Notes under the pieces: generated by a model
What the model was told of the DNA's origin: nothing
Databases searched by the model: none
What the model saw: only the letters and a program-made list of their open reading frames with translations
Source of the DNA: Candidatus Marinacidobacterales bacterium
GTDB taxonomy: Bacteria; Acidobacteriota; Vicinamibacteria; Marinacidobacterales; DATDRI01
DNA length: 64,000 bases
Direction of reading: 5' to 3'
Assembly (NCBI GenBank): GCA_965219415.1
Contig: CBDCNP010000002.1
Location: forward strand, 4,064,001 to 4,128,000
Translations under genes and position numbers: made by a program
In this document: positions 1 through 64,000 of the stretch, in pieces
Layout of the letters: every line of letters begins with the position of its first letter
Numbering within the stretch: the stretch's first letter is position 1

Positions 1-3
1 TGG

Positions 4-1288
4 ATGTGCCGGAACCTCGTGCTGTTGGTGGTCCTCTTATCGTTGGCGATCCCCGCCGCAGCGCAAGAAGGGCCGGTGACTTTCGAGTTCAGCTTTTCGA
101 ACCCAGGCGCGCGAAGCATGGGTTTGGGAGGAGCCTTCGCAGCCATCGCAGACGATGCCACGGCTGCATTCAGCAATCCCGCGGGACTCAATCAGCTACT
201 CAAGCCGGAGGTCTCACTCGAGGGACGCCGTTGGTCCTACAACACGCCATTCGTCGCCGGAGGGCGTGCGTCGGGCGAGCCTACCGGCATCGGCCTCGAT
301 ACGGTTAGCGGACCGCGTTACGGAGTCTCTTCCGAAGCTCTCGCCGGCCTCTCTTTTCTGTCTTTCGTTTACCCGGGCAAGAAGTGGTCCCTCGCAGCCT
401 ACCGACATCGGTGGGCCAACTTCAGTCTAACCAGACAGGTCGATAGCCTCTTCGGCATCGTCGACGGCGAGCTCGAGTGCTTGGAGGATATTTTCTCGAC
501 GACAGACTTCAAAGTCACCAACAACGGTTTTGCGGCCGCTTACGAGATGACACCAAGCTTGAGCCTGGGTTTCGGGATGGTGTACTTCCAGGCGGAGATG
601 GACTCGCTGTCCGACGAGTTTGCCTCGGATGAAGAAGCTTTCTTCGAAGCCAATCCCCGGCTGCCGGAGTCTCTCGACACGAGCTATCACCTTCGCGGAA
701 AGGACTCCGGTGTCACGCTTCACGCGGGTTTCTTTTGGCGACCGACAGCGCAATGGTCCGTGGGTGGTTACTTCCGTGAGGGGCCGCAATTGACGATGGA
801 AATTACCGAGGTCGTGGGCCCGGCCAACGACGAGGCTCCGGCGGGAACCGTCGAACTCGACGCCACCACTCCCCTCAATCTTCCAACCGTCTACGGCATA
901 GGGGCCGCGTTCCGTGCAAACGAAGGGGCGCTGACTATCAGCCTCGAGTGGGATCGGGTCCGTTACTCCTCGATCACCAAAAGCCTCGACACAAACGTTT
1001 TCGATCCGGGTCAGATCAATCTATCCGACGGAAACGAGATCCATGTAGGCGTCGAGTATGTTTTCGTAACCGCCAAGCCCATCGTGGCCCTACGCGGGGG
1101 CGCATGGCGAGATCCTGCCCATGGTTTCGATTCGGGTCCGGCGGCGGATGTCTTCGAGCAGACGATCTTCAACGGTGGGGACGACGAAATTCATTTCTCC
1201 GGAGGCGTTGGTCTGGTACTGAGCAAGTTCCAATTCGATCTTGGACTCGAGGGACCTGCTGTCATTCTCGCTCGTCTTTCGATTCTGA
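4..1288 (+). CDS. FadL/OMPP1/TodX-like outer-membrane beta-barrel protein (frameshift near 1250)
   Basis: Signal peptide, then FSFSNPGARSMGLGGAFAAIADDATAAFSNPAGL, the FadL-family hatch motif. The +1 frame from 1253 reads DLLSFSLVFRF-stop (TGA 1286-1288), a typical C-terminal Phe beta-signal, so the called end at 1326 is probably a frameshift artefact. Confidence 0.8.
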
Positions 1289-1298
1289 GGGAGAGTCC

Positions 1299-3750
1299 GT
1301 GCGCGATCGCCGGGGCATCCCTTTAGAGCCATTCAGCTTCGCAGCCCTATTCCGCGGGCCGAGTTTCTCAATCACATCCCTTATCGCCTGCCTGGCCCTG
1401 GTACTTCTCTCTACACGCGCAGCCTCTGCCGAAACCTGGTTCGAGGCATACCACCAAGCCGAAGAGGCCCTGGCCGACGAGCGGTGGAGCGAAGCGATCC
1501 GCCATCTTAATACGGCACTCGAGCAGAAGCCGGACTCGAGCCTGAAGGTTCGCACTTACGGTATGAGGTTCATCTCGTACTTTCCCTTCTTGAAGCTTGG
1601 TGTCGCCTACTACCACCTGGGACAGGCGGACGCAGCAATGCAGACTTTCGAAACCGAGGAACGTCAACGAGAGATTCAGGGTTCGGAGAGAGACTACGCC
1701 GAGCTCCAAGAGTACCGTGGCTTGATTCGGGAGGCCCATACCGCGGCCGATCTCGAGAGAGAGCGACGTGCCGAAGAGGTGGTCACCGAGAACCTGAAAG
1801 CCGCGCGAGAGCTCGAAGAGCAGGGGCGCTTCGACGACGCGCTGGCCACCCTTGCGAAGACTCTTGCTGTGGCTCCAAACCTGGCCGAAGCTCAAGAGCT
1901 GAGACGACGCTTGTTGAGATCGGTTGCCGAGCAAGAGCGACGACAGGAGGTCGACGATCGCATGACCCGCTTGCTCGAGCAAGGAAGAACCGATTTGCAG
2001 GCGGGCAACTACCGCCGGGCGGCGACCAACCTTCGCCAGGCGTTGGACCTAAGGAATAACGCCGATGTCCTCGCCCTCCTCCAGCAAGCGCAGGAAGGGA
2101 TCCGTGTTGGAATCGAGAAGGAGGCGGGTGCAGGTAATCGCCAACGCCTGATCGCTCTGGGCTTGGAACGGGCCGCCGAGCTCGAGGCCACCGGTGAGCT
2201 GATACGCTCTTTGAATGAGCTTCAGGCCGTTCTGGTCCTCGATCCCCAAAACCCCGATGCCCGGGAACGCCAGGCTCGAATCATCCGAAAGCAGGTGGGA
2301 GCCGACGAGACCGATCGCCGAGCAAAGACCGTGCGTCGACTGCTGGGTGAAGCCGAGAACCTGCTCGGAGCCGGCCAGTACGATCAGGCCCTGCGGAACG
2401 CGAACCGTGTGCTCGCGCTGGAGCCGGACAATGGCGCGGCGCTCAGCTGTATCACGCGGGCCTATGCGAAGCTCAGCGATACGTTGCTATCAACCACGAA
2501 CGCTCCCCCGGCCATTCTCCTTGACGATCTCCCGCAGAGCGGGGCGGCAGAAACACCTGTTCAAGTGGTCCATTCGCCACAGTTCGTCCTCACCGGCTCG
2601 GTGTACGACAACACACCGGTCGAACTTTCTCTCATGGACGGTGACCACGTCGTCGGAACGCCGAGAATCCAAAACCCGGCAGTTCCAAGGCGTGTGGATA
2701 ACCACGTTCCGCTTTCAACAACGCATCGACCCCGGCGCGTCGACGTTCCAGGTAGTCGCGGTGGACGAAGGAGGCAAGTCCGCCACCGAGACCTACTCGG
2801 TCGAGTACGCCGTCCCATTCCTTCGTTCTTGGTGGTCCCCAGCCTCTCTCGGTGTGGCGTTGACGTCCCTGGTGTTCGGCTTCGTGGGCCTAAGGGCACG
2901 ACGACGCCATCAGTTGCTACGCCGCCGTTTCAACCCCTACGTTGCCGGCGCACCGATTCTGGAGCAGAAGAGGTACTTCGGGCGTCAAGGGCTGCTGGAT
3001 TACGTCCTTCGGAGAGTTCACAACAACAGCATCCTGATCTATGGAGAGAGGCGCATCGGCAAGACGAGTTTTCAACATCAGCTGAAGCAATGTCTGACAA
3101 CGCTCGACGATCCGGTTCACAAGTTCTACCCGGTTTACATCGACCTCCAAGGCACACCCCAGGAGAAGTTCTTCTCGACGATGGCGGCGGAGATCTTTCA
3201 CGAGCTTCCGCAATACGTCGATGGAATCGAGCCGAGCTCATCCCTGGACGAGGATACCTACGGATACCGGGATTTCGTGAAGGATATTCATCGAGTCCTC
3301 AAGGCCCTCGGCGGTACGACGAACAAGAGTGTCAAGCTGGCACTACTCATCGACGAAGTCGACGAACTCAACGACTACGACCCGCGCGTCAACCAGAAAT
3401 TACGGAGCCTCTTCATGAGAACGTTCGCCGACAACCTCGTCTCGGTCGTCTCGGGAGTCGGGATCAAGAAGCACTGGGAACGAGAGGGCAGCCCCTGGTA
3501 CAACTTCTTTCAGGAGATCGAGGTGAAGCCTCTCGATCGCAAGGAGGCTATATCGCTGGTCGAGGCTCCGGTGCGCGGGGTCTTCAGCTTCGCGGATGGA
3601 GTCGTAGATGAGATTCTACGGCGAACGGACTGTAAGCCGTACCTGATCCAGAGAGTTTGCTCGGCACTGGTCGACCGACTGCACGAGGAACAACGAGGAA
3701 GTTTCACCTTGGCCGATGTCGAGAGCGTCTGCCAACCCGAGGGGCTCTAG
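1299..3750 (+). CDS. Exported TPR-repeat / beta-rich domain / single TM / cytoplasmic STAND-type P-loop ATPase (one frameshift near 2672)
   Basis: GTG at 1299 after GAGGGAG. Signal peptide (LIACLALVLLSTRAASA) and TPR-like helices lie in ORF 948..3611. After AAAA at 2672-2675 the frame of ORF 2215..3750 gives a beta-rich segment, a TM (LGVALTSLVFGFVGL-RARRR), NPYVAG..YFGR, Walker A GERRIGKT and Walker B LLIDEVD. Confidence 0.75.
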
Positions 3751-3753
3751 AGG

Positions 3754-5688
3754 ATGCCGGTTACTCCCTACGTCGTCGGCCAGTGGGTCCGTGGAAAAAA
3801 ATTCTATGGACGCAGAGAGCTCGTTGCCGGCATTCTTCACGGCAATCGCAACTGCCTGTGGCTTCTCGGCACCCGCCGTATCGGCAAGACGTCCATCCTC
3901 AAGCAGCTCGAGCACCTGACGTCGACCTCACCTGATCTCGGTTACTTTTCCGTTTTCTGGGATTTTCAGGGTGCGGAAGAGCTGGAGGACTTGAACGAGA
4001 GTTTCGACGAGTCGCTGCTCGACGCGCTCGACCGGCTCGGCGAGGTGGGAATTCCTCTCGAACGCGTGCAGGCCGACGACCTGTTCGAGTCCATCAACAA
4101 ACTCCGCCGCGAGCTTCGCAGCAAGAACCTCGCGCTGCTGCTCCTGGGCGACGAAGTGGAGGAACTGGTCCACGTCAAGGAGAGAGCGCCCCGCTTTCTA
4201 CCCCGCCTTCGCCGGGCCCTGCAATCGGCGGAGAACATCCGCACCGTACTGGCCTCGAAGATCAAACTCTGGGATCTTGCGTCCGAGCAAACCAACACCT
4301 CGCCATTCCTTCACGGTTTCACGCCCCCGCTCTTCGTCCACGGACTCACTGACGACGAAGCGCGGTCGCTCGTCTGCCAGTCGCTACTCCCCGAAGACTC
4401 GAGGCCACAGTTCGATGAGAAGACGATCGAGGTCATCCGAACCCACTGCAATAATCACCCTTACCTTCTCCAACTTCTGTGCGAGCGTTACGTCGAGCGA
4501 ATGGAGCTCGAGCAGGCGATCGAGGAGATCGCCACCGATCAGATGGTGCGTCACTTCTTCGCGGTCGACTTCGAGATGTTGACCGAGACCGAGCGCAACA
4601 TCATTCGCATTATCGGCGACGAGAACGAGGCGACCACTCACGTCATACAGAGGACGCTAGGCATCGAGTCGGCCGGTTTGAGTGGTGATCTATCGCGGCT
4701 AGAAAACCTCGGATTCATCCGGCGAACCGCCAACGGCGACTACACCCTGGCGAACTTCTTCTTCAAGCGTTGGTTCCGTGAGCTTCCGCGAACCGAGCGC
4801 GCACGTCCCGGCGATCCCGGTCTGATCCAGCCCACCATCCAGGACGCGCACCTCGTCACCGGAGCGGTATCGGAGTCTTTCGGCCGAATCGACAATCGTT
4901 ATGAGCTCCTGGGGCTGCTCGGACAAGGCGAGACCGGCAAGGTGTACAAAGCGCACGACACGCTCCTCAACACCGTGGTCGCAGTCAAGCTATTCAAACC
5001 GGAGTATTGTGCCGAAGAGGAGGCCGTGACCAGGCTGCGCCGTGAGGTCTTGCTCTCGAGAAACCTCACCCATCCGAATATTCTCAAGATCTATGATCTC
5101 GGTGACGACGATGGTCAGCGGTACCTGACCATGCAATACGTGAAGGGTCCCGACCTGGCCGACGTCATCTCGAAGGAGGCTCCGCTTGCGATCGGCAGAG
5201 CGGTGGCGATCGCCGCCAAGCTTGCGGCGGCCTTGGACGTCGCTCGCCAGTCGAAGGTGCTCCACCGCGACATCAAACCCTCGAACGTATTGATCGACGA
5301 AACCGGAGAGCCACAGATCGCCGACTTCGGAGTGGCACGTCTTCTCGACGGGCCGGAGATCACGAAGAGCGGCGTCTTCCTCGGCACCCCGGTGTACGCT
5401 TCGCCGGAACTAATCACGGGTGCGAGAGTCGACCATCGTTCCGACCTCTACGCGCTCGGCGTCGTGACCTTCGAGATGGTGACTGGCCGGCGACCCTTCT
5501 TCGCTGATGACTTGCAGGAAATGTGCAGGATGCACATAGAGGTTCCCCCTCCCTCCCCGCGGAACCTTCGCCCGGAAGTCCCGGAGGAACTCTCCGCGAT
5601 ATTGCTACGCTGCCTCGCCAAGGATCCCGGCCAGCGATTCCAAAATGGCGCCGAGTTGCACGACGCGCTCGATGCCCTGGGCCTTTAG
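3754..5688 (+). CDS. STAND-type ATPase, winged-helix-like region and Hanks Ser/Thr protein kinase fusion
   Basis: TPYVVG..FYGR, Walker A GTRRIGKT, Walker B LLGDEVE. Kinase motifs GQGETGKVY, VAVK, HRDIKPSN, DFG, GTPVYASPE, SDLYALG. No TM segment. Confidence 0.9.
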   Translation: MPVTPYVVGQWVRGKKFYGRRELVAGILHGNRNCLWLLGTRRIGKTSILKQLEHLTSTSPDLGYFSVFWDFQGAEELEDLNESFDESLLDALDRLGEVGIPLERVQADDLFESINKLRRELRSKNLALLLLGDEVEELVHVKERAPRFLPRLRRALQSAENIRTVLASKIKLWDLASEQTNTSPFLHGFTPPLFVHGLTDDEARSLVCQSLLPEDSRPQFDEKTIEVIRTHCNNHPYLLQLLCERYVERMELEQAIEEIATDQMVRHFFAVDFEMLTETERNIIRIIGDENEATTHVIQRTLGIESAGLSGDLSRLENLGFIRRTANGDYTLANFFFKRWFRELPRTERARPGDPGLIQPTIQDAHLVTGAVSESFGRIDNRYELLGLLGQGETGKVYKAHDTLLNTVVAVKLFKPEYCAEEEAVTRLRREVLLSRNLTHPNILKIYDLGDDDGQRYLTMQYVKGPDLADVISKEAPLAIGRAVAIAAKLAAALDVARQSKVLHRDIKPSNVLIDETGEPQIADFGVARLLDGPEITKSGVFLGTPVYASPELITGARVDHRSDLYALGVVTFEMVTGRRPFFADDLQEMCRMHIEVPPPSPRNLRPEVPEELSAILLRCLAKDPGQRFQNGAELHDALDALGL

Positions 5689-5783
5689 CCAAGGCCGCCG
5701 CGTCCTCAACCGGTTGCTGCGATAACGCCATACCGGAACGTTCTTGCGCGCGCGGACCGAATCCCCTAGGATCCAATCTCCGC

Positions 5784-6740
5784 ATGGTTACGACAAACGA
5801 GACCGATCGACGAAGCACGCTTTTGGCGGAGCTCAGAAGTGTCTACGACCTCCCTCTGCCCGAGCTTCTCTACCGCTCACAAGGGGTCCACCGGGCATCT
5901 CACAAGCCGGAGGACATCCAGCGCTGCGCGTTACTCAGCATCAAAACGGGCGGGTGTCCAGAAGACTGCGGCTACTGCGCCCAGAGCGCCCATTACAATA
6001 CCGAGGTCCCTTCGAGCGCTCTCATGGCGACCGAAGACGTGCTCGCCAAGGCGCTCACAGCGAAGGCAGCAGGCGCCTCACGGTTCTGCATGGGCACGGC
6101 GTGGCGTTCGGTGAAAGACGGCACGGATTTCGACGCCGTCCTGGAGATGGTGCGGGGCGTACGGGATCTCGGAATGGAAGCGTGCGTTACGCTAGGTATG
6201 CTCAACGACGAGCAAGCACGAGCGCTCAAAGAGGCCGGGCTGACCGCCTATAACCACAATCTGGATACTTCGCGCGAGTACTACCCGAATATCGTGAGCA
6301 CGCGCACCTACGACGACCGGCTAGCGACGCTAGACGCGGTAGAAAAGGCGGGAATCTCGGTTTGCTGTGGCGGCATTCTAGGGTTGGGGGAAAGCGTGGA
6401 AGATCGTTTGAAGCTCTTGACGGAGCTTCGGATGCGCGAGATCCCACCGGAAAGCATTCCCATCAATGCCCTCATGCCGATGCCAGGAACTCCTCTCGAA
6501 GATTCGCCTCCCGTGAAAGGGCTGGAGATGGTTCGCTTGATCGCGACCACCCGAATCTTCTTCCCGCAGGCACGCGTACGACTCGCCGCCGGCCGAAGCC
6601 GCATGAGCCGGGAGCTCCAGTTCCTTTGCTTTTTCGCCGGTGCGAACTCGATCTTCTTCGGGGAGAAGCTCCTCACCGCACCCAACCCCGAAACGAGCGA
6701 CGACGACCAGCTGTTTCGTTCGATGGGACTTCTGTCCTAG
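5784..6740 (+). CDS. bioB: Biotin synthase
   Basis: IKTGGCPEDCGYCAQS radical-SAM motif, YNHNLDT, ESIPINAL, ANSIFFGEKLLT. Likely ATG at 5784. Confidence 0.95.
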   Translation: MVTTNETDRRSTLLAELRSVYDLPLPELLYRSQGVHRASHKPEDIQRCALLSIKTGGCPEDCGYCAQSAHYNTEVPSSALMATEDVLAKALTAKAAGASRFCMGTAWRSVKDGTDFDAVLEMVRGVRDLGMEACVTLGMLNDEQARALKEAGLTAYNHNLDTSREYYPNIVSTRTYDDRLATLDAVEKAGISVCCGGILGLGESVEDRLKLLTELRMREIPPESIPINALMPMPGTPLEDSPPVKGLEMVRLIATTRIFFPQARVRLAAGRSRMSRELQFLCFFAGANSIFFGEKLLTAPNPETSDDDQLFRSMGLLS

Positions 6741-6752
6741 ACAGTCCGGCGC

Positions 6753-8669
6753 GTGAGCGACGCGATCATTCTCGGCACCGATACCGACGCCGGGAAGACA
6801 ACCTTCTCCCTCCTTTGGATGACCGCCTTTCCGAAGGACTTTGCGTATTGGAAACCGGTAGAGACCGGCCCCTCCGACACCGAAACCGTCGAACGACTCG
6901 TACCTGAAGCGCGAGTCCACCCTCCCCTCGCCCGCTTTCGCGACGCGGTGGCTCCCGAGGTCGCCGCAGAGCGCGAAGGGCGTTCGGTTCCCGCCGTCGG
7001 AGAAATCTTGGGTGCCGTTCCCGAAGACACGCGTTCCCTTCTCATCGAGACTTTTGGAAGTCCCCTCTCACCCCTTCGTCCGAACGTTTTACAGATCGAG
7101 CTCATCCGGCAATTCGAGAGGCTTAGTTTGCTGGTCGGCACGACGGCGGTGGGTGCGGTGGGACGAGCCCTTCAGTCAATCGAGACCCTTCGCGCAAACG
7201 GCATCGAACCTCGCGCACTAGTACTCGTCGGGCCAATAGACACCTACGCCGAGTCCAAGATTCGCCAGCACGGGGGTCTCGACGTTTTCACGCTAGAGCC
7301 ACCTGCCGCGTTCGACGAAGAAGGCGTGCGTCGTTGTGCCCAGAAACAAATCGATGTCCTACGCTCCCTACGCGAGACCCTCGCACTCGATCCATCGATC
7401 GACAAAGACTGGGTGGCGCGCGATCGGCGCTCGGTGTGGCATCCCTACACCTCCCTCAGAGATCCCGATGAACCGTTAAACGTCGTCGACTCGTGCGATG
7501 AGTTCCTGATTCTAGAAGACGGCCGACAGATCATCGACGGCATCTCTTCGTGGTGGACCATTCAGCACGCGCATCGCTACCCTCCGCTCATGAAGGCTCT
7601 CCGGGAAGCGGCGCGCCGATACGATCATGTCGTTTTCGCGGGGGTCACGCATCCCCCCGCCATCGAGCTTGCGGAGCGGATGCTCGCCAGCATGCCTTGG
7701 TCGGGTGGCCGTGTCTTCTACTCGGATAACGGAAGTACCGCGGTCGAAGTCGCCCTCAAAATGGCCTATCAGTTTTGGTGTCACCGTGGCGAGCCGGGGC
7801 GGCGTTTGTTCGTCGGCTTCGAAGGCGGCTATCACGGCGATACTTTTGGCGCTATGGCGGTGAGTCGCGACCCGCTATTCTTCGGTACCTTCGAGCCCTT
7901 GCTCTTCGAATCGCGGATCGTCCCGCTTTCACCGAAGAGCCTGGATAGACTCCTCGTACGGGAAGGCAGTCGAGTCGCCGCCGTCATCCTCGAGCCTCTG
8001 GTACAAGGGGCAGGCGGCATGCTCATGCACTCCCCCGAAACGCTAGCAGCGCTTGCGGAGGTGTCGCGCAAGCACGGCGTGCTCTTTATCGCCGATGAAG
8101 TCATGACCGGTGGTGGTCGTACCGGAACCCTTTGGGCGCATCAAACCGCTGGTATCACACCCGATCTAGTCTGTGCCGGGAAGACCATTGCCGGGGGAAT
8201 CCTTCCCATCGCCACGACTCTAGTCGCGCCTCACATCGTCGAGGCCTTCGACACCGAGGATCGGTCTCGCACGTTTTTTCACGGCCACTCCTTCACCGCC
8301 CATCCGCTTTCGTGTGCGGTAGGTGTTGCTAACTGGAGGCTCATGGAAAACGGCATCGGCGACGAGCCGCGACAGATCGAGAGCTTTTGGCGGGGGCGAA
8401 TCGAGCCGATGCGGTCCCGTGAAGGCGTCAAAGACGTTCGCATCCAAGGAACCATCGCCGCTATCGAGCTTGACCTCCCGGGAGGCTATCTCGCCGACAC
8501 CGGCCGTCGCATGCGGCAGGTGTGTCTCGAGCGCGGCGTCTGGCTGCGACCGCTCGGCAACGTTCTCTATGCCCTGCCACCGTTCCGAACGCCTCGAGCA
8601 TCACTCGAACAGATTGCCGACGCGATGGAATCGGCGGTTGCGGAAGTCTTGGAAGCTAGCAACCCATGA
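6753..8669 (+). CDS. bioDA: Bifunctional dethiobiotin synthetase / DAPA aminotransferase (BioD-BioA fusion)
   Basis: N-terminal GTDTDAGKT and YWKPV (BioD). C-terminal VWHPYT, DGISSWW, DNGSTAVEVALKMA, YHGDT, FIADEVMTG and HGHSFTAHP (BioA). Confidence 0.92.
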   Translation: MSDAIILGTDTDAGKTTFSLLWMTAFPKDFAYWKPVETGPSDTETVERLVPEARVHPPLARFRDAVAPEVAAEREGRSVPAVGEILGAVPEDTRSLLIETFGSPLSPLRPNVLQIELIRQFERLSLLVGTTAVGAVGRALQSIETLRANGIEPRALVLVGPIDTYAESKIRQHGGLDVFTLEPPAAFDEEGVRRCAQKQIDVLRSLRETLALDPSIDKDWVARDRRSVWHPYTSLRDPDEPLNVVDSCDEFLILEDGRQIIDGISSWWTIQHAHRYPPLMKALREAARRYDHVVFAGVTHPPAIELAERMLASMPWSGGRVFYSDNGSTAVEVALKMAYQFWCHRGEPGRRLFVGFEGGYHGDTFGAMAVSRDPLFFGTFEPLLFESRIVPLSPKSLDRLLVREGSRVAAVILEPLVQGAGGMLMHSPETLAALAEVSRKHGVLFIADEVMTGGGRTGTLWAHQTAGITPDLVCAGKTIAGGILPIATTLVAPHIVEAFDTEDRSRTFFHGHSFTAHPLSCAVGVANWRLMENGIGDEPRQIESFWRGRIEPMRSREGVKDVRIQGTIAAIELDLPGGYLADTGRRMRQVCLERGVWLRPLGNVLYALPPFRTPRASLEQIADAMESAVAEVLEASNP

Positions 8670-8949
8670 CATGAGGCGCCGAATTTGGCCATGACGTTCC
8701 GAATTTGCTTGATCAGGTGCTGTTTTTAGCATGAAAAGATGGTGATGAGACGCCGCGAAAAAAATCTAAATAGCCTCCTACAAGAAGGACGTGAAGAGAA
8801 AGCGGGCGCGCCGACTATAAAACCACGTCGCGACTGACTCGTAACTTGTCACGCGGCGAAGAACTGATAAGTCACTAAGCACTCGACTCCGACGCTCGTG
8901 TGGGCAAACTCCTTGACGCATGGGCGCTTGCGCCCTTTTCTCTCCTCTT

Positions 8950-8965
8950 TGGTACAGGTCTTGCC
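8950..8965 (+). promoter_or_regulatory. Putative sigma54 -24/-12 promoter
   Basis: TGGTACAGGTCTTGC fits GG-N10-GC and lies about 40 bp upstream of the ATG at 9007. Confidence 0.5.
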
Positions 8966-9006
8966 AGAGGACTTGCTAGAAGACAGGTCGGGGAGGGCCA
9001 ACACCC

Positions 9007-9889
9007 ATGGAGGTTTTTCTACAAGCCTGCATCGGTGGTTTGGCTCAGGGCTGCGTTTATGCGCTGGTGGCTCTGGGATTCGTCCTGATCTACAAGGCGA
9101 CGGAAGTCGCGAACTTCGCTCAGGGCGAGCTCATGATGGTGGGGGCCTACATCCACTTCTCGCTGGTGGTGTTCGGCGGGCTCGATCCGTTGCTGGCGCT
9201 GCCGGTGACTCTCGTTCTCGCGGGACTCATGGGTGCCACCGTCGAACCCGCTTGTACGATCAGCCTCATCGATGACGCAGAAGGTAAAGTTCAAACCTAC
9301 CTCATGACAGCCCGCGATCTGAATAAGACGTTCGAGAAGGCCTCCATCTCCATTCTTCCGTTCGGAGAAGACACGATTGCGCGACTTGAGAAGGAGGAAG
9401 GGCTGGCGGACAAAGTGGGGCTTCTAGAGGCCGCCAACGGTGGCACGGTTTTCCTCGACGAGGTGAGCGAGACCAGCCCCGGCTTTCAAGTCAAGTTGCT
9501 CCGGGCGCTCCAAGAAGGAGAGGTGACCCGAGTCGGGGACCACACACCCCGAAAGATCGATGTCCGGGTCGTCGCCGCAACCAACAAAGATCTGGAGCTC
9601 GAGATCAAGGAGGTCACCTGCTACCAGGAAGCGTGACCGTGGCTGTGGGTGACCGTCTGATGGCAGGACAAGCTATCGGGAAAGTGGGAAAGGCCGGCCT
9701 CGTTCATTTCAACATGATGAACGACGGCGAATGGCTCGAAGCTCACGGTGTCCCCGCGCTCTTCAGTGATTTCGAGCGCGTCCTTCCGGGCGCGGATCCT
9801 CGGCGCATCGACAAAGGTAACCCGAGAACCGGTTGGCTCGTGGCTCCTGTAGAAGGCAAACCCACCTCCCAGACGAAACGCCCCAGTCT
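9007..9889 (+). pseudogene. Mosaic of gene fragments: LivH-like permease N-terminus, unknown piece, sigma54-activator AAA+ fragment, M23-peptidase-like fragment
   Basis: [34 protein letters not shown] (LivH); [40 protein letters not shown] (NtrC-type AAA+); [25 protein letters not shown] (M23-like). Confidence 0.7.
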
Positions 9890-11600
9890 TCAGTTGGTAG
9901 GCGCTAGCCGCTCGAGCTCTTCGAACCAGTTGAGGATCACGTTCAATTCTCGGGGTGCCGTTTCGGGCGGGGTTCGGATCATCAAGAACCGCTGGCCGTC
10001 GAGGTTCACATCGTAGCCCGGATGGCGTTCGAAGTGCTGGAAACGGCCTTCGAATAGCAAGCGCGGCTCACCAGCCGAGAATCCCGATTGGGTCGTGATG
10101 GGAACCGCCATCATCTGGTCGCCGTTCCGATAGAAGAGCTCGTTTCCGTTCCGAGCCCACACAGGTTCGGTACCTCCCTCGGTAGAGATTTGCCACTTGC
10201 CGCCCAAACCAGGGAACGCTTGGACGTAGACCTCGAACCGTCCGGATTCATCGGACTGGTGGGCCAACCAGCGGCCGTTCGGAGAGAGGGCGGCGACTGG
10301 TTCACTGAACGGTGTGCTGAGAACTACCTGCGCTTCCTTGTCGCCTTCGAGCGGGATAAACCAGATGTCGGTCCCGGGTTTCGTGATGGCCTACCACGAA
10401 TACAAGCACCTTGCCATCCGGCGACACCATCATCGGGTGTTTGTCGTATTCGCTCGTGAAAAAGGGCTCCTCTTCGGCACTTCCGTCGGCCGGCTTCCAA
10501 AAGAGGTCGAAGACCGGGCGATCGCTCATGTACAGGAGCTTCGTCCCGTCCGGAGTCCAAATCGGTCTCTGGTCGCTAGTGGGATCGAACGTCAAGCGCG
10601 GTCAGGGTTCCGCGTCCGAGCTCGTGGATCATATGTCTCGATTGCTGCCCTCGATCATCAGGGCCACGCGGCTCCCGTCGGGTGAGAGTCTGGGGTGGGC
10701 ATACGGGCGGCGGACGTCGGTGACGGACTCCATCGCACCGGTACGATCCACCCAGACCAGCTCTCTATCTGCCGACAGCACGGAGGACGGGATGTAAACG
10801 AGCGAACCATCATCGGAAAAGCTTGCCTGTGAATGACCGTTGGATGGATGCAAAGGAACGTCCTGGAGCACGGGGACAGGCGCCGCGGTCGCTTCGAGCC
10901 GGGCGAGGTCGAATGGTGCCGCCATGAGCGTGTTCCGCCGTGCAAAGACCAAATGGCCGGTGCGTGCGTAGCGTCCGAACGATCCGCCTTCCATCACCGT
11001 CTGCTGTTCCATCGTCTCCAGGGACAGCGCAACAATCCGCGACGTCTCGGCGGGTGTGGAGAACGCGGTGAAGAGCACTGTCTTGCCATCCGGCAAAGCT
11101 TGCGGCCACCAATGACCGAGCGTGCCCTCGGTAGCCTCAGGGGCGGTCAGCTCCTCCGGTGTGCCGCCGGCGTCGGAGACTCTCCAAAGGCCACTGTTGT
11201 AACTCGGTGTGTAGATGATAGTCCCATCGGCTCCCCAGGTTCCGTGACCCCAAGCGGCCTCCGCGAGCTCCGTGGGGGCTCCGCCCTCGACGGAGATCTT
11301 CTTGAGCTTCCCATCGGCAAAGAAACCGACCGACCTTCCATCCGGAGAGAAGAAAGGATTCTGTGCACCTTCTGTCTGGGCCACGGGTTTGGCCTCGAAC
11401 GCATCCAGCTCGCGCAGATAGAGCTGCCTCGTTTTCCCACTGCTGGCCGCGTACACCAAGCGCCTACCGTCGGGCGATAGGGTCACCAAGAGATTGTTGG
11501 CGACGTCTAGCTGTTCGGTCGGCGGCAGCGTAATGGATAATCGGACGGTCTCTTTTGATCGCGGAGTTTCGAGCGACCTCCACGCCAGAACCCGAGAGCG
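9890..11600 (-). pseudogene. TolB-like (PD40/WD40) beta-propeller C-terminal part of a Ser/Thr kinase family gene; frameshifted, kinase domain absent
   Basis: Three ORF pieces (10629-11489, 10302-10595, 9890-10267) with SPDG repeats, ESGRFEVYV, QISTEGG and the terminal NVILNWFEELERLAP. Confidence 0.8.
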
Positions 11601-11699
11601 GCGAGTTCGGTGGCTGGTGCAAGGTCCTTAGACGGCCCGAAGGTGAGGACACACATTGGACGTTTTTGCTGAAGCTCGTCCCACCGGCCCGGAAAGAAA

Positions 11700-11915
11700 G
11701 TGCGTTTCGCAGCCATCGCCGGGAGTAACGAAGAGGGATACCTTCTCGCCGGTAGTGCGATCGATGCCCAGGGACGTCGTACCTTAGAGGCCGGGAGTTA
11801 CCTGTTTCACAGCGCCGGCGCTCCACACGCCGGCTTCTTGGACGAAGAGCGTCTGGTCCTGGTGCACTACGACGGCGACCCGGACATCGTTCAGGAGTTC
11901 GAGGTCGTGGACTGA
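11700..11915 (+). pseudogene. 3' fragment of a cupin-like gene
   Basis: EEGYLLAG..LEAGSYLFHSAGAPHAG is a cupin-like motif. A diverged second copy is split between 15999-16133 and 17272-17300. Confidence 0.5.
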
Positions 11916-11939
11916 GAGGCCGGATAGAGACTCCGGCCC

Positions 11940-13559
11940 CTACCGATCCCCCGGTCGCACCGTCGGGTACTCGATGCCTAGCTGCTCGAGGTAGGTGTCG
12001 TACTTCGAGGGGTCGTAGTAGTACTTCCGCATCTCCTCACGGAAATCACCCATTCTCTCGGTGTTCAAGTGGACGGCGGGCGAGTCCGACTCCCCAATGA
12101 AAGGCGTGTATTCCCTGTCCTTGGTCTGCACGTCATTGAAGTAACTCCACGCGGCTCGAACCTTCTCCGGATCGAGAAAAAAATCCAGGGCGGTCAACGC
12201 CAGTACCTTGGCGCCAGCCGTTGAGCCTTTGTGCGCGATCGGCGTCGCCATCGCCACCGCGCTCGACCAGTGGTGGCCACCACCCCCCGTTGCGAAGTTG
12301 GCCGGGTAGCGAAGCGTCACCGTCGGTACGACCCAAGACACGTCGCCGATATCGTCCGAGCCTCCTCCAGTGCGAGGCTTGGGAGCCGGCCCACGGATCT
12401 CCGTGAGCTCGGTCCGGAGACCGGCAACACCAGACCATGGGCCGCGGTTTTCCTCCTCCGGGTCGAATCCCATCTCCGCTTGCAGAGCCAAGGCGAGCGC
12501 CACGTCGGCCTCGCTCCACTCCGGCAGACCGACCTGTACGATATTCTCGTACATCGTCTCGGCGATCACCTTGTTGAAGTGCCTCGGCCATGCAGACCCC
12601 AGAATTCGCGACTCGACTTCGGTCTCGGTCATCGCCGCGGCAGCCTGGCTGATCGTCGCGCCGATGTCGTAGAGGCGCTTGATATGATCGTAGTCGAGCT
12701 CGCGGTAAAAGTACCAGACCGATGCCAGCGGAGGCACGACGTTCGGCTGATCGCCGCCGTTGGTGATCACGTAGTGGATGCGAGTGGGAAGGCGGAGATG
12801 CTCGCGACGAAAGTTCCACGCCGCGTTCATCAGCTCCACCGCATCGAGCGCGCTTCTACCCCGCCAGGGGGCACCGGCGCCGTGCGCCGCTTTGCCGGTA
12901 AAGGTGTGCTCCACCGAGACCAATCCGTTTCCAGCCGCGTCTCCCCAGCTCACGTTGAGGTTGTGACTGACGTGAGTGAAGAAAACCATGTCCACGACAT
13001 CGAACACACCCTCCCGCACGAGATAGGCCTTGGTAGCCACCAGCTCTTCCGCGACTCCCGGCCAGAGCATCAAGGTACCCGAGATGTTCTCTCGCTCCAT
13101 GATCTCCTTCAGCACCAGGGCCGCGGTGACGTTGACGGCCTGGCCGGAGTTGTGCCCCTCGCCGTGACCCGGGGCTCCTTCGACGATGGGAGAGTGGTAC
13201 GCCACCCCCGGCTTCTGAGAGGCTTTGGGGATGCCGTCGATGTCGCTGCCGAACGCGATCACCGGTTTGCCCGAGCCCCATCGCGCCACCCAAGCGGTGG
13301 GAATACCGGCGACTCCTCGCTCAACGCTGAAGCCGTTCTCCTCGAGGATCCCCGTCACGAAGCGGGACGTTTCGATTTCTTGAAAACCAAGCTCACCGAA
13401 ACTGAAGATGCTGTCCACCATCACCTGGGTGAGCTTGGCCCGGTTCTCCACCTCGGCGAGCGCTTCTTCCTTGAGACGGCCAAGCCTCTCGTCGGACGCT
13501 GCAGCCGCAGCTTGACTCAGCCAGACAATCCCCACCAGCATCATCCATCGCACGCGCAT
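11940..13559 (-). CDS. Exported M20 amidohydrolase (aminobenzoyl-glutamate hydrolase AbgB-like)
   Basis: Signal peptide; FSFGELGFQE, GHGEGHN, GVAEEL, GRSALDAVELM, GGDQPNVVP, GSDDIGDVSW. Confidence 0.88.
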   Translation of the reverse strand: MRVRWMMLVGIVWLSQAAAAASDERLGRLKEEALAEVENRAKLTQVMVDSIFSFGELGFQEIETSRFVTGILEENGFSVERGVAGIPTAWVARWGSGKPVIAFGSDIDGIPKASQKPGVAYHSPIVEGAPGHGEGHNSGQAVNVTAALVLKEIMERENISGTLMLWPGVAEELVATKAYLVREGVFDVVDMVFFTHVSHNLNVSWGDAAGNGLVSVEHTFTGKAAHGAGAPWRGRSALDAVELMNAAWNFRREHLRLPTRIHYVITNGGDQPNVVPPLASVWYFYRELDYDHIKRLYDIGATISQAAAAMTETEVESRILGSAWPRHFNKVIAETMYENIVQVGLPEWSEADVALALALQAEMGFDPEEENRGPWSGVAGLRTELTEIRGPAPKPRTGGGSDDIGDVSWVVPTVTLRYPANFATGGGGHHWSSAVAMATPIAHKGSTAGAKVLALTALDFFLDPEKVRAAWSYFNDVQTKDREYTPFIGESDSPAVHLNTERMGDFREEMRKYYYDPSKYDTYLEQLGIEYPTVRPGDR

Positions 13560-13589
13560 CGGTTCTCCTCTCCGTTTTTCAGCTACAGA

Positions 13590-14489
13590 TCACGCCGCCT
13601 GACTGGCGGGAGTTGGAGCCTTCCGCTTGCCCACCGCGAAGCCCGCCACCGCGAGAAGGCTCAAGAAAACCGTCACCACGATGGAAACCTGGAGATGTCC
13701 AAGGACGTGCTGTGCCTGGGACATATCGGCGGGCTGGAAGCCTTGGCCGGGGGCATGGACGTAATTGGCAACGCCCAGACCCTCCGTGACATTGATGCCG
13801 TAGACCACCAGCAACGTGAAGCATGCCGCCATCAGCACACCCACTAAAACCATGTGGCCATATCCGCCGAAACCGCGGGCGGGAGCGCGGTAGCCATAGT
13901 AGAAAGACAGGGCCATCGCCAACAAGGTGAGGCTCGTCAACCACGTTCCGATGGCGTAGGGAATTCCCAGAGCTCCCACCAGCATCCGCAACACGGCAAC
14001 CGCCGCCAAGAGCAAGAAGGCGTTACGCAGGTAACCCAAGGGCCGTGAAAGCAAAAAACCTAGGCTCGCAATGCCCCACGACATGACAATCGAGAAACAC
14101 ATAACGATAAGCTGCCCGACGACGTGCTCTCCCATTCCCATGCCCGCCGGAGCGTTCCCGGCCCCCGGGGCATGGAACCAACCGTGAATACCGCCGAAAC
14201 CCTCGACCAGGATCGCCACGATGATGAACCCGTACAGCGTCGCCGACAACAAGAAGGCCACGGGGAGCAAATGCCGATAGCCACCGAAGCCATTGGCCTT
14301 GGCCTGTTGACCGTAGATGAGCGCCGCCAGCGCTGTGACAATGGTCATGCTGACCAGATGCGTGGCGCGATCATACGGGACGCCGGAAGCCCCCACGATG
14401 AAGCGAAGCACTCCCATGGCGAGGATGGCGATAATGCCGGTACGGACGAATTGCAGATAATCGGAGAGGCTCTTACCAAATAAAGTCAT
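13590..14489 (-). CDS. Multi-pass membrane protein of unknown function with an internal two-fold repeat
   Basis: About 10 hydrophobic helices. Repeated GASGVPY/GALGIPY, GFGGYRH/GFGGYGH and FHAPG/VHAPG. RBS GGAGGTG upstream. Confidence 0.75.
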   Translation of the reverse strand: MTLFGKSLSDYLQFVRTGIIAILAMGVLRFIVGASGVPYDRATHLVSMTIVTALAALIYGQQAKANGFGGYRHLLPVAFLLSATLYGFIIVAILVEGFGGIHGWFHAPGAGNAPAGMGMGEHVVGQLIVMCFSIVMSWGIASLGFLLSRPLGYLRNAFLLLAAVAVLRMLVGALGIPYAIGTWLTSLTLLAMALSFYYGYRAPARGFGGYGHMVLVGVLMAACFTLLVVYGINVTEGLGVANYVHAPGQGFQPADMSQAQHVLGHLQVSIVVTVFLSLLAVAGFAVGKRKAPTPASQAA

Positions 14490-14515
14490 GACTCACCTCC
14501 GGAAATGAATTGCGT

Positions 14516-15950
14516 GAGTCAAGCCCATTCTTAGTTGAAACTCTCCACGGCTCACGTTTAAGCGACCTTCTTCTTCGATACGGTTGATGTCTTCGCCTCG
14601 ATCTTCAGTTCCCGCTTGAGAGCTTCGCGAAGCTTGGGAAGATGGCGGTAGCCCACTACCTTCCTCAAGCGCGGTTCGATGTCTACGAGCGCCGTTGCCA
14701 ACCAGCGCTGGCGTTGGCTCGAGTTCTTCCAGTGGTCGACCTTCGCGCAGCGTTCCTCGACGAGAGCATTGACGGACTCAAGGCAGTTCGTCGTCTTGAA
14801 CGAACGGCCCAGCACCGCGTGCACGCCGAGTCGATGCAACGTCAGCGTCTCCTCGAGGCCTTCCTCCAGGCTGCCAGCTGCGGATTGGTTCCGCTCTTCT
14901 AACTCACCGTGGAGTTGCTCGAGCGCAGTGAGGGCCTCTTCGTACTCCGGCCTGTTGTAGGCCCACTGGAGCCGCTTGCGCCATGACGCCTGCTCGCCCT
15001 TGGACAGGTAGCTCACTACGTTTTCACGTTTGTGCCACTGGCAGCGTTGTATCAGGGCCCGCTTACGGAATGCCTTCTTGACTGCCGCTTGGAGACCCTT
15101 GCCGCCGTCGATGATCACCAGCAGACCCTGGGAGATATCGAGTCCCCGCTCGAGCAGTGAACGCAGGAACGGCGTCAACACCTGCGCGTTCTCCGTGTCC
15201 GTCTCCACGAAGCCCAAGAAGCGTTTTTCCCCGCAAAGCGTGATGCCCAGAGCCACGACCATCGTTGCCTCGGCGAATGTCTTCCCATCCAGAAACAGCG
15301 CCACCACATCCTCGCCGGTCAGATCCCGTTCCTGCATCTCCCGCAGCTTCGCAGCGCTCGCTTGCACGAACCCTCGGGACACCGTTGAGCTCGACAGCCC
15401 GATGGCGCCCGGAATCGCTTCCGCTGCCGCCTCGTAGTTGCGACAAGAGATTCCGTAGAGAACTCGTTTCAGCAGAAGATCATTCACCTCACCGCCGTGG
15501 CTCACCGCCTCGTAGCAGCGAAGCGGAATCTCTCCTCCCTCGATGCTCCGAACCCGTGGCACACGGATCGGTACCCGCTGGCCGCCAAGCCCTACCGTGC
15601 CCGGGTTGCTTCCGGGACGGCGACCGCGCTCCAGCTCGTCCTTGCGAGAGTATCGCTCTCCCGCCAACGCCTTCACTTCGTCGTCGAGCAACTCGTGAAC
15701 GTGCATTAGACCAAGGGGGACCAACCAACGGATCATCTCTACCTTGGCGTCCAGCGCGAGTTCCCCGTAATCCTCATGCCTCACCATCTCGACCTCACCC
15801 AAACGACGCGACTTCTTGCGTTTCTTGACCGAACGTAGCAGACTTCCCATCTCGGCTCCTTTCTTCGCGGCTTGATTTTGTTTTGTCCAACGCCATCAAA
15901 CCACGGGGTTTGGAGCCGTTTCAATTCCCAACTAAGATTGGCACACTTTC
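14516..15950 (-). mobile_element. IS256-family insertion sequence
   Basis: Imperfect TIRs (GAGTCAAGCCCATTCTTAGTTG and GAAAGTGTGCCAATCTTAGTTG). 8-bp TSD AATTGCGT at 14508-14515 and 15951-15958. Confidence 0.9.
14558..15850 (-). CDS. IS256 (mutator) family transposase
   Basis: LFLDG, VIIDGGKGL, QRCQWHKRENV and TTNCLES motifs. Confidence 0.92.
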   Translation of the reverse strand: MGSLLRSVKKRKKSRRLGEVEMVRHEDYGELALDAKVEMIRWLVPLGLMHVHELLDDEVKALAGERYSRKDELERGRRPGSNPGTVGLGGQRVPIRVPRVRSIEGGEIPLRCYEAVSHGGEVNDLLLKRVLYGISCRNYEAAAEAIPGAIGLSSSTVSRGFVQASAAKLREMQERDLTGEDVVALFLDGKTFAEATMVVALGITLCGEKRFLGFVETDTENAQVLTPFLRSLLERGLDISQGLLVIIDGGKGLQAAVKKAFRKRALIQRCQWHKRENVVSYLSKGEQASWRKRLQWAYNRPEYEEALTALEQLHGELEERNQSAAGSLEEGLEETLTLHRLGVHAVLGRSFKTTNCLESVNALVEERCAKVDHWKNSSQRQRWLATALVDIEPRLRKVVGYRHLPKLREALKRELKIEAKTSTVSKKKVA

Positions 15951-16227
15951 AATTGCGTCACAGTCGGCGCCAAGTATACCCCGACGGTGCCCGCTGGGCA
16001 TCGCCGGGAGCAACCAAGAAGGATACCTTCTGGCCGGTAGTGCGGTAAATGCTCAGGGAAGTCGGACCCTAAAAGCGGGAAGTTACTTGTTTCACAGTTC
16101 GGGGCTCCACACGCCGGTTTCTTGGACGAAGAGGTGTCCCGATTGAAGATCCACGACTGGGCGAAGGCTAATTTCCCGGAGGCGGTGCGGCTATGGTCAA
16201 TCCCGTTCCTTCGCGGAGAGAAGTTTC

Positions 16228-16944
16228 TTAGGACGTGCGCCGGCGTCGCCACCAGACCAAGGCGAGGCCCGCCAGGCCGGGACCGAAAAGGGACATGGTG
16301 CCGGGCTCCGGCACTCGCGACAACTGTGTTAGGAACTCGATGCTTCCGTCACGAGCCTCAAAAGACGGAAACCACGTCCCCGCTGCAACGACCATGGGCT
16401 GGTAGACGTACCGGTAGTAACCGTTCGGCACTTCTCCGTCGTTCTCATTCACATCATCGAGGAGCTGCGCGAGTTCCAGCGTCACCAAGCTGCTGGGATC
16501 CTTAAGAAAGATGTCGAACTGCTCGAGCTGATTCTGGTCCCGCAATTTGTCGCCAAGGGGTGCCTCAGGGTGGCCCAGCTTGACGATCACCTGCAGGAGC
16601 AACTCGGTGTCCTGCGTCAAGGTGAAGGTGTCGGCACCGGTGTCATAATCGATGCGGTTGGTAAGCTCCGGCATCGCAGGGCAACTCAACCCCACGCCTT
16701 GTCTCGGGTCCCGTGGAGGAAACAAGCCGCAGGAATTCGTCAGATTGCCGACCAGGAAGAACGTCGGTCCTGGAACGGGGACGAAATCGCCTGGACCCGG
16801 CACGGGCGTTGGAGCCGGGTCAAGTGGTCCGCCGCCTAGAAAGGTCCTGTCCGCGGTACTGAAATCAAAAACGAAGTCGGCGTCGGCAGAATGGCTAACC
16901 GGTAGGCAAAGGGTTGCGACGATCGAAGTGAGTGAAGCGCGCAT
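16228..16944 (-). CDS. PEP-CTERM sorting domain protein
   Basis: Signal peptide; C-terminal VPEPGTMSLFGPGLAGLALVWWRRRR. Confidence 0.85.
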   Translation of the reverse strand: MRASLTSIVATLCLPVSHSADADFVFDFSTADRTFLGGGPLDPAPTPVPGPGDFVPVPGPTFFLVGNLTNSCGLFPPRDPRQGVGLSCPAMPELTNRIDYDTGADTFTLTQDTELLLQVIVKLGHPEAPLGDKLRDQNQLEQFDIFLKDPSSLVTLELAQLLDDVNENDGEVPNGYYRYVYQPMVVAAGTWFPSFEARDGSIEFLTQLSRVPEPGTMSLFGPGLAGLALVWWRRRRTS

Positions 16945-17018
16945 GGCTTATATCTCCCTCTAGATATGAACCTCGCGAGCTGGTTGGGTCTCGCTGGTCG
17001 TCCAGTACCTAGGCTATA

Positions 17019-17103
17019 AGCAAGAAACGGACCGAAAGAAACCTTTTTTAGAATCAGCAGATTGTAGCAGCCCAGCCGAGCAAAAGTGTAAGAGATGACG
17101 ACA
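17019..17103 (-). promoter_or_regulatory. Sigma54 promoter with IHF site and enhancer (PEP-CTERM box-like)
   Basis: Minus strand CGGTCCGTTTCTTGCT (GG-N10-GC, 17020-17033). AATCAGCAGATTG fits the IHF consensus WATCARNNNNTTR (17052-17064). TGT-N11-ACA at 17087-17103. Confidence 0.65.
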
Positions 17104-17349
17104 GCCTAAACGGATCTAAACCGCCTGTGACGTTATATATATTGATGGCTCAACCAGTTGAGCAAACGTTGGCGCCGTTCTCGATCCGTGTCATTTATGC
17201 CGACGATGAGACGATAATAAGGAAGGGACTTCGTACACACAACCGATAAGATCCGCGCACCTACGGCGAAGCGTTCAGGAATTCGAGGTCGTGGACTGAG
17301 CCCGGGTCGTCTCGTCTCCTTCGTTCCGATCTCCCAAACCGCTGTGACC

Positions 17350-19485
17350 TCAGCGCCGTGCCTCGCTACGGATCTTTGATAGCGGACTCATGCGGGGACC
17401 GCCCTCTACCAGATCAAGGATCAGCGACCCGGAGGGAGCGCGCGTCACGACCGCGTCCGGCGGTACCACGATCGTCGTTGCGGGGGTTTCCACGATTACC
17501 GGCCCCGATAGAGTGTCCCCGCTGGCGAGCGATTCGAGCCGATAGACCGGTGTGGGGCGGGAACTGCGACCAAAGAAAGCAGCGCGCTCGGTCCTCGGCT
17601 CTGGCCAGGCCTTGCCAACCGGTACTTCCGCCTGAGTCAAATCGGGTAGAGGGCACCGTGCGCTGGCATGCCAAGCGACGAACTCAACCTTCGAGCGCTC
17701 GTCACGGTGCGCGAAGATACGATCGTGGGTGGCGTGGAAATCGCGCCGCAGCACCTCGATGTCCTCGACTCCCGCGAAAGCCTCGACGCGCAGCGGCACC
17801 TCGATTTCCCAGTGCTGACGAGGGTAGCGCGCTTCGACCGCGAATCTAATAGAAGCCCCTTCAGGCGGCACACCGGATTCGGTGATGAACGCTTCGCTGA
17901 GCCGCTTGAGCTTGGCCAGAGTGGCGTTCACTCCGACGAAGTCGAACGCTTCGGTGTCGGTCGCCAGGAAAGCCGATTTGTCGCTGCGAAGATCCGAGAC
18001 CAGCGCACCGGTGGCACTCAGCCCCGCCGCCGTCTCGGGCACGACGATGCGCCGGACGCCTAAGCGCCGCGCAATAGGTACGGAGTACAGGCCGGCTCCG
18101 CCACCTCCGCCGATCATGATCGCTCGGCGGGGATCGACGCCTTGGTTGAGAGTGATCTCTTCGATTGCGATAACCATGCGCTCGCATGCCAGCTCGAAGA
18201 TGGCGCCGGCTGCTTCTTCGGCTCCGAGCCCCAGCCGTTTCCCAACCCGACGTTCCACCGCGGCGGTAGCGAGGTCCGGATCGAGCACCATGTTCCCACC
18301 GAGGAAGTACTCGGGATCGATGTAGCCGAGTAGGACCGCGCTATCGGTGACGGTCGGCTCCCTACCACCGCGACCGTAGGAAGCGGGACCCGGCTCGGAG
18401 CCGGCGCTTTCGGGACCCACGTGCAGTAGCCCACCGTCGTCGACCCACGCGATGGATCCACCACCGGCCCCGATTGACCGAACGTCGAGCGACGGAAACC
18501 CGAGCATGAATCCCGGGAACGGCCCCACAGTGGCCTCGCGATTCCAGGGAATCTCTCCGCCGCGCAGAAGACTTACGTCGAACGTGGTTCCTCCCGCATC
18601 CATCACGATCGCAGTGTCGACGGACGCGTCGAGCCGAGCATAATGCTGGCCCGCACTCGGCGCGGCTGCCGGGCCCGAACCCACCGAGTGAATCGGGGCG
18701 CGCGCAGCTCGATCCGCGTCCAGCACGCCGCCAGAAGACGTGAGGGTTAGTAGCCGACCCGCGAATCCTTCCTCCTTCAATGTCTGGCCAATGCCCGCGA
18801 AGTATCTCGACATCAGCGGCTTGAGGGACGCATCGATCGAGGCGGCAGACGCCCGTCGGTATTCTCGAATCGTTGGATTCAATTGATGCGACAACGTGTA
18901 CGGGACGCCGGGAAGGATTTCCTCGATGAGATCTCCGAGAATGAGCTCATGGGCGGGGTTGACGATGGACCAGAGGAGACAAACCGCGACGGCCTCGACT
19001 TCGATGTCGCCCAGACGCGCGAGGGTGGCACGGGCAGCCGATTCGTCGAGCGGTTTGTGAACAGTGCCATCCCAACACATTCGTTCCGGGATCTCGAACG
19101 TCAGGGCGCGGGGTACGTACGGTTCCGGGAAGGGTTGAGAGAAGTCGAGGGTGCGAAGGCGCCCGCCCCCCTCTCGCCACAGCAAGGTGTCGGGGTGCCC
19201 TTCCGTGCACAACAAGGCGGTACGCGCCGTAGAGGACGTGAGTATCGCGTTCGTGGCTCGCGTCGTGCCGTGAACAATCTGCGTCGCCCGGCCGAGAAGA
19301 TCCCGCTTGGATAGACCGAGACTGTCCGCAGCGATCCCGATGGTGTCGAGCAATCCTCGGGTCGGGTCATCCGGCGTCGTGGAGCTCTTGAACAAGCGCA
19401 GGCCGCCGGGGAGACCGTCCACGATGAGATCCGTGAAAGTCCCTCCGACATCTGCTCCCAAACGGAGCTCCTCGAGCTCGCTCAT
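17350..19485 (-). CDS. hyuA: Hydantoinase/oxoprolinase subunit A (ATP-binding)
   Basis: DVGGTFTD, HGTTRATNA, SGPAA, MDAGGTTFDVS, IGAGGGSIA, GPESAGSEPGP. ATG at 19485 overlaps the stop of subunit B. Confidence 0.9.
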   Translation of the reverse strand: MSELEELRLGADVGGTFTDLIVDGLPGGLRLFKSSTTPDDPTRGLLDTIGIAADSLGLSKRDLLGRATQIVHGTTRATNAILTSSTARTALLCTEGHPDTLLWREGGGRLRTLDFSQPFPEPYVPRALTFEIPERMCWDGTVHKPLDESAARATLARLGDIEVEAVAVCLLWSIVNPAHELILGDLIEEILPGVPYTLSHQLNPTIREYRRASAASIDASLKPLMSRYFAGIGQTLKEEGFAGRLLTLTSSGGVLDADRAARAPIHSVGSGPAAAPSAGQHYARLDASVDTAIVMDAGGTTFDVSLLRGGEIPWNREATVGPFPGFMLGFPSLDVRSIGAGGGSIAWVDDGGLLHVGPESAGSEPGPASYGRGGREPTVTDSAVLLGYIDPEYFLGGNMVLDPDLATAAVERRVGKRLGLGAEEAAGAIFELACERMVIAIEEITLNQGVDPRRAIMIGGGGGAGLYSVPIARRLGVRRIVVPETAAGLSATGALVSDLRSDKSAFLATDTEAFDFVGVNATLAKLKRLSEAFITESGVPPEGASIRFAVEARYPRQHWEIEVPLRVEAFAGVEDIEVLRRDFHATHDRIFAHRDERSKVEFVAWHASARCPLPDLTQAEVPVGKAWPEPRTERAAFFGRSSRPTPVYRLESLASGDTLSGPVIVETPATTIVVPPDAVVTRAPSGSLILDLVEGGPRMSPLSKIRSEARR

Positions 19486-21254
19486 CGGCTTTTGTGTTTG
19501 CTCTCGCCACGGAGTCTTCGGGTTTCGTCCTCGTCGATCTCGTTTGCCGCCGTGATCGCGACGCGGTACACCTCGCAGGCGCGTTCCACTCTGACCCAAC
19601 CTTCGCGGACGTCGTGCAGGACCCGCAAGGGATCCCGCTCCTCTGGCGGTCCGTAGCCACCCCCGCCACAGCATTTCGAGACGATTCTTTCGCCGGGCTC
19701 GAGAGTGACACGGAATCCCCAGCCGAGATCTTCCGAGAGTTTGCCGTCCAGGCCGCGCTTCAACTGTGCAGCCGGTGCGCCGGTGCCACCTCCACGCACG
19801 CCACGCGAGGGGAAGTGGGTTCCATCGCTGCCGCCGATCACTTCGATGGGAGTATCCAGCGGCCCGAACTCGACGTAGGCGCCCGGCGCGCCTCGGAAGC
19901 GCCCTGCTCCCTCGCTGTCCGGGATCAAGCGCTCCTCGTGAATCATGATCGGGTGCCTGAGCTCATCCACCTCGATGCTATCTCGCATCATCGTCCCCGC
20001 CGACCCGATCCCGGCCAGCGTCAGCCAGCCGTCGGCTTTGGGTGCGCCCGCGCCGTGGGTGGTTCCGAGGACGAGACCATCCGCGAACCGGCGGTTACCG
20101 TGTCGCGGATCGATCCCCGAGATTTTGGCCCAAGCTGCCGGCAGTGTCGCACCGACCTCGGCCATTCCGTAGCCGTCACCGAGCTCGGCCATCGCCATCG
20201 TCACTTGTTTGGCAACGCGTTCAGCGAGATGGGTCGTGGCCAGCGAACAGCTGGTCGGGTGCCGAGGTATCCCCACGATACAGTTCTCGCGGAGGAGGAC
20301 CTCGACACGACGGAAACTTCCGGCATTCGTGGGCACGAACTCGTCGAGACTAGCAAAGACGCCGATCAATCCGGCGGTGGCGGCGGTGGCCTCGCTCAAG
20401 TTGAGGCCATTCGGCGCACAGTCGATATTGTCGCGAAGATCCACCTCGACCCTCCGCTCCTCCGGATCGACGCTGACGCCAACATTGAGTGGGATCCCCT
20501 CGGGAAAGCCCGGTACCGGGTCATAACGTCCGGACACGGTTACCGAGCCTGCTGGCAGGCGCGAGATAGCGCCAGCCATTCGCTGCTCGCTGTAATCCAG
20601 CCACTGCCGCGCATAACTTTCGAGGACCTCCGGTCCGACCTCGCGCAAGAGCTCCAACAAGTGTCTCTCGCCAATTCGCGCCGCGCCGACCAGGGCCTGA
20701 TAGTCGCCGTACCAAAGCTCCGGTATCCGGATCCGCATGCGGCACATGTTGATGATGTCGTCGATGTCCGCGTAGTCTTCTTGCACCTTGACCGCTGGGA
20801 AGATCAACGCGCCTTCCTCGTAGACGTCCCTAGCCCGGAAGTGACGCGTCGCGGGGATGGAGTTGCCGGTGTCCGCGAGGTGTCCCTTCGACAAGAGCGT
20901 GAAGCGGTGAACCCCCTCGTTATCGATCACCGGAACTAAGATGGCCCAGTCTGCAGCGTGTGAATTTCCATGGTAGGAGGAGTTGTGGAGGAACGCGTCG
21001 CCACGCCGAAAATCCGGATGGAGCTCGATCATCGATTTCGCCATCAGGTCCGCACCGCGGAATACGTGGATGGGAATGCTTTCATCGACCGCGAGCAACT
21101 CGCTTGCAGGTGTGAGGACGGCGCACGAGCAGTCGCGTGCGCCGGCGAGGATCACCGACCGTGCGCTTCTCCGCAGCGTATTGATCATCGCACGGATGAT
21201 GCCTTCGATGCGATTGTTCAGCAGGGCGAGCTCGATGGGCCCCAGGGTCTTCAT
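19482..21254 (-). CDS. hyuB: Hydantoinase B/oxoprolinase subunit
   Basis: RSVILAGARDCSCA, HGNSHAAD, GHLADTG, DSEGAGRFRG, GGGGYGPP. Confidence 0.9.
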   Translation of the reverse strand: MKTLGPIELALLNNRIEGIIRAMINTLRRSARSVILAGARDCSCAVLTPASELLAVDESIPIHVFRGADLMAKSMIELHPDFRRGDAFLHNSSYHGNSHAADWAILVPVIDNEGVHRFTLLSKGHLADTGNSIPATRHFRARDVYEEGALIFPAVKVQEDYADIDDIINMCRMRIRIPELWYGDYQALVGAARIGERHLLELLREVGPEVLESYARQWLDYSEQRMAGAISRLPAGSVTVSGRYDPVPGFPEGIPLNVGVSVDPEERRVEVDLRDNIDCAPNGLNLSEATAATAGLIGVFASLDEFVPTNAGSFRRVEVLLRENCIVGIPRHPTSCSLATTHLAERVAKQVTMAMAELGDGYGMAEVGATLPAAWAKISGIDPRHGNRRFADGLVLGTTHGAGAPKADGWLTLAGIGSAGTMMRDSIEVDELRHPIMIHEERLIPDSEGAGRFRGAPGAYVEFGPLDTPIEVIGGSDGTHFPSRGVRGGGTGAPAAQLKRGLDGKLSEDLGWGFRVTLEPGERIVSKCCGGGGYGPPEERDPLRVLHDVREGWVRVERACEVYRVAITAANEIDEDETRRLRGESKHKSR

Positions 21255-22870
21255 AAGAAGCCCGCCGGCGCGTCCGGAGCCGACCAAACGGTCTGCCCAT
21301 CGATGGCGACGAGAGTGGGCGTCATCGACGGCCAGTCGTCCGGATCCTTGGTCAGCGGATTTTCACTCCACACGACGAAATCGGCAGCGGCGGCAGGCGC
21401 GATCGTGCCAACGTCGGCCCCGATGTAGACGCCCCCGGCGCGTGTTAACAATCCGATTGCCCGAGTCGGGTCGAGCGCCTCCTTGTCCCCCAAACTCGAG
21501 CCGTCCCAGGCCCGGCGCGTTACTGCGATCTTGGCGCCGAGAAGCGGCGGGCACGGAAGCGTGTCCGAGCCGGCGGCCACGTCGACGCCGAGCGACAGCA
21601 TACTGGCCAGCGGGTTCGAGCGACCGGCGAGCGGTCCCCATGCCTCGCGCATCTCCTCGACGAAGACGTATGCCAAGAGTGGCTGCACCGACACTCCGAT
21701 ACCCAGCTCCCGGCAAGCGAGCATGTCGCCGGTATCCATGAGGAAAGCGTGTGCGAGCGTCACCTGTCCGGGGGCCAGGGTCGCCCCTTCTCGACGAACA
21801 CTTCGAACCACGTCGATAACCGCTTCGATCGCCGCACCTCCCATCACATGAATGCAGAGGGGCCATCCTCGCTCCGCACAGAGCGAGGCGATGGTGCGGA
21901 GCTCCTCGTCGCTGTAGCGCGGCGTCCCTGGCTCGGCGAGCTCCTCGCCGGCCCTCATCCAGGAGCCCGAGAATTCGCCGTCAAGAAGCAGCTTGACCGC
22001 CCACGCCTGGAGGCGGTCGTCACCATCGAGCGGAAACGCCGCGCTGGCCAGAAGGCGAGCGAGTTCCTCCGCGAAAGAGCGTCGGTAGTCGAATCGGTTC
22101 ATCAGTCGAACGCGTTGCGGCAACGTGTCACGAGAGCGAGCTGTCTTATAAAGTTCCCACCCCTCGTCGAACCCAGCGGCCAGTCCGGGATCGACGATGG
22201 TCGTGATGCCCATCGCGAGCAGTTGAACGCAGGCGTCCTTGAGCAAAGCCAGCTCGTGCTCACGGTCTTCAGAGCCGAGACGGTAGAGATTGTCGTTGAC
22301 CGTTCGCACCGCCGGTCCGCTTAGGATTCTGGTCGTGCTGTCCCATTGACCGGATTGACCGGCCGGAAGCTCCTGAAGCTTGGCGGCAAGGGTCGAGGCC
22401 GCCAGGCGGTTCAGAACCGCGCGCTGCGGACGGCGGTAAAGGAAAACCGGATGAGCGGGTGCCGCCCGATCCAGTTCCTCGCTAGTGGGTAGCCGCTGCT
22501 CGGACAGATTCCGTTCGTGCCAGAGAGCGGTATCGCCGAAGGAACGGATCCACGTGCCCTCGGGGAGACGGCGAGCGTGGTCATTCACTGCTCCGAGCAC
22601 GTCAGCTAGGCTCCGAGCATCGCCTAGGTGCACCATAGCCAGGTCGTGGGCTACCTTCTGCAGGTGCATGTGCGTGTCGCAAAAACCCGGAAAAACGGTC
22701 GCCCCGCCCAGATCGGTGCGGCGCGTCTCCACGCTCGCCATTCTTTCGAGCTCCTCCCGTTCACCGACCGCCGCGAAGCGACCGTCGGCGATGGCGAGGG
22801 CGTCCGCGCTGGGTCGACTCGGATCGAACGTTTCGACGTGCGCGTTGAACAATAGCCAATCAACGTCCAT
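21251..22870 (-). CDS. Amidohydrolase family 3 (YtcJ-like)
   Basis: PGFCDTHMH, KLLLDG, IHVMG, AAGSD, GTIAPAAAADFVV. Confidence 0.85.
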   Translation of the reverse strand: MDVDWLLFNAHVETFDPSRPSADALAIADGRFAAVGEREELERMASVETRRTDLGGATVFPGFCDTHMHLQKVAHDLAMVHLGDARSLADVLGAVNDHARRLPEGTWIRSFGDTALWHERNLSEQRLPTSEELDRAAPAHPVFLYRRPQRAVLNRLAASTLAAKLQELPAGQSGQWDSTTRILSGPAVRTVNDNLYRLGSEDREHELALLKDACVQLLAMGITTIVDPGLAAGFDEGWELYKTARSRDTLPQRVRLMNRFDYRRSFAEELARLLASAAFPLDGDDRLQAWAVKLLLDGEFSGSWMRAGEELAEPGTPRYSDEELRTIASLCAERGWPLCIHVMGGAAIEAVIDVVRSVRREGATLAPGQVTLAHAFLMDTGDMLACRELGIGVSVQPLLAYVFVEEMREAWGPLAGRSNPLASMLSLGVDVAAGSDTLPCPPLLGAKIAVTRRAWDGSSLGDKEALDPTRAIGLLTRAGGVYIGADVGTIAPAAAADFVVWSENPLTKDPDDWPSMTPTLVAIDGQTVWSAPDAPAGFL

Positions 22871-22883
22871 TGGCGTTTCTCTA

Positions 22884-24209
22884 TCAGGCTACCGAGCGCG
22901 AGCGGTCGGTCGAAAGATCGGCGGAGGTGGGTGTCGAGTGCGGAGAATAGGGCATCACCAGCGCCACCGCGGCGGTGACTGCTTGGGCGGCCATCACGTA
23001 GAACGGAATCCATCCGCCGAGTTCCTTCGAGATGAGCGCCGTGGCGACGAGGGGCGCGGTGCCTCCGAAAACCGCGACCGTCACCGCGTAGGGGAAGCCG
23101 ATGCCGGTGGAACGAACCTCGGCGGGGAACTGCTCGGCCTGCACCGCGGCGAGCACCGCCCCAACGCTCGCGAGAAGCAACGAGCCGGTTACTGCCGCGA
23201 CGAGATACCAGCCGAAGGAGCCAGTTTGGGCCACTCGCAGCAGCGGCCATGCCAGAAGCACGAACCCCAAGGCGTGTCCTACCAACAACGGCTTCGGCCC
23301 GATGACGCGATCGGAAAGCTGCGCCATCAGTGGGACGACGAGGATAAACAAGATCAGCGCGATGAGGTTACCAGTGAGACCCCGATGTAGCGGCAGACCG
23401 CCGACGAGGAAGGCATAGGTAGGCAGGAACGACATCCAGATGTAGTAAGTGACGGTGACGCCAACGCTCAGCCCCGCCACGCGTAACGATTCCTTCGGGT
23501 ACCGGCGTACGACTTGCACCAGCGGGTGGCGCGCCACGCGGCCGGCCCGCTCTACTTGCCTGAACTCAGCGGTCTCTCGCATCGAGACGCGAAGGTAAAG
23601 GACAAAGCCGGCCATCACTCCCCCGAGCAAGAAGGGCAACCTCCAACCCCACTCCCCCAGCGCGGGTTGTGGAATCCACGAGGCCGTTGCCGCCGCCGCG
23701 CCCGTTGCGAAAAGAGTGCCCAACCCGGCACCGACGTGCTGAAGAGAGCCGGCCGACGCCCGTCGGCCCGGACCGCCGTGCTCGACCAACAAAGCGCTCG
23801 CTCCACCCCACTCCGCCCCGGCCGAGACGCCTTGGACCAGACGGAATACCACAAGGATCAACGGGGCTGCGATCCCGATCGTTCTGTAGTTCGGCGTCAG
23901 CCCGATCCCCAGGCTCGCCAGGCACATCGTTCCTACCGTCAGAGCGAGCAGTTTCTTTCGGCCGAAACGGTCCCCGTAGGGTGATAGGAATACGCCGCCG
24001 AGAGGGCGAGCGACAAACCCGAGTGCGAACGTGAGAAAGGTAAGAAGGAGCGCGGTTCGCGCGTCCTGCTCGGGGAAAAACTGGGACGCGAACACCGGCG
24101 CCAGGAGCCCGTAGATGGCCCAGTCGTACCATTCGATAAGATTGCCCATCGCTCCGGCGGCGACATCACGCCAGCGTCTGGTCTGAGCGACGCTCGATGG
24201 TTCGGACAT
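22884..24209 (-). CDS. MFS transporter, metabolite:H+ symporter family (KgtP/ProP-like)
   Basis: GNLIEWYDWAIY, RPLGG..GDRFGRK, RLVQGVSAGAEWGG, FGGTAPL. Confidence 0.92.
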   Translation of the reverse strand: MSEPSSVAQTRRWRDVAAGAMGNLIEWYDWAIYGLLAPVFASQFFPEQDARTALLLTFLTFALGFVARPLGGVFLSPYGDRFGRKKLLALTVGTMCLASLGIGLTPNYRTIGIAAPLILVVFRLVQGVSAGAEWGGASALLVEHGGPGRRASAGSLQHVGAGLGTLFATGAAAATASWIPQPALGEWGWRLPFLLGGVMAGFVLYLRVSMRETAEFRQVERAGRVARHPLVQVVRRYPKESLRVAGLSVGVTVTYYIWMSFLPTYAFLVGGLPLHRGLTGNLIALILFILVVPLMAQLSDRVIGPKPLLVGHALGFVLLAWPLLRVAQTGSFGWYLVAAVTGSLLLASVGAVLAAVQAEQFPAEVRSTGIGFPYAVTVAVFGGTAPLVATALISKELGGWIPFYVMAAQAVTAAVALVMPYSPHSTPTSADLSTDRSRSVA

Positions 24210-24222
24210 GGCGGCCGGTTCT

Positions 24223-25395
24223 CTAGCCGGATTGTTTCACCGCTGCGACGAGGTCGTACAGTATCTCGTCGCCTTTGCTCCAATCGAACCAGCGCAGAAC
24301 GAAAACGAGGCCATTCTCCGGATCCACCCAAACGATCCCCGACCCGGCGCCACGCGCCGCGAAGCTCGTTCGCGGAGCCCGAGGCCAATTCTTGCCCTCG
24401 GTGTTGACCCACCACATATAGCCGTACTCGTAGTCAGGATAGACATCGCAAGGGACCAAAGCCGCATCGATCCACTGCTCGGACAAGAGTTGCTGGTCCT
24501 TCCACTTGCCCCGTCGGAGATGTAGATAGCCGAAACGTGCCAGGTCGCGCGTACTCATCCACACGCCACCGCCCCAGTGACCTCCCCCGCTGACGGACAG
24601 CATCTTCTCTCCATCCACATCCACCTGGGAGTTCCGGTAACCGTGCCACTGCCAAGTATCGGACGCGTCGATGGGATCCATGACGTATTCCTTCAGGACA
24701 TCGGGTAACGGCTGCTGCCACAATCGGAGCAGCGCCAAGGAGAGACGGTTGACGCGCACGTCGTTATGTCCGAGAACGGCACCGGGCTCTCGACGTACGT
24801 GCCCCGGCTTCTCCTCGGCCCAGTGCGGCTTGTCGAAGAGTGTCCCCTCCCACTCGCTCGTCTGCTGCAGGAAGTGGTGCCAGGTGATCTTGGCGTTGTG
24901 CGGAGAATCGAAACCGCCGTCATCGACGGTCTTCTTCACCGGATCATGGAAGTTCTCGATGAGCCCCTGGTCGAAAGCCAGGCCCGCGGTGGTGGCAAGA
25001 AAGCTTTTCGTGATGCTGAAGCCCATGTCGACACGCCTCGTGTCGCCGAACTCGGCCACGATGTAGCCATCCCGGAGAACGATGCCGTTGACTTCGGCTC
25101 GTTCCTTAGTGGGGCCGATGAGCTCGTTATGAGGCTCCTCGGCGATGCGGATGCGCATCATCTCCGCGGGATCCATCGGAATGTCGGCTGCGTACTTTTT
25201 CGTGGTCGCCATCGCCTTGGCGATTCCTTCGCTGGTCATCCCAACCTCTTCGGGCGCCTTTTGGATCCAGGCATCGCCGGGGCCTGGAAAATAGACCTCT
25301 GGCGTGGGATCGGGTTGGGGTTGGGGTTGGGGTTGGGATGCGCAAGCGATCGCGATCGTCAGGATCGACGTCGGCAAGAGGAACTTCCGAGCCAT
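24223..25395 (-). CDS. Lipoprotein serine hydrolase, beta-lactamase class C-like family
   Basis: Lipobox AIAC, QP linker, SxxK (FSITKS), GGGHWGGG..RDLARFG, YGYMWW. Confidence 0.85.
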   Translation of the reverse strand: MARKFLLPTSILTIAIACASQPQPQPQPDPTPEVYFPGPGDAWIQKAPEEVGMTSEGIAKAMATTKKYAADIPMDPAEMMRIRIAEEPHNELIGPTKERAEVNGIVLRDGYIVAEFGDTRRVDMGFSITKSFLATTAGLAFDQGLIENFHDPVKKTVDDGGFDSPHNAKITWHHFLQQTSEWEGTLFDKPHWAEEKPGHVRREPGAVLGHNDVRVNRLSLALLRLWQQPLPDVLKEYVMDPIDASDTWQWHGYRNSQVDVDGEKMLSVSGGGHWGGGVWMSTRDLARFGYLHLRRGKWKDQQLLSEQWIDAALVPCDVYPDYEYGYMWWVNTEGKNWPRAPRTSFAARGAGSGIVWVDPENGLVFVLRWFDWSKGDEILYDLVAAVKQSG

Positions 25396-25531
25396 GGCCC
25401 GGCAAGTCTGCCACCGAGGCTCGAGGAAAACAAGGTCTTCTTCTTGGGAAAAAGTTCCGTTTTCTGATATCTAGCGGAGCAGGAGGTATACGACGTCCCG
25501 TCCCGCGAGCCTCATAGTCGCTGGTCTCATC

Positions 25532-26962
25532 ATGCTTTGGGCAACGTCTCTCAGAGGCCAGACGCCAGGCCCCTCTCAAGAGATCGCCACCCGCATCATC
25601 GACGCGGCGCGAGCGAACACGAGCGTCATCGAGATCACGCAACACCTCACCGATTGGATCGGTCCCCGTCTGGCGGGATCCGAGCAAGAGCAGAAGGCGA
25701 TTCGATGGACCGCGGAGAGGATGCGTGCGGACGGACTATCCAACGTCCGTTTGCAGCCGGTCATGGTCCCGCGCTGGGTCCGAGGTGTCGAGACGGGTGA
25801 GCTCTTGAGCCCTTCGAATCAACGACTCCCTTTTACCGCACTTGGGGGAAGCGTCGCAACGCCGCCCGAGGGGATCACCGCCGAAGTGGTCGAAATCACA
25901 CGTTTCGATCAGCTCAACGATATCGTCAGAGGCAAGATCGTCTATTACCACACGCCCTTGGATCCTTCTCTCGAGCCCATGAACGCGTACGGCAGGGTGA
26001 TTCGTTTTCGCGCAGTCACGGTGCCGTCGAAGCGGCGCGTTTCGGTGCCGTGGCGGCTCTGATCCGATCGACCGGCACCCGCAGCGTGGGCGCGCCGCAT
26101 ACCGGCTCGATGTATTACGCCGACGACGCACCGCGCATCCCGAATGCCGCGGTCAACGTGGAGTCGGGTGATCTATTGCATAGGCTGTTGCAGCGGGCGA
26201 GAGACCTCGGGTGCGAATCGTCCTCACTCCCCGCTCGGAAGGCGAGGTCGAGTCGGCCAACGTGATCGGCGAGCTCTCAGGGACAGATCGTCCGGACGAG
26301 ATCGTCGTCATCGGGACGCACCTCGATTCGTGGGATCTAGGAAGCGCCGCCGTCGACAACGCCGCCGGGTGTGCGATTTCGATGGAGGTGCCGAGGCTCC
26401 TCAAAGAGCTCGGCCTCGTTCCACGGCGCACCATCCGCGTTGTTCTCTACACGGGTGAGGAGATCGGTAATCTCGGCGGTGAGCGCTACGCGACACTCAC
26501 GGACGATGAGCTCCGCGCGCACGTCGCAGCCCTCGAGGGCGATCAGGGACCCGACGATCCCTTCGGTTTCCGCGTCAGTCGAGGCGAACTCATTTTGGGA
26601 ACGGGCCCGGTCCCCGATTCGGGAGACCCTGGTCTCGAAACGGCACGAGCCACTTTGGAGCAATGGGCGCGCGTCCTCGAGCCGGTGGGGGCGTCGCGGG
26701 TGGATGTCGGCGGTATTCAGGGAATGGGTGCGGACATCTCACCGCTGGCAAGAAAGGGTGTCCTCGGAGTGGCGCTACGTACCGACCAGTCCCGCTATAT
26801 AATGCTCCACCACACCGACGCGGACACGTGTTCGACAAGATCAAGCCCGACGCGGTGAGGAGGAATCTGGCGGCGCTGGCCTTCATGACGTATGCGCTGG
26901 CGAATGCGCCGGAGAGTTTCCACGAGGCCTTGCGGTCAGACCATGCCAGATCCGAAAGATGA
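25532..26962 (+). pseudogene. M28 carboxypeptidase Q-like peptidase with three frameshifts (possibly sequencing errors)
   Basis: IGPRLAGS, PHTGSM, NVIGEL, HLDSWDLG..DNAAG, EEIG and HHTDADT fall in successive frames. Confidence 0.8.
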
Positions 26963-26977
26963 CAAGGGGACAACTTT

Positions 26978-28396
26978 TTGATCCTGACAGTTCTTATTCT
27001 GGGTAGCCTTGCCCAAGTTGAATCGGCGCTGGTTGCCGACGCCAAAGCCACCGCGCGAGCGGACGACGGCAGATTCATTTCCTGGCGCGAGCACATCATC
27101 GATGACCCGCGAATCGGTGCGTTGCCGGATCTTGCCGGAAGCGACGGTCTGGCGATGGGTGATTTGAATGCGGACGGCTTTGAGGACGTCGTGTCCGTGC
27201 ACGAATCCGACATCGTCTACGACGGCAGTCCGGTTGGCTATGTTCGAATCGCCTGGGGCACAGGCGATCCCACACGCTGGCATCTGTCTACTTTGGCATC
27301 GGGTCCCGAGGCGGCCGCGGCCGAGGATGTTTCTATCGCAGATGCTAACGGTGATGGTCACCTAGACGTCCTGGTAGCTTACGAGCTCGCCCATCTAATC
27401 TACTTCGAAAACCCCGGGACCAATGCCCAGAATTCTCGATGGGAGCGAGTGATCCCGCCGATAACGTCCGATCGTGGTTCTTACATTCGGGCTTTCTTTG
27501 CCGACTTTGATAACGACGGACGTCCGGAAGTGGTGGCTGCCAACAAAGGCGATCAAAGCGCCGGAGAGGATGTTACCGAGCGAAGAAATATTTCCGTTTT
27601 CATCTTGCCCGAAAAACCACTGAAGGGAACTTTGTGGCGCGAGCAGGTGCTCGGCAAGGTTCGCGTACCCATCAATTCAGAGCCGGTCGACCTGGACGGC
27701 GACGGGGATCTCGATGTCGTCGCCGGTTCCCGCGGGGAACGGCGGATACTCTGGTTCGAGAACCTCGGTGAGATGCAATTCGCCGAACATGCTATTGAAG
27801 TCTCCGGTACTCCGGAAGACCTCAGGATCACAGGCTTCAACATGGATTACGCAGACATAGATGGCGATGGTCGCCTTGATATCGTCGTCAATGCTTGGCT
27901 GGACTCGCTGGTCTGGTTAAAGCACCCGACTGGATTCGATGGACCGTGGGAACTGTATCTGATAGGTACTTTCACGCCGGACCAACTGGTGAGCGTCCGC
28001 CTTGTAGACGTCGATGGAGACGGTGATCTCGATGCTTTTGCCGGCGCATACAGTAGGGGCCCTAGAGATGCAGATGGTGCGCACATCGGTCGTGACGATC
28101 CTATTGGACGCATCGGATGGTTTGAGAATCTGGGTGCTGAACCAGATAAACGGTGGCAACGTCACGACGTGTCACGCCGAAAGCGTGGCATGTACGACAA
28201 ATGGCTGGCCCGTGATTTGGACGGGGACGGCGATCTGGACATGATCGGCACCCGAGGAAACAGTTATCCATACGATGGGGTTATTTGGTTGGAGCAGGTT
28301 CGCACCGACGAGGCACAGCTTGTTTTTCAGCAAGGCCGTGATGAGGATAGTCAGCAGATGCCGCTACCCTCGGGCGAGTCAGGTGTGAAGAATTGA
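26978..28396 (+). CDS. FG-GAP/VCBS repeat protein
   Basis: Multiple DxDGDGDLD motifs followed by WFEN. Confidence 0.85.
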   Translation: MILTVLILGSLAQVESALVADAKATARADDGRFISWREHIIDDPRIGALPDLAGSDGLAMGDLNADGFEDVVSVHESDIVYDGSPVGYVRIAWGTGDPTRWHLSTLASGPEAAAAEDVSIADANGDGHLDVLVAYELAHLIYFENPGTNAQNSRWERVIPPITSDRGSYIRAFFADFDNDGRPEVVAANKGDQSAGEDVTERRNISVFILPEKPLKGTLWREQVLGKVRVPINSEPVDLDGDGDLDVVAGSRGERRILWFENLGEMQFAEHAIEVSGTPEDLRITGFNMDYADIDGDGRLDIVVNAWLDSLVWLKHPTGFDGPWELYLIGTFTPDQLVSVRLVDVDGDGDLDAFAGAYSRGPRDADGAHIGRDDPIGRIGWFENLGAEPDKRWQRHDVSRRKRGMYDKWLARDLDGDGDLDMIGTRGNSYPYDGVIWLEQVRTDEAQLVFQQGRDEDSQQMPLPSGESGVKN

Positions 28397-28411
28397 CGAG
28401 CGTAGACCCAG

Positions 28412-28675
28412 TTAGGATTTGCGGATAGACCGCTCGATCACGGAACGATGCTCCTGCCAGTCTGGCTCCACGCCCTTTTCGCGTTTGTCGCACGCAGCGA
28501 AGAACGCTCGCAAGCCCTTGACGGTGGTCAATTGCAGGCGACGCTCCTGAACCGCGAGTCTCTCCCGGCCCGCTTCTCGCAACCACGCACTCAATGGGAT
28601 CCCCTCCAGAGCGGCCGCCTCCCGAAAAAGCTCTCTCTCCTCATCGTCCAGGATCAGTTGAACCCTGCTAGCCAT
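28412..28675 (-). CDS. Ribbon-helix-helix antitoxin-like protein with no adjacent toxin
   Basis: RVQLILDDEERELFREAAALEGIPLSAWLREA matches the RHH pattern. Confidence 0.6.
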   Translation of the reverse strand: MASRVQLILDDEERELFREAAALEGIPLSAWLREAGRERLAVQERRLQLTTVKGLRAFFAACDKREKGVEPDWQEHRSVIERSIRKS

Positions 28676-28779
28676 CAGTGTCGACTCCTCTTATCTAGCT
28701 GGAACCATATTACACCCACTCACCGAACGATTAGCTGACGAGCCTCGGAGAGTTTCTTACAATGTCGCGCTCTGATACA

Positions 28780-29505
28780 CTAGAGGGGCTGAAAGGTGGC
28801 TCTTACCCAGGCGTAGTAAACGCTGGTGATCGACTCGAAACCAGAATCGGTGCCGACGAAGAGCCATACGGCTCCCGAGCCGTCCGCGGTCACCTCGATC
28901 TCCTCCGAGTCGCTCGCGAGTTGCTTGAGCTCCCATTGTGGCGGTTCGCCGCAAGGGATCGAGTTCGCCACGTCGCCAATCGCAAGGGCGTCCTCACCAC
29001 CGTTCGTCTGCAGCCCTTTGTTCACATTCGTGAGCCAGAACCCGCCTTCGTCCATCCGGGTGGGTTCGACTTCGGAGGCCCCCGCCTTCACGGTCACGCC
29101 CTCGCCGGTAGCTCCACCCACACCGATGCATCCGTTCGGAACCGACGTGGCGAACTCCACACCAAAACTGAACCCGATAGCGCGTGTCGGGGGCGAGAGT
29201 CCGGCGATCTGCCCTTTGTAGTACATCCACAGGTCGTCGCTCCGGTTTACCCCGGAAATAAATAGGCCGTTACCGGACCCGCTCAAAGGCTCGGGAAGAG
29301 CGCGGTAGTCGGTAACGAGCTGGTAGAACTCGTCCTCCCCAACCGGATAGTCGGCGAAATCGCCTACCCATCCTCGGTCGGTCTGGCGAAAGTCGAGCGC
29401 GACGGTGATCGCCTCTTCCTCGGAGCAGGCGGTGCTCGCGGCGGCGAGAAAAAGCATGACGCCTAGGAGGCGGCGAGAGCGAAACTTCGCTGCTTGTTTT
29501 GTCAT
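28780..29505 (-). CDS. Hypothetical lipoprotein
   Basis: Hydrophobic signal ending STAC; soluble beta-rich body (DFADYP, SGVNRSDDLWMY). The start position is uncertain. Confidence 0.6.
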   Translation of the reverse strand: MTKQAAKFRSRRLLGVMLFLAAASTACSEEEAITVALDFRQTDRGWVGDFADYPVGEDEFYQLVTDYRALPEPLSGSGNGLFISGVNRSDDLWMYYKGQIAGLSPPTRAIGFSFGVEFATSVPNGCIGVGGATGEGVTVKAGASEVEPTRMDEGGFWLTNVNKGLQTNGGEDALAIGDVANSIPCGEPPQWELKQLASDSEEIEVTADGSGAVWLFVGTDSGFESITSVYYAWVRATFQPL

Positions 29506-29543
29506 GAGGGCGGTTGGCTGGGTGGGTCCGTCCCTGAGACTCT

Positions 29544-31070
29544 CTATCGCTCTTGTGGGGGCTCGCCCCGACGTCTCTCGATTCGTTCTACCATCTCCTC
29601 GAGCTCCACGCCGTCGATACAACCGTCATGGTTGGAGTCCATCCGGTCAAATCGTCCTCTCATTCTTTCGGGAAGTTCGTCTTGGCGAACGCAGCCGTCA
29701 CCGTCTTGGTCTCTCTCCAGAAGTCGCCGCACAAAAGCTTCGCTCGCCATCCCGCCGAATCGACTCTCCATGCGTTCTCGCTCATCCGCATCGATGAAAC
29801 CGTCTCCGTTCTCGTCAATCCTCTCGAAGAGGCGCCCCAGGCGCTCGGGAAGCTCGTCGCGGCTGACGCGCCCATCCCCGTTCAGATCGCTGTTCGAAAG
29901 CGTCTCCGCGAAGCCCCCGGTACCGCGGTCCGTCCACCCTGTGCGACGTCGCCCTCCGTCAGGATCTCTTTTCAAATAGATCTTGTATTGCTGGGTGACG
30001 GGAATGCAGTAGGTCTCGGCATCGTCGCAAGCGAAGTAGAAGACCTTAGCTTGAATGGGTGCATCGGTTGAATCAGGATCGAGCTCGAACAAGAACTCGC
30101 GCGGATCACTGTCTGCTTCTACTTCGAGCTTCGGAGCATCGCCCGTTGTTTGACTCGCCACTGCCCCGTCCGGGAGGTCCAGCTCGAATCGCAATGGAGT
30201 GACGAGGTTATTCCAATGAACCTCATAGACCGGATCGATATGGAAGCCAAGATAGAGCTTTCCCGCCTCCCCATGAAGTACGTCTCGATCCGCCTCGGCG
30301 CGTAGCTTCACATAAAACGGTGCACCCTTTTCGGTAATGACCGGCTCCACTTTGAGGGCCTGCAGTCCCATCGGCACTTCCAGCCGCGGCACGACTCCCT
30401 TGGCCGCCGCCTTGCGCGGCGGGAGCGCTTTCATATCCAGATCCTCGACCGATGTCGGATTTTCAACGGGTCCAACAAGTCTCGCTAGGTCCTCACGGAG
30501 TTTTTCGGGATCGCTCCACCAGCGCTTGTTCGCCAACTTGCCGTCCGCATCGAAAATGAACTCGGGGTTCGAAGCATCACCAAGGGCATGCTTGAGATCG
30601 TTCGACATCGTGTCGCAGATCCACGGGATCTCTGACCCCAGCCTTCGCTTTGCCTCCTGAACGTGCATGAGCCTTTCTTCTAACGTAAAGGGCGTCACAT
30701 ATCCATAGAGTGCGGGATGCGCGAGCGCCTTGTAGATGTAGTAAAACTTCACGCCCATGGGGGCGTAATCGCTGAATACCGTCTCCAGACCGGGGACGTT
30801 CCTGAGGAACGGCGGTCAGGTGAGGCAGCCGAACACGAGAACGGAATAATGGCCTTCCAGGCTGCTGAGTTTGAACTCGCGGCCTTCAGCGTCGTACGCG
30901 GAGAGGTCGGGCAAGGGCTCGCCGATGGCGGGACTCGCGGCTTCAAACTTCGCTTCCAAGGCCTGACGGTCCCAGCCGGGCGAATCCTCGTCATGATTGT
31001 GGGTTTGTGCGAAGCTCGCCGCCACCACTGCCAAATAGAGAGCAATACCAAGTGAGCTCTTCCAAAGCAT
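29544..31070 (-). CDS. Exported selenoprotein: deiodinase/peroxiredoxin-like Trx fold (CxxU), DsbD-N-like domain and EF-hand repeats
   Basis: ORFs 30816..31142 and 29544..30758 are in frame across TGA 30816-30818, giving VLVFGCLT-U-PPFLRNVPGL..GVKFYYIYKALAHP. A SECIS-like hairpin follows the UGA. Also ACDDAETYCIP and DLNGDGRVSRDE-type EF-hands. Confidence 0.85.
30779..30815 (-). promoter_or_regulatory. Bacterial SECIS-like hairpin
   Basis: After the UGA: CGTCCCC-GGTCT-GGAGACG. The G-starting GGUCU loop lies about 25 nt downstream and resembles the E. coli fdhF CAGGUCUG apex. Confidence 0.7.
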
Positions 31071-31261
31071 TTCTTGAACTCCTTGCGATGGTCCTGATAC
31101 CTGTCTCGCTGTCCCTCTAAGGCTGTTGGTTTTCACTTTCACGATACATCCTAATCCGTTAGACCGCCCAAGTCATCCACTTTGAATCGACCTCTGGCGC
31201 GCACGACGGTGGAGGAGCTGGCGAGCCCGTCCGTCCGGAGTGCGCGGATCTGCAAGAATAA

Positions 31262-31510
31262 ACTCGCGGCGCTCATGCCGGGTGCCGACCTCGCTTCCAT
31301 GATCGAAGCGTCCGTGACGGAGAAACTCGAACGGCTCGAGGCCAGGCGCCTCGGCAAAGTCAAGAATCCGAGAAAGAGCCTCGAAGATGCCGACACGTCG
31401 CCGGGAGGGCGCGGAATTCCCGCTCCGGTGAAGCGCATCGTGTGGGCGCGCGATCAGGGGCAGTGCACGTTACCCGTCGTTTCTACTCTTTCCGGACGGA
31501 GCTCAAGATA
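31262..31510 (+). pseudogene. Internally deleted copy of the DUF222-HNH gene at 46742
   Basis: Near-identical to about 47393-47600, then jumps to sequence matching about 47807-47840. The HNH motif is deleted. Confidence 0.8.
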
Positions 31511-31605
31511 GTGAGCTCCGGTTGAGAGGCCTCGTCGTTCGCACCGGCGACTTTGATCATCAAGAAACGATCGCCGCTGGGAGACACGTCATAGGTGCGA
31601 CCGGG
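31510..31605 (-). pseudogene. Short remnant of a kinase/TolB-propeller C-terminus
   Basis: Minus strand reads TYDVSPSGDRFLMIK. Confidence 0.55.
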
Positions 31606-31680
31606 GGGACCGCTAACAGTGGATGATCGGTTCGTCGTTCGAGCACGCGATGCCGCCGCTCGATAGAAATAGTACGACGC

Positions 31681-33093
31681 TCAGAAGATGATGCGACGGG
31701 AACTTCGCCACGTGCTTTGTCGTGAGCCCGAAATATGACAAAGGAACCGAATGTACGTTTCGATGCCTCGAAAGAAGTTCGGTAGGTGGAGTTTTTCGTT
31801 CGGTCCGTGGATCCCGTCGGTGGGCATGGCGAAACCCAGGAGCACCAGCTCGGAGGCGAGCCTACTTTGCAGCAAACCGACGACGGGCACGCTTCCGCCT
31901 TCCCTTCTGTGGATTGGCGGAACCCCCCAGACTTCTTCCAGGGACCGAGCCGCGGCCCGTATGACACTCGACTCGAGGTTTACCTCGGATGCTGGCGCGT
32001 GGTGCAGCTCTTTGAGCTCCCACGACACGGTCTCCGGGGCGTTCCGGCGGAGGTACTCCGAAAGCTGCTCATAGACCTCGCCGCTGTCCTGGTTGGGGAC
32101 GAGCCGCGTCGAGATCTTCGCCAGCGCCCGTGCCGGGATCACCGTTTTCGCACCTTCGCCAGTGAATCCACCGGTTACTCCGCAAATTTCGAGCGTCGGG
32201 CGCGCACCGACTCTCTCCAGGGTCGAATAGCCTTTTTCGCCCCAAAGCGCGGAGACGCCGGTCTCCTCTTTCCATTCTTGGTCGGAATACGGGACTCGGA
32301 GAATCGCCTCCCGCTCTTTCGCGGTCAAGTCCCGAACTTTGTCGTAAAAGCCCGGCAAGTTTACATGCCCATCCTCGTCGTGCATCCCGGCGATGAGATC
32401 GCAGAGTACCTGGAGAGGGTTGTGAACCGCACCGCCGAAGACACCAGAATGTAGATCTTTCTTTGGGCCTCTTACTTCGAGCTCGTAGAACGCATTGCCT
32501 CGCAACGAAACATCTAAGGCGGGGAGCTCTGGATTTTCAATAGGCGAATCGCAAACCAAGACCGCATCGCAGTCGAGTCTCTTCCGGTGATTGTCTAGAA
32601 ACCCGGGAAGCCCCGGCGAGCCGATTTCTTCCTCCCCTTCCCAAAGGAGCTTCAAGTTCACCGGCAGCCCGCCGTGTGTCATCAAGGCCTCTACCGCCTG
32701 GAGGAACGAGATGATCTGCCCTTTCATGTCCGCGGCCCCGCGCGCGAAGATGTCGTCGCCGCGAATCGTCGGTTGAAACGGATCGCTCGTCCATTCGTCG
32801 ATGGGATCGACGGGTTGTACGTCGTAGTGGCCGTAGACGACCACCGTCGGCTTGCCGGGAGATTTCAAACACTCGCCATAGACTACCGGGTGGCGCTCCG
32901 TCGGCACGAGCTCGACGCCGTCGAAGCCAAGAGTGCGCAGGCGGTTCGCGAGCCAATCGGCGGCGCGTTGAACGTCTGGTTGATGCTCGGTCAACGTCGA
33001 GATGCTCGGTATCGCAAGAAATTCCTTCAGCTTCGAGAGATGCGCCCCCCGGTTGAACTTGGCTGAGGCGATCGCGGCGTCGATGTCGGTCAT
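31681..33093 (-). CDS. M20 dipeptidase (ArgE/DapE family)
   Basis: YGHYDVQP, ARGAADMKGQ, EGEEEIGS, DLHSG, HGPNEK. Confidence 0.92.
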   Translation of the reverse strand: MTDIDAAIASAKFNRGAHLSKLKEFLAIPSISTLTEHQPDVQRAADWLANRLRTLGFDGVELVPTERHPVVYGECLKSPGKPTVVVYGHYDVQPVDPIDEWTSDPFQPTIRGDDIFARGAADMKGQIISFLQAVEALMTHGGLPVNLKLLWEGEEEIGSPGLPGFLDNHRKRLDCDAVLVCDSPIENPELPALDVSLRGNAFYELEVRGPKKDLHSGVFGGAVHNPLQVLCDLIAGMHDEDGHVNLPGFYDKVRDLTAKEREAILRVPYSDQEWKEETGVSALWGEKGYSTLERVGARPTLEICGVTGGFTGEGAKTVIPARALAKISTRLVPNQDSGEVYEQLSEYLRRNAPETVSWELKELHHAPASEVNLESSVIRAAARSLEEVWGVPPIHRREGGSVPVVGLLQSRLASELVLLGFAMPTDGIHGPNEKLHLPNFFRGIETYIRFLCHISGSRQSTWRSSRRIIF

Positions 33094-33101
33094 TTTCCAC
33101 T

Positions 33102-34973
33102 CTACTCCACGAAGGCCGGGCTCGACCACGCGACGCCACCGTCTTCTTGAACGACCCGTACGTAGACGTACTCACCCGTGGTGAGCCCGTCTAGCGCCAG
33201 AGGCCCGCCCCAGTCGCGCCGTCCTTCGCCGGGCAGGCTTTCGACAACCGTACCGCTCCGAATCACGTCCACGCGATCGATGGGCGCGGTGCCGGCGACG
33301 GCAAAGCGAGACCCTTCATCGAGCCAGAAGCGAAGCCAGATGCGGGGTCCGTTCGTCGCATAGACGCGGCGCGCTCGCAGCGCTTCGAGAACACTTTCAC
33401 GCGTGAGGTTCTCGGAAAAGATAGCCGCCAGGCCGCCGCTCGGTGCGGCGAGATGAGCGAGCCCGGGATGGCCGTCGTGGCTGTCGCCGCTCCCAATGAA
33501 GCCGAACTGAACGCCACGGTCGAGAACGTCCCGCACGAAGTTCCCCGGCACCGCAGTGTAGATCTTGCCCGGCGAGTCCGCGGCTTCGCTGCTTCCGTGC
33601 ACCGATACGACTTCGGTCACCGGCTCCAACACCGGATCCGGCACGAAATCCCAATTGGTCGAGACCGGACCGCCCGCCGAGTGATGCGCGATGGTAATCG
33701 CCGCACGTCCTGAAAGGGCCTCCCATAGCTGGGCCGGCGTCTCGTAGGCGGGATCGAGCGAGCTCAGGATCTCCCCACCCTCTTCGAAATAGAGCACGTG
33801 GCGGTGGCCGTGAAGCCAATTGGTCCACTCGTAGCCGTCGATTACGATGAACCGGCCTGGTTCGTCGTACCGGCGCCCCACTTCTCGGATCTGCTCCCAT
33901 AGGTCCGGGCTCTGATCGAGAAAGCGCATCCCCCAGTGGTCGTGGTCGGTGAGCGAGACGACGTCGAGCGCCGCGACGTCGCGGGCATACCAGAAGTAGT
34001 CGTCCGGCGTTCCCGTGCCGTCCGAAAGCTGTGAGTGCCCGTGAAGATCCCCCCACAAGATGCGCGGAATGCCCTCGCGTACGACCAGCGGGTTGCTCTC
34101 GGAAACCATTTCACCGGCTGCCCCCATGACGCGATACACTCCCGGCTCTCCGACCATGAAGTCCAAATCACCCACTCCCCGATCGGAGAGCGCAAGCTCT
34201 CCCGGTAGCTCCAGGGTGGATGGACCGACCAGCTCGACGCGCCCTTCGAAGTCGACTCCAGCGTTTCCGAGGCCATCGAGGATTGCGATGGTCAATCGAA
34301 CCCGATCGCCCGGGCGCGCGGTGCTCGGCAGCGTGAGCACGAGCAGCGCTGCCGGACCCGCCGCGACATCCACCGCCGGGACATTCTTTATTAATGAACG
34401 CACACCGTCGCCGTCCCCATCCACGGCAAGCCAGATGGGTGCGCGCGACTCCGCGTAGCGATCCACTCGAGCACCGGCGGGACCCGCGCCGTACACGATC
34501 CGGACGCGCTCGCCCTCTGCGAGAGCCCGCCCGCGAATCGCTATCGCGAGAAGATCATCGCCCGGTGCCGTGGTCTCGAGCTCGACCCCGGGAGCGTCGG
34601 TTTCGACCTCGGTGTAGCCCGGCGCATCGCTGATTCGGATCTGCGGCGGATCCCAGCCCCAAAACGGCGAAGGCAGAAGAAAGAGCGTGCCTCCTTCCGC
34701 GATCCCGTGAGGCCCGGCTTCGTAGACGATCTCGAAGCGGTGCCGGCTCCCGACCATGACCGGTGCGCGCAGCTCCTCGTCAAGAAACGCTCGGCCCCCG
34801 CCGTCCGACGCATGACGTACCCTCTCGAGATCCTCGCGCAATTCTTCGTGTATCGAGGTCTTCGCGTCCGGCGATAACGTCTCGGCCTTCTCCGAAGCGC
34901 AGGAGGCGAGGGTGAGGGCCAAGAGTGCGAATCGAAAACGGTGCATCTTCGCGTATGTGTCGTCCGCCCTCAC
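33102..34973 (-). CDS. PHP-like metallohydrolase (DUF3604 / CehA-McbA-like) lipoprotein
   Basis: WGDLHGHSQLSDG, TDHDH, GYEWT..GHRHV, SGDSHDGHPG, AWSSP. Confidence 0.8.
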   Translation of the reverse strand: MRADDTYAKMHRFRFALLALTLASCASEKAETLSPDAKTSIHEELREDLERVRHASDGGGRAFLDEELRAPVMVGSRHRFEIVYEAGPHGIAEGGTLFLLPSPFWGWDPPQIRISDAPGYTEVETDAPGVELETTAPGDDLLAIAIRGRALAEGERVRIVYGAGPAGARVDRYAESRAPIWLAVDGDGDGVRSLIKNVPAVDVAAGPAALLVLTLPSTARPGDRVRLTIAILDGLGNAGVDFEGRVELVGPSTLELPGELALSDRGVGDLDFMVGEPGVYRVMGAAGEMVSESNPLVVREGIPRILWGDLHGHSQLSDGTGTPDDYFWYARDVAALDVVSLTDHDHWGMRFLDQSPDLWEQIREVGRRYDEPGRFIVIDGYEWTNWLHGHRHVLYFEEGGEILSSLDPAYETPAQLWEALSGRAAITIAHHSAGGPVSTNWDFVPDPVLEPVTEVVSVHGSSEAADSPGKIYTAVPGNFVRDVLDRGVQFGFIGSGDSHDGHPGLAHLAAPSGGLAAIFSENLTRESVLEALRARRVYATNGPRIWLRFWLDEGSRFAVAGTAPIDRVDVIRSGTVVESLPGEGRRDWGGPLALDGLTTGEYVYVRVVQEDGGVAWSSPAFVE

Positions 34974-35554
34974 TGCACGTAGCCGAGGCTGCGCAAACGC
35001 TCTAGCTCTTCGCTACTCACCCCCTCGGTGAGCTCGGCATCGCTGTGCAGGCGACGTGCGCCCACCCATCGCCCCCACGCCTCGAGGTGTCCCTTGAGCT
35101 CCTCTACTTTGTCGGGATGCTCGGACGCGAGGTTGACGAAATTGAGTGGGTCGTCGCGCTGGTCAAAGAGCTCGTACTCTGGGCGATCCTCGGGACGTTC
35201 CTTATTGTGGATCAACTTCCAGCCTTCCCAGACCATCGCGGTGCCGTTAGCCGTGTCCGGGTCACGCATGGCCTCGTTCCTCGTACGCTCCGAGACGGCA
35301 GGCCGGCGCCGCCATCCCTGGGCCCGGCCCCGATCCTCGGCGGACATGAGGGGCATCAGACTCTGCCCTTGCATGGCGTCGGGAATCGGAAGCCCGGAAA
35401 GCGCGATGAGCGTGGGTGCAAGGTCGATGGACTGCACCGTCTCTTCGATGACTTTCCCGGACGGCACACGATCGGGGCCCCACAGGATCAGCGGGACATT
35501 GGTCATCTCACCGTAGATATTGTTCGAGTTGAAGCAACTTGTTTCGGCCGTCAT
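34970..35554 (-). pseudogene. Sulfatase C-terminal fragment
   Basis: NVPLILWGP, IDLAPTL, WKLI, ELFD..DP and LRSLGYV are present; the N-terminal catalytic CxPxR region is absent. Confidence 0.75.
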
Positions 35555-35607
35555 TTTTCCGCCCTTGACTACTATCTGGGCATAACATATTACTCGTTCG
35601 GAGCATC

Positions 35608-36609
35608 ATGGCGAAAGACACGCTCATCACCACCGTCGACTCTCACACCGCGGGAGAGCCCACGCGGGTCATCACCGAAGGCCTGCCGGCGATTCCAGGC
35701 GACACCGTCGGTCAACAGATGACTTATTTCCGGGAGAATTTGGACCACATCCGCACCGCTCTTCTCCACGAGCCCAGGGGCAATCGACACTTGGTGGGCG
35801 CGGTCGTCTTACCATCGACTCGTCCAGACGCCGACTTCGGAGCCTTTTATCTGGATCACAGCCGTTGTTTCAGCATGTGCGGTCACGCCACGATTGGGAT
35901 AGGGGTGACGCTCGTCAAGACTGGTCGTATCGAGGCCGTCGAGCCCGAGACCAAGGTGGTCCTCGACACCCCCGCCGGCCTGGTGACCATACGTCTCGGG
36001 GTCGAGGACGGACGCGCCGTGAGCGGCACTCTGACCAACGTGCCCTGCTTTCTCCATACGAAAGATATTCCGGTGAGTCTCGAAAACCGGAGCCTATCCG
36101 TTGATATGGCCTACGGCGGAAGCTTCTTCGTGGTGGCGCGAGCCGAAGATCTGGATGTAGAGATTCGACCGAAGAACATTCCGAAGCTCGCGCGCTTTTC
36201 GAGCCTCATCGCGGGTGAGGTTTCAAAGACAATGACTCCGACTCATCCGGAGTATGACGGGCCCGGTTTCGAAAACCTTGTCTACTTCCACGGCGATGCG
36301 CGTGGCTCGAGCGCCGACTACCGAAGCCTCGCTGTGGGAGGTAGCGGGAACTTCGACCGCTCTCCGTGCGGGACCGGAACCTCCGCTCGTCTCGCTGCGC
36401 TTTACGCCCGCGGTGAGCTCGGCCCAGGGGAAGTGCTGCGCGTCGAGAGCGTCATCGGCACATCGTTCGAAGCCAAGATTGCCGAGGTGTGCAAAGTGGG
36501 AGACTTCCCTGCTGTCGTCCCGGAGATCACAACCTCTGCCTTCGTCACCGGGTACCATCAATTCCTCATCGATCCCGAAGACCCCCTGAAAGACGGGTTC
36601 CTCCTATAG
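35608..36609 (+). CDS. Proline racemase / hydroxyproline epimerase family protein
   Basis: DSHTAGEPTR, EPRG, MCGH and DRSPCGTGTSAR; both catalytic Cys are present. Confidence 0.92.
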   Translation: MAKDTLITTVDSHTAGEPTRVITEGLPAIPGDTVGQQMTYFRENLDHIRTALLHEPRGNRHLVGAVVLPSTRPDADFGAFYLDHSRCFSMCGHATIGIGVTLVKTGRIEAVEPETKVVLDTPAGLVTIRLGVEDGRAVSGTLTNVPCFLHTKDIPVSLENRSLSVDMAYGGSFFVVARAEDLDVEIRPKNIPKLARFSSLIAGEVSKTMTPTHPEYDGPGFENLVYFHGDARGSSADYRSLAVGGSGNFDRSPCGTGTSARLAALYARGELGPGEVLRVESVIGTSFEAKIAEVCKVGDFPAVVPEITTSAFVTGYHQFLIDPEDPLKDGFLL

Positions 36610-36611
36610 AT

Positions 36612-36725
36612 GTGAACGAGCTCGTTTCCATCATCTTTAGCCTCACCCCCATCGCTCTTGCGATTGGCATCGGGATCTGGCGCCGTCGACAAATCCTCCG
36701 CCAAGAAGAACGAGACGGCCATTGA
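36612..36725 (+). CDS. Small single-TM protein upstream of the SSS symporter
   Basis: MNELVSIIFSLTPIALAIGIGIWRRRQ..; its stop overlaps the symporter start. Confidence 0.5.
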   Translation: MNELVSIIFSLTPIALAIGIGIWRRRQILRQEERDGH

Positions 36726-38188
36726 GCATCGAGCTCGCCGTTTTCTTGGCCTATCTCCTAGGCCTCCTGGCCTTCGGGTTCTATTTCTACGGCAAGACCA
36801 AAGGCGTCGATGACTACTACGTCGCCGGCCGCGGGCTCGGCCGATGGGTGCTGGCTTTTACGCACGAAGCGAGTGATCTCTCCGGCTTTCTGCTCCTGGC
36901 ACTCCCCGGATTCGCTTACCTCTTTGGGATGGCGGGCGCTTGGATGGTCTGGACCGGAACCACGGGCGTGCTCTTCGTTTTCGCCATCAACTCGGTTGCG
37001 GTGCGCCGTTTCGGCCTGCGCTACGGCGCGATTACCGTCCCCGACATTCTCGAGACCCGCTATTACGATGAAGAGAAGAAACACCTTCGCATCGTCAGCG
37101 TAGTCTTCATCGTCACCTGCACGTTTCTCTACGTGAGCGCCCAATGCATGGCCGCGGGCAAGATTCTCGAGCTCGCCTTCGGGCTCGACTACACGATGGG
37201 TGTCTTGCTGGGCGGGAGCGTGATTCTGATCTACACCGCCATGGGAGGCATGCGCGCCGTTGCTTGGACCGATTTCGTGCAGGGGATCCTCATGATCGTG
37301 GGCGTCGTTCTCGCCTGCGTCCTGGCGGTTCGCGCAGCAGGAGGCATCAGTGGCGTCTTCGCCGGGCTTCGAGCGATCGACCCAAGCCTGACGACGCCTT
37401 TTCCCGATTCCACGATGGTGCTGATGGGGATAGGGTTCATTCTCGGCGGAGGTTCCTTCTCGTATCTCGGCCAGCCGCACCTTCAAATGCGTTATCTCTC
37501 CGCTCGCTCCAACCGAGATCTAGCCGACGCGCTGGTCGTCTCTCTCGTCATCGTCTCGATCTTCGCCTTCGGCGCGTTCGTGGCAGGCGCCGCGGGAAGA
37601 GTGATCTATCCCGAGTTGAGCATGCTACCCGGCGCGAGCAACGAGAACATTCTTCTTCACCTCTTCAGCGATCAGTTTCCCGGTCTCCTGAGCGGGCTCT
37701 TGCTGGCGGCGACGATGGCCGCCCTGATGTCGAGCGCCGACTCGTGGCTTCTCGTCTCCTCGAGTGGAGTGGCACGAGATCTCTACCAAAAAGTCCTGAG
37801 ACCCGACGCGAGCGAAGAGACGATGCTTCGTGTCAGCCGCTACGCGACTGCGGGTATCGCCGTGCTTGGAATCCTCACCGCACTCATCCCGCGCTCGATC
37901 ATGTGGGCGGTCTGGCTTCCGTGGGGTGGGCTGGCCCAGTTCGGACCCGTGCTCGTCTTGGGTATGTACTGGAAACGAGCGACGCGGAAGGCCGCTTTGG
38001 CGAGTCTCGTGTCTGGATTCGCGGTGAACATGGGCTGGTACCTGCTGGGCTGGCACGAGATCCTGAACCAGGCGGTGCCGGGAATGATCGTGGGGGTTAC
38101 TGTCTTGATCGCAGTCTCGCTCGCGGACGAGCCGCCGCCGAAGGAGATTGATGGCCTGGTCGAGTACGTGCGCAGCGGCCGAAGTTGA
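36722..38188 (+). CDS. putP: Sodium:proline symporter (SSS family)
   Basis: DYYVAGRGLG, ASDLSGFLLLALPG, AVAWTDFVQG, GQPHLQMRY, AALMSSADS. Confidence 0.82.
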   Translation: MSIELAVFLAYLLGLLAFGFYFYGKTKGVDDYYVAGRGLGRWVLAFTHEASDLSGFLLLALPGFAYLFGMAGAWMVWTGTTGVLFVFAINSVAVRRFGLRYGAITVPDILETRYYDEEKKHLRIVSVVFIVTCTFLYVSAQCMAAGKILELAFGLDYTMGVLLGGSVILIYTAMGGMRAVAWTDFVQGILMIVGVVLACVLAVRAAGGISGVFAGLRAIDPSLTTPFPDSTMVLMGIGFILGGGSFSYLGQPHLQMRYLSARSNRDLADALVVSLVIVSIFAFGAFVAGAAGRVIYPELSMLPGASNENILLHLFSDQFPGLLSGLLLAATMAALMSSADSWLLVSSSGVARDLYQKVLRPDASEETMLRVSRYATAGIAVLGILTALIPRSIMWAVWLPWGGLAQFGPVLVLGMYWKRATRKAALASLVSGFAVNMGWYLLGWHEILNQAVPGMIVGVTVLIAVSLADEPPPKEIDGLVEYVRSGRS

Positions 38189-38218
38189 AACTTTGTCCGG
38201 ACGAGGTTTGCTCGAAGT

Positions 38219-38781
38219 TATTGGTCGGAACGAGACGCTTCAGCTCTTCGAACCAGTTGACCACCACTTGAACGCTGCCGCCAGCGGTGGACTCTTCCTT
38301 GATCATCACGAATCGCTGGCCGTCATTCGTGACGTCGTAGTTGGGGATCGTCAGGTTCGTCGCGAAGGCGTAGTTCCCCTCGAAGACGAGCACCGGCCTC
38401 GATGCTGCTAGCCCCGCTTCGCTTCCGACCGAGGCGCTCAACACGCGCGTACCGTTGCGGTAAAAGAGCTCCCCCCCGCGTTGAAAACGATGTGCTTGCC
38501 GTCCGAGGCACACCTGGTAGAGGACGTCCACGTGCTCGGACGTGAGCGGTGTGAAGACGCCCCGTCTCAGATCCAGAGTCCAGAGGAGTCCGCCGACCCT
38601 GACCGATAGATGGTGGCCGTCCGGGGAGAGCCTTGGGTTTTCGTACGCCCGCGTGATATCCGTGATGGCTTCTTCTCGTCCCTCCCGATCGACCCAGACC
38701 AGCCGGGCCGGGCGTCCCGCTGCGTAGACCGGGTTCGAGGATTTCGTAGGGTCCGAAACGGCTACCAGCGCTGAGAGCCAC
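38219..38781 (-). pseudogene. Collapsed kinase/TolB-propeller gene: first codons fused to C-terminal pieces
   Basis: MALSAGSRFGPYEILEP is joined to RLVWVDREG..PRLSPDG and then ELFYRNG..YDVTNDGQRFVMIK..VNWFEELKRLVP. Confidence 0.75.
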
Positions 38782-38784
38782 GAG

Positions 38785-38816
38785 CCCTCACCCTACCCTC
38801 TCCCAGAGGGAGAGGG
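38785..38816. repeat. REP-like palindrome
   Basis: CCCTCACCCTACCCTCTCCC-AGAG-GGAGAGGG hairpin, resembling a widespread extragenic palindrome family. Confidence 0.55.
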
Positions 38817-38900
38817 TTTTAAGGAAGGAAGCCAGCATCATTATGCTGAAAATAGCCCTTCACACGCTGTGAAGTCAAAGGGGGCGCTTACGCGCAAAGG

Positions 38901-39330
38901 CTACTTTGATTCGAGATGCTTGCGGCCCTCGGCAATCAGCGGGAGGACGTCATTCTTACCCACGAACTCGTAGACCGTCAGTCCTTTTCGCAGCAAAGCA
39001 ACCTCGCCCTTCATCGTTCTCAACTTTGTCATCAATTTGTCGGCATTCGCTTGGTCCGGGGTGATGATGACGTTGAGCTGGAACGCTTTTTCCGTTCACG
39101 TCATAGAGAGTGTTTCGGAGGCTACTGAGCTTCACACCCAGGTTTCGAGCGATTGGCTTGGCCTGCTCCGCAGGGACATCAAAGTCCGAGACGACCTTCC
39201 ACTCGGCGGGCATTTCCGGAGCCGGTGGCGCGCTCTTTATTGCTTCGCTGCCATCGGCCGAACATGCCGCAAAACCAAAGAGAATCCCTAAGTGCCGCGA
39301 GCCACAACATTTTGGTTCTTTTGTACACAA
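38901..39330 (-). CDS. Hypothetical lipoprotein (frameshifted)
   Basis: Lipobox FAAC; coding continues in another frame to a stop at about 38901. Confidence 0.5.
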
Positions 39331-39348
39331 CTCACCTCCCTCTAATGT

Positions 39349-42300
39349 CTACGACGATGGTTTCTGGTCCGCGAATGAGTGCCGGAGCTGCGCCACATAC
39401 GCCTTCCCGTGACGGGCCGCGAGAGCTAGGCCGACGAGCACTGAGACCACCATGGGGAGCGTGGCGCTCACATGGTAGAAACCGATGGTGATGAGCAAAA
39501 TGACCGCACCGACGCCGGCGAGCGCCAGGGCACGCCGCGGTTCCACGCGCGCGTCTCCGCGTCGCGAGAGCCAGATGCCGGTCCAGAAGAGCCCGATGCC
39601 CAACAGGTTCACGGGCTGCCCGGTGAACGCCCCCCCGGCGGACGCGTAGGGCACGGAAAACCATGCATCATGGTCCGCTTGGTTGGCGTAGAGTTTTTCG
39701 AAAGCGTAGTGCACGCCCGATGTGGGAACCGTGATACGAAGCGGCTCCAGCGTTTGCTGCACCCCAGCCGCGTCCCCGAGCTTGGCGAACTCCGCCTCGA
39801 GCTCGCTCGCGGAGACCAGCGCCCCGACCCTCACGATATCCATGTTCGTTGACGGGGCTCCATAGCGCATCTCGGCCGGGAGAAACGCGTCCCAACGAGA
39901 TTCGGTCACCAGGATGTCTGGGCGCGGCAGGGAGGCCGTGACTTTGCCGAGGCGACGGATCCCAGAGCCCTCGGTGGCATAGACGATCTGGACCGGGAAA
40001 CCTCGGGTCGAGTTGACGATCTTGATAAGAACGCTCGACGACTCCTCTTCATCCTCACCGTCGGAGCGAGCGGGGTTCTCCGGCTTTCCGTTTACGAAGA
40101 CCGACCAGATCTGCGATCCCTCCGGAAGCCGTACACGCAGGAATTGCTTGCGGCTGTTTCGCACGACGAAGTGCGCGGTCGTTACGAAGAGTCCGTCTCG
40201 TGTAAAGAGCGTTCGGTACTCGGCACGGTCGATGACCGCTTCTTGCGTACCGAGGACGCGATGGCGGGTCACGCTGAGCGCCAAGCGGTGAGGTGGATCG
40301 GCATGGACGTACTTGTAGGCCAAGAGGATAGGGTTGGTGGTCCGTAGAACAAGCTGCTGAGGAAGCTCTTTGATGTCGAGCGCGGAGAGTTGCTCGGTTG
40401 TGGCAGGCTGGACCTCCACCGCACTCAAGGCCTCGACGGCGATGCGGCCTTGTTCCACCTCGGCGCCCCGAACCGTCAACGTCGGGACCTCGACTTCGGA
40501 CGCATCATCGACCAGGATACGTTCGTAAGTAAGCTCGATACGGAATTGCCCTTCCATTTCTTGCGTGAACTCGATGCTGACGAGCTGCGCGTTGTCTTGC
40601 GGATTGACCGCGTAGGTGCGTAGCGACGGGGCGGTGAGACTCAAGAGGTTGATCCCCTGCGGAAGCTCGAGCTCGAGCGTGCTGACTCGACCCGACTTCA
40701 AGTGAATCTCCAAACTCGCCGCCCCCGTCAAGGTCACCTCACCGAGAGAGATCAGCGTGTCGACCTGAGCATCGAACTTACCTTGCACCACTTCCGGGGT
40801 CGACGTTTCGACCATGACCCGAGGGAGCGCATCGGCGTACTTGAACGTGTGGGCGACGGTCATCGTCACTTCGTCTCGGACGAAAGCGGGAAGTTGGTTC
40901 TCGCCCACCCGCGTCGCTTGAGTCTCGTCCGGCTCGCCCACTGGTCTCAAGGCGAGGTCGTGACTGGCCAGAAGTGCCAGCATCCCCTTTTGCCGCTGCA
41001 CACCCAACGCCTGGAAGAGTGGTGCCTGGATGCCGGCTTGCTCGGCACTGGGCGCTAGCGAGCGGTCGTAGAAAATGTCGAACAGAAGCTGTCCTTTCAG
41101 CTGGCGGTCGAGAAAAACCGTCACCGTCCGGGCGGCGCCCCGGCGAACCGGGTTGAGCCGCCAGTCTGCCACCGCGCCCGACTCTGCGCTGATGCGATTG
41201 ATCTGAACGTCATTCGGTACCGCGAGCTCGATCACATGCGTCTCGCCGCGATTGACCTCGTACTGCACCGTAACCCTACCGTTGAGCACGCCTTCTTCCG
41301 CATGAAGAACATGATAGAGAGAGGCATTCGAACGCACCTCGGCCTTGATGTCCTCCGGCACCGCTTCCGACCAGGCGAAAGACACCTGGCCGGTGAGAGG
41401 CACATGAACCGTGGCTATCGTGGATCCACCCCGGATCCGGCTTCTGATGCTGGCGGCCGGCGTTACGGTGAGCTCCTTTTTTCCGGGAAGCGTCAGGTCG
41501 AAGCGTGAGACGGGTACCGGAGGAACCTGGAGATTCACGCGCAGGGGGGCCATCCCCGCTTAGCACCGACACCTGAAACTCAACGACGACACTGTGTACG
41601 CCGCGTCCTCTCACCAGAGTCACGAAACGATCGCCTTCTACCAAAATAGGAGCGTCCTTCCCGTCAACCTTCAGGTTGCTCATCGTGACGCTTCGCGGCA
41701 GAAGAGAGAGCGTCGCCGTCTCGTCGCTGAAGAGCTCGACGCTGAGTTTTCCTGACCAGTCCACGGCGTTTCCGACCAGACGGCCGGAATAGCTCGCTCG
41801 GCTGACGGTGTGTCCTCTCCGAGCGGGGGTGCGCCAGGAAATCTGCACACCGGACGTCGTGGGGATCGTCGCGCTGACTCTCGTGGTCTGGCCGCTTTGG
41901 GAGAACTTGACTCCCGCTGCCGGGATGACAGCCACGTCGAGCCCGCTGCCGGGAAGACTCGCCGTCAACTGAGTGGCTGCCGCCTGGGGCAACGGCACCG
42001 CCAAGGTAAAACCATTGTCGGAGCGCATCGCATCGACTCGGTACAAGAGGTTCATGTTGTAGGAACCTGATTTCTTGGTGCTCCAGGCGAGTCCGTCGGG
42101 CGTCGCAAGCAATTGGATAGGGTTTCCGCCTATCGTGGCGGCTTCGACCGGAGTGCCGGCGGGCAAGACCGGTACCAGGACCCAATCGTCCTCGAGGACG
42201 TCGATCGCAAGATCCACGCGAATCTGCCCGCTGACGCGCGGCTCGGTGGCGGCGACTTGAACGGTGACTCGCGCGTTACCGAGCGCGTAGCTAGCGGGCG

Positions 42301-42496
42301 CCGGACGCGGCAGTCGCGACGGGTCGCGCGACTTCTCGAGCAAAGCCTTGTAGACCTCCAACGGAAGCTGAACCTGCCCTGTCTTGTCATCCTTAGTTGG
42401 TTCGGCTTGCTCGGCTCCCGCAGCTTCCTTTGCCGGGCTCAGCGGAAGCAAGAGCAACAAGAGAGCCAGCAAGAGTGTTTGGATCTTCATCGTCAA
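39349..42496 (-). CDS. Large exported protein with C-terminal TM helices, function unknown (frameshift in C6 run near 41545)
   Basis: Signal peptide. ORFs 41276..42496 and 39349..41553 join at GATGGCCCCCCTGC. Three C-terminal TMs. Confidence 0.75.
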
Positions 42497-42534
42497 TACC
42501 TCGCGTCTTTAGTCGCTTGCCGTAGCATTCGACA

Positions 42535-45066
42535 TCATCGTGCCAGTTGATCGGTAGTTGGGGGCTGTACCTTCAATCGGGCTGCATAACGCAGCGAGTC
42601 CGACAGATAATTCCTGAGTCCTGGCTGCTCTACGACCTGCGTGCCGAGGAGCGTCCGATATTCGTTTAGCATCGCGATGTCCCGAGCCAGATCTCCGTTT
42701 TGAAGTCCCGGGAGCTCCAGACGGAGTCCCGTCAATAAGTCGTGAAACTCGGTCAAAAGGCGCGTGGCTTCGGCTGGATTTGCACCAGCGAGCACAACCC
42801 CTGCCTCTTCGAGGACCTCGGACAGGCGCTGCGCCAGGAAGTTCTTCAGCACGTTGAACTCGAGAGGTCCGGGTACCCGTTGCTGCCGTTCGAGTGCGAG
42901 ACGGGCTCGCGCCACCCCGTTTCGCAGGAAGGCCAGGTCTTTGTATCGCACCGTCACATCGGCGATGGCCCCCGGCCCGGAAGCCACGACGTCCAGGACG
43001 ACGGCATGCTCATCTCCGGCGTAGAAATTGGGGATCACGATTTGGATGCCTTCTTCATCCTCACCGCGATCGGCTTCGATACCGAGGTTTCGGGACAGAC
43101 GGAGGTCGACACTCTGTTCGGCTTCTCGAACTTTTTGCGCCCGGACCTCGTCCAGCCGCTCCGAGCCAAGGACGTCCACCAACTTGACGCCGCCCGCCAA
43201 TCGGATGCGCACGCGAACGGCTCGCGCGACAACGCGACTCGCGGCAGAAAGCTCCTGGTCGACGAGGCCCGCCGCCTCCGAACCGAGCTCTAACAAGCGG
43301 CGATGTCCCTGACCGGCAAGCGCTACGCGCTCTAGCTCCTTCGGGACGACGTTGCCTCCCACTCCCACGACACTCACGGGAATCCCAGCTACCGCGCTCT
43401 GATGGGCGAGATCCGAGAGCGTCCTGGTCGCGTTGCCGAGGGGCTGGCTCGTGACCAAGAGCACCAGGCTGCTCCCCAGAACGGCAGTGGGGTCGTCGTC
43501 TTGGTTGACGCTCTGGATCGCTTTCGCGGCGGCCCCGGCGAGCGTCAGCGTTTCATCGTCGAAAGGCGCGACGTCCTCTGCTGGTCCGAAGAATCGGTTC
43601 CATGCGACGGCGAGCGTCCCGTGACGATAGGCGTCCGGCTCCAACACCAGGCCGCCCGGTCGGCCGGCGACGACGAGACGGAATGGGTCTCCGAGCTCCT
43701 TCGCCTCGTTCAATGCCCATAGAAGAGCGCGCATGCTCGCCGCGACGTCCACGGGAATTTCACCGCGCAAATCGAGAACGACTCCGACGTTCATCGCGGG
43801 ACGGCGACCCGCCTGCCGCTCGATGCCCTTGAGGCCCACTTGAACCAGGAAGCGGCTCTCCTCGGAAAGTCCTTGCCGATCGGCGTGCAGGTAGACGGCT
43901 ACCGCCGCATTGTCCGGGGAGTCGAAGGGCTGCGGCGTCGGCCGAACCGCATCGTGAAGGCGAAGCGGTGTCGTGGCGTAGCCGGCGAGCGCCAAGGGGT
44001 CGTACTGCCGTAGACGCGCCTCGAGAAACCGCGTTGCAGGATCGCCAGGCAGGTAGGAGTTGGCCCAGTAGCCCTTGGCGTCCTTGAATGTGAGCCCCTC
44101 GAGCGAAGCGCGCTCGGCAAGAAAGGCCCGCGCTGCCTCGCGTGGCGCCGCCACACGGAAACCAAACTGGTCGTCGCCTCGAGCGCTTTGGCCGGCGCCG
44201 GCGGTGTCTCCAGCCTTGAGTCGACTCTTCTTACCGTTGGTTTCAATGAGAAGGGCCTCTTCCGTTATAGTGCCGAGCTCGTTTTTCTTCGAGCCGTTGG
44301 TGGGGACGTTTTCAAACCCGCCGCGATAGTAGGAGCGCGACTTTCGGTCAGCAAGTTCGTCGATTCGACCTGCGACTTCCGCAAAATCGGAATCGCGTTT
44401 GTCAAAGAGCTCTCGTTCCTCGTCGGAGCTTTCGAAAGTGGCGTTGGAATCGCTTGGCTTCCTAGCCGGAGTCGGGATCGAGTTCGAGGGTTCCCTGTTT
44501 CGCCTCTGTCCTTCGGCCGCGGGAGGAGGTGGCGGAGTGGCCGGAAGGCTCTTAGGTGCTTCAACCTTCCCCTCACGGCTCCCGCCTTCGCGCTGAGTTT
44601 CTTGCTCGGTCGGTGCCGTGCTGTAGAGCAGACGGTCTTTCTCTTGCTCTTGACGGCGCAGTTGGACCATGTCAGCGATTTCCGGTTCCCTCGAAAAACT
44701 AGATTGCCCCCTTGTAAGCAAGCTCAACACGACGGCGACCGCCACGCCCGTTACGACGGCAGCCGCGGCTACGCCGGCCCAGCGAAACTGGCCGAAGAAA
44801 TGGGTTCGGTCGGGGCCCGTCGGAGTTACGCTTACCTCCGCGTTTCCGTGAAGCTCCGGCCTTGCTAGGAGTTTCTCAACCACGTCGTCTGGAGCATCGA
44901 CCGCAGGCATTTCCCGCAGCTGCTCGTTCAGCTCACTAAGCGTCTCGAGAAAGGAGAAACACTCAGCGCATTCCTCGAGGTGCTGCTGTGCCCCCTCGTT
45001 CTCACGGACGGCCTGCGGCCCCTCGGCAGCGAGCAGGTCCTGCAATTCTTTGCAGATGGATTTCAT
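42535..45066 (-). CDS. Zinc-finger anti-sigma factor fused via a TM to a vWA (YfbK-like) domain
   Basis: HLEECAEC (HxxxCxxC); TM WAGVAAAAVVTGVAVAVVLSLL; RPAMNVGVVLDLRG (degenerate MIDAS); GIPVSVVGVG. The ATG overlaps the sigma stop. Confidence 0.75.
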   Translation of the reverse strand: MKSICKELQDLLAAEGPQAVRENEGAQQHLEECAECFSFLETLSELNEQLREMPAVDAPDDVVEKLLARPELHGNAEVSVTPTGPDRTHFFGQFRWAGVAAAAVVTGVAVAVVLSLLTRGQSSFSREPEIADMVQLRRQEQEKDRLLYSTAPTEQETQREGGSREGKVEAPKSLPATPPPPPAAEGQRRNREPSNSIPTPARKPSDSNATFESSDEERELFDKRDSDFAEVAGRIDELADRKSRSYYRGGFENVPTNGSKKNELGTITEEALLIETNGKKSRLKAGDTAGAGQSARGDDQFGFRVAAPREAARAFLAERASLEGLTFKDAKGYWANSYLPGDPATRFLEARLRQYDPLALAGYATTPLRLHDAVRPTPQPFDSPDNAAVAVYLHADRQGLSEESRFLVQVGLKGIERQAGRRPAMNVGVVLDLRGEIPVDVAASMRALLWALNEAKELGDPFRLVVAGRPGGLVLEPDAYRHGTLAVAWNRFFGPAEDVAPFDDETLTLAGAAAKAIQSVNQDDDPTAVLGSSLVLLVTSQPLGNATRTLSDLAHQSAVAGIPVSVVGVGGNVVPKELERVALAGQGHRRLLELGSEAAGLVDQELSAASRVVARAVRVRIRLAGGVKLVDVLGSERLDEVRAQKVREAEQSVDLRLSRNLGIEADRGEDEEGIQIVIPNFYAGDEHAVVLDVVASGPGAIADVTVRYKDLAFLRNGVARARLALERQQRVPGPLEFNVLKNFLAQRLSEVLEEAGVVLAGANPAEATRLLTEFHDLLTGLRLELPGLQNGDLARDIAMLNEYRTLLGTQVVEQPGLRNYLSDSLRYAARLKVQPPTTDQLAR

Positions 45067-45668
45067 GAGGATTCCCTTTGCAATACGCCGTTGCGCCGCG
45101 CCAACTTGCGGACGAGCGCGAGGCGGGCACGTCTCAAGTGGGTCTTGACGGTGTTGGTTGGCAATTCCAAAGCCGCCGCGATGTCTTTTTGCGCCAAGTT
45201 CTCGATGCATGCGAGAACGAGCACCTCACGCTGCATGAGAGGAAGCTTGCAGATCTCTTCCTCGAGCCACGTCGCCGTTTGTCTTGCTACTGCAACCCGC
45301 TCGCCATCGGGCGCCGGATCCTGAACCTCTCGCCGCGACTCCATGAAAACAAGCTCTTGGACTCGCTGCTTGCGGTGATGGGTGCGCACCGTGTTGGCCA
45401 CGATCGTGAAAAGCCAAGGATGGAGGGGACGCTCGCTCTGAAATTGCGCCGCCGCACGATGCACCTTGATGAAAATGTCCTGAAACACGTCGTCTCGATC
45501 CGATTCCCTAACCCCGCACCGAACGAGGTAGGAGTAAACGGGCACTCGGTACCTGGCCACGAGTTTCGGGAAGGCGGAGGCATCGCCGTCACGGTGACGT
45601 AGCAAGAGCTCTCGCTCGTCCGTTAGACCGTGCTCGCTCCGCGTCGCCGCGTTTGCTTCCTGGATCAT
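45063..45668 (-). CDS. ECF RNA polymerase sigma factor
   Basis: GDASAFPKLVARY, DDVFQDIF, WLFTIVAN, LPLMQREVL, NTVKTHLRRAR. Confidence 0.92.
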   Translation of the reverse strand: MIQEANAATRSEHGLTDERELLLRHRDGDASAFPKLVARYRVPVYSYLVRCGVRESDRDDVFQDIFIKVHRAAAQFQSERPLHPWLFTIVANTVRTHHRKQRVQELVFMESRREVQDPAPDGERVAVARQTATWLEEEICKLPLMQREVLVLACIENLAQKDIAAALELPTNTVKTHLRRARLALVRKLARRNGVLQRESS

Positions 45669-45730
45669 CGCCTCCCCATCGGTCTCAACAGTCTCGACAG
45701 TCTCAGTAGGCCCCCGCATATCTACTGAGG

Positions 45731-45758
45731 CATACAAACGAAAGCCGGAAAGGTTTCA
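45731..45758 (-). promoter_or_regulatory. Putative ECF-type autoregulated promoter
   Basis: Minus strand TGAAAC-N17-GTAT upstream of the sigma gene. Confidence 0.5.
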
Positions 45759-45884
45759 GGAAAAACCGGTTTTTCTGGGATTTCTTCTATGGTAACACGT
45801 TACCGGAACGGGCTATAGGCTTGTAAGGTATTGAAGAAAAACGCCTTATAAAGAATCGTGCCGGCTTCGCTTTGAACGCCGGAT

Positions 45885-46311
45885 TTATCTACCAGCGAAT
45901 TGGGGACCTAACACGGAGTCAAGCAGGCTTAGGAGCTCCCGGCTGCTGCCCACATAGAGGACGATGACCTTGCCGGATTTGTAGAAGTGCGGAGTGGAAA
46001 CCCAATTGATGATCGTCGTACCCACAGAGGAACCGTCCGGTGAGACACGAGCCCCTTCTCCCTGAGCCGCCCGCCGCGTTCTCATACTCGAACACTTGCA
46101 CATCTTCTCCATTGACTCTAAGGACCTGACCGGAAGCGGAGAAAAAAGGCTGTGAGACCGACCCGACGATGTTGACCGTGGCGCCCTCGTTCCGCAGTTC
46201 ACGTATCAAGGCGTCCAGATCGTCCACCACTGCTTCCGGAGAGGCGTTCCCATTACAGCAAGCGAGCATAAGGAGTAGAAGAACGACGGAAGAGCGCAGG
46301 GAGGAAACCAT
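45885..46311 (-). CDS. Hypothetical lipoprotein (frameshift near 46070)
   Basis: Lipobox LAC. The two ORF frames join to give ..VQVFEYE.. and ..TPHFYKSGKVIVLYVG..GPQFAGR. Confidence 0.6.
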
Positions 46312-46741
46312 CTGACAACCTCCTTATTCTAGTTCATCGGAACGAGACGCCGTAACGTTTCTCGACGAGGCTGAACGCCAAGCGCTCAACGCCGCTATTG
46401 CGAGGACATTGGAATCTGCAAAGGCGGGCAAGGGTCGCCCTGCGGACGCCATCGTCGATGAGCTGCGCGCACGGCGGAAGTGACTTCTCTCCCGTCCGGA
46501 CGGACGACGTGGCCCTGCAAGAATGAAGATCGTTGAGAAAAATAATTCATTTTTTGCTTGACAGCCTTTTCGAAGCGACATGAAAAACATGGGAGGTCCG
46601 ATCTAGAGTGGGTCTATAGGCGCGATAAATAAACGACAGTCACACTCGTTTGCTTGGGTAGACTTCGAAAGTGTCTCGAGGCGTTCGCGTGCAACACGGG
46701 CGTGCACAGAGCGTCGAAAAAGTCCATGCTATAAATGGCGT

Positions 46742-47911
46742 ATGAACAAAAAAGACGAATTGAAATCGCTTTCCCAACTATCGGATGACGAGCTTCTTGT
46801 TCGACTGTCGAACGTTTTGAAACAGTCGCAGCGTGTCGAGTCGGTTCTCGTTGTGCATATCGCCGAAGCCGATGCACGCCGACTGTATGCTCGTGAAGCA
46901 TCGTCATCGATGTTTAGATACGCCACCGATGTGTTGCACTTGTCCGAGGCAGAGGCCTGCCTACGCATAGCCGCCGCACGGGCGTCGCGCCGACATCCGG
47001 TGCTGCTGACGATGCTCGACGATGGGCGTCTTCACTTGAGCGGCATCGCGGTGCTGGCGCCGCACCTTACCGGCGCCAATTGCGAGGAGCTCTTGGCTCG
47101 AGCAACCCACAAGACCAAGCGCGAGCTTCTGGTGCTGGTGGCGGAGATTGCCCCGAAACCGGATGTCTCGCCCTCCATCCGGAAGCTTCCGAAGCGGCGA
47201 CAGAAGCCGGCAAGCGAACACCGTACGTCAGGCGCCGAAAGTACTCCGTCCGGAAAGAGTCTTGCCCCTGAACCTGAGCCCGCCCCGGCTCCCGAAGCGG
47301 CTGACAAGCCGCTGGTCGTCGAGCCGCTGACGCCAGCGCGGTACCGCGTGCAGTTCACAGCGAGCGCCGAGCTTCACGACAAGCTCCAACGGCTCGCGGC
47401 GCTCATGCCGGGTGCCGACCTCGCTTCCATGCTAGAAGCGTCGGTGACGGAGAAACTCGAACGGCTCGAGGCCAAGCGCCTCGGCAAAGTCAAAAATCCG
47501 AGAAAGAGCTTCGAAGATGCCGACACGTCGCCGGGAGTGCGCGGAATCCCCGCTCCGGTGAGACGTTTCGTGTGGGCGCGCGATCGGGCTCAATGCACGT
47601 TTCAGAGCAGCGGCGGTAGACGATGTCCTGAGCGGCTAGGGCTGCAGTTCCATCACGACGATCCCTACGGGGTCGGCGGCGATCGAAGTGCCGACAATGT
47701 CAGACTCTTGTGTCGTCCTCACAATCTCTACATGGCGGAGATGGACTACGGCAAAGACAAAATGGAGGAGTACCGGCGTTCCGCCGACCGGGTCGGTGAA
47801 CCGAAGCCGTCGTTTCCACTCTTTCCGGACAGAGCTCAAGAAACGCCGCCCCTTCGTACTGTCCTGCAACTCGCAACGAAGGACGGCACTACACCCCGGG
47901 CTGCTTTCTAG
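46742..47911 (+). CDS. DUF222-like protein with C-terminal HNH endonuclease
   Basis: VWARDRAQCTF..RC..FHHDDPYGVGG..NVRLLCRPHN. Helical N-terminal domain LSEAEACLRIAAAR. Confidence 0.85.
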   Translation: MNKKDELKSLSQLSDDELLVRLSNVLKQSQRVESVLVVHIAEADARRLYAREASSSMFRYATDVLHLSEAEACLRIAAARASRRHPVLLTMLDDGRLHLSGIAVLAPHLTGANCEELLARATHKTKRELLVLVAEIAPKPDVSPSIRKLPKRRQKPASEHRTSGAESTPSGKSLAPEPEPAPAPEAADKPLVVEPLTPARYRVQFTASAELHDKLQRLAALMPGADLASMLEASVTEKLERLEAKRLGKVKNPRKSFEDADTSPGVRGIPAPVRRFVWARDRAQCTFQSSGGRRCPERLGLQFHHDDPYGVGGDRSADNVRLLCRPHNLYMAEMDYGKDKMEEYRRSADRVGEPKPSFPLFPDRAQETPPLRTVLQLATKDGTTPRAAF

Positions 47912-48046
47912 CCCCCGCCCGCCTCCGCCAACGGGAGTTTTTTTCTCACATCCCCCGTCTGGAACGCGATTCGAGGGGCCGGTCCTGATCTGACGTCGCC
48001 CCGACCTTGACGTTGCCACCCAGCGAGTGAGTACGGAAGGAAGCCA

Positions 48047-50083
48047 TCATCTCGTCGGGACGAGCCGCTTCAGCTCCCCGAACCAGTTAAGGACGACGTT
48101 GATTTGTTGCGTTCCGGCCGCACCCTCTTCCGTTCGGACCATCACGAACCGGCCATCCGGCGCGACGTCGTAGCCGGTGGCGGGATTTCCACCCGTCGAG
48201 CCCGATACATAACGGCCCTCGAAAAGCAACGTGGGGCTCCCCGGAGCAAGCTGCGGCTCCGTCGCGATGGCAACCGCCATCATCTTGTCGCCAATCCGGT
48301 AGAAGAGCTCCCCGCCGTCTCGGGACCACATGGGTTCCGCGCCGCCATCGGTCGATATCTGTAGCTTGCCTCCGGGGTCGGGAAAGGCAGTGACGTAGAC
48401 TTCTTCGCGACCGGACTCGTTGGAGACATAAGCCAGCCAGCGATCGTCGGGTGAGAGCATCCCGGTGTGCTCTTCGAAAGGGGTTTGAAGGAGCATCTCC
48501 GGCTCCCGCTCACCCTCCAGGCGCACCATCCCGATGTCGCGGCCCGTGGTGTTGTTATGTTGTCTGAAGACGATCGTCTTCCCATCCGATGAGATCGATG
48601 TGGGTATGCGGTAGGCGTCCCCGGTCAGTTGCTCGGCGGTGCCGCTTCCGTCCGCGGCCTTGGAGAAAATGCTGAAGGTACCCTCTCGCCTCGAAGCAAA
48701 GATGACCCGCTCACCGTCTGGAGACCACAAGGGCCTTCGACCCTCTCCGAAGGTCAGTCGCGTCAAGGTGCCGCGCCCCAGCTCGAGCAGCCAGGTGTCA
48801 TACCGGCCCGCGCCCGCCTCCGGCGGAGCGACGGCGAGGCGCCGGCCGTCCGGTGAGAGGCGAGGGTGTAAATAATCCCGCAAGGCTTCCACCACGGGCT
48901 GCTCCACTCCTCGACGATCGACCCAGACCAGCTTCCCCTCGCCCGCAGCACCGACCCCGGGCACATAGACGAGCGTTCCATCGTCAGCCACCGCGAAGAG
49001 CACCCCGCGGGTGCTGGGGTTGACTCCAACACCTTCGAGGACAGGATTGAGCTCTCCGGTCGACTCGATGCGGTCGGCATCGAATGGCATGGCAAAGAGC
49101 GTAGCCTCGCGGGCATAGAGCAGGTGACCCGAGGAAGCGTAGCGCGGATAGGTCCCGCCCCGGTAAACCACTTTCCTTTCGCCCGTCTCGAGGAGAACCG
49201 CTTCGATAGTCGAGTCGTCGTTGTCTAGTGCCCCGGCTATGAAAAGCACCGCCTTCCCGTTCGGGAGAAACCACGGCCAGCGGTGGCTGAACTCGCCTTC
49301 GTTCAACTGCGTGAGCTCTACCGGAGTCCCGCCGGAAGCGGGCACACGATAGAGCCCGGTCGAGGTGCTCGGGGTAAAAACGATCGTATCGTCGGGTCCC
49401 CAGGTGCCGCCGAGGAAATTCCCCACCTCTGCAATGGTGAGCGCCGCGCCACCACTGACCGACACCTTCTTCAGAGCACCGGAGGTGAAAAACGCCAGCC
49501 AGCGACCGTCAGGCGAGAAGAAAGAGACGAGGGCGCCTTCCGTGCCGCTGAGGGGTGTGGCTTCTAGACTGTCGAGGGACCGGATGTTAGAGCTGTCTAT
49601 TCCCATCGGGCATTTGGCCCACGAAGGCCAGCATTTTACCGTCCGGAGAAAGCACCGGCGTCCCGCCCGGTCCCGTGAATAGTTGACTATCGCCGGCCCC
49701 GAGATTCACCGAAAACCGCACGAGGGACCTTTCCGGTGGCCACAAGATCCACAGTGTTGCCAACAATATGATGGTGAGGACACCGGCAATGACCTGCCAT
49801 AGCATAGAGGCTTTAGGTTTTGCTTCCTCGGACGGCGCGACAACGGGCTCGGCGAGGAACTCTTGAATCTCGACACGAACATCCCCGATCGATTGGCGGC
49901 GGTCTTTGCGATCCTTCCGGAGACACCGGCGCACCAGGTTCTGAATCCGCGGGTCGAGATCAGAAACCGTGTTCCAATCAGGCTCCGTCTTGATGATGCT
50001 CGCCAGAACATCCGAGACATCCTCGCCGCCGAAAGCCTTCTTTCCCGTCAACATCTCGTAGAGCACGATACCGAAAGAAAAGA
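48047..50083 (-). pseudogene. Ser/Thr kinase-TM-TolB-like propeller gene truncated by ISL3
   Basis: Begins at (D)IFSFGIVLYEMLTGK directly at the IS end. TM, SPDG repeats and terminal NVVLNWFGELKRLVP follow; frameshift near 49600. Confidence 0.85.
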
Positions 50084-51466
50084 GGGTCTACGCGGATTCG
50101 TGTGGGTTGAAAACTGCATTTCTGGGTAATGGCGGAAGGAAAGCCGCCACGATCTTCAGCTTGAGATATTCCTCGTCGCGATAGCCGTAGGCGCGTCGTT
50201 GCAGAACACGGATTTTGTTGTTGACCCCTTCAACTAGGCCGAGACTGACTTTGTTCTCCGGATGACAGTAGGAGGCGATACCATCCCAATGGGACTCAAT
50301 CATACCGGCGAACTTCTGGTACGGATGCAGGCGTTGCCATTTGAGGCTGTCTTTCCAACGGGTGAAAAAGGCGCGAGCGCCGCGTTCGGTGCGGTAATCC
50401 CAGAGTTGCCCGAAGGCCTCCTTCAAAATATAGGCGGTGTTCAGGCGCCGGTTGGCCTGGAGCAACTTTTTGAGTGCGCGGCGACCGTCTAGGCTCAGGT
50501 TCTCCCGCCGGGAAAGCAAAGTGTAACGCTGCCCCTTGATGTACGACCGGTCCTTGCCGCTGAGGCGTTTGTACTCACCGCGCCGGACCTCATCGAGGGC
50601 CTTTGACAGATGACGCATGATATGAAACTTGTCGAAGATGATCCGCGCATTAGGCGCGTTGTGAATCACCGAGTTCCGGAAGGGCTTCCACATATCCATG
50701 GCGGCCAGCTTGATACGGGCGCTTTTCTTTCCGCCCGGCGCCTTGAAGAACAAATCGATGTCGGTTTCTTTGCGACCCTCACCGCCCACCCAGATGGGAC
50801 GCGCCCGCTCCAGGTCGCTGACAATGACGCGATAGTTATGTCCCTTGCGGATGGAGATTTCATCGACACCGATGGCCCGAGGCGCCGGTAGCCCCGCCCG
50901 GTCGACCTACTCTTGCATGTAGAGCGTATCCAGAGCCTTCACCGTACCGTGGTGCAGACGTTCCATCTCGGCCACCGCCTTGTTCGGCATATCCCGGCAC
51001 AGCTTGCCCACATGCGTCGCAAAACGCTGGGTGTAGCGCGAGTTGTTCGCCAGCCAGTCTAGGTGTTCTACATGCACACCGCCGCACCCAGAACAGTTGA
51101 CGCGCCAACGCTCGTATTCCAGATAGATCCGCCAGCCTGCCAACGACAGGTCGCGGACCCGGCACACTTGCTTGTCATAGCGCCCCCGGCACCGTTGCCC
51201 ACAGTAAGAGCACACAGCTGTTTTTTTCGCCTCTTGAGCTGGATGACGCGGGCGTATCGGTCACCGAATAGACCCTTCAATCCGGCACCAACCACGAAAC
51301 CTGGCAGCGCAAACAGCGAGCGGATCGACTGGGAATTTTTCACTCGGTTAGCCTATCCTAAAATGGACCACTTTTCAGCACCTGATGAAGTACTCGATAC
51401 CTTTTCCACACAATGAGTTACACTGTTTTTCCGTCAGAACTTACCCACACGAATCCGCGTAAACCC
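50084..51466 (-). mobile_element. ISL3-family insertion sequence with disrupted transposase
   Basis: TIRs GGGTCTACGCGGATTCGTGTGGGT and GGGTTTACGCGGATTCGTGTGGGT. Motifs AAMDMWKPF, FDKFH, EGVNNKI and RAYGYR. A7C slippery run at 51220-51227 and a premature TAG at 50907. No TSD. Confidence 0.9.
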
Positions 51467-51473
51467 GTTCTTT

Positions 51474-51707
51474 ATGCCGATATTCGAGTATGCCTGCTTG
51501 GAATGCGACAAGCGGTTCGGGACGCTCGTCTTGGGCTCGAGCGCCGACGCGCCTCGGTGTCCTTCCTGCGAGAGCGAGAGGTTAGAAAAGCAACTCTCGG
51601 TGTTTGCAGTGAATACGGGAAACGGGTCGTCCGCAGCTCGTGAGGTCCCCGGGTCCTGTGGGTCGTGCGGTGACCCCCGCGGTCCGGGCTCGTGCTCGAT
51701 GAACTGA
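51474..51707 (+). CDS. FmdB-family zinc ribbon protein
   Basis: MPIFEYACLEC..F..CPSCES..LEKQLS. Confidence 0.88.
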   Translation: MPIFEYACLECDKRFGTLVLGSSADAPRCPSCESERLEKQLSVFAVNTGNGSSAAREVPGSCGSCGDPRGPGSCSMN

Positions 51708-51881
51708 GCTCTCCCCCGAATCGTCGGCGCCTAGGATCTCGAACGTCCCGGCTCCGTGCGCCATGTCTCCACTGGACTCGTCCGTGGTGACGCCGATCTT
51801 GACCACTCGATGGGTAAATCGCGACTGGAAGGGAGGGGTGCGGCCGGGGCAAAGTTTCCCCAGCCGCACCTCTCTTGGTGC

Positions 51882-54800
51882 TTAGAACGGAGAGTAACGG
51901 AACGTGTCCACGAAGAGTTGTAGGTTTGGGGAGAAGGCCGGTGGAGTTGGAAAGGCGTCGCTCCCCAAAACTGCCGTCTGTCCAGAAAGGCCGAGCCCAC
52001 CGCTCTTGCTGACATAGAGGTGCTCGTCGCGGTGGTAAAGCCCGGTCACTTTCCCGGCACCCAAGTCGACTGTGCCCTGGGTCCCGACCGCCGAACTCAA
52101 ATCGAAGGAGCCGAGTCCAGCAGTGACGCCCGCCGCCGTGAGACTGCTAGAGAACTCTTGGATACAAAGGACGGGCTCGAAGTCCCTGGAGGTCGAGGCG
52201 AAGAAGACCACTCCATTGGTATTGAGCCCGGTGCCTCTGGCCGCCACCGGCGGGACCAGGACCCGATGGCCTTCCTCTAGATCGAAGAAAAAGGGATCTC
52301 CGCCATCGGTAAGGACTAGGTTTCCGGGAAAGGCCGCGTCGCCGACAGGGACGGTACTAATTTTATCGGCGTCTTCGATGCCCACCATCTTGAACCGGTC
52401 CGGTTCCGTGAGCTCGACTCGCCGATCGCCTCCCGTCCCTAAGAAAATTAGAATCCGGTCGGTATTGGCGAGCTTCAGAATCGCGGCTCGAGAGGAGATC
52501 GGCTGATTGTGCAGTCCTTGCCCAGGAGCTTGGTCGGCTTCGCTGGTCACCTCGAAGAACACGCCGAACTCCCAGTTCGCCGGATTGGGGTCGGTGCAAT
52601 CCAACTTGTGCACCAACCCTTGGAGGTCCCCGATATAGACCCGAGTCACGTAGTCCCTCCCGTCGTTCACCCCGGGTTCGTGTGGGTTGAACAGAGCGGG
52701 AGTCGCCACCAAAGCATTTTGATCGACCCCGACTTCGCCTGCGCTACCATCCACCACGTCCGGAATCGGTCCCAATTTCTGGTATACGACGCCGTCCTCG
52801 AGAGCGAGCACATAGAGAAATCTTCCCTCTTCAGTTCCCTCGCAGCCGTAGCCCGACGCGGCGAAGAGCACCCATTGCCCTTGGGGAGTGCCGTTTTGCA
52901 CTCTCCCCATGGACGCAACCGCCCAGGTTTCACCCAAGCCATCGTAGTTTTCTCCGTTCACGTCCAGATCGACGGCTCCATCATTATTGCCGACGGTGAA
53001 GAGGCGAGTGGGGGGTTGAAAGCCGGCGGGGAGACTGTTGGTCGAAGTCCCATCCCAATCACCAACCTCTGTAACGTCCAGGGCGGTCAAGAATTTGCCC
53101 CCCGGCCCTCGTCCGAAGGAAACGACGGTGCGCCATTCGGGGCTGCCACTCGGTGCATCCTGGAGATAGACATCCTCGACGTTGGGTGAGGATGCGACGA
53201 AGTACCGATGGTTGGCAACTCCGTTGTTGCCGGCCACGAGATTTGTCACCAGGTCCTTCAGCTTGGGGATGAGGTCATGAGGAACGTAACCGTAGAGCTC
53301 GTAGCCGGTATCGGCACGAAAAGCGTGCAGCATTCCACCGTTGCTTCCCATGTAGACCACGGTCAACCGATTGATGTGCGTGTCGTAAAAGGCGCGGTAT
53401 TCCGCCGACGGCTCTTGCACATCTGATTCGGGGGCCCGTGGCGGCGCGAGCACCACGGCTGGAGACGACAGCGTCGATTCACGGAGTTTCCACATGCGCG
53501 TCGCTCCGTCCTCCTCGAACTCCGAAAAGTTCAGCGTGACACCATCGCTCTTATAGAATCCATCCGTTACGTCGATGACCAGCCGCCAGCCTTGGATGAC
53601 TTTTTCGACGATCTCAACCGCATCCGCGGCGGTCTTGGCTCCGACTGCGGTAGGATCGAGACCACTCAGAAATCCGATACCCACACCCAGATCGGCCGCG
53701 GCGAGAGTCGTCGAACCCAACGTAGAGTTCAGTTGGCCCCCCGTTCCGTCTGAGCGATTGAAATAGATCCTTCGTGGATCGGTAAGGAGCACCCGATCTC
53801 TGAGCAGCTTACCCGCATCCCAAAGCTCGGTGAAATCGGCAATGCGGGTATCGTCTGGCTGAACTTCGAAGGTGTTGAGGGCCTTAACGGATCCGTCGAA
53901 CCCAGGGGTCGTGAATTGCGTCGTGAACAGAACATTGTTGCGATGGGCTGCCCTTTGCCCTCGGGCGGCGGTGTCGCCGATCCCACTGGCGAGCAGGTCA
54001 GCTGCGGTCAGGGCCGGATTACTCGTGGGTACCGTTTCCTTCACCGAACCGACGACCGAGGCGGCCAGGCTAAGCGTTGCCTCCGGCACGCCCACTTGAG
54101 CGAGAACACTGAGCAGCTGGGCGGCCATCTCGTCGGCGTCATCGGAAATGAAGGCCGGTCGAGAGCAGCCGAACCCTCCCTCGACAGGACACTCTGGACG
54201 AGCCGTCCAGCCGAAGCCGGAAGCCTGCCAACTCCAGTGGTTGGCCGCTTTCCGGGACCGTGTGCTCGGATCGAACATGTACCCGATGAAGATGTCCCCT
54301 TCGCTGCCGTCGAAAGTAGGATCGATGCGGGAGAGCGCATGCCGGGCCATGACGCCCGAGCTAAAGGCGGCCCGGAATCCGCTGGTGCTGCCAAAGGTAG
54401 CGAAGTCCTCGAACACGGGGCTTCCTGGTGTGCCGTCCACTCTCAAAACCGCGGTGCTCTGCGTTGGCGAAGGCGAGAAGCCGACGTGGGTGGGTGGCAA
54501 CTCGATGAAGTCGGGTAGTGTGTCGACAGGGCCCACGGGATCGCTTTCGCAAGTGCAGTCTTCCGCACCGTCGGAAATATAGATGATGATGTTCTTTTGT
54601 CCGGCGGGCCGGGTGGGTCCCATGAAACCATTGGCGATCATATTGGCGATCTGATCGAGTGCGACGACGTTCACCGTACCCGAGTGGTGTCCGATTCCTC
54701 CTTCAGAATCCGGTCGGAGCCTCAACAGGATTTGTTCTCTGTTGTCGTTGGTTCCGCAGGCGACGGGAATGGTCAAATCCTTCATCTCGAGACCCACACA

Positions 54801-55241
54801 GTTGTCTTGCCTCACACCGATGCCGAGCCCAAAATCGTATGTGTTACCAACCGCCGTCTGGAGCGAACCATCGGGGTTTAAGAGTTGCGGAACCAGGCAG
54901 CCGGGCTCTCCCGGGTCGGGGGGGCCATCGTCTTGCCGAGCGGTATAGAAGAAACCCCAGTTGACCGCATCGCCGACGCCGCCAATCACCACTTCCAATA
55001 CATCCTTGGCGACATCCAAACGATCCCTCCCGAGCGGATCGCCAGGAACGGAGCTGGACATCGAGCCCGAGTTGTCGATGCCGATCCAGACGTTGTGCCT
55101 GACTTGCGTCGCCAAGACTTCCAGCGGATCGTCACCGCGCAGGACGAGGCAACCCACCGCGCGCCCACTTTGTGACCACGTAAGCGCCAATCCGCAGGCC
55201 ACGAGTGTCAGCACACTTCTCTTCCAGACAGTCTTCCACAT
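51882..55241 (-). CDS. pilY1: PilY1/PilC-like type IV pilus tip adhesin with vWA domain
   Basis: Signal peptide; MIDAS IDNSGSM; YISDG; VYMGSNGGMLHAF..GYELYGYVP; LGETW; VYIGDLQG. Confidence 0.8.
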   Translation of the reverse strand: MWKTVWKRSVLTLVACGLALTWSQSGRAVGCLVLRGDDPLEVLATQVRHNVWIGIDNSGSMSSSVPGDPLGRDRLDVAKDVLEVVIGGVGDAVNWGFFYTARQDDGPPDPGEPGCLVPQLLNPDGSLQTAVGNTYDFGLGIGVRQDNCVGLEMKDLTIPVACGTNDNREQILLRLRPDSEGGIGHHSGTVNVVALDQIANMIANGFMGPTRPAGQKNIIIYISDGAEDCTCESDPVGPVDTLPDFIELPPTHVGFSPSPTQSTAVLRVDGTPGSPVFEDFATFGSTSGFRAAFSSGVMARHALSRIDPTFDGSEGDIFIGYMFDPSTRSRKAANHWSWQASGFGWTARPECPVEGGFGCSRPAFISDDADEMAAQLLSVLAQVGVPEATLSLAASVVGSVKETVPTSNPALTAADLLASGIGDTAARGQRAAHRNNVLFTTQFTTPGFDGSVKALNTFEVQPDDTRIADFTELWDAGKLLRDRVLLTDPRRIYFNRSDGTGGQLNSTLGSTTLAAADLGVGIGFLSGLDPTAVGAKTAADAVEIVEKVIQGWRLVIDVTDGFYKSDGVTLNFSEFEEDGATRMWKLRESTLSSPAVVLAPPRAPESDVQEPSAEYRAFYDTHINRLTVVYMGSNGGMLHAFRADTGYELYGYVPHDLIPKLKDLVTNLVAGNNGVANHRYFVASSPNVEDVYLQDAPSGSPEWRTVVSFGRGPGGKFLTALDVTEVGDWDGTSTNSLPAGFQPPTRLFTVGNNDGAVDLDVNGENYDGLGETWAVASMGRVQNGTPQGQWVLFAASGYGCEGTEEGRFLYVLALEDGVVYQKLGPIPDVVDGSAGEVGVDQNALVATPALFNPHEPGVNDGRDYVTRVYIGDLQGLVHKLDCTDPNPANWEFGVFFEVTSEADQAPGQGLHNQPISSRAAILKLANTDRILIFLGTGGDRRVELTEPDRFKMVGIEDADKISTVPVGDAAFPGNLVLTDGGDPFFFDLEEGHRVLVPPVAARGTGLNTNGVVFFASTSRDFEPVLCIQEFSSSLTAAGVTAGLGSFDLSSAVGTQGTVDLGAGKVTGLYHRDEHLYVSKSGGLGLSGQTAVLGSDAFPTPPAFSPNLQLFVDTFRYSPF

Positions 55242-55920
55242 GACTTCCTCTCTTCTTGATCCCCAGTTCAGCAAAAACGATTCGGCGAGGATCTCGGCCG
55301 GGGCAGACGAATCACCGACGATCTGTTCTGGAGTTGTGGAGCCTAGGTGGGTCGCGAAGCGAGGTTGAATGAGTGCTTTTTGAGCGTCTCAGCTAGAACG
55401 GGGGACCTTGAGAAAAACGAATTAAACGGCGGTCTCCGGAAAACAACGGCTTCAGCCACGCCCTCTCGATCTGCATCACCGCGGGCTCGATTTGGAATTA
55501 CATTGGCACACTCCTTCTACAAGGACCCGAAAAAGCAAGTATCGAGCCAGCGGACGCGGTCTGTATGTAAATAGTTTAAACAGAATGAGTTAGCTTGCCA
55601 TCTCGGTCCTCCGCGCGGCCCCCAAGGGTCCGGGGGGTGTTACTTTTGGTGACATCTTCGGAAGCGGGGAGGAAGCCGCGGCAACCGATCCTGGCGGTGG
55701 CATGAGCACGTAATCGCGCTTGATGTTGGCATGCCAGCGCGTGAAGTACCGGTTCGCCGGGAGGGGTCGGACGGTTCGAAACTTCAATAAGTACCAGGGG
55801 CAGGTGGGGTCGATGTGATGGTGGACATGACGGTTCAAGTTAAAATGTCGAGCTGCCGGAGTATCGGCCGGACGCGTTGCCGCAAACCGAAGCGGATGAT
55901 TCGAGGCAAGATCGTCGACC

Positions 55921-56862
55921 TCACACGAAATCGAGGAGTCTGAAAGGCTCGCCCCTAGTGGCAATCGGATCCCCACCCAGCCAACGGGCAAGCACCGTGG
56001 AGTAGACACTTCGAAAATCCACGGTGTGAACCATATCGCCCACCAGATCGGTTTCATCCTTCCCCAGCCCGGGATGCTTCCCATGAAAGCCGGGCTTCAC
56101 CGAGCCTCCGATGAGGAACATTTGGTTGGCAGTTCCGTGATCGGTTCCGGCGGTGGCGTTTTCCCGAACCCGACGCCCGAATTCGCTCAGCGTCATGACC
56201 AGCACTTCGTTCTGTTTCCGGAGCGCTCGAACGTCGTCCCAGAAGGCCTTGATTTCCCAGGCTAGTCTAGCGAGAAGATTGGCGTGTATACCCCGCTCGG
56301 GATTTTCCGTCTCCGCCTGGTTTGCGTGAGTATCGAACCCCTTCATCCTCACGTGGAAGATCTTTGCCGGCGAGTCGGCGCGCAGGGCGCCAACCACGTG
56401 ACTCAACGTGGCTCCTAGCGTCTGGTTCGTGCGGACCGCCGCACTCGGAAAGTCCTGGAACCAGTCACTGTTCCCATTACTGCCGTCGAGACATCCGGTG
56501 TGCCAGATCGATCCCGATCTCACATGACAGCGGCTTGGGTTGGGGTAGCCGACTCCATGGACGATCGCCACATCGCCCCGGTCGTAAAGCTCCCGCAGAG
56601 GTGCCAGAGCAGGGTGGAACCCGAACATGTCTGTCAATTTGAGCACTTTCTTAGCCGGGATAGCCAGCTTGGGGCGGGCGGCGTAATAGTCGGGGTTCGT
56701 GTAGGGGACGACCGTATTCAAACCGTCCGAGCCTCCAACGAGCTCGATCGCCACCAAGCTTTTGGACGATCCAAGAGCCTCCGCGCTGCGACTGAGAGCT
56801 GACGGTGCCGACAAGGCGGTGGAGAAGACGGCCGCTTCTTTCAAGAACGTCCTTCGGTCCAT
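55921..56862 (-). CDS. DUF1501 domain protein with Tat signal
   Basis: MDRRTFLK; GGSDGLNTVVP; GFDTHANQ; SEFGRR..GTDHG; DFRSVY. Confidence 0.85.
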   Translation of the reverse strand: MDRRTFLKEAAVFSTALSAPSALSRSAEALGSSKSLVAIELVGGSDGLNTVVPYTNPDYYAARPKLAIPAKKVLKLTDMFGFHPALAPLRELYDRGDVAIVHGVGYPNPSRCHVRSGSIWHTGCLDGSNGNSDWFQDFPSAAVRTNQTLGATLSHVVGALRADSPAKIFHVRMKGFDTHANQAETENPERGIHANLLARLAWEIKAFWDDVRALRKQNEVLVMTLSEFGRRVRENATAGTDHGTANQMFLIGGSVKPGFHGKHPGLGKDETDLVGDMVHTVDFRSVYSTVLARWLGGDPIATRGEPFRLLDFV

Positions 56863-56876
56863 CGGATCGCCTCTCG

Positions 56877-58160
56877 CTATTTGATACGGAAGTCTGACAC
56901 TTTGGGTGGGATCACCGGATCTTCCGAGTGCGGCGTCCCTTCCGGCACCCAATCATAAGGCACGGGCTGGGCCCGGAAGACCCAGTTGACCATCATCTGC
57001 GCTTCCTCTTGATGGCGGATACCGGTGTGTCTCCCGAAGTGAGGGTTGACGTACTCCCAAACGATCTCGCCGTCAGGAGTGACCTGAAAGACTCTCCCGT
57101 GAATGCCCTCGTCGATCAGGGTGTTCCCGTTGGGTAGTCTCCTCGCGCTACTGATGATGGGGCTGAAGAAGTTCCAGTAGGGTTGTTGGGAAGACGATGC
57201 GTCGTACTGCCAGACGATCTCCTTGGTGATGGGATCGAGCTCCAACACCCTCGAGCCTTGAAAGAGCTCTAAATAAAACGGCGGAACCCCACCCGGCCCC
57301 TCGTTATCGAAGACGAGCACGTTTCCTGCTCCCGGCGATCCTTCGGGAATCAAGTGCACGTCATGCTGAAAGGAAAGCTGGTCCACCGGCCGGGGCAGCT
57401 TTCCGCTGAAGCTGCTCTGGGAATAATCGTGAGCGCCGGGGTAGTCGGGACCCATGCTCCAGACGAAGTCTCCCGTTTTTTTCTCGATGATCCCAATGAA
57501 ATTCCACCCCGGAGAGCACACGAAGATATTGTCCGGATGAAACCGCTCGTCGCCCTCCCGGTACCATTTGTTCTGGCCAAGAGGAGATATCGTATTGAAA
57601 CCCAGGAACAAGGATCTCGCCCGTACCCGACCATTCTGGACCAGTTCTTTCGCCTCATTGGAAAGCACCGCCCAATCCGGATGCTCAGACGGGAGCCACT
57701 GCCACACCACGTCTCCGTCCGGGTTGACCTCGTAGATGGCCTGGCCGCGAATTCGGGTCTGGCCGAGCTCGGCCTCTGGTCCGCCCAGGCTAATGTAGGA
57801 GAGAACGAGCGTGTTGCCATTGGGCAGTCGGGCCAGGTCGTGGTTCTGGAGAGCCAACCCCCCGGGCGCCTTCTTCCCCCACTCCCACACGATGTTGCCG
57901 TCCCAATCCACTTCCAACAACGTCTTGTTTCTACTTCTCTCGGGCTCCTTTTGAAGAAGTACGTGACCACGCTCACCCTTGGCGAGTCGGGGCTCTATCA
58001 TCTCCGCCGGGAAGCCAGGATAGTCGAAGACTTTGACGTCGTTCCCGTTCATGTCGATGAGATACGACCTCGCGTCTCGTCCTTCGTGCAACACGAAACA
58101 GTTGTAGGCTTTCTCGGGCCGGTAGATGGTGACCCCGGTGGGGAAGACCGATGGTGGCAT
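56877..58160 (-). CDS. Aryl-sulfate sulfotransferase (ASST) family beta-propeller protein
   Basis: PTGVTIY, LIDMNG, QNHDLARLPNGNTL, QHDVH, VFDN, SSARRLPNGNTLI. Confidence 0.85.
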   Translation of the reverse strand: MPPSVFPTGVTIYRPEKAYNCFVLHEGRDARSYLIDMNGNDVKVFDYPGFPAEMIEPRLAKGERGHVLLQKEPERSRNKTLLEVDWDGNIVWEWGKKAPGGLALQNHDLARLPNGNTLVLSYISLGGPEAELGQTRIRGQAIYEVNPDGDVVWQWLPSEHPDWAVLSNEAKELVQNGRVRARSLFLGFNTISPLGQNKWYREGDERFHPDNIFVCSPGWNFIGIIEKKTGDFVWSMGPDYPGAHDYSQSSFSGKLPRPVDQLSFQHDVHLIPEGSPGAGNVLVFDNEGPGGVPPFYLELFQGSRVLELDPITKEIVWQYDASSSQQPYWNFFSPIISSARRLPNGNTLIDEGIHGRVFQVTPDGEIVWEYVNPHFGRHTGIRHQEEAQMMVNWVFRAQPVPYDWVPEGTPHSEDPVIPPKVSDFRIK

Positions 58161-59059
58161 AGATCCCTCCCGTATTAACTAAGTAGCCGATTAGTTCCAG
58201 ACTAGGGTGTGTTGTCAAACGTCAATGGAAAGTTGGTGAGTAAAGCCTAGCGGGCGTCGTTCAAGTAATCCCAGGCCACACCCCGTCCTGTGCCAAAACT
58301 CGGCCCTTTTGAAATAGGCCATAAATCAGCCACTTAGAGTCTGTGTTTTGCGACTAGGTCAAGGGCCGTGGGCTTTACAATCGTCTGGCCCGAGGGTGTT
58401 ATCTTCAGCTCCATGATGACCTACCATGTGCAATTCTTACTGCTCGTTCTGGCTATGTCAACCGCCAGCAGCAGGACGTGATTGACTAACTGCGAGAGGA
58501 GAACCGTGTGCTCCGAGCCGGGTTCGGGGCAAACGTCTCAGGTTCTCCGACGACGACCGGCGTAGGCTCGCCGTCAAGGCCCAGGCCTTGGGCCGCTGGG
58601 TGCTGGCCGAGATTGCGTCCGTTGCCACACCTGCTACGCTGCTGCGCTGGTACCGCTACCTCATCGCAGCCAAGTACGATGGCACCAAGAATCGGAGTCC
58701 AGGCCGACCTCCCACGGCGAAAGACGTCCGTGAGCTCATGGTACGTGTGGCACGGGAGAACCCGACATGCGGATATACGCGCCTGCAGGGCGCACTCAAG
58801 AACCTCGGATATGAACTTGGGCGCAACACCATCAAGGGGGCCCTCGCCGAGCACGGTATCGCGCCTGCCCCGGAGCGGAGCAAGAGTATGCCGTAGAGCA
58901 CCTTCATCAAGGCTCATTGGGGCGCTATCGCTGCGACAGATTCAGGAACACGCTTGGATATTCGCTCTCGCCTACGTGGTCTTCTGCATGGTGACGACCC
59001 GTCCGCCCAAGACGATTGTGAAGTGACCCCGCTTTCGTGGACAGGTTAAGAGTTAGGGA

Positions 59060-59911
59060 TCAAGCGTCGCGATAGTACCTCCTTTCGAATTGGATAGGCG
59101 AGCAATAGTCGATGGCGGAGTGTCGTCGTCGCGGGTTGTACCAGCCTTCGATGAAATCGAAGGTCGCCATGCGCGCCTCAGCGTGGTAGCGAAACGACCG
59201 GCGCTCGATCAGCTCGCACTCGAGCGTCGCGAAGAAGCTCTCGCACATCGCATTGTCGTAACAGTCCCCGACCGAACCCATCGACGGTCGCACCCCGGCC
59301 TCCCGGCATCGCTGGCCGAACGCTAGTGACGTGTACTGCGTGCCCTGGTCCGAGTGATGGATGACGTCGCCGGGCTTGCGTTGGAACAGCGCCATGTCGA
59401 GGGCGCTCAAGACGAGCGACGTCCGCAGGTGGGTAGCCATTGCCCATCCGACGATGCGTCGGCTGAAGGCGTCCAGCACGACGGCGAGGAACAAGAAGCC
59501 CGACCACGTGGGCACGTAGGTGATATCGGCGACCCACAGGCGGTCGGGCCGGTCCACCTCGAAATTCCTGTCGACGAGATCGGGGGCGGGACGGGCGTCG
59601 TCACAGCGAATCGTAGTGTGCGCCCTCTTGCGCCGGTGAACACCTTGAATGCCAGCCTCGCGCATCAGCCGCGCTACACGCTTGCGTGAGACGTGGAGCT
59701 CGTGTGTCTCTCGTAGCTCGTGGAGGATCCTCGGCGCGCCGTACGTGCTCCGCGACGCGGTGTGAATCGCCCGGATCTTCTCAAGCAACTCCGCATCCGA
59801 CACCGCGCGGGCCGACGGGGCACGCTCAAGCCACGCATAGTAGCCGCTGGCGGAGACGTCCAGCAGTCGGCACATCGTGGCAACCGGTAGTGAATCCTGG
59901 TTCGCCCTCAC
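59060..59911 (-). CDS. IS3 transposase OrfB (DDE)
   Basis: WVADITY, HHSDQGTQY, DNAMCESFF. Confidence 0.92.
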   Translation of the reverse strand: MRANQDSLPVATMCRLLDVSASGYYAWLERAPSARAVSDAELLEKIRAIHTASRSTYGAPRILHELRETHELHVSRKRVARLMREAGIQGVHRRKRAHTTIRCDDARPAPDLVDRNFEVDRPDRLWVADITYVPTWSGFLFLAVVLDAFSRRIVGWAMATHLRTSLVLSALDMALFQRKPGDVIHHSDQGTQYTSLAFGQRCREAGVRPSMGSVGDCYDNAMCESFFATLECELIERRSFRYHAEARMATFDFIEGWYNPRRRHSAIDYCSPIQFERRYYRDA

Positions 59912-60222
59912 GAATCGGAAGGCTTCGGTGGTACCGACTCGGTCTCCCGAGCGAACCAGGCCGCGGCTTTTGAGAGGATCTCCCGCTCCAACCGTAGTTG
60001 ACGGTTCTCCCGTCGCAGGCGGCGGAGCTCCGCACGCTCCTCACTCGTCAGACCGTCCTGCCTGCGACCCTCGTCGAGATCCGCCTGGTTCACCCAGTTC
60101 CGGATCGTCTGGCCCGAGGGCTCAAACTCTCGCGCCAGCTCTTCGGAGCCGCGGCCAGCTCGCACCAGCTCTACCATTTGGCGCCGGAACTCGGCCGCGT
60201 ATCTGTTTCCCTGCTTTGACAT
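59908..60222 (-). CDS. IS3 transposase OrfA
   Basis: YAAEFRRQMV HTH region and leucine zipper ELRRLRRENRQLRLEREIL. Confidence 0.9.
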   Translation of the reverse strand: MSKQGNRYAAEFRRQMVELVRAGRGSEELAREFEPSGQTIRNWVNQADLDEGRRQDGLTSEERAELRRLRRENRQLRLEREILSKAAAWFARETESVPPKPSDS

Positions 60223-60667
60223 CGTGGACTCCTGTCTCCCAAAGGATTAGGTGTCCACGAAAGCGGGTCAAGTCCAATTGTAGAGCCTGCGGCCCTTGGC
60301 ACGGTCGCAAACACAAACACTAAGCTGCTGATTTATGGCCTATTTCAAAAGGGCCGAGTTTTGGCACAGGACGGGGTCCGCTACGAGCGCAATTCGGCCG
60401 GCGGCCCCGTGATCTGGCACAATGGCAGTAACACGATGTGGTACGCGCTGCTCATGCTCCTGCCTACGAGGAGCATGGTGCTGGCGTTCGCGACCAACGA
60501 CGGCGCGTGTTTTTGTCCATCCGGTCTGGCCCACTTTGATCATTTCATTTGGCCCACCCTAAGTTATTGATTACACACGAAGAGAAGTAATAAGTGCCCC
60601 TTTCCTCTGTTGCGGCCGGAGCTAAGTGAAGGCCGCCTCGAGTGAAACCGGAGCAAAGCGTGTTCTG

Positions 60668-61439
60668 TCATGATGTTGCCGTCTTTTTCCGGGTTTTGAG
60701 CGAGCGACGGAAGCGATAGGACTCGGTACCGGTTTCGAGGATGTGAGCCTGGTCGGTGAGCCGGTCCAGTAGCGCTTTGCACAGCCGGGCGTTTGTGAAC
60801 ACTTGCGTCCATTCCGAGAACGGCAAGTTAGTGGTGATGACGGTCGCGGCGCGCTCACATCGTTCGGAGACGACCTGAAACAACAGTTCGGCACCGACCT
60901 CGGCGAGCGGTACGTAGCCGAGTTCGTCGATGCACAGCAGTTCGAAGCGGGCGTGCTTGCGAATAGCCTTAGAAAGCTGGAGCTCCTCCTTGGCCTCGAC
61001 GAGTTCGTTGACGAGCCTCGACGCGGTCGTGAACCGCACTCGACGACGCTGCTGGCAGGCCTCTACACACAGCGCGGTGGCGAGATGGGTTTTGCCAGTG
61101 CCGGCATCGCCGAGAAAAAATCACCGGCTCTGCCCGCTCGAGGTATCTACCCTCAGTGAGTTGGCGGATTCGCTGAGCGGACAGCTTCGGTGACAGCGAG
61201 AAGTCGAACTCGTCGAGCGTCTTCGCTCTCGGCAGCTGTGCTTCCTTCAGCCGTCTCTGAACCGTTCGGTGTTCTCGCTCTTCGACTTCAGAGCTGAGCA
61301 GAACCTCCAGATAACCCACGTGGGTTTGTTTTTCGCGGCTAGCTTGTTCTGCGAGCTTGTGGAACTGAGCTGACACCGTTGGCATCCGAAGCGTCTTGCA
61401 ATGCTGCTGGATCGTCTGAATCTCGACGGGTTGTCTCAT
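60668..61439 (-). CDS. istB: IS21 helper ATPase IstB (frameshift near 61117)
   Basis: [14 protein letters not shown] across the shift, [22 protein letters not shown]. Confidence 0.88.
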
Positions 61440-62990
61440 CGACTTACCTCGTGTGCCTGCTCATCCACGAGTCGGTCGTAGTGACCCACGTGAGGTAGAG
61501 GACGTTCGTAGCGCGCCAGCTCACCGAGTTGAGATTGGACTAGCTCTGACGATGCCGCGCGCGAAAGCGATGGAGACTCGACAAGGTGCCGAATCGCGTC
61601 TGCATCGATACAGCCGATCTCAAGCGCCACACGCAACGTATCTCTTAGCTGGTCGTAACCGTGTCGGCGTCCAAGCTGCACGAGTTCGATCATCTGACGC
61701 GTGCCTTCTTGCTTGCCCGTGACGACGATTCAATCGCTTCCACACTTCATCGTAGCTCGCTGGCCACCGTCCTTGCTCGCGCCACTGCGCCAGAGGCGTC
61801 GACCCGGCTAAGGCTCCGGGTTTGCGCTCGAGGACGTCCAAGTAGTGTTCAAGATCTAGTACTTGTTTCATGCGGTCGTAGCAGCGTTCGTGACGCGCCA
61901 CCCGGCGTCCCTCGTGCCAGACCTCAACTTCAAGCGGCATCAGCTTGGCCACCGCACGTTGGCCGCGCTTGAGCGGCGTCGAGTACCAGTTCGTGCCCGC
62001 ACGGACGCAACCCTTCTTATCCACCAGACCGATTCGTCTTTCTTCGAGCTCGAAACCCTGCGTCGCCAGTGGCAACAGGTGCTCGCGTTCGTACTCCATC
62101 CCAACACCAACCGTATGTGCTTTGCCGGAGATGTGACGTTTCTCCTCCTTGCGGCAACACGTCAGCAGGTAGTCGTTCAGCTCTTCCCAATCCGTGAACT
62201 CAGGGACCGGCGTCCAGTGATTGCGGCGGAAGTAGCCGACCTCGCTTTCCACACCGCCTTTCTCGTTTCCACGGCTCGGATTGCAAAATTCCGACTCAAA
62301 ACTCCAATGCGAGCGAAACATGATGAACCGTTCTGTTTGCTCACGTTGGTGACCCCGAAGGATCTTCCTCACCGCCAGCGATAGGTTGTCGTAACGCAGC
62401 CGGTGGAACACCCCGCCGAAAAACTCGAACGCCTTCTCGTGCGCTTCGAAAAACGCTTGCTGCGTCGGACGCGGATACCCTCGATGCAACGCCCCTCCGC
62501 TTGCCATGCTCCGAACCACCAGCACGTAGACCTTCTGCTCTCGCCCTCCGATCCGTGAGTGAGCCTCGTACCAGTCCACTTGGCCTTCACCGCCCCACTC
62601 GTAACTCTGGGGCACGAACACTTCGGCGTCCTTCAACCCCAGCTCTCGCCTCCGACGACCTACGTAGCGACGTATCGTTGGTTCCGCTATCTCATGTCCC
62701 GGATACTCCTCAATCACACGACTCCAGATTCGATGAGCCGTGTGACGCTGTTTGCGCGGGGCTCGCTTGTCTCCTTCCAGAATCCCGTCGATGAACTCGA
62801 CCACTGGACCCAGTTTCGGTGACGCCCGTTCTGGACATTTACGCTCCCGTGGCACAGCCTTCTCCAGGGCCTGTCGCACCATTCGTCGGTGAACACCGTA
62901 CTTCGTTGCAACTCCTTGAATCGTTCCAACTCCGCGTTCGTACTCTCGCCTCATCTGCTCGAACAGTCGCACTTTGGCACCCCTTTCCAA
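61436..62990 (-). CDS. istA: IS21 transposase IstA (frameshift near 61700)
   Basis: [22 protein letters not shown]. Confidence 0.9.
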
Positions 62991-63319
62991 CCGACACCTC
63001 CTTCCCGGGACTTCGCCCCGGGAAGACTAACGGTTCGATACGGGTGGGCCAAATCAGACGATCAATATGGGCCAAAACAGAGTAGCAAACACAGGCGCGG
63101 TACGGGCAGCCGAGACCGCGTTCATGGAGCTGGCCCAGGAGCTGACTGCGCTGGTGCCGGAATCCTGCTCGGGAGGATCACGTCTGGCCAGACGACAATC
63201 AACAGTGCGTGAGGCGCGCCGGGCCTGAGTTCGTTTGTGTTTTTGGACACGACGCCCGAGCAAGATCAGAGAATTTCTTGACTTGTACAGGCTAGGAACA
63301 CGTACAAAGGCTACTTTTT

Positions 63320-64000
63320 CTATTCTCCTTCGTTTTCTTCCTCGGGCCTCTGCAGTACGTCGAACGGCACCCTCAAGTAATTGTCCTTTAATCTCTTCAC
63401 TGAGTCCGACTCAAGTCTTCTGATCCGTGCGGCACGATGCTCAGCGACGCCATCGTAAACGCAATGTCGCAGGTAGTTTACTACCGAGTTCTCGCCTTCG
63501 AGCATCCGCCAGTGAGGGTGCTGCTTGTTTACAACTATCGCTAGTTTGTTTTCGTCAATATTCTCGTTGACGAAATAGGGATCGTTCGGTGAGCCGATCG
63601 TGTCTATGTAGACGTGGATACTCATATCATTGAAAGCGACTACGAACACGGGATCTTGGGTCCTGGCGTTCTCCGCTACGTGTTGATTGCTCGCTTGAAT
63701 CTGGTCCAATGGTGGAAGCGTCTCCTCTAGCCGTAAGGCTTCAAGAAACTCGGGTGTAGAGAGCTCCTCCTCTACGGTCTGAACAGCTGCATCGACATGG
63801 AGGAGACCCGAGGGCGTTGAGATCCCTCGCAAGCTCAAGCCCGAGATCGGCGCGATCAATAACACCATCGCAGCGATCATCATGGTAAACAAGGCCATCG
63901 CGAAGAACGTCGGTGACAGCCGCAAGAGGCCCGAGTGGTCCTTAGAGGAGTTCGTCGCCGCGACGGAAGCTCTTCCCGGCATCCTCAACAACCTCGTTCG
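63320..64000 (-). CDS. C-terminal part of a protein extending beyond the window, possibly a GHKL-ATPase-type protein
   Basis: Stop at 63320; LAIVVNKQHPHW resembles the C-terminal IN..HP motif of GHKL ATPases. A frameshift near 63800 is probable. Confidence 0.35.
   Translation of the reverse strand, partial: RTRLLRMPGRASVAATNSSKDHSGLLRLSPTFFAMALFTMMIAAMVLLIAPISGLSLRGISTPSGLLHVDAAVQTVEEELSTPEFLEALRLEETLPPLDQIQASNQHVAENARTQDPVFVVAFNDMSIHVYIDTIGSPNDPYFVNENIDENKLAIVVNKQHPHWRMLEGENSVVNYLRHCVYDGVAEHRAARIRRLESDSVKRLKDNYLRVPFDVLQRPEEENEGE

What the first reader, a model, noticed from the sequence alone, without database searches (positions are those of the whole stretch)
4..5688. Candidate trans-envelope signalling system: OM barrel, TPR receptor-STAND ATPase and STAND ATPase-kinase
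Seen: three tightly packed same-strand genes (10 bp and 3 bp gaps once frameshifts are repaired). Gene 1 is a FadL-like barrel. Gene 2 has a signal peptide, about 400 aa of TPRs, a beta-rich domain, one TM and a cytoplasmic P-loop ATPase with no effector. Gene 3 has a paralogous ATPase (both start [N/T]PYV.G..F.GR and have G.RRIGKT and hhhDEV), a wHTH-like region and an intact Hanks kinase, but no sensor or TM. Established: STAND NTPases signal by oligomerisation, and sensor/helper pairs are known among eukaryotic NLRs. Inference: the two ATPase domains may hetero-oligomerise and so couple a periplasmic TPR sensor, possibly contacting the barrel or its ligand, to a soluble kinase. That would be a split receptor kinase joined through NTPase domains. 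I do not recognise this as a described system.
Basis: partly seen in the sequence, partly recalled or inferred. Interest (0 to 1): 0.8.

Follow-up and report, generated by a model that had tools for sequence, protein, structure and literature searches.

The report
Conserved envelope-spanning ATPase signalling gene trio
An outer-membrane channel gene, a membrane receptor gene with an ATPase tail and a related ATPase fused to a protein kinase recur together in many sediment bacteria and look like an undescribed way of passing signals across the cell envelope, but two of the three genes are broken in this genome.

Summary
Window 4-5688 carries three same-strand genes with 10-bp and 3-bp gaps: a FadL-fold barrel, a signal peptide-TPR-beta domain-TM-P-loop ATPase, and a paralogous ATPase-winged helix-Hanks kinase.

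The trio is not a local accident. Among the 80 best loci of the receptor gene in other species, I found a barrel of this subfamily in 63 and a partner ATPase in 76, in more than 30 gene orders. These loci lie in Acidobacteriota and in Woeseiaceae-like Gammaproteobacteria.

The partner ATPase carries either a C-terminal kinase (36 loci) or an N-terminal OmpR/CadC-type DNA-binding domain (28 loci), never both. This points to signalling.

The TPR-ATPase fusion is the rule: 114 of the 120 listed homologues carry TPR families. A predicted ATPase-ATPase complex gave only weak support.

The two frameshifts are not repairable noise. Contigs of two runs reproduce them exactly, while two sister-strain runs carry 14 extra letters at 1238 and one fewer at 2671, which restores both frames. 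The genome also holds 73 ISL3 transposase matches, so this copy is probably decaying.

Six literature searches found no description. Function, ligand and binding remain inferred.

The parts
4..1288 (+). Gene 1: FadL-family outer-membrane barrel, with signal peptide and a hatch carrying the NPA motif at 175-183. It reads in frame 1 to about 1248. The ancestral C-terminal strand lies in frame 2 and ends at TGA 1286-1288.
   Evidence: Pfam Toluene_X 42.5 bits vs 29.7. Family profile against PDB finds FadL, TbuX and CymD. AF2 model of the intact G001 orthologue has pLDDT 87.6, and Foldseek gives E. coli FadL at TMq 0.65. NPA is invariant in 19 of 19 barrels.
1238..1250 (+). Lesion 1: the window lacks 14 letters that two sister-strain runs carry behind 1238, between short direct repeats. 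The last barrel strand goes out of frame.
   Evidence: table 4: runs X1 and X9 have the letters; X4 and X5 match the window. Alignment to G001 shows the same deficit.
1299..3750 (+). Gene 2: receptor-like protein. Signal peptide 1299-1430; TPR region about 1431-2504; beta-rich domain about 2505-2817; TM helix 2830-2892; cytoplasmic ATPase 2893-3747 (Walker A 3043-3069, Walker B 3343-3369). Frame 3 runs up to the A-run, frame 1 after it.
   Evidence: Pfam TPR families and ATPase_2 34.6 bits vs 33.2. The intact 821-aa orthologue in G001 (P0121) has the same order of parts. There are 1164 homologues, nearly all about 780-840 aa.
2671..2674 (+). Lesion 2: one extra A (A4 here, A3 in sister strains and in G001). 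It splits gene 2 between the periplasmic part and the TM-ATPase part.
   Evidence: table 4: one letter is left out at 2671 in X1 and X9, not in X4 or X5. Searches show the same against G001.
3754..5688 (+). Gene 3: soluble paralogous ATPase (Walker A 3868-3894, Walker B 4138-4167), a helical domain, a winged helix (residues 276-327) and a Hanks kinase (residues 383-630; VAVK 4978, HRD 5263, DFG 5323). Intact, 644 aa.
   Evidence: AF2 model of residues 1-370 has pLDDT 86 and pTM 0.85. Foldseek gives 2qen at TMq 0.64 and 2fna at 0.58, then Orc1/Cdc6, plant NLRs, CED-4, Apaf-1 and MalT. No hydrophobic segment in its 91%-identical orthologue P0001.

Best explanation
The three genes form a conserved envelope-spanning sensory module.

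Gene 2 is a single-pass inner-membrane receptor. Its periplasmic TPR and beta domains sense a cue. Its cytoplasmic ATPase_2-type (STAND-like) P-loop domain then associates, depending on nucleotide state, with the paralogous ATPase of gene 3. Gene 3 carries the output: a Hanks kinase here, and an OmpR/CadC-type DNA-binding domain in other lineages.

The FadL-fold barrel is the outer-membrane end of the pathway. It most likely admits a hydrophobic compound that the TPR domain senses. Alternatively, it presents its very conserved hatch to the TPR domain.

Shown: anatomy, paralogy, fusion of TPR with the ATPase, conserved co-occurrence, and output swapping.
Inferred: topology in detail, hetero-oligomerisation, the ligand, and the direction of signalling.

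In this genome the module is probably out of service. A 14-letter deletion removes the barrel's last strand from the frame, and a one-letter insertion cuts the receptor in two. Only gene 3 is intact.
For: Synteny. Among the best 80 of 177 relatives found in one-genome-per-species contigs, my ORF and blastp tally found a barrel of this subfamily in 63 of 80 and a partner ATPase in 76 of 80. There were more than 30 gene orders (tandem, divergent, convergent). Taxa: 62 Acidobacteriota, 11 Gammaproteobacteria, 1 Alphaproteobacteria, 1 Binatota and 5 unplaced.

Coupled expression. The partner lies directly downstream of gene 2 in 57 of 80 loci. In 15 of the 26 with a credible start call, the start overlaps gene 2's stop by 4 bp.

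Outputs. 36 loci have a kinase, 28 have Trans_reg_C and 0 have both. In the protein search, 90 of the 120 listed carry a kinase, 27 carry Trans_reg_C and 3 carry neither, by my count. Trans_reg_C sits at the N-terminus.

Tree. Receptor ATPases form one group of 78 rows with support 100. The output type changes at least 4 times on well-supported branches.

Catalytic motifs. Walker A and B residues are invariant in 33 of 33 sequences of each paralogue.

More distant relatives of the ATPase (26-37% identity) are fused to GAF and receiver domains, which are signalling contexts.

Predicted complex of the two ATPase parts: weak support. Score 0.58, best of 3 controls 0.00. The mark was reached by 58 of 80 solved complexes and 2 of 110 mismatched pairs. 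Scores of 0.60 or under were reached by only 7 of those 80, and by both mismatches that passed. The runs agree in at least 88% of contacts and the partner's pLDDT is at least 81. My own alignments were used, so the counts hold only roughly. AAA+/STAND oligomers are solved, so the pass may reflect likeness.

Conserved surfaces. 24 of the 41 invariant barrel columns lie in hatch residues 35-76. The first roughly 75 mature residues of the receptor hold a dense block of invariant residues.

Other neighbours. An OmpW-family barrel occurs in 18 of 80 loci and a beta-lactamase-fold hydrolase in 9 of 80, consistent with hydrophobic substrates.

Decay. One search shows the lesions reproduced in X4 and X5 and absent in X1 and X9. 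The genome has 73 ISL3 transposase matches, one about 0.84 kb upstream of gene 1. A fragmented second copy lies on contig C1.
Against: No experiment bears on any step, and the complex prediction is only weak.

The barrel was not found near the pair in G056, G058 and G060 or in 17 of 80 loci. Many of those 17 are short contigs. The barrel may therefore be a regulated target or ligand gate rather than part of the signalling chain.

The module is rare and patchy. It occurs in 7 of 301 sampled genomes of the phylum, G000 included, and in 14 of 61 close relatives, G000 included. It decays readily (G000, G014, G018), as accessory or conflict genes do.

The 80 loci are the best 80 by similarity to gene 2 and are related to each other, so the counts are not independent.

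My ORF calls use the longest frame and blastp cut-offs of my own choosing.

Contigs X4 and X5 may be the window's own source data, so their agreement is not fully independent proof that the lesions are real.
Confidence: 0.5

Rival explanations
1. The barrel is not in the signalling chain. Genes 2 and 3 form a regulator pair, and the FadL, OmpW and hydrolase genes are simply its regulon or supply route. I recall the same arrangement for FadL-family channel genes that sit beside the two-component systems of aromatic-degradation operons.
For: Loci often hold 2-4 barrels, an OmpW-family barrel (18 of 80) and a beta-lactamase-fold hydrolase (9 of 80). The pair occurs without a nearby barrel in G056, G058 and G060. 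The barrel's position and strand vary freely.
Against: In 11 of 80 loci, the commonest order, the barrel lies directly upstream on the same strand as gene 2. In the window the gap is 10 bp. The hatch is the most conserved part of the barrel: 24 of 41 invariant columns. This goes beyond what transport alone seems to need. That last point is inference.
Confidence: 0.25
2. It is an anti-phage or other conflict system. A STAND-like NTPase with a TPR sensor detects an invader at the envelope, and the kinase acts as effector.
For: The NTPase fold is STAND-like and resembles NLRs, CED-4 and Apaf-1. Kinase models of defence systems match the kinase domain. The distribution is patchy and cross-phylum, and copies decay.
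Against: PADLOC gives nothing for the ATPases beyond Avs1b at E 3.6e-4 (16 bits) and PDC-S01 at E 0.0048 (13.8 bits). The kinase hits are to the generic domain. The alternative output is a DNA-binding domain, not a toxic effector. The conserved neighbours are outer-membrane channels and a hydrolase, not defence genes. No relative was found in 50,697 phage records, and only one 25%-identical match in 72,556 plasmids.
Confidence: 0.1
3. The two ATPases do not work together. Gene 3 is a self-contained NTPase-regulated kinase, and gene 2 is an unrelated membrane ATPase, for example serving envelope assembly or lipid traffic with the barrel.
For: The complex prediction is weak. FadL-fold barrels do serve in protein machines, going by PDB titles of BAM complexes with a FadL-like subunit (TMq 0.61) and a type 9 translocon entry. 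TPR proteins are common envelope scaffolds; this last point is recalled.
Against: 76 of 80 receptor loci hold a partner paralogue. 57 have it directly downstream, and 15 of 26 credible starts overlap the stop by 4 bp. The two lineages have stayed paired since one old duplication. No output domain is ever found on gene 2.
Confidence: 0.12
4. The frameshifts are assembly or read errors, and the window's module is intact and working.
For: One lesion lies in a homopolymer (A4 against A3). X4 and X5 may be the very data from which the window was assembled. Many kinase matches in this genome are split, which could reflect indel errors.
Against: A 14-letter deletion between direct repeats is not a usual read error. 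Both lesions are reproduced in contigs of runs from two studies at depths 22.6 and 6.5. Both are absent from two other studies' near-identical strains. The genome shows other signs of erosion: 73 ISL3 matches, several with stops, and a fragmented second copy.
Confidence: 0.15

Closest known systems
STAND and related signal-transduction NTPases with an output domain on the same chain (MalT, SARP-type AfsR, kinase-bearing PknK; names recalled. MalT and NLR, Apaf-1 and CED-4 entries were seen as fold matches)
   Same: A P-loop NTPase, helical domain and winged-helix module. TPR repeats act as the presumed sensor. A transcription or kinase output is governed by nucleotide-dependent oligomerisation.
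   Different: Here sensor and output sit on two paralogous NTPases. The sensor is N-terminal and lies across the inner membrane in the periplasm. An outer-membrane barrel gene travels with them. STAND-specific Pfam models are below cut-off for the window's proteins.
Archaeal ATPase_2 proteins PAB2304 (2qen) and SSO1545 (2fna)
   Same: These are the best fold matches to the gene 3 module, TMq 0.64 and 0.58. Gene 2 passes the Pfam ATPase_2 cut-off.
   Different: Going by their PDB titles, they are stand-alone soluble proteins without assigned function. They have no TPR, membrane anchor, kinase or paired paralogue.
Cell-surface signalling of the FecA-FecR-FecI type (recalled)
   Same: The logic matches: outer-membrane barrel, single-pass inner-membrane protein with a periplasmic sensor, and a cytoplasmic output that changes transcription.
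   Different: No TonB-dependent transducer, anti-sigma or ECF sigma family appears in the three genes. The barrel has the FadL fold, and the relay uses P-loop NTPases.
Paired sensor/helper NLRs of plants
   Same: Two paralogous NTPases with divided labour, one sensing and one executing.
   Different: Those are cytoplasmic immune receptors with cell-death outputs. Here one partner is a membrane receptor and the outputs are regulatory.
ToxR/CadC-type membrane-bound transcription activators
   Same: The Woeseiaceae-type partner has an N-terminal Trans_reg_C domain. Its best NCBIfam match, below cut-off, is CadC. It has 2-3 C-terminal hydrophobic segments in 8 of 28 Trans_reg_C partners.
   Different: An ATPase and winged-helix module lies between the DNA-binding domain and the anchor. 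The periplasmic sensor is on a separate protein.
FadL-fold barrels tied to TPR or protein machines: T. pallidum FadL-like proteins with a periplasmic helical extension bearing a TPR motif (PMC8407342, passages read), and the FadL-like subunit of Bacteroidota BAM complexes (PDB titles)
   Same: They offer a precedent that a FadL-fold barrel can be coupled to a periplasmic TPR-like element or act as a complex subunit.
   Different: In those cases the coupling is a fusion, or membership in an assembly machine. No ATPase or kinase is involved, and the treponemal domains are modelled rather than solved.

Membership tests
FadL/TodX/OMPP1 outer-membrane channels (PF03349) | Family model above its curated cut-off | tested here: met
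   42.5 bits vs 29.7 for the window's gene 1. 36.2 bits for the intact G001 orthologue. A family profile finds FadL, TbuX, CymD and a P. aeruginosa homologue in PDB at E 4e-7 to 2e-3.
FadL/TodX/OMPP1 outer-membrane channels (PF03349) | Barrel of about 14 strands plugged by an N-terminal hatch | tested here: met
   AF2 model of the G001 orthologue has pLDDT 87.6. Foldseek gives E. coli FadL at TMq 0.65, and TbuX, TodX and CymD at 0.54-0.58. I did not count strands rigorously.
FadL/TodX/OMPP1 outer-membrane channels (PF03349) | NPA motif in the hatch (its role is described in PMC8407342, passages read) | tested here: met
   N59 and P60 are invariant and A61 is at least 90% conserved in 19 barrels. 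In the window the motif lies at 175-183.
FadL/TodX/OMPP1 outer-membrane channels (PF03349) | Intact last strand with C-terminal aromatic residue (the general rule for barrel assembly is recalled) | tested here: not met
   In the window the last strand is out of frame. It is in frame in sister-strain contigs X1 and X9 and in G001.
FadL/TodX/OMPP1 outer-membrane channels (PF03349) | Transport of a hydrophobic substrate | not testable with these tools
ATPase_2 (PF01637) | Family model above its curated cut-off | tested here: inconclusive
   Gene 2 scores 34.6 vs 33.2, which passes. Gene 3 scores 21.2, which fails. Among relatives of gene 3, P0071 scores 38.6 and passes, while P0093 scores 31.9 and fails.
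ATPase_2 (PF01637) | Fold closest to solved members | tested here: met
   2qen and 2fna are ranks 1 and 2 for the gene 3 model. That these two belong to PF01637 is recalled, not tested.
STAND NTPases | Walker A and B motifs, with a GR-containing motif upstream of the P-loop (the motif definition is recalled) | tested here: met
   Walker residues are invariant in 33 of 33 sequences of each paralogue. An F..G-R motif about 20 residues before Walker A is conserved in both.
STAND NTPases | NTPase, helical domain and winged-helix module | tested here: met
   Met for gene 3: model and fold matches to NLRs, CED-4, Apaf-1 and MalT, and MarR-like hits at residues 276-327. Gene 2's 285-residue tail was not modelled on its own.
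STAND NTPases | A STAND-clade Pfam model (NACHT, nSTAND1) above cut-off | tested here: not met
   In the window's gene 2, nSTAND1 scores 21.4 vs 27.1 and NACHT 21.0 vs 26.7. Some relatives pass nSTAND1, for example P0093 at 30.9.
Hanks-type Ser/Thr protein kinases | Pkinase model and catalytic motifs | tested here: met
   177.6 bits vs 31.7. VAVK, HRDIKPSN, DFG and SPE are present.
Known anti-phage systems (PADLOC-DB 2.0) | System-specific models matching the NTPase components | tested here: not met
   The barrel has 0 families. The receptor has Avs1b at E 3.6e-4 (16 bits) and PDC-S01 at E 0.0048 (13.8 bits). Gene 3 matches only through its kinase domain.
TonB-dependent cell-surface signalling (FecA/FecR/FecI) | TonB-dependent transducer, FecR-type anti-sigma and ECF sigma | tested here: not met
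   None of these families appears in the Pfam results of the three genes. Neighbouring genes were not searched for them specifically.

The most novel reading that the evidence does not exclude
This is a previously undescribed class of trans-envelope signal transduction that uses neither histidine kinases nor anti-sigma factors.

A FadL-fold outer-membrane channel reports substrate passage through its hatch to the periplasmic TPR head of an inner-membrane P-loop NTPase receptor. That receptor nucleates a hetero-oligomer with one or two cytoplasmic paralogues. Their interchangeable outputs (Hanks kinase, OmpR/CadC-type DNA binding) set the response.

It would be a bacterial, membrane-spanning counterpart of sensor/helper NLR pairs.
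Probability: 0.3. Interest if true: 0.9.

Novelty: new variant of a known kind. Interest (0 to 1): 0.7.

Why it matters
If the reading holds, bacteria have a further way to carry information from the outer membrane to the cytoplasm. It would be built from STAND-like NTPases split into a membrane receptor and an output-bearing paralogue, with outputs swapped repeatedly in evolution.

It would give soluble Hanks kinases without a sensor domain an upstream receptor. It would also give FadL-fold channels a sensory role.

The carriers are abundant, mostly uncultured sediment lineages: Acidobacteriota and Woeseiaceae. The module may govern how they detect and take up hydrophobic organic matter.

The window itself adds a case of the module decaying in an IS-laden genome.

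Tried and rejected
No earlier notes were seen.

Literature. Six searches found no description of a TPR-TM-ATPase plus ATPase-kinase plus barrel system. One search, on the Pfam names, returned only unrelated papers. I read passages only, not whole texts, of:
- 10.1101/2025.01.12.632604, which has no 'ATPase', 'AAA' or 'STAND' in its text;
- PMC13581612;
- PMC10907252;
- PMC8195603;
- PMC7159879;
- PMC8407342.
Supplements were closed and might list such architectures. Subscription journals are not covered.

Family libraries. NCBIfam gave no hit above cut-off for any of the three proteins. The barrel's N-terminus touches PorV/PorQ, BamG and FadL models far below cut-off. A PDB sequence search with gene 3 residues 1-370 found nothing meaningful. 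The ESM Atlas gave only generic AAA/STAND-like clusters.

Rosetta-stone fusion. The search for longer proteins found no receptor-kinase fusion among its 22 hits. This is weak evidence by the tool's own note.

Mobile elements. There was no phage match and one distant plasmid match.

Programmed frameshifting was considered and dropped. G001 and the sister strains encode genes 1 and 2 in single frames.

Counts come from my own longest-frame ORF calls and blastp cut-offs: barrel E<=1e-15, ATPases E<=1e-30, kinase E<=1e-20, Trans_reg_C E<=1e-8. No loci were dropped. The tree left out ATPase pieces under 220 residues and is a FastTree run without bootstraps. The tool warned of long branches and odd composition in some 'bare' and Trans_reg_C rows.

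Full report
WHAT IS IN THE WINDOW

ORF listing and translation confirm three same-strand genes.

Gene 1 starts at ATG 4. It has a signal peptide and a hatch-like N-terminus with an NPA motif at 175-183. It passes the Pfam Toluene_X (FadL/TodX) cut-off, 42.5 against 29.7 bits. In frame 1 it runs to a TAG at 1324-1326. From about 1250, however, the ancestral reading lies in frame 2. That reading ends in a typical barrel strand with a terminal Phe at TGA 1286-1288.

Gene 2 starts at GTG 1299, ten bases after that TGA and behind GGAGAG. It encodes, in order:
- a 44-residue signal peptide;
- about 360 residues with TPR families;
- a beta-rich stretch;
- after a frame change in the A-run 2671-2674, a hydrophobic helix (2830-2892) followed by RARRR;
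- a 285-residue P-loop ATPase that passes the ATPase_2 cut-off, 34.6 against 33.2.

Gene 3 (3754-5688) begins three bases after gene 2's stop. It is intact. It holds a paralogous ATPase (30% identity to gene 2's, E 9.5e-12), a winged helix, and a Hanks kinase with all catalytic motifs.

THE FRAMESHIFTS

Alignment to the same-genus genome G001 (86% DNA identity over 5.7 kb) shows two differences. The window lacks 14 letters near 1238-1250 and has one extra letter at about 2671. G001 encodes gene 2 as one 821-residue protein.

Public runs were laid on 1100-3900. Contigs of X4 and X5 (two studies, depths 22.6 and 6.5) are identical to the window, lesions included. They may be the window's own source. 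Contigs of X1 and X9 (two other studies, with a few substitutions) carry 14 more letters behind 1238 and one fewer at 2671. That restores both frames.

A 14-letter loss between short direct repeats is not a usual read error. The genome also has 73 matches to one ISL3 transposase, several with stops. One copy lies about 0.84 kb upstream of gene 1 and another lies in the window at 50091-51215. A second, fragmented copy of the module lies on contig C1.

I therefore read the lesions as real, at about 0.8. In this lineage the barrel has lost its last strand, the receptor is cut between its periplasmic and membrane parts, and gene 3 is orphaned.

IS THE TRIO A UNIT?

Close relatives. Among 61 related genomes (G000 included), 14 have a match to gene 3's ATPase module.
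- Fetched regions show barrel-receptor-kinase in tandem in G001, G034 and G038.
- G005 has two barrels convergent with the pair.
- G030 and G024 have a divergent barrel.
- G014 and G018 hold broken versions.
- Three class-level relatives hold receptor plus a kinase-less partner, with no barrel nearby.

Protein searches. A search with the intact receptor's ATPase part found 1164 proteins. Of the 120 listed, 114 carry TPR families and most are 780-840 residues, so the fusion is the rule. The search with gene 3's first 370 residues found 721 proteins, from a capped candidate set. Of the 120 listed, 90 have a kinase, 27 have Trans_reg_C and 3 have neither. Trans_reg_C is N-terminal.

Species-level scan. 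A scan of one genome per species found 177 relatives of the receptor, and the best 80 loci were kept. My tally on these 80 gave:
- a barrel of this subfamily in 63;
- a partner ATPase in 76;
- a kinase in 36, Trans_reg_C in 28, and never both;
- more than 30 gene orders;
- taxa: 62 Acidobacteriota, 11 Gammaproteobacteria (9 with Trans_reg_C, none with a kinase), 1 Alphaproteobacteria, 1 Binatota and 5 unplaced.

Most of the misses are on short contigs. The partner follows the receptor directly in 57 of 80 loci. In 15 of the 26 with a credible start, the start overlaps the receptor's stop by 4 bp.

Some acidobacterial loci hold three paralogues: the receptor, a bare partner, and a Trans_reg_C partner. 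The Woeseiaceae-type Trans_reg_C partner has C-terminal hydrophobic segments, seen in 8 of 28 Trans_reg_C partners.

Other recurrent neighbours are an OmpW-family barrel (18 of 80), a beta-lactamase-fold hydrolase (9 of 80) and a DUF5666/DUF2807 protein (8 of 80).

A FastTree of 167 ATPase pieces puts all receptor ATPases on one side of a branch, with support 100. It needs at least 4 changes of each output type.

WHAT THE PARTS ARE

The gene 3 module (AF2, pLDDT 86) is closest to two archaeal ATPase_2-type structures, 2qen and 2fna. Next come Orc1/Cdc6, plant NLRs, CED-4, Apaf-1 and MalT. So it is an NTPase, helical domain and winged-helix module on the AAA+/STAND border. STAND-specific Pfam models are below cut-off in the window's proteins.

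The barrel of G001 (pLDDT 87.6) matches E. coli FadL at TMq 0.65. It also matches the FadL-like subunit of Bacteroidota BAM complexes, and TbuX, TodX and CymD. Of its 41 invariant columns, 24 lie in hatch residues 35-76.

More distant relatives of the ATPase are fused to GAF and receiver domains.

HOW IT LIKELY WORKS

The conserved pairing, the coupled translation, the old duplication, intact Walker motifs in both paralogues and the interchangeable regulatory outputs together fit a split receptor.

In this reading, the periplasmic TPR head senses a cue and the NTPase tail recruits or releases the output-bearing paralogue.

The predicted complex gave weak support only. The score was 0.58 and the best control 0.00. 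The mark was reached by 58 of 80 solved complexes and 2 of 110 mismatched pairs. Scores of 0.60 or under were reached by only 7 of those 80, and by both mismatches that passed. Contact agreement was at least 88% and the partner's pLDDT at least 81. My own alignments were used, and likeness to solved AAA+ oligomers may explain the pass.

The barrel, with the OmpW and hydrolase neighbours, points to hydrophobic compounds as the cue. Whether the TPR head reads the compound or the barrel's hatch is open.

Rivals are listed with their odds:
- the barrel is only a regulated or supplying channel;
- a conflict system, with no PADLOC support, no phage relatives and one distant plasmid match;
- the two ATPases have independent functions;
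- the lesions are sequencing error.

NOVELTY

Six literature searches and passages of six papers gave no description of this architecture. Supplements and subscription journals were not seen.

All the domains are known; the arrangement is not. I rate it a new variant of NTPase-based signal transduction, with a bolder reading kept in the section on the most novel reading.

The module is rare: 7 of 301 sampled genomes of the phylum, G000 included. It decays readily, which tempers but does not remove its interest.

Noticed in passing
window 50091-51215 (- strand); also G000:C3:4062040-4063164, about 0.84 kb upstream of window base 4: ISL3-family transposase (Pfam DDE_Tnp_ISL3, 230 bits). It has 73 matches in this 8.05-Mb genome, more than 20 of them full-length at 98-100% identity and several with internal stops. 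This is an IS expansion typical of an eroding genome.
   Followed up: partly
G000:C1:33916-37971 (L046 7917-11972, - strand): Second, fragmented copy of the module at about 40-50% identity. It holds pieces of the receptor, a junction of the two ATPases, a kinase stub and a barrel stub. An ISL3 fragment lies about 1.5 kb away at C1:31813-32427.
   Followed up: partly
G000 whole genome: About 90 matches to the Hanks kinase domain, several split over adjacent frames or carrying stops. A 176-aa kinase fragment lies just upstream of the window (L047 9291-9821).
   Followed up: no
window 948-3611 (+): After the one-letter insertion, frame 3 stays open for about 310 further codons with no homology. 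This gives a misleading 887-aa ORF. Gene callers have instead recorded the 511-aa frame-1 ORF 2215-3750 (P0123).
   Followed up: yes
window 5790-6740 and 6753-8669 (+): bioB (Radical_SAM plus BATS), and a fused dethiobiotin synthetase-like (AAA_26) and class-III aminotransferase gene, follow the trio. In G001 about 2.7 kb of other DNA separates gene 3 from bioB, so the trio's downstream border is not conserved.
   Followed up: partly
L058-L062, L072, L073, L083, L113 (Woeseiaceae-like Gammaproteobacteria): In the Gammaproteobacteria-type loci, a 540-aa DUF5666 plus DUF2807 (adhesin-head-like) gene sits between the divergent Trans_reg_C partner and the receptor gene. The Trans_reg_C partner there has C-terminal hydrophobic segments in 8 of the 28 Trans_reg_C partners overall.
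   Followed up: partly
L045 (G014) and L041 (G018): Relatives hold decayed versions. In G014 there are insertions of about 3.5 kb and 1.5 kb in the receptor and kinase genes, and a hybrid junction between the two paralogous ATPases. G018 holds a rearranged mosaic with barrel fragments on both sides.
   Followed up: no
P0242-P0260: Proteins of 1479-2173 aa, in Saprospiraceae-like and other bacteria, combine a 30-37%-identical ATPase of this clade with GAF, receiver and DUF3369 domains. This is a separate, cytoplasmic signalling architecture of the same NTPase.
   Followed up: no
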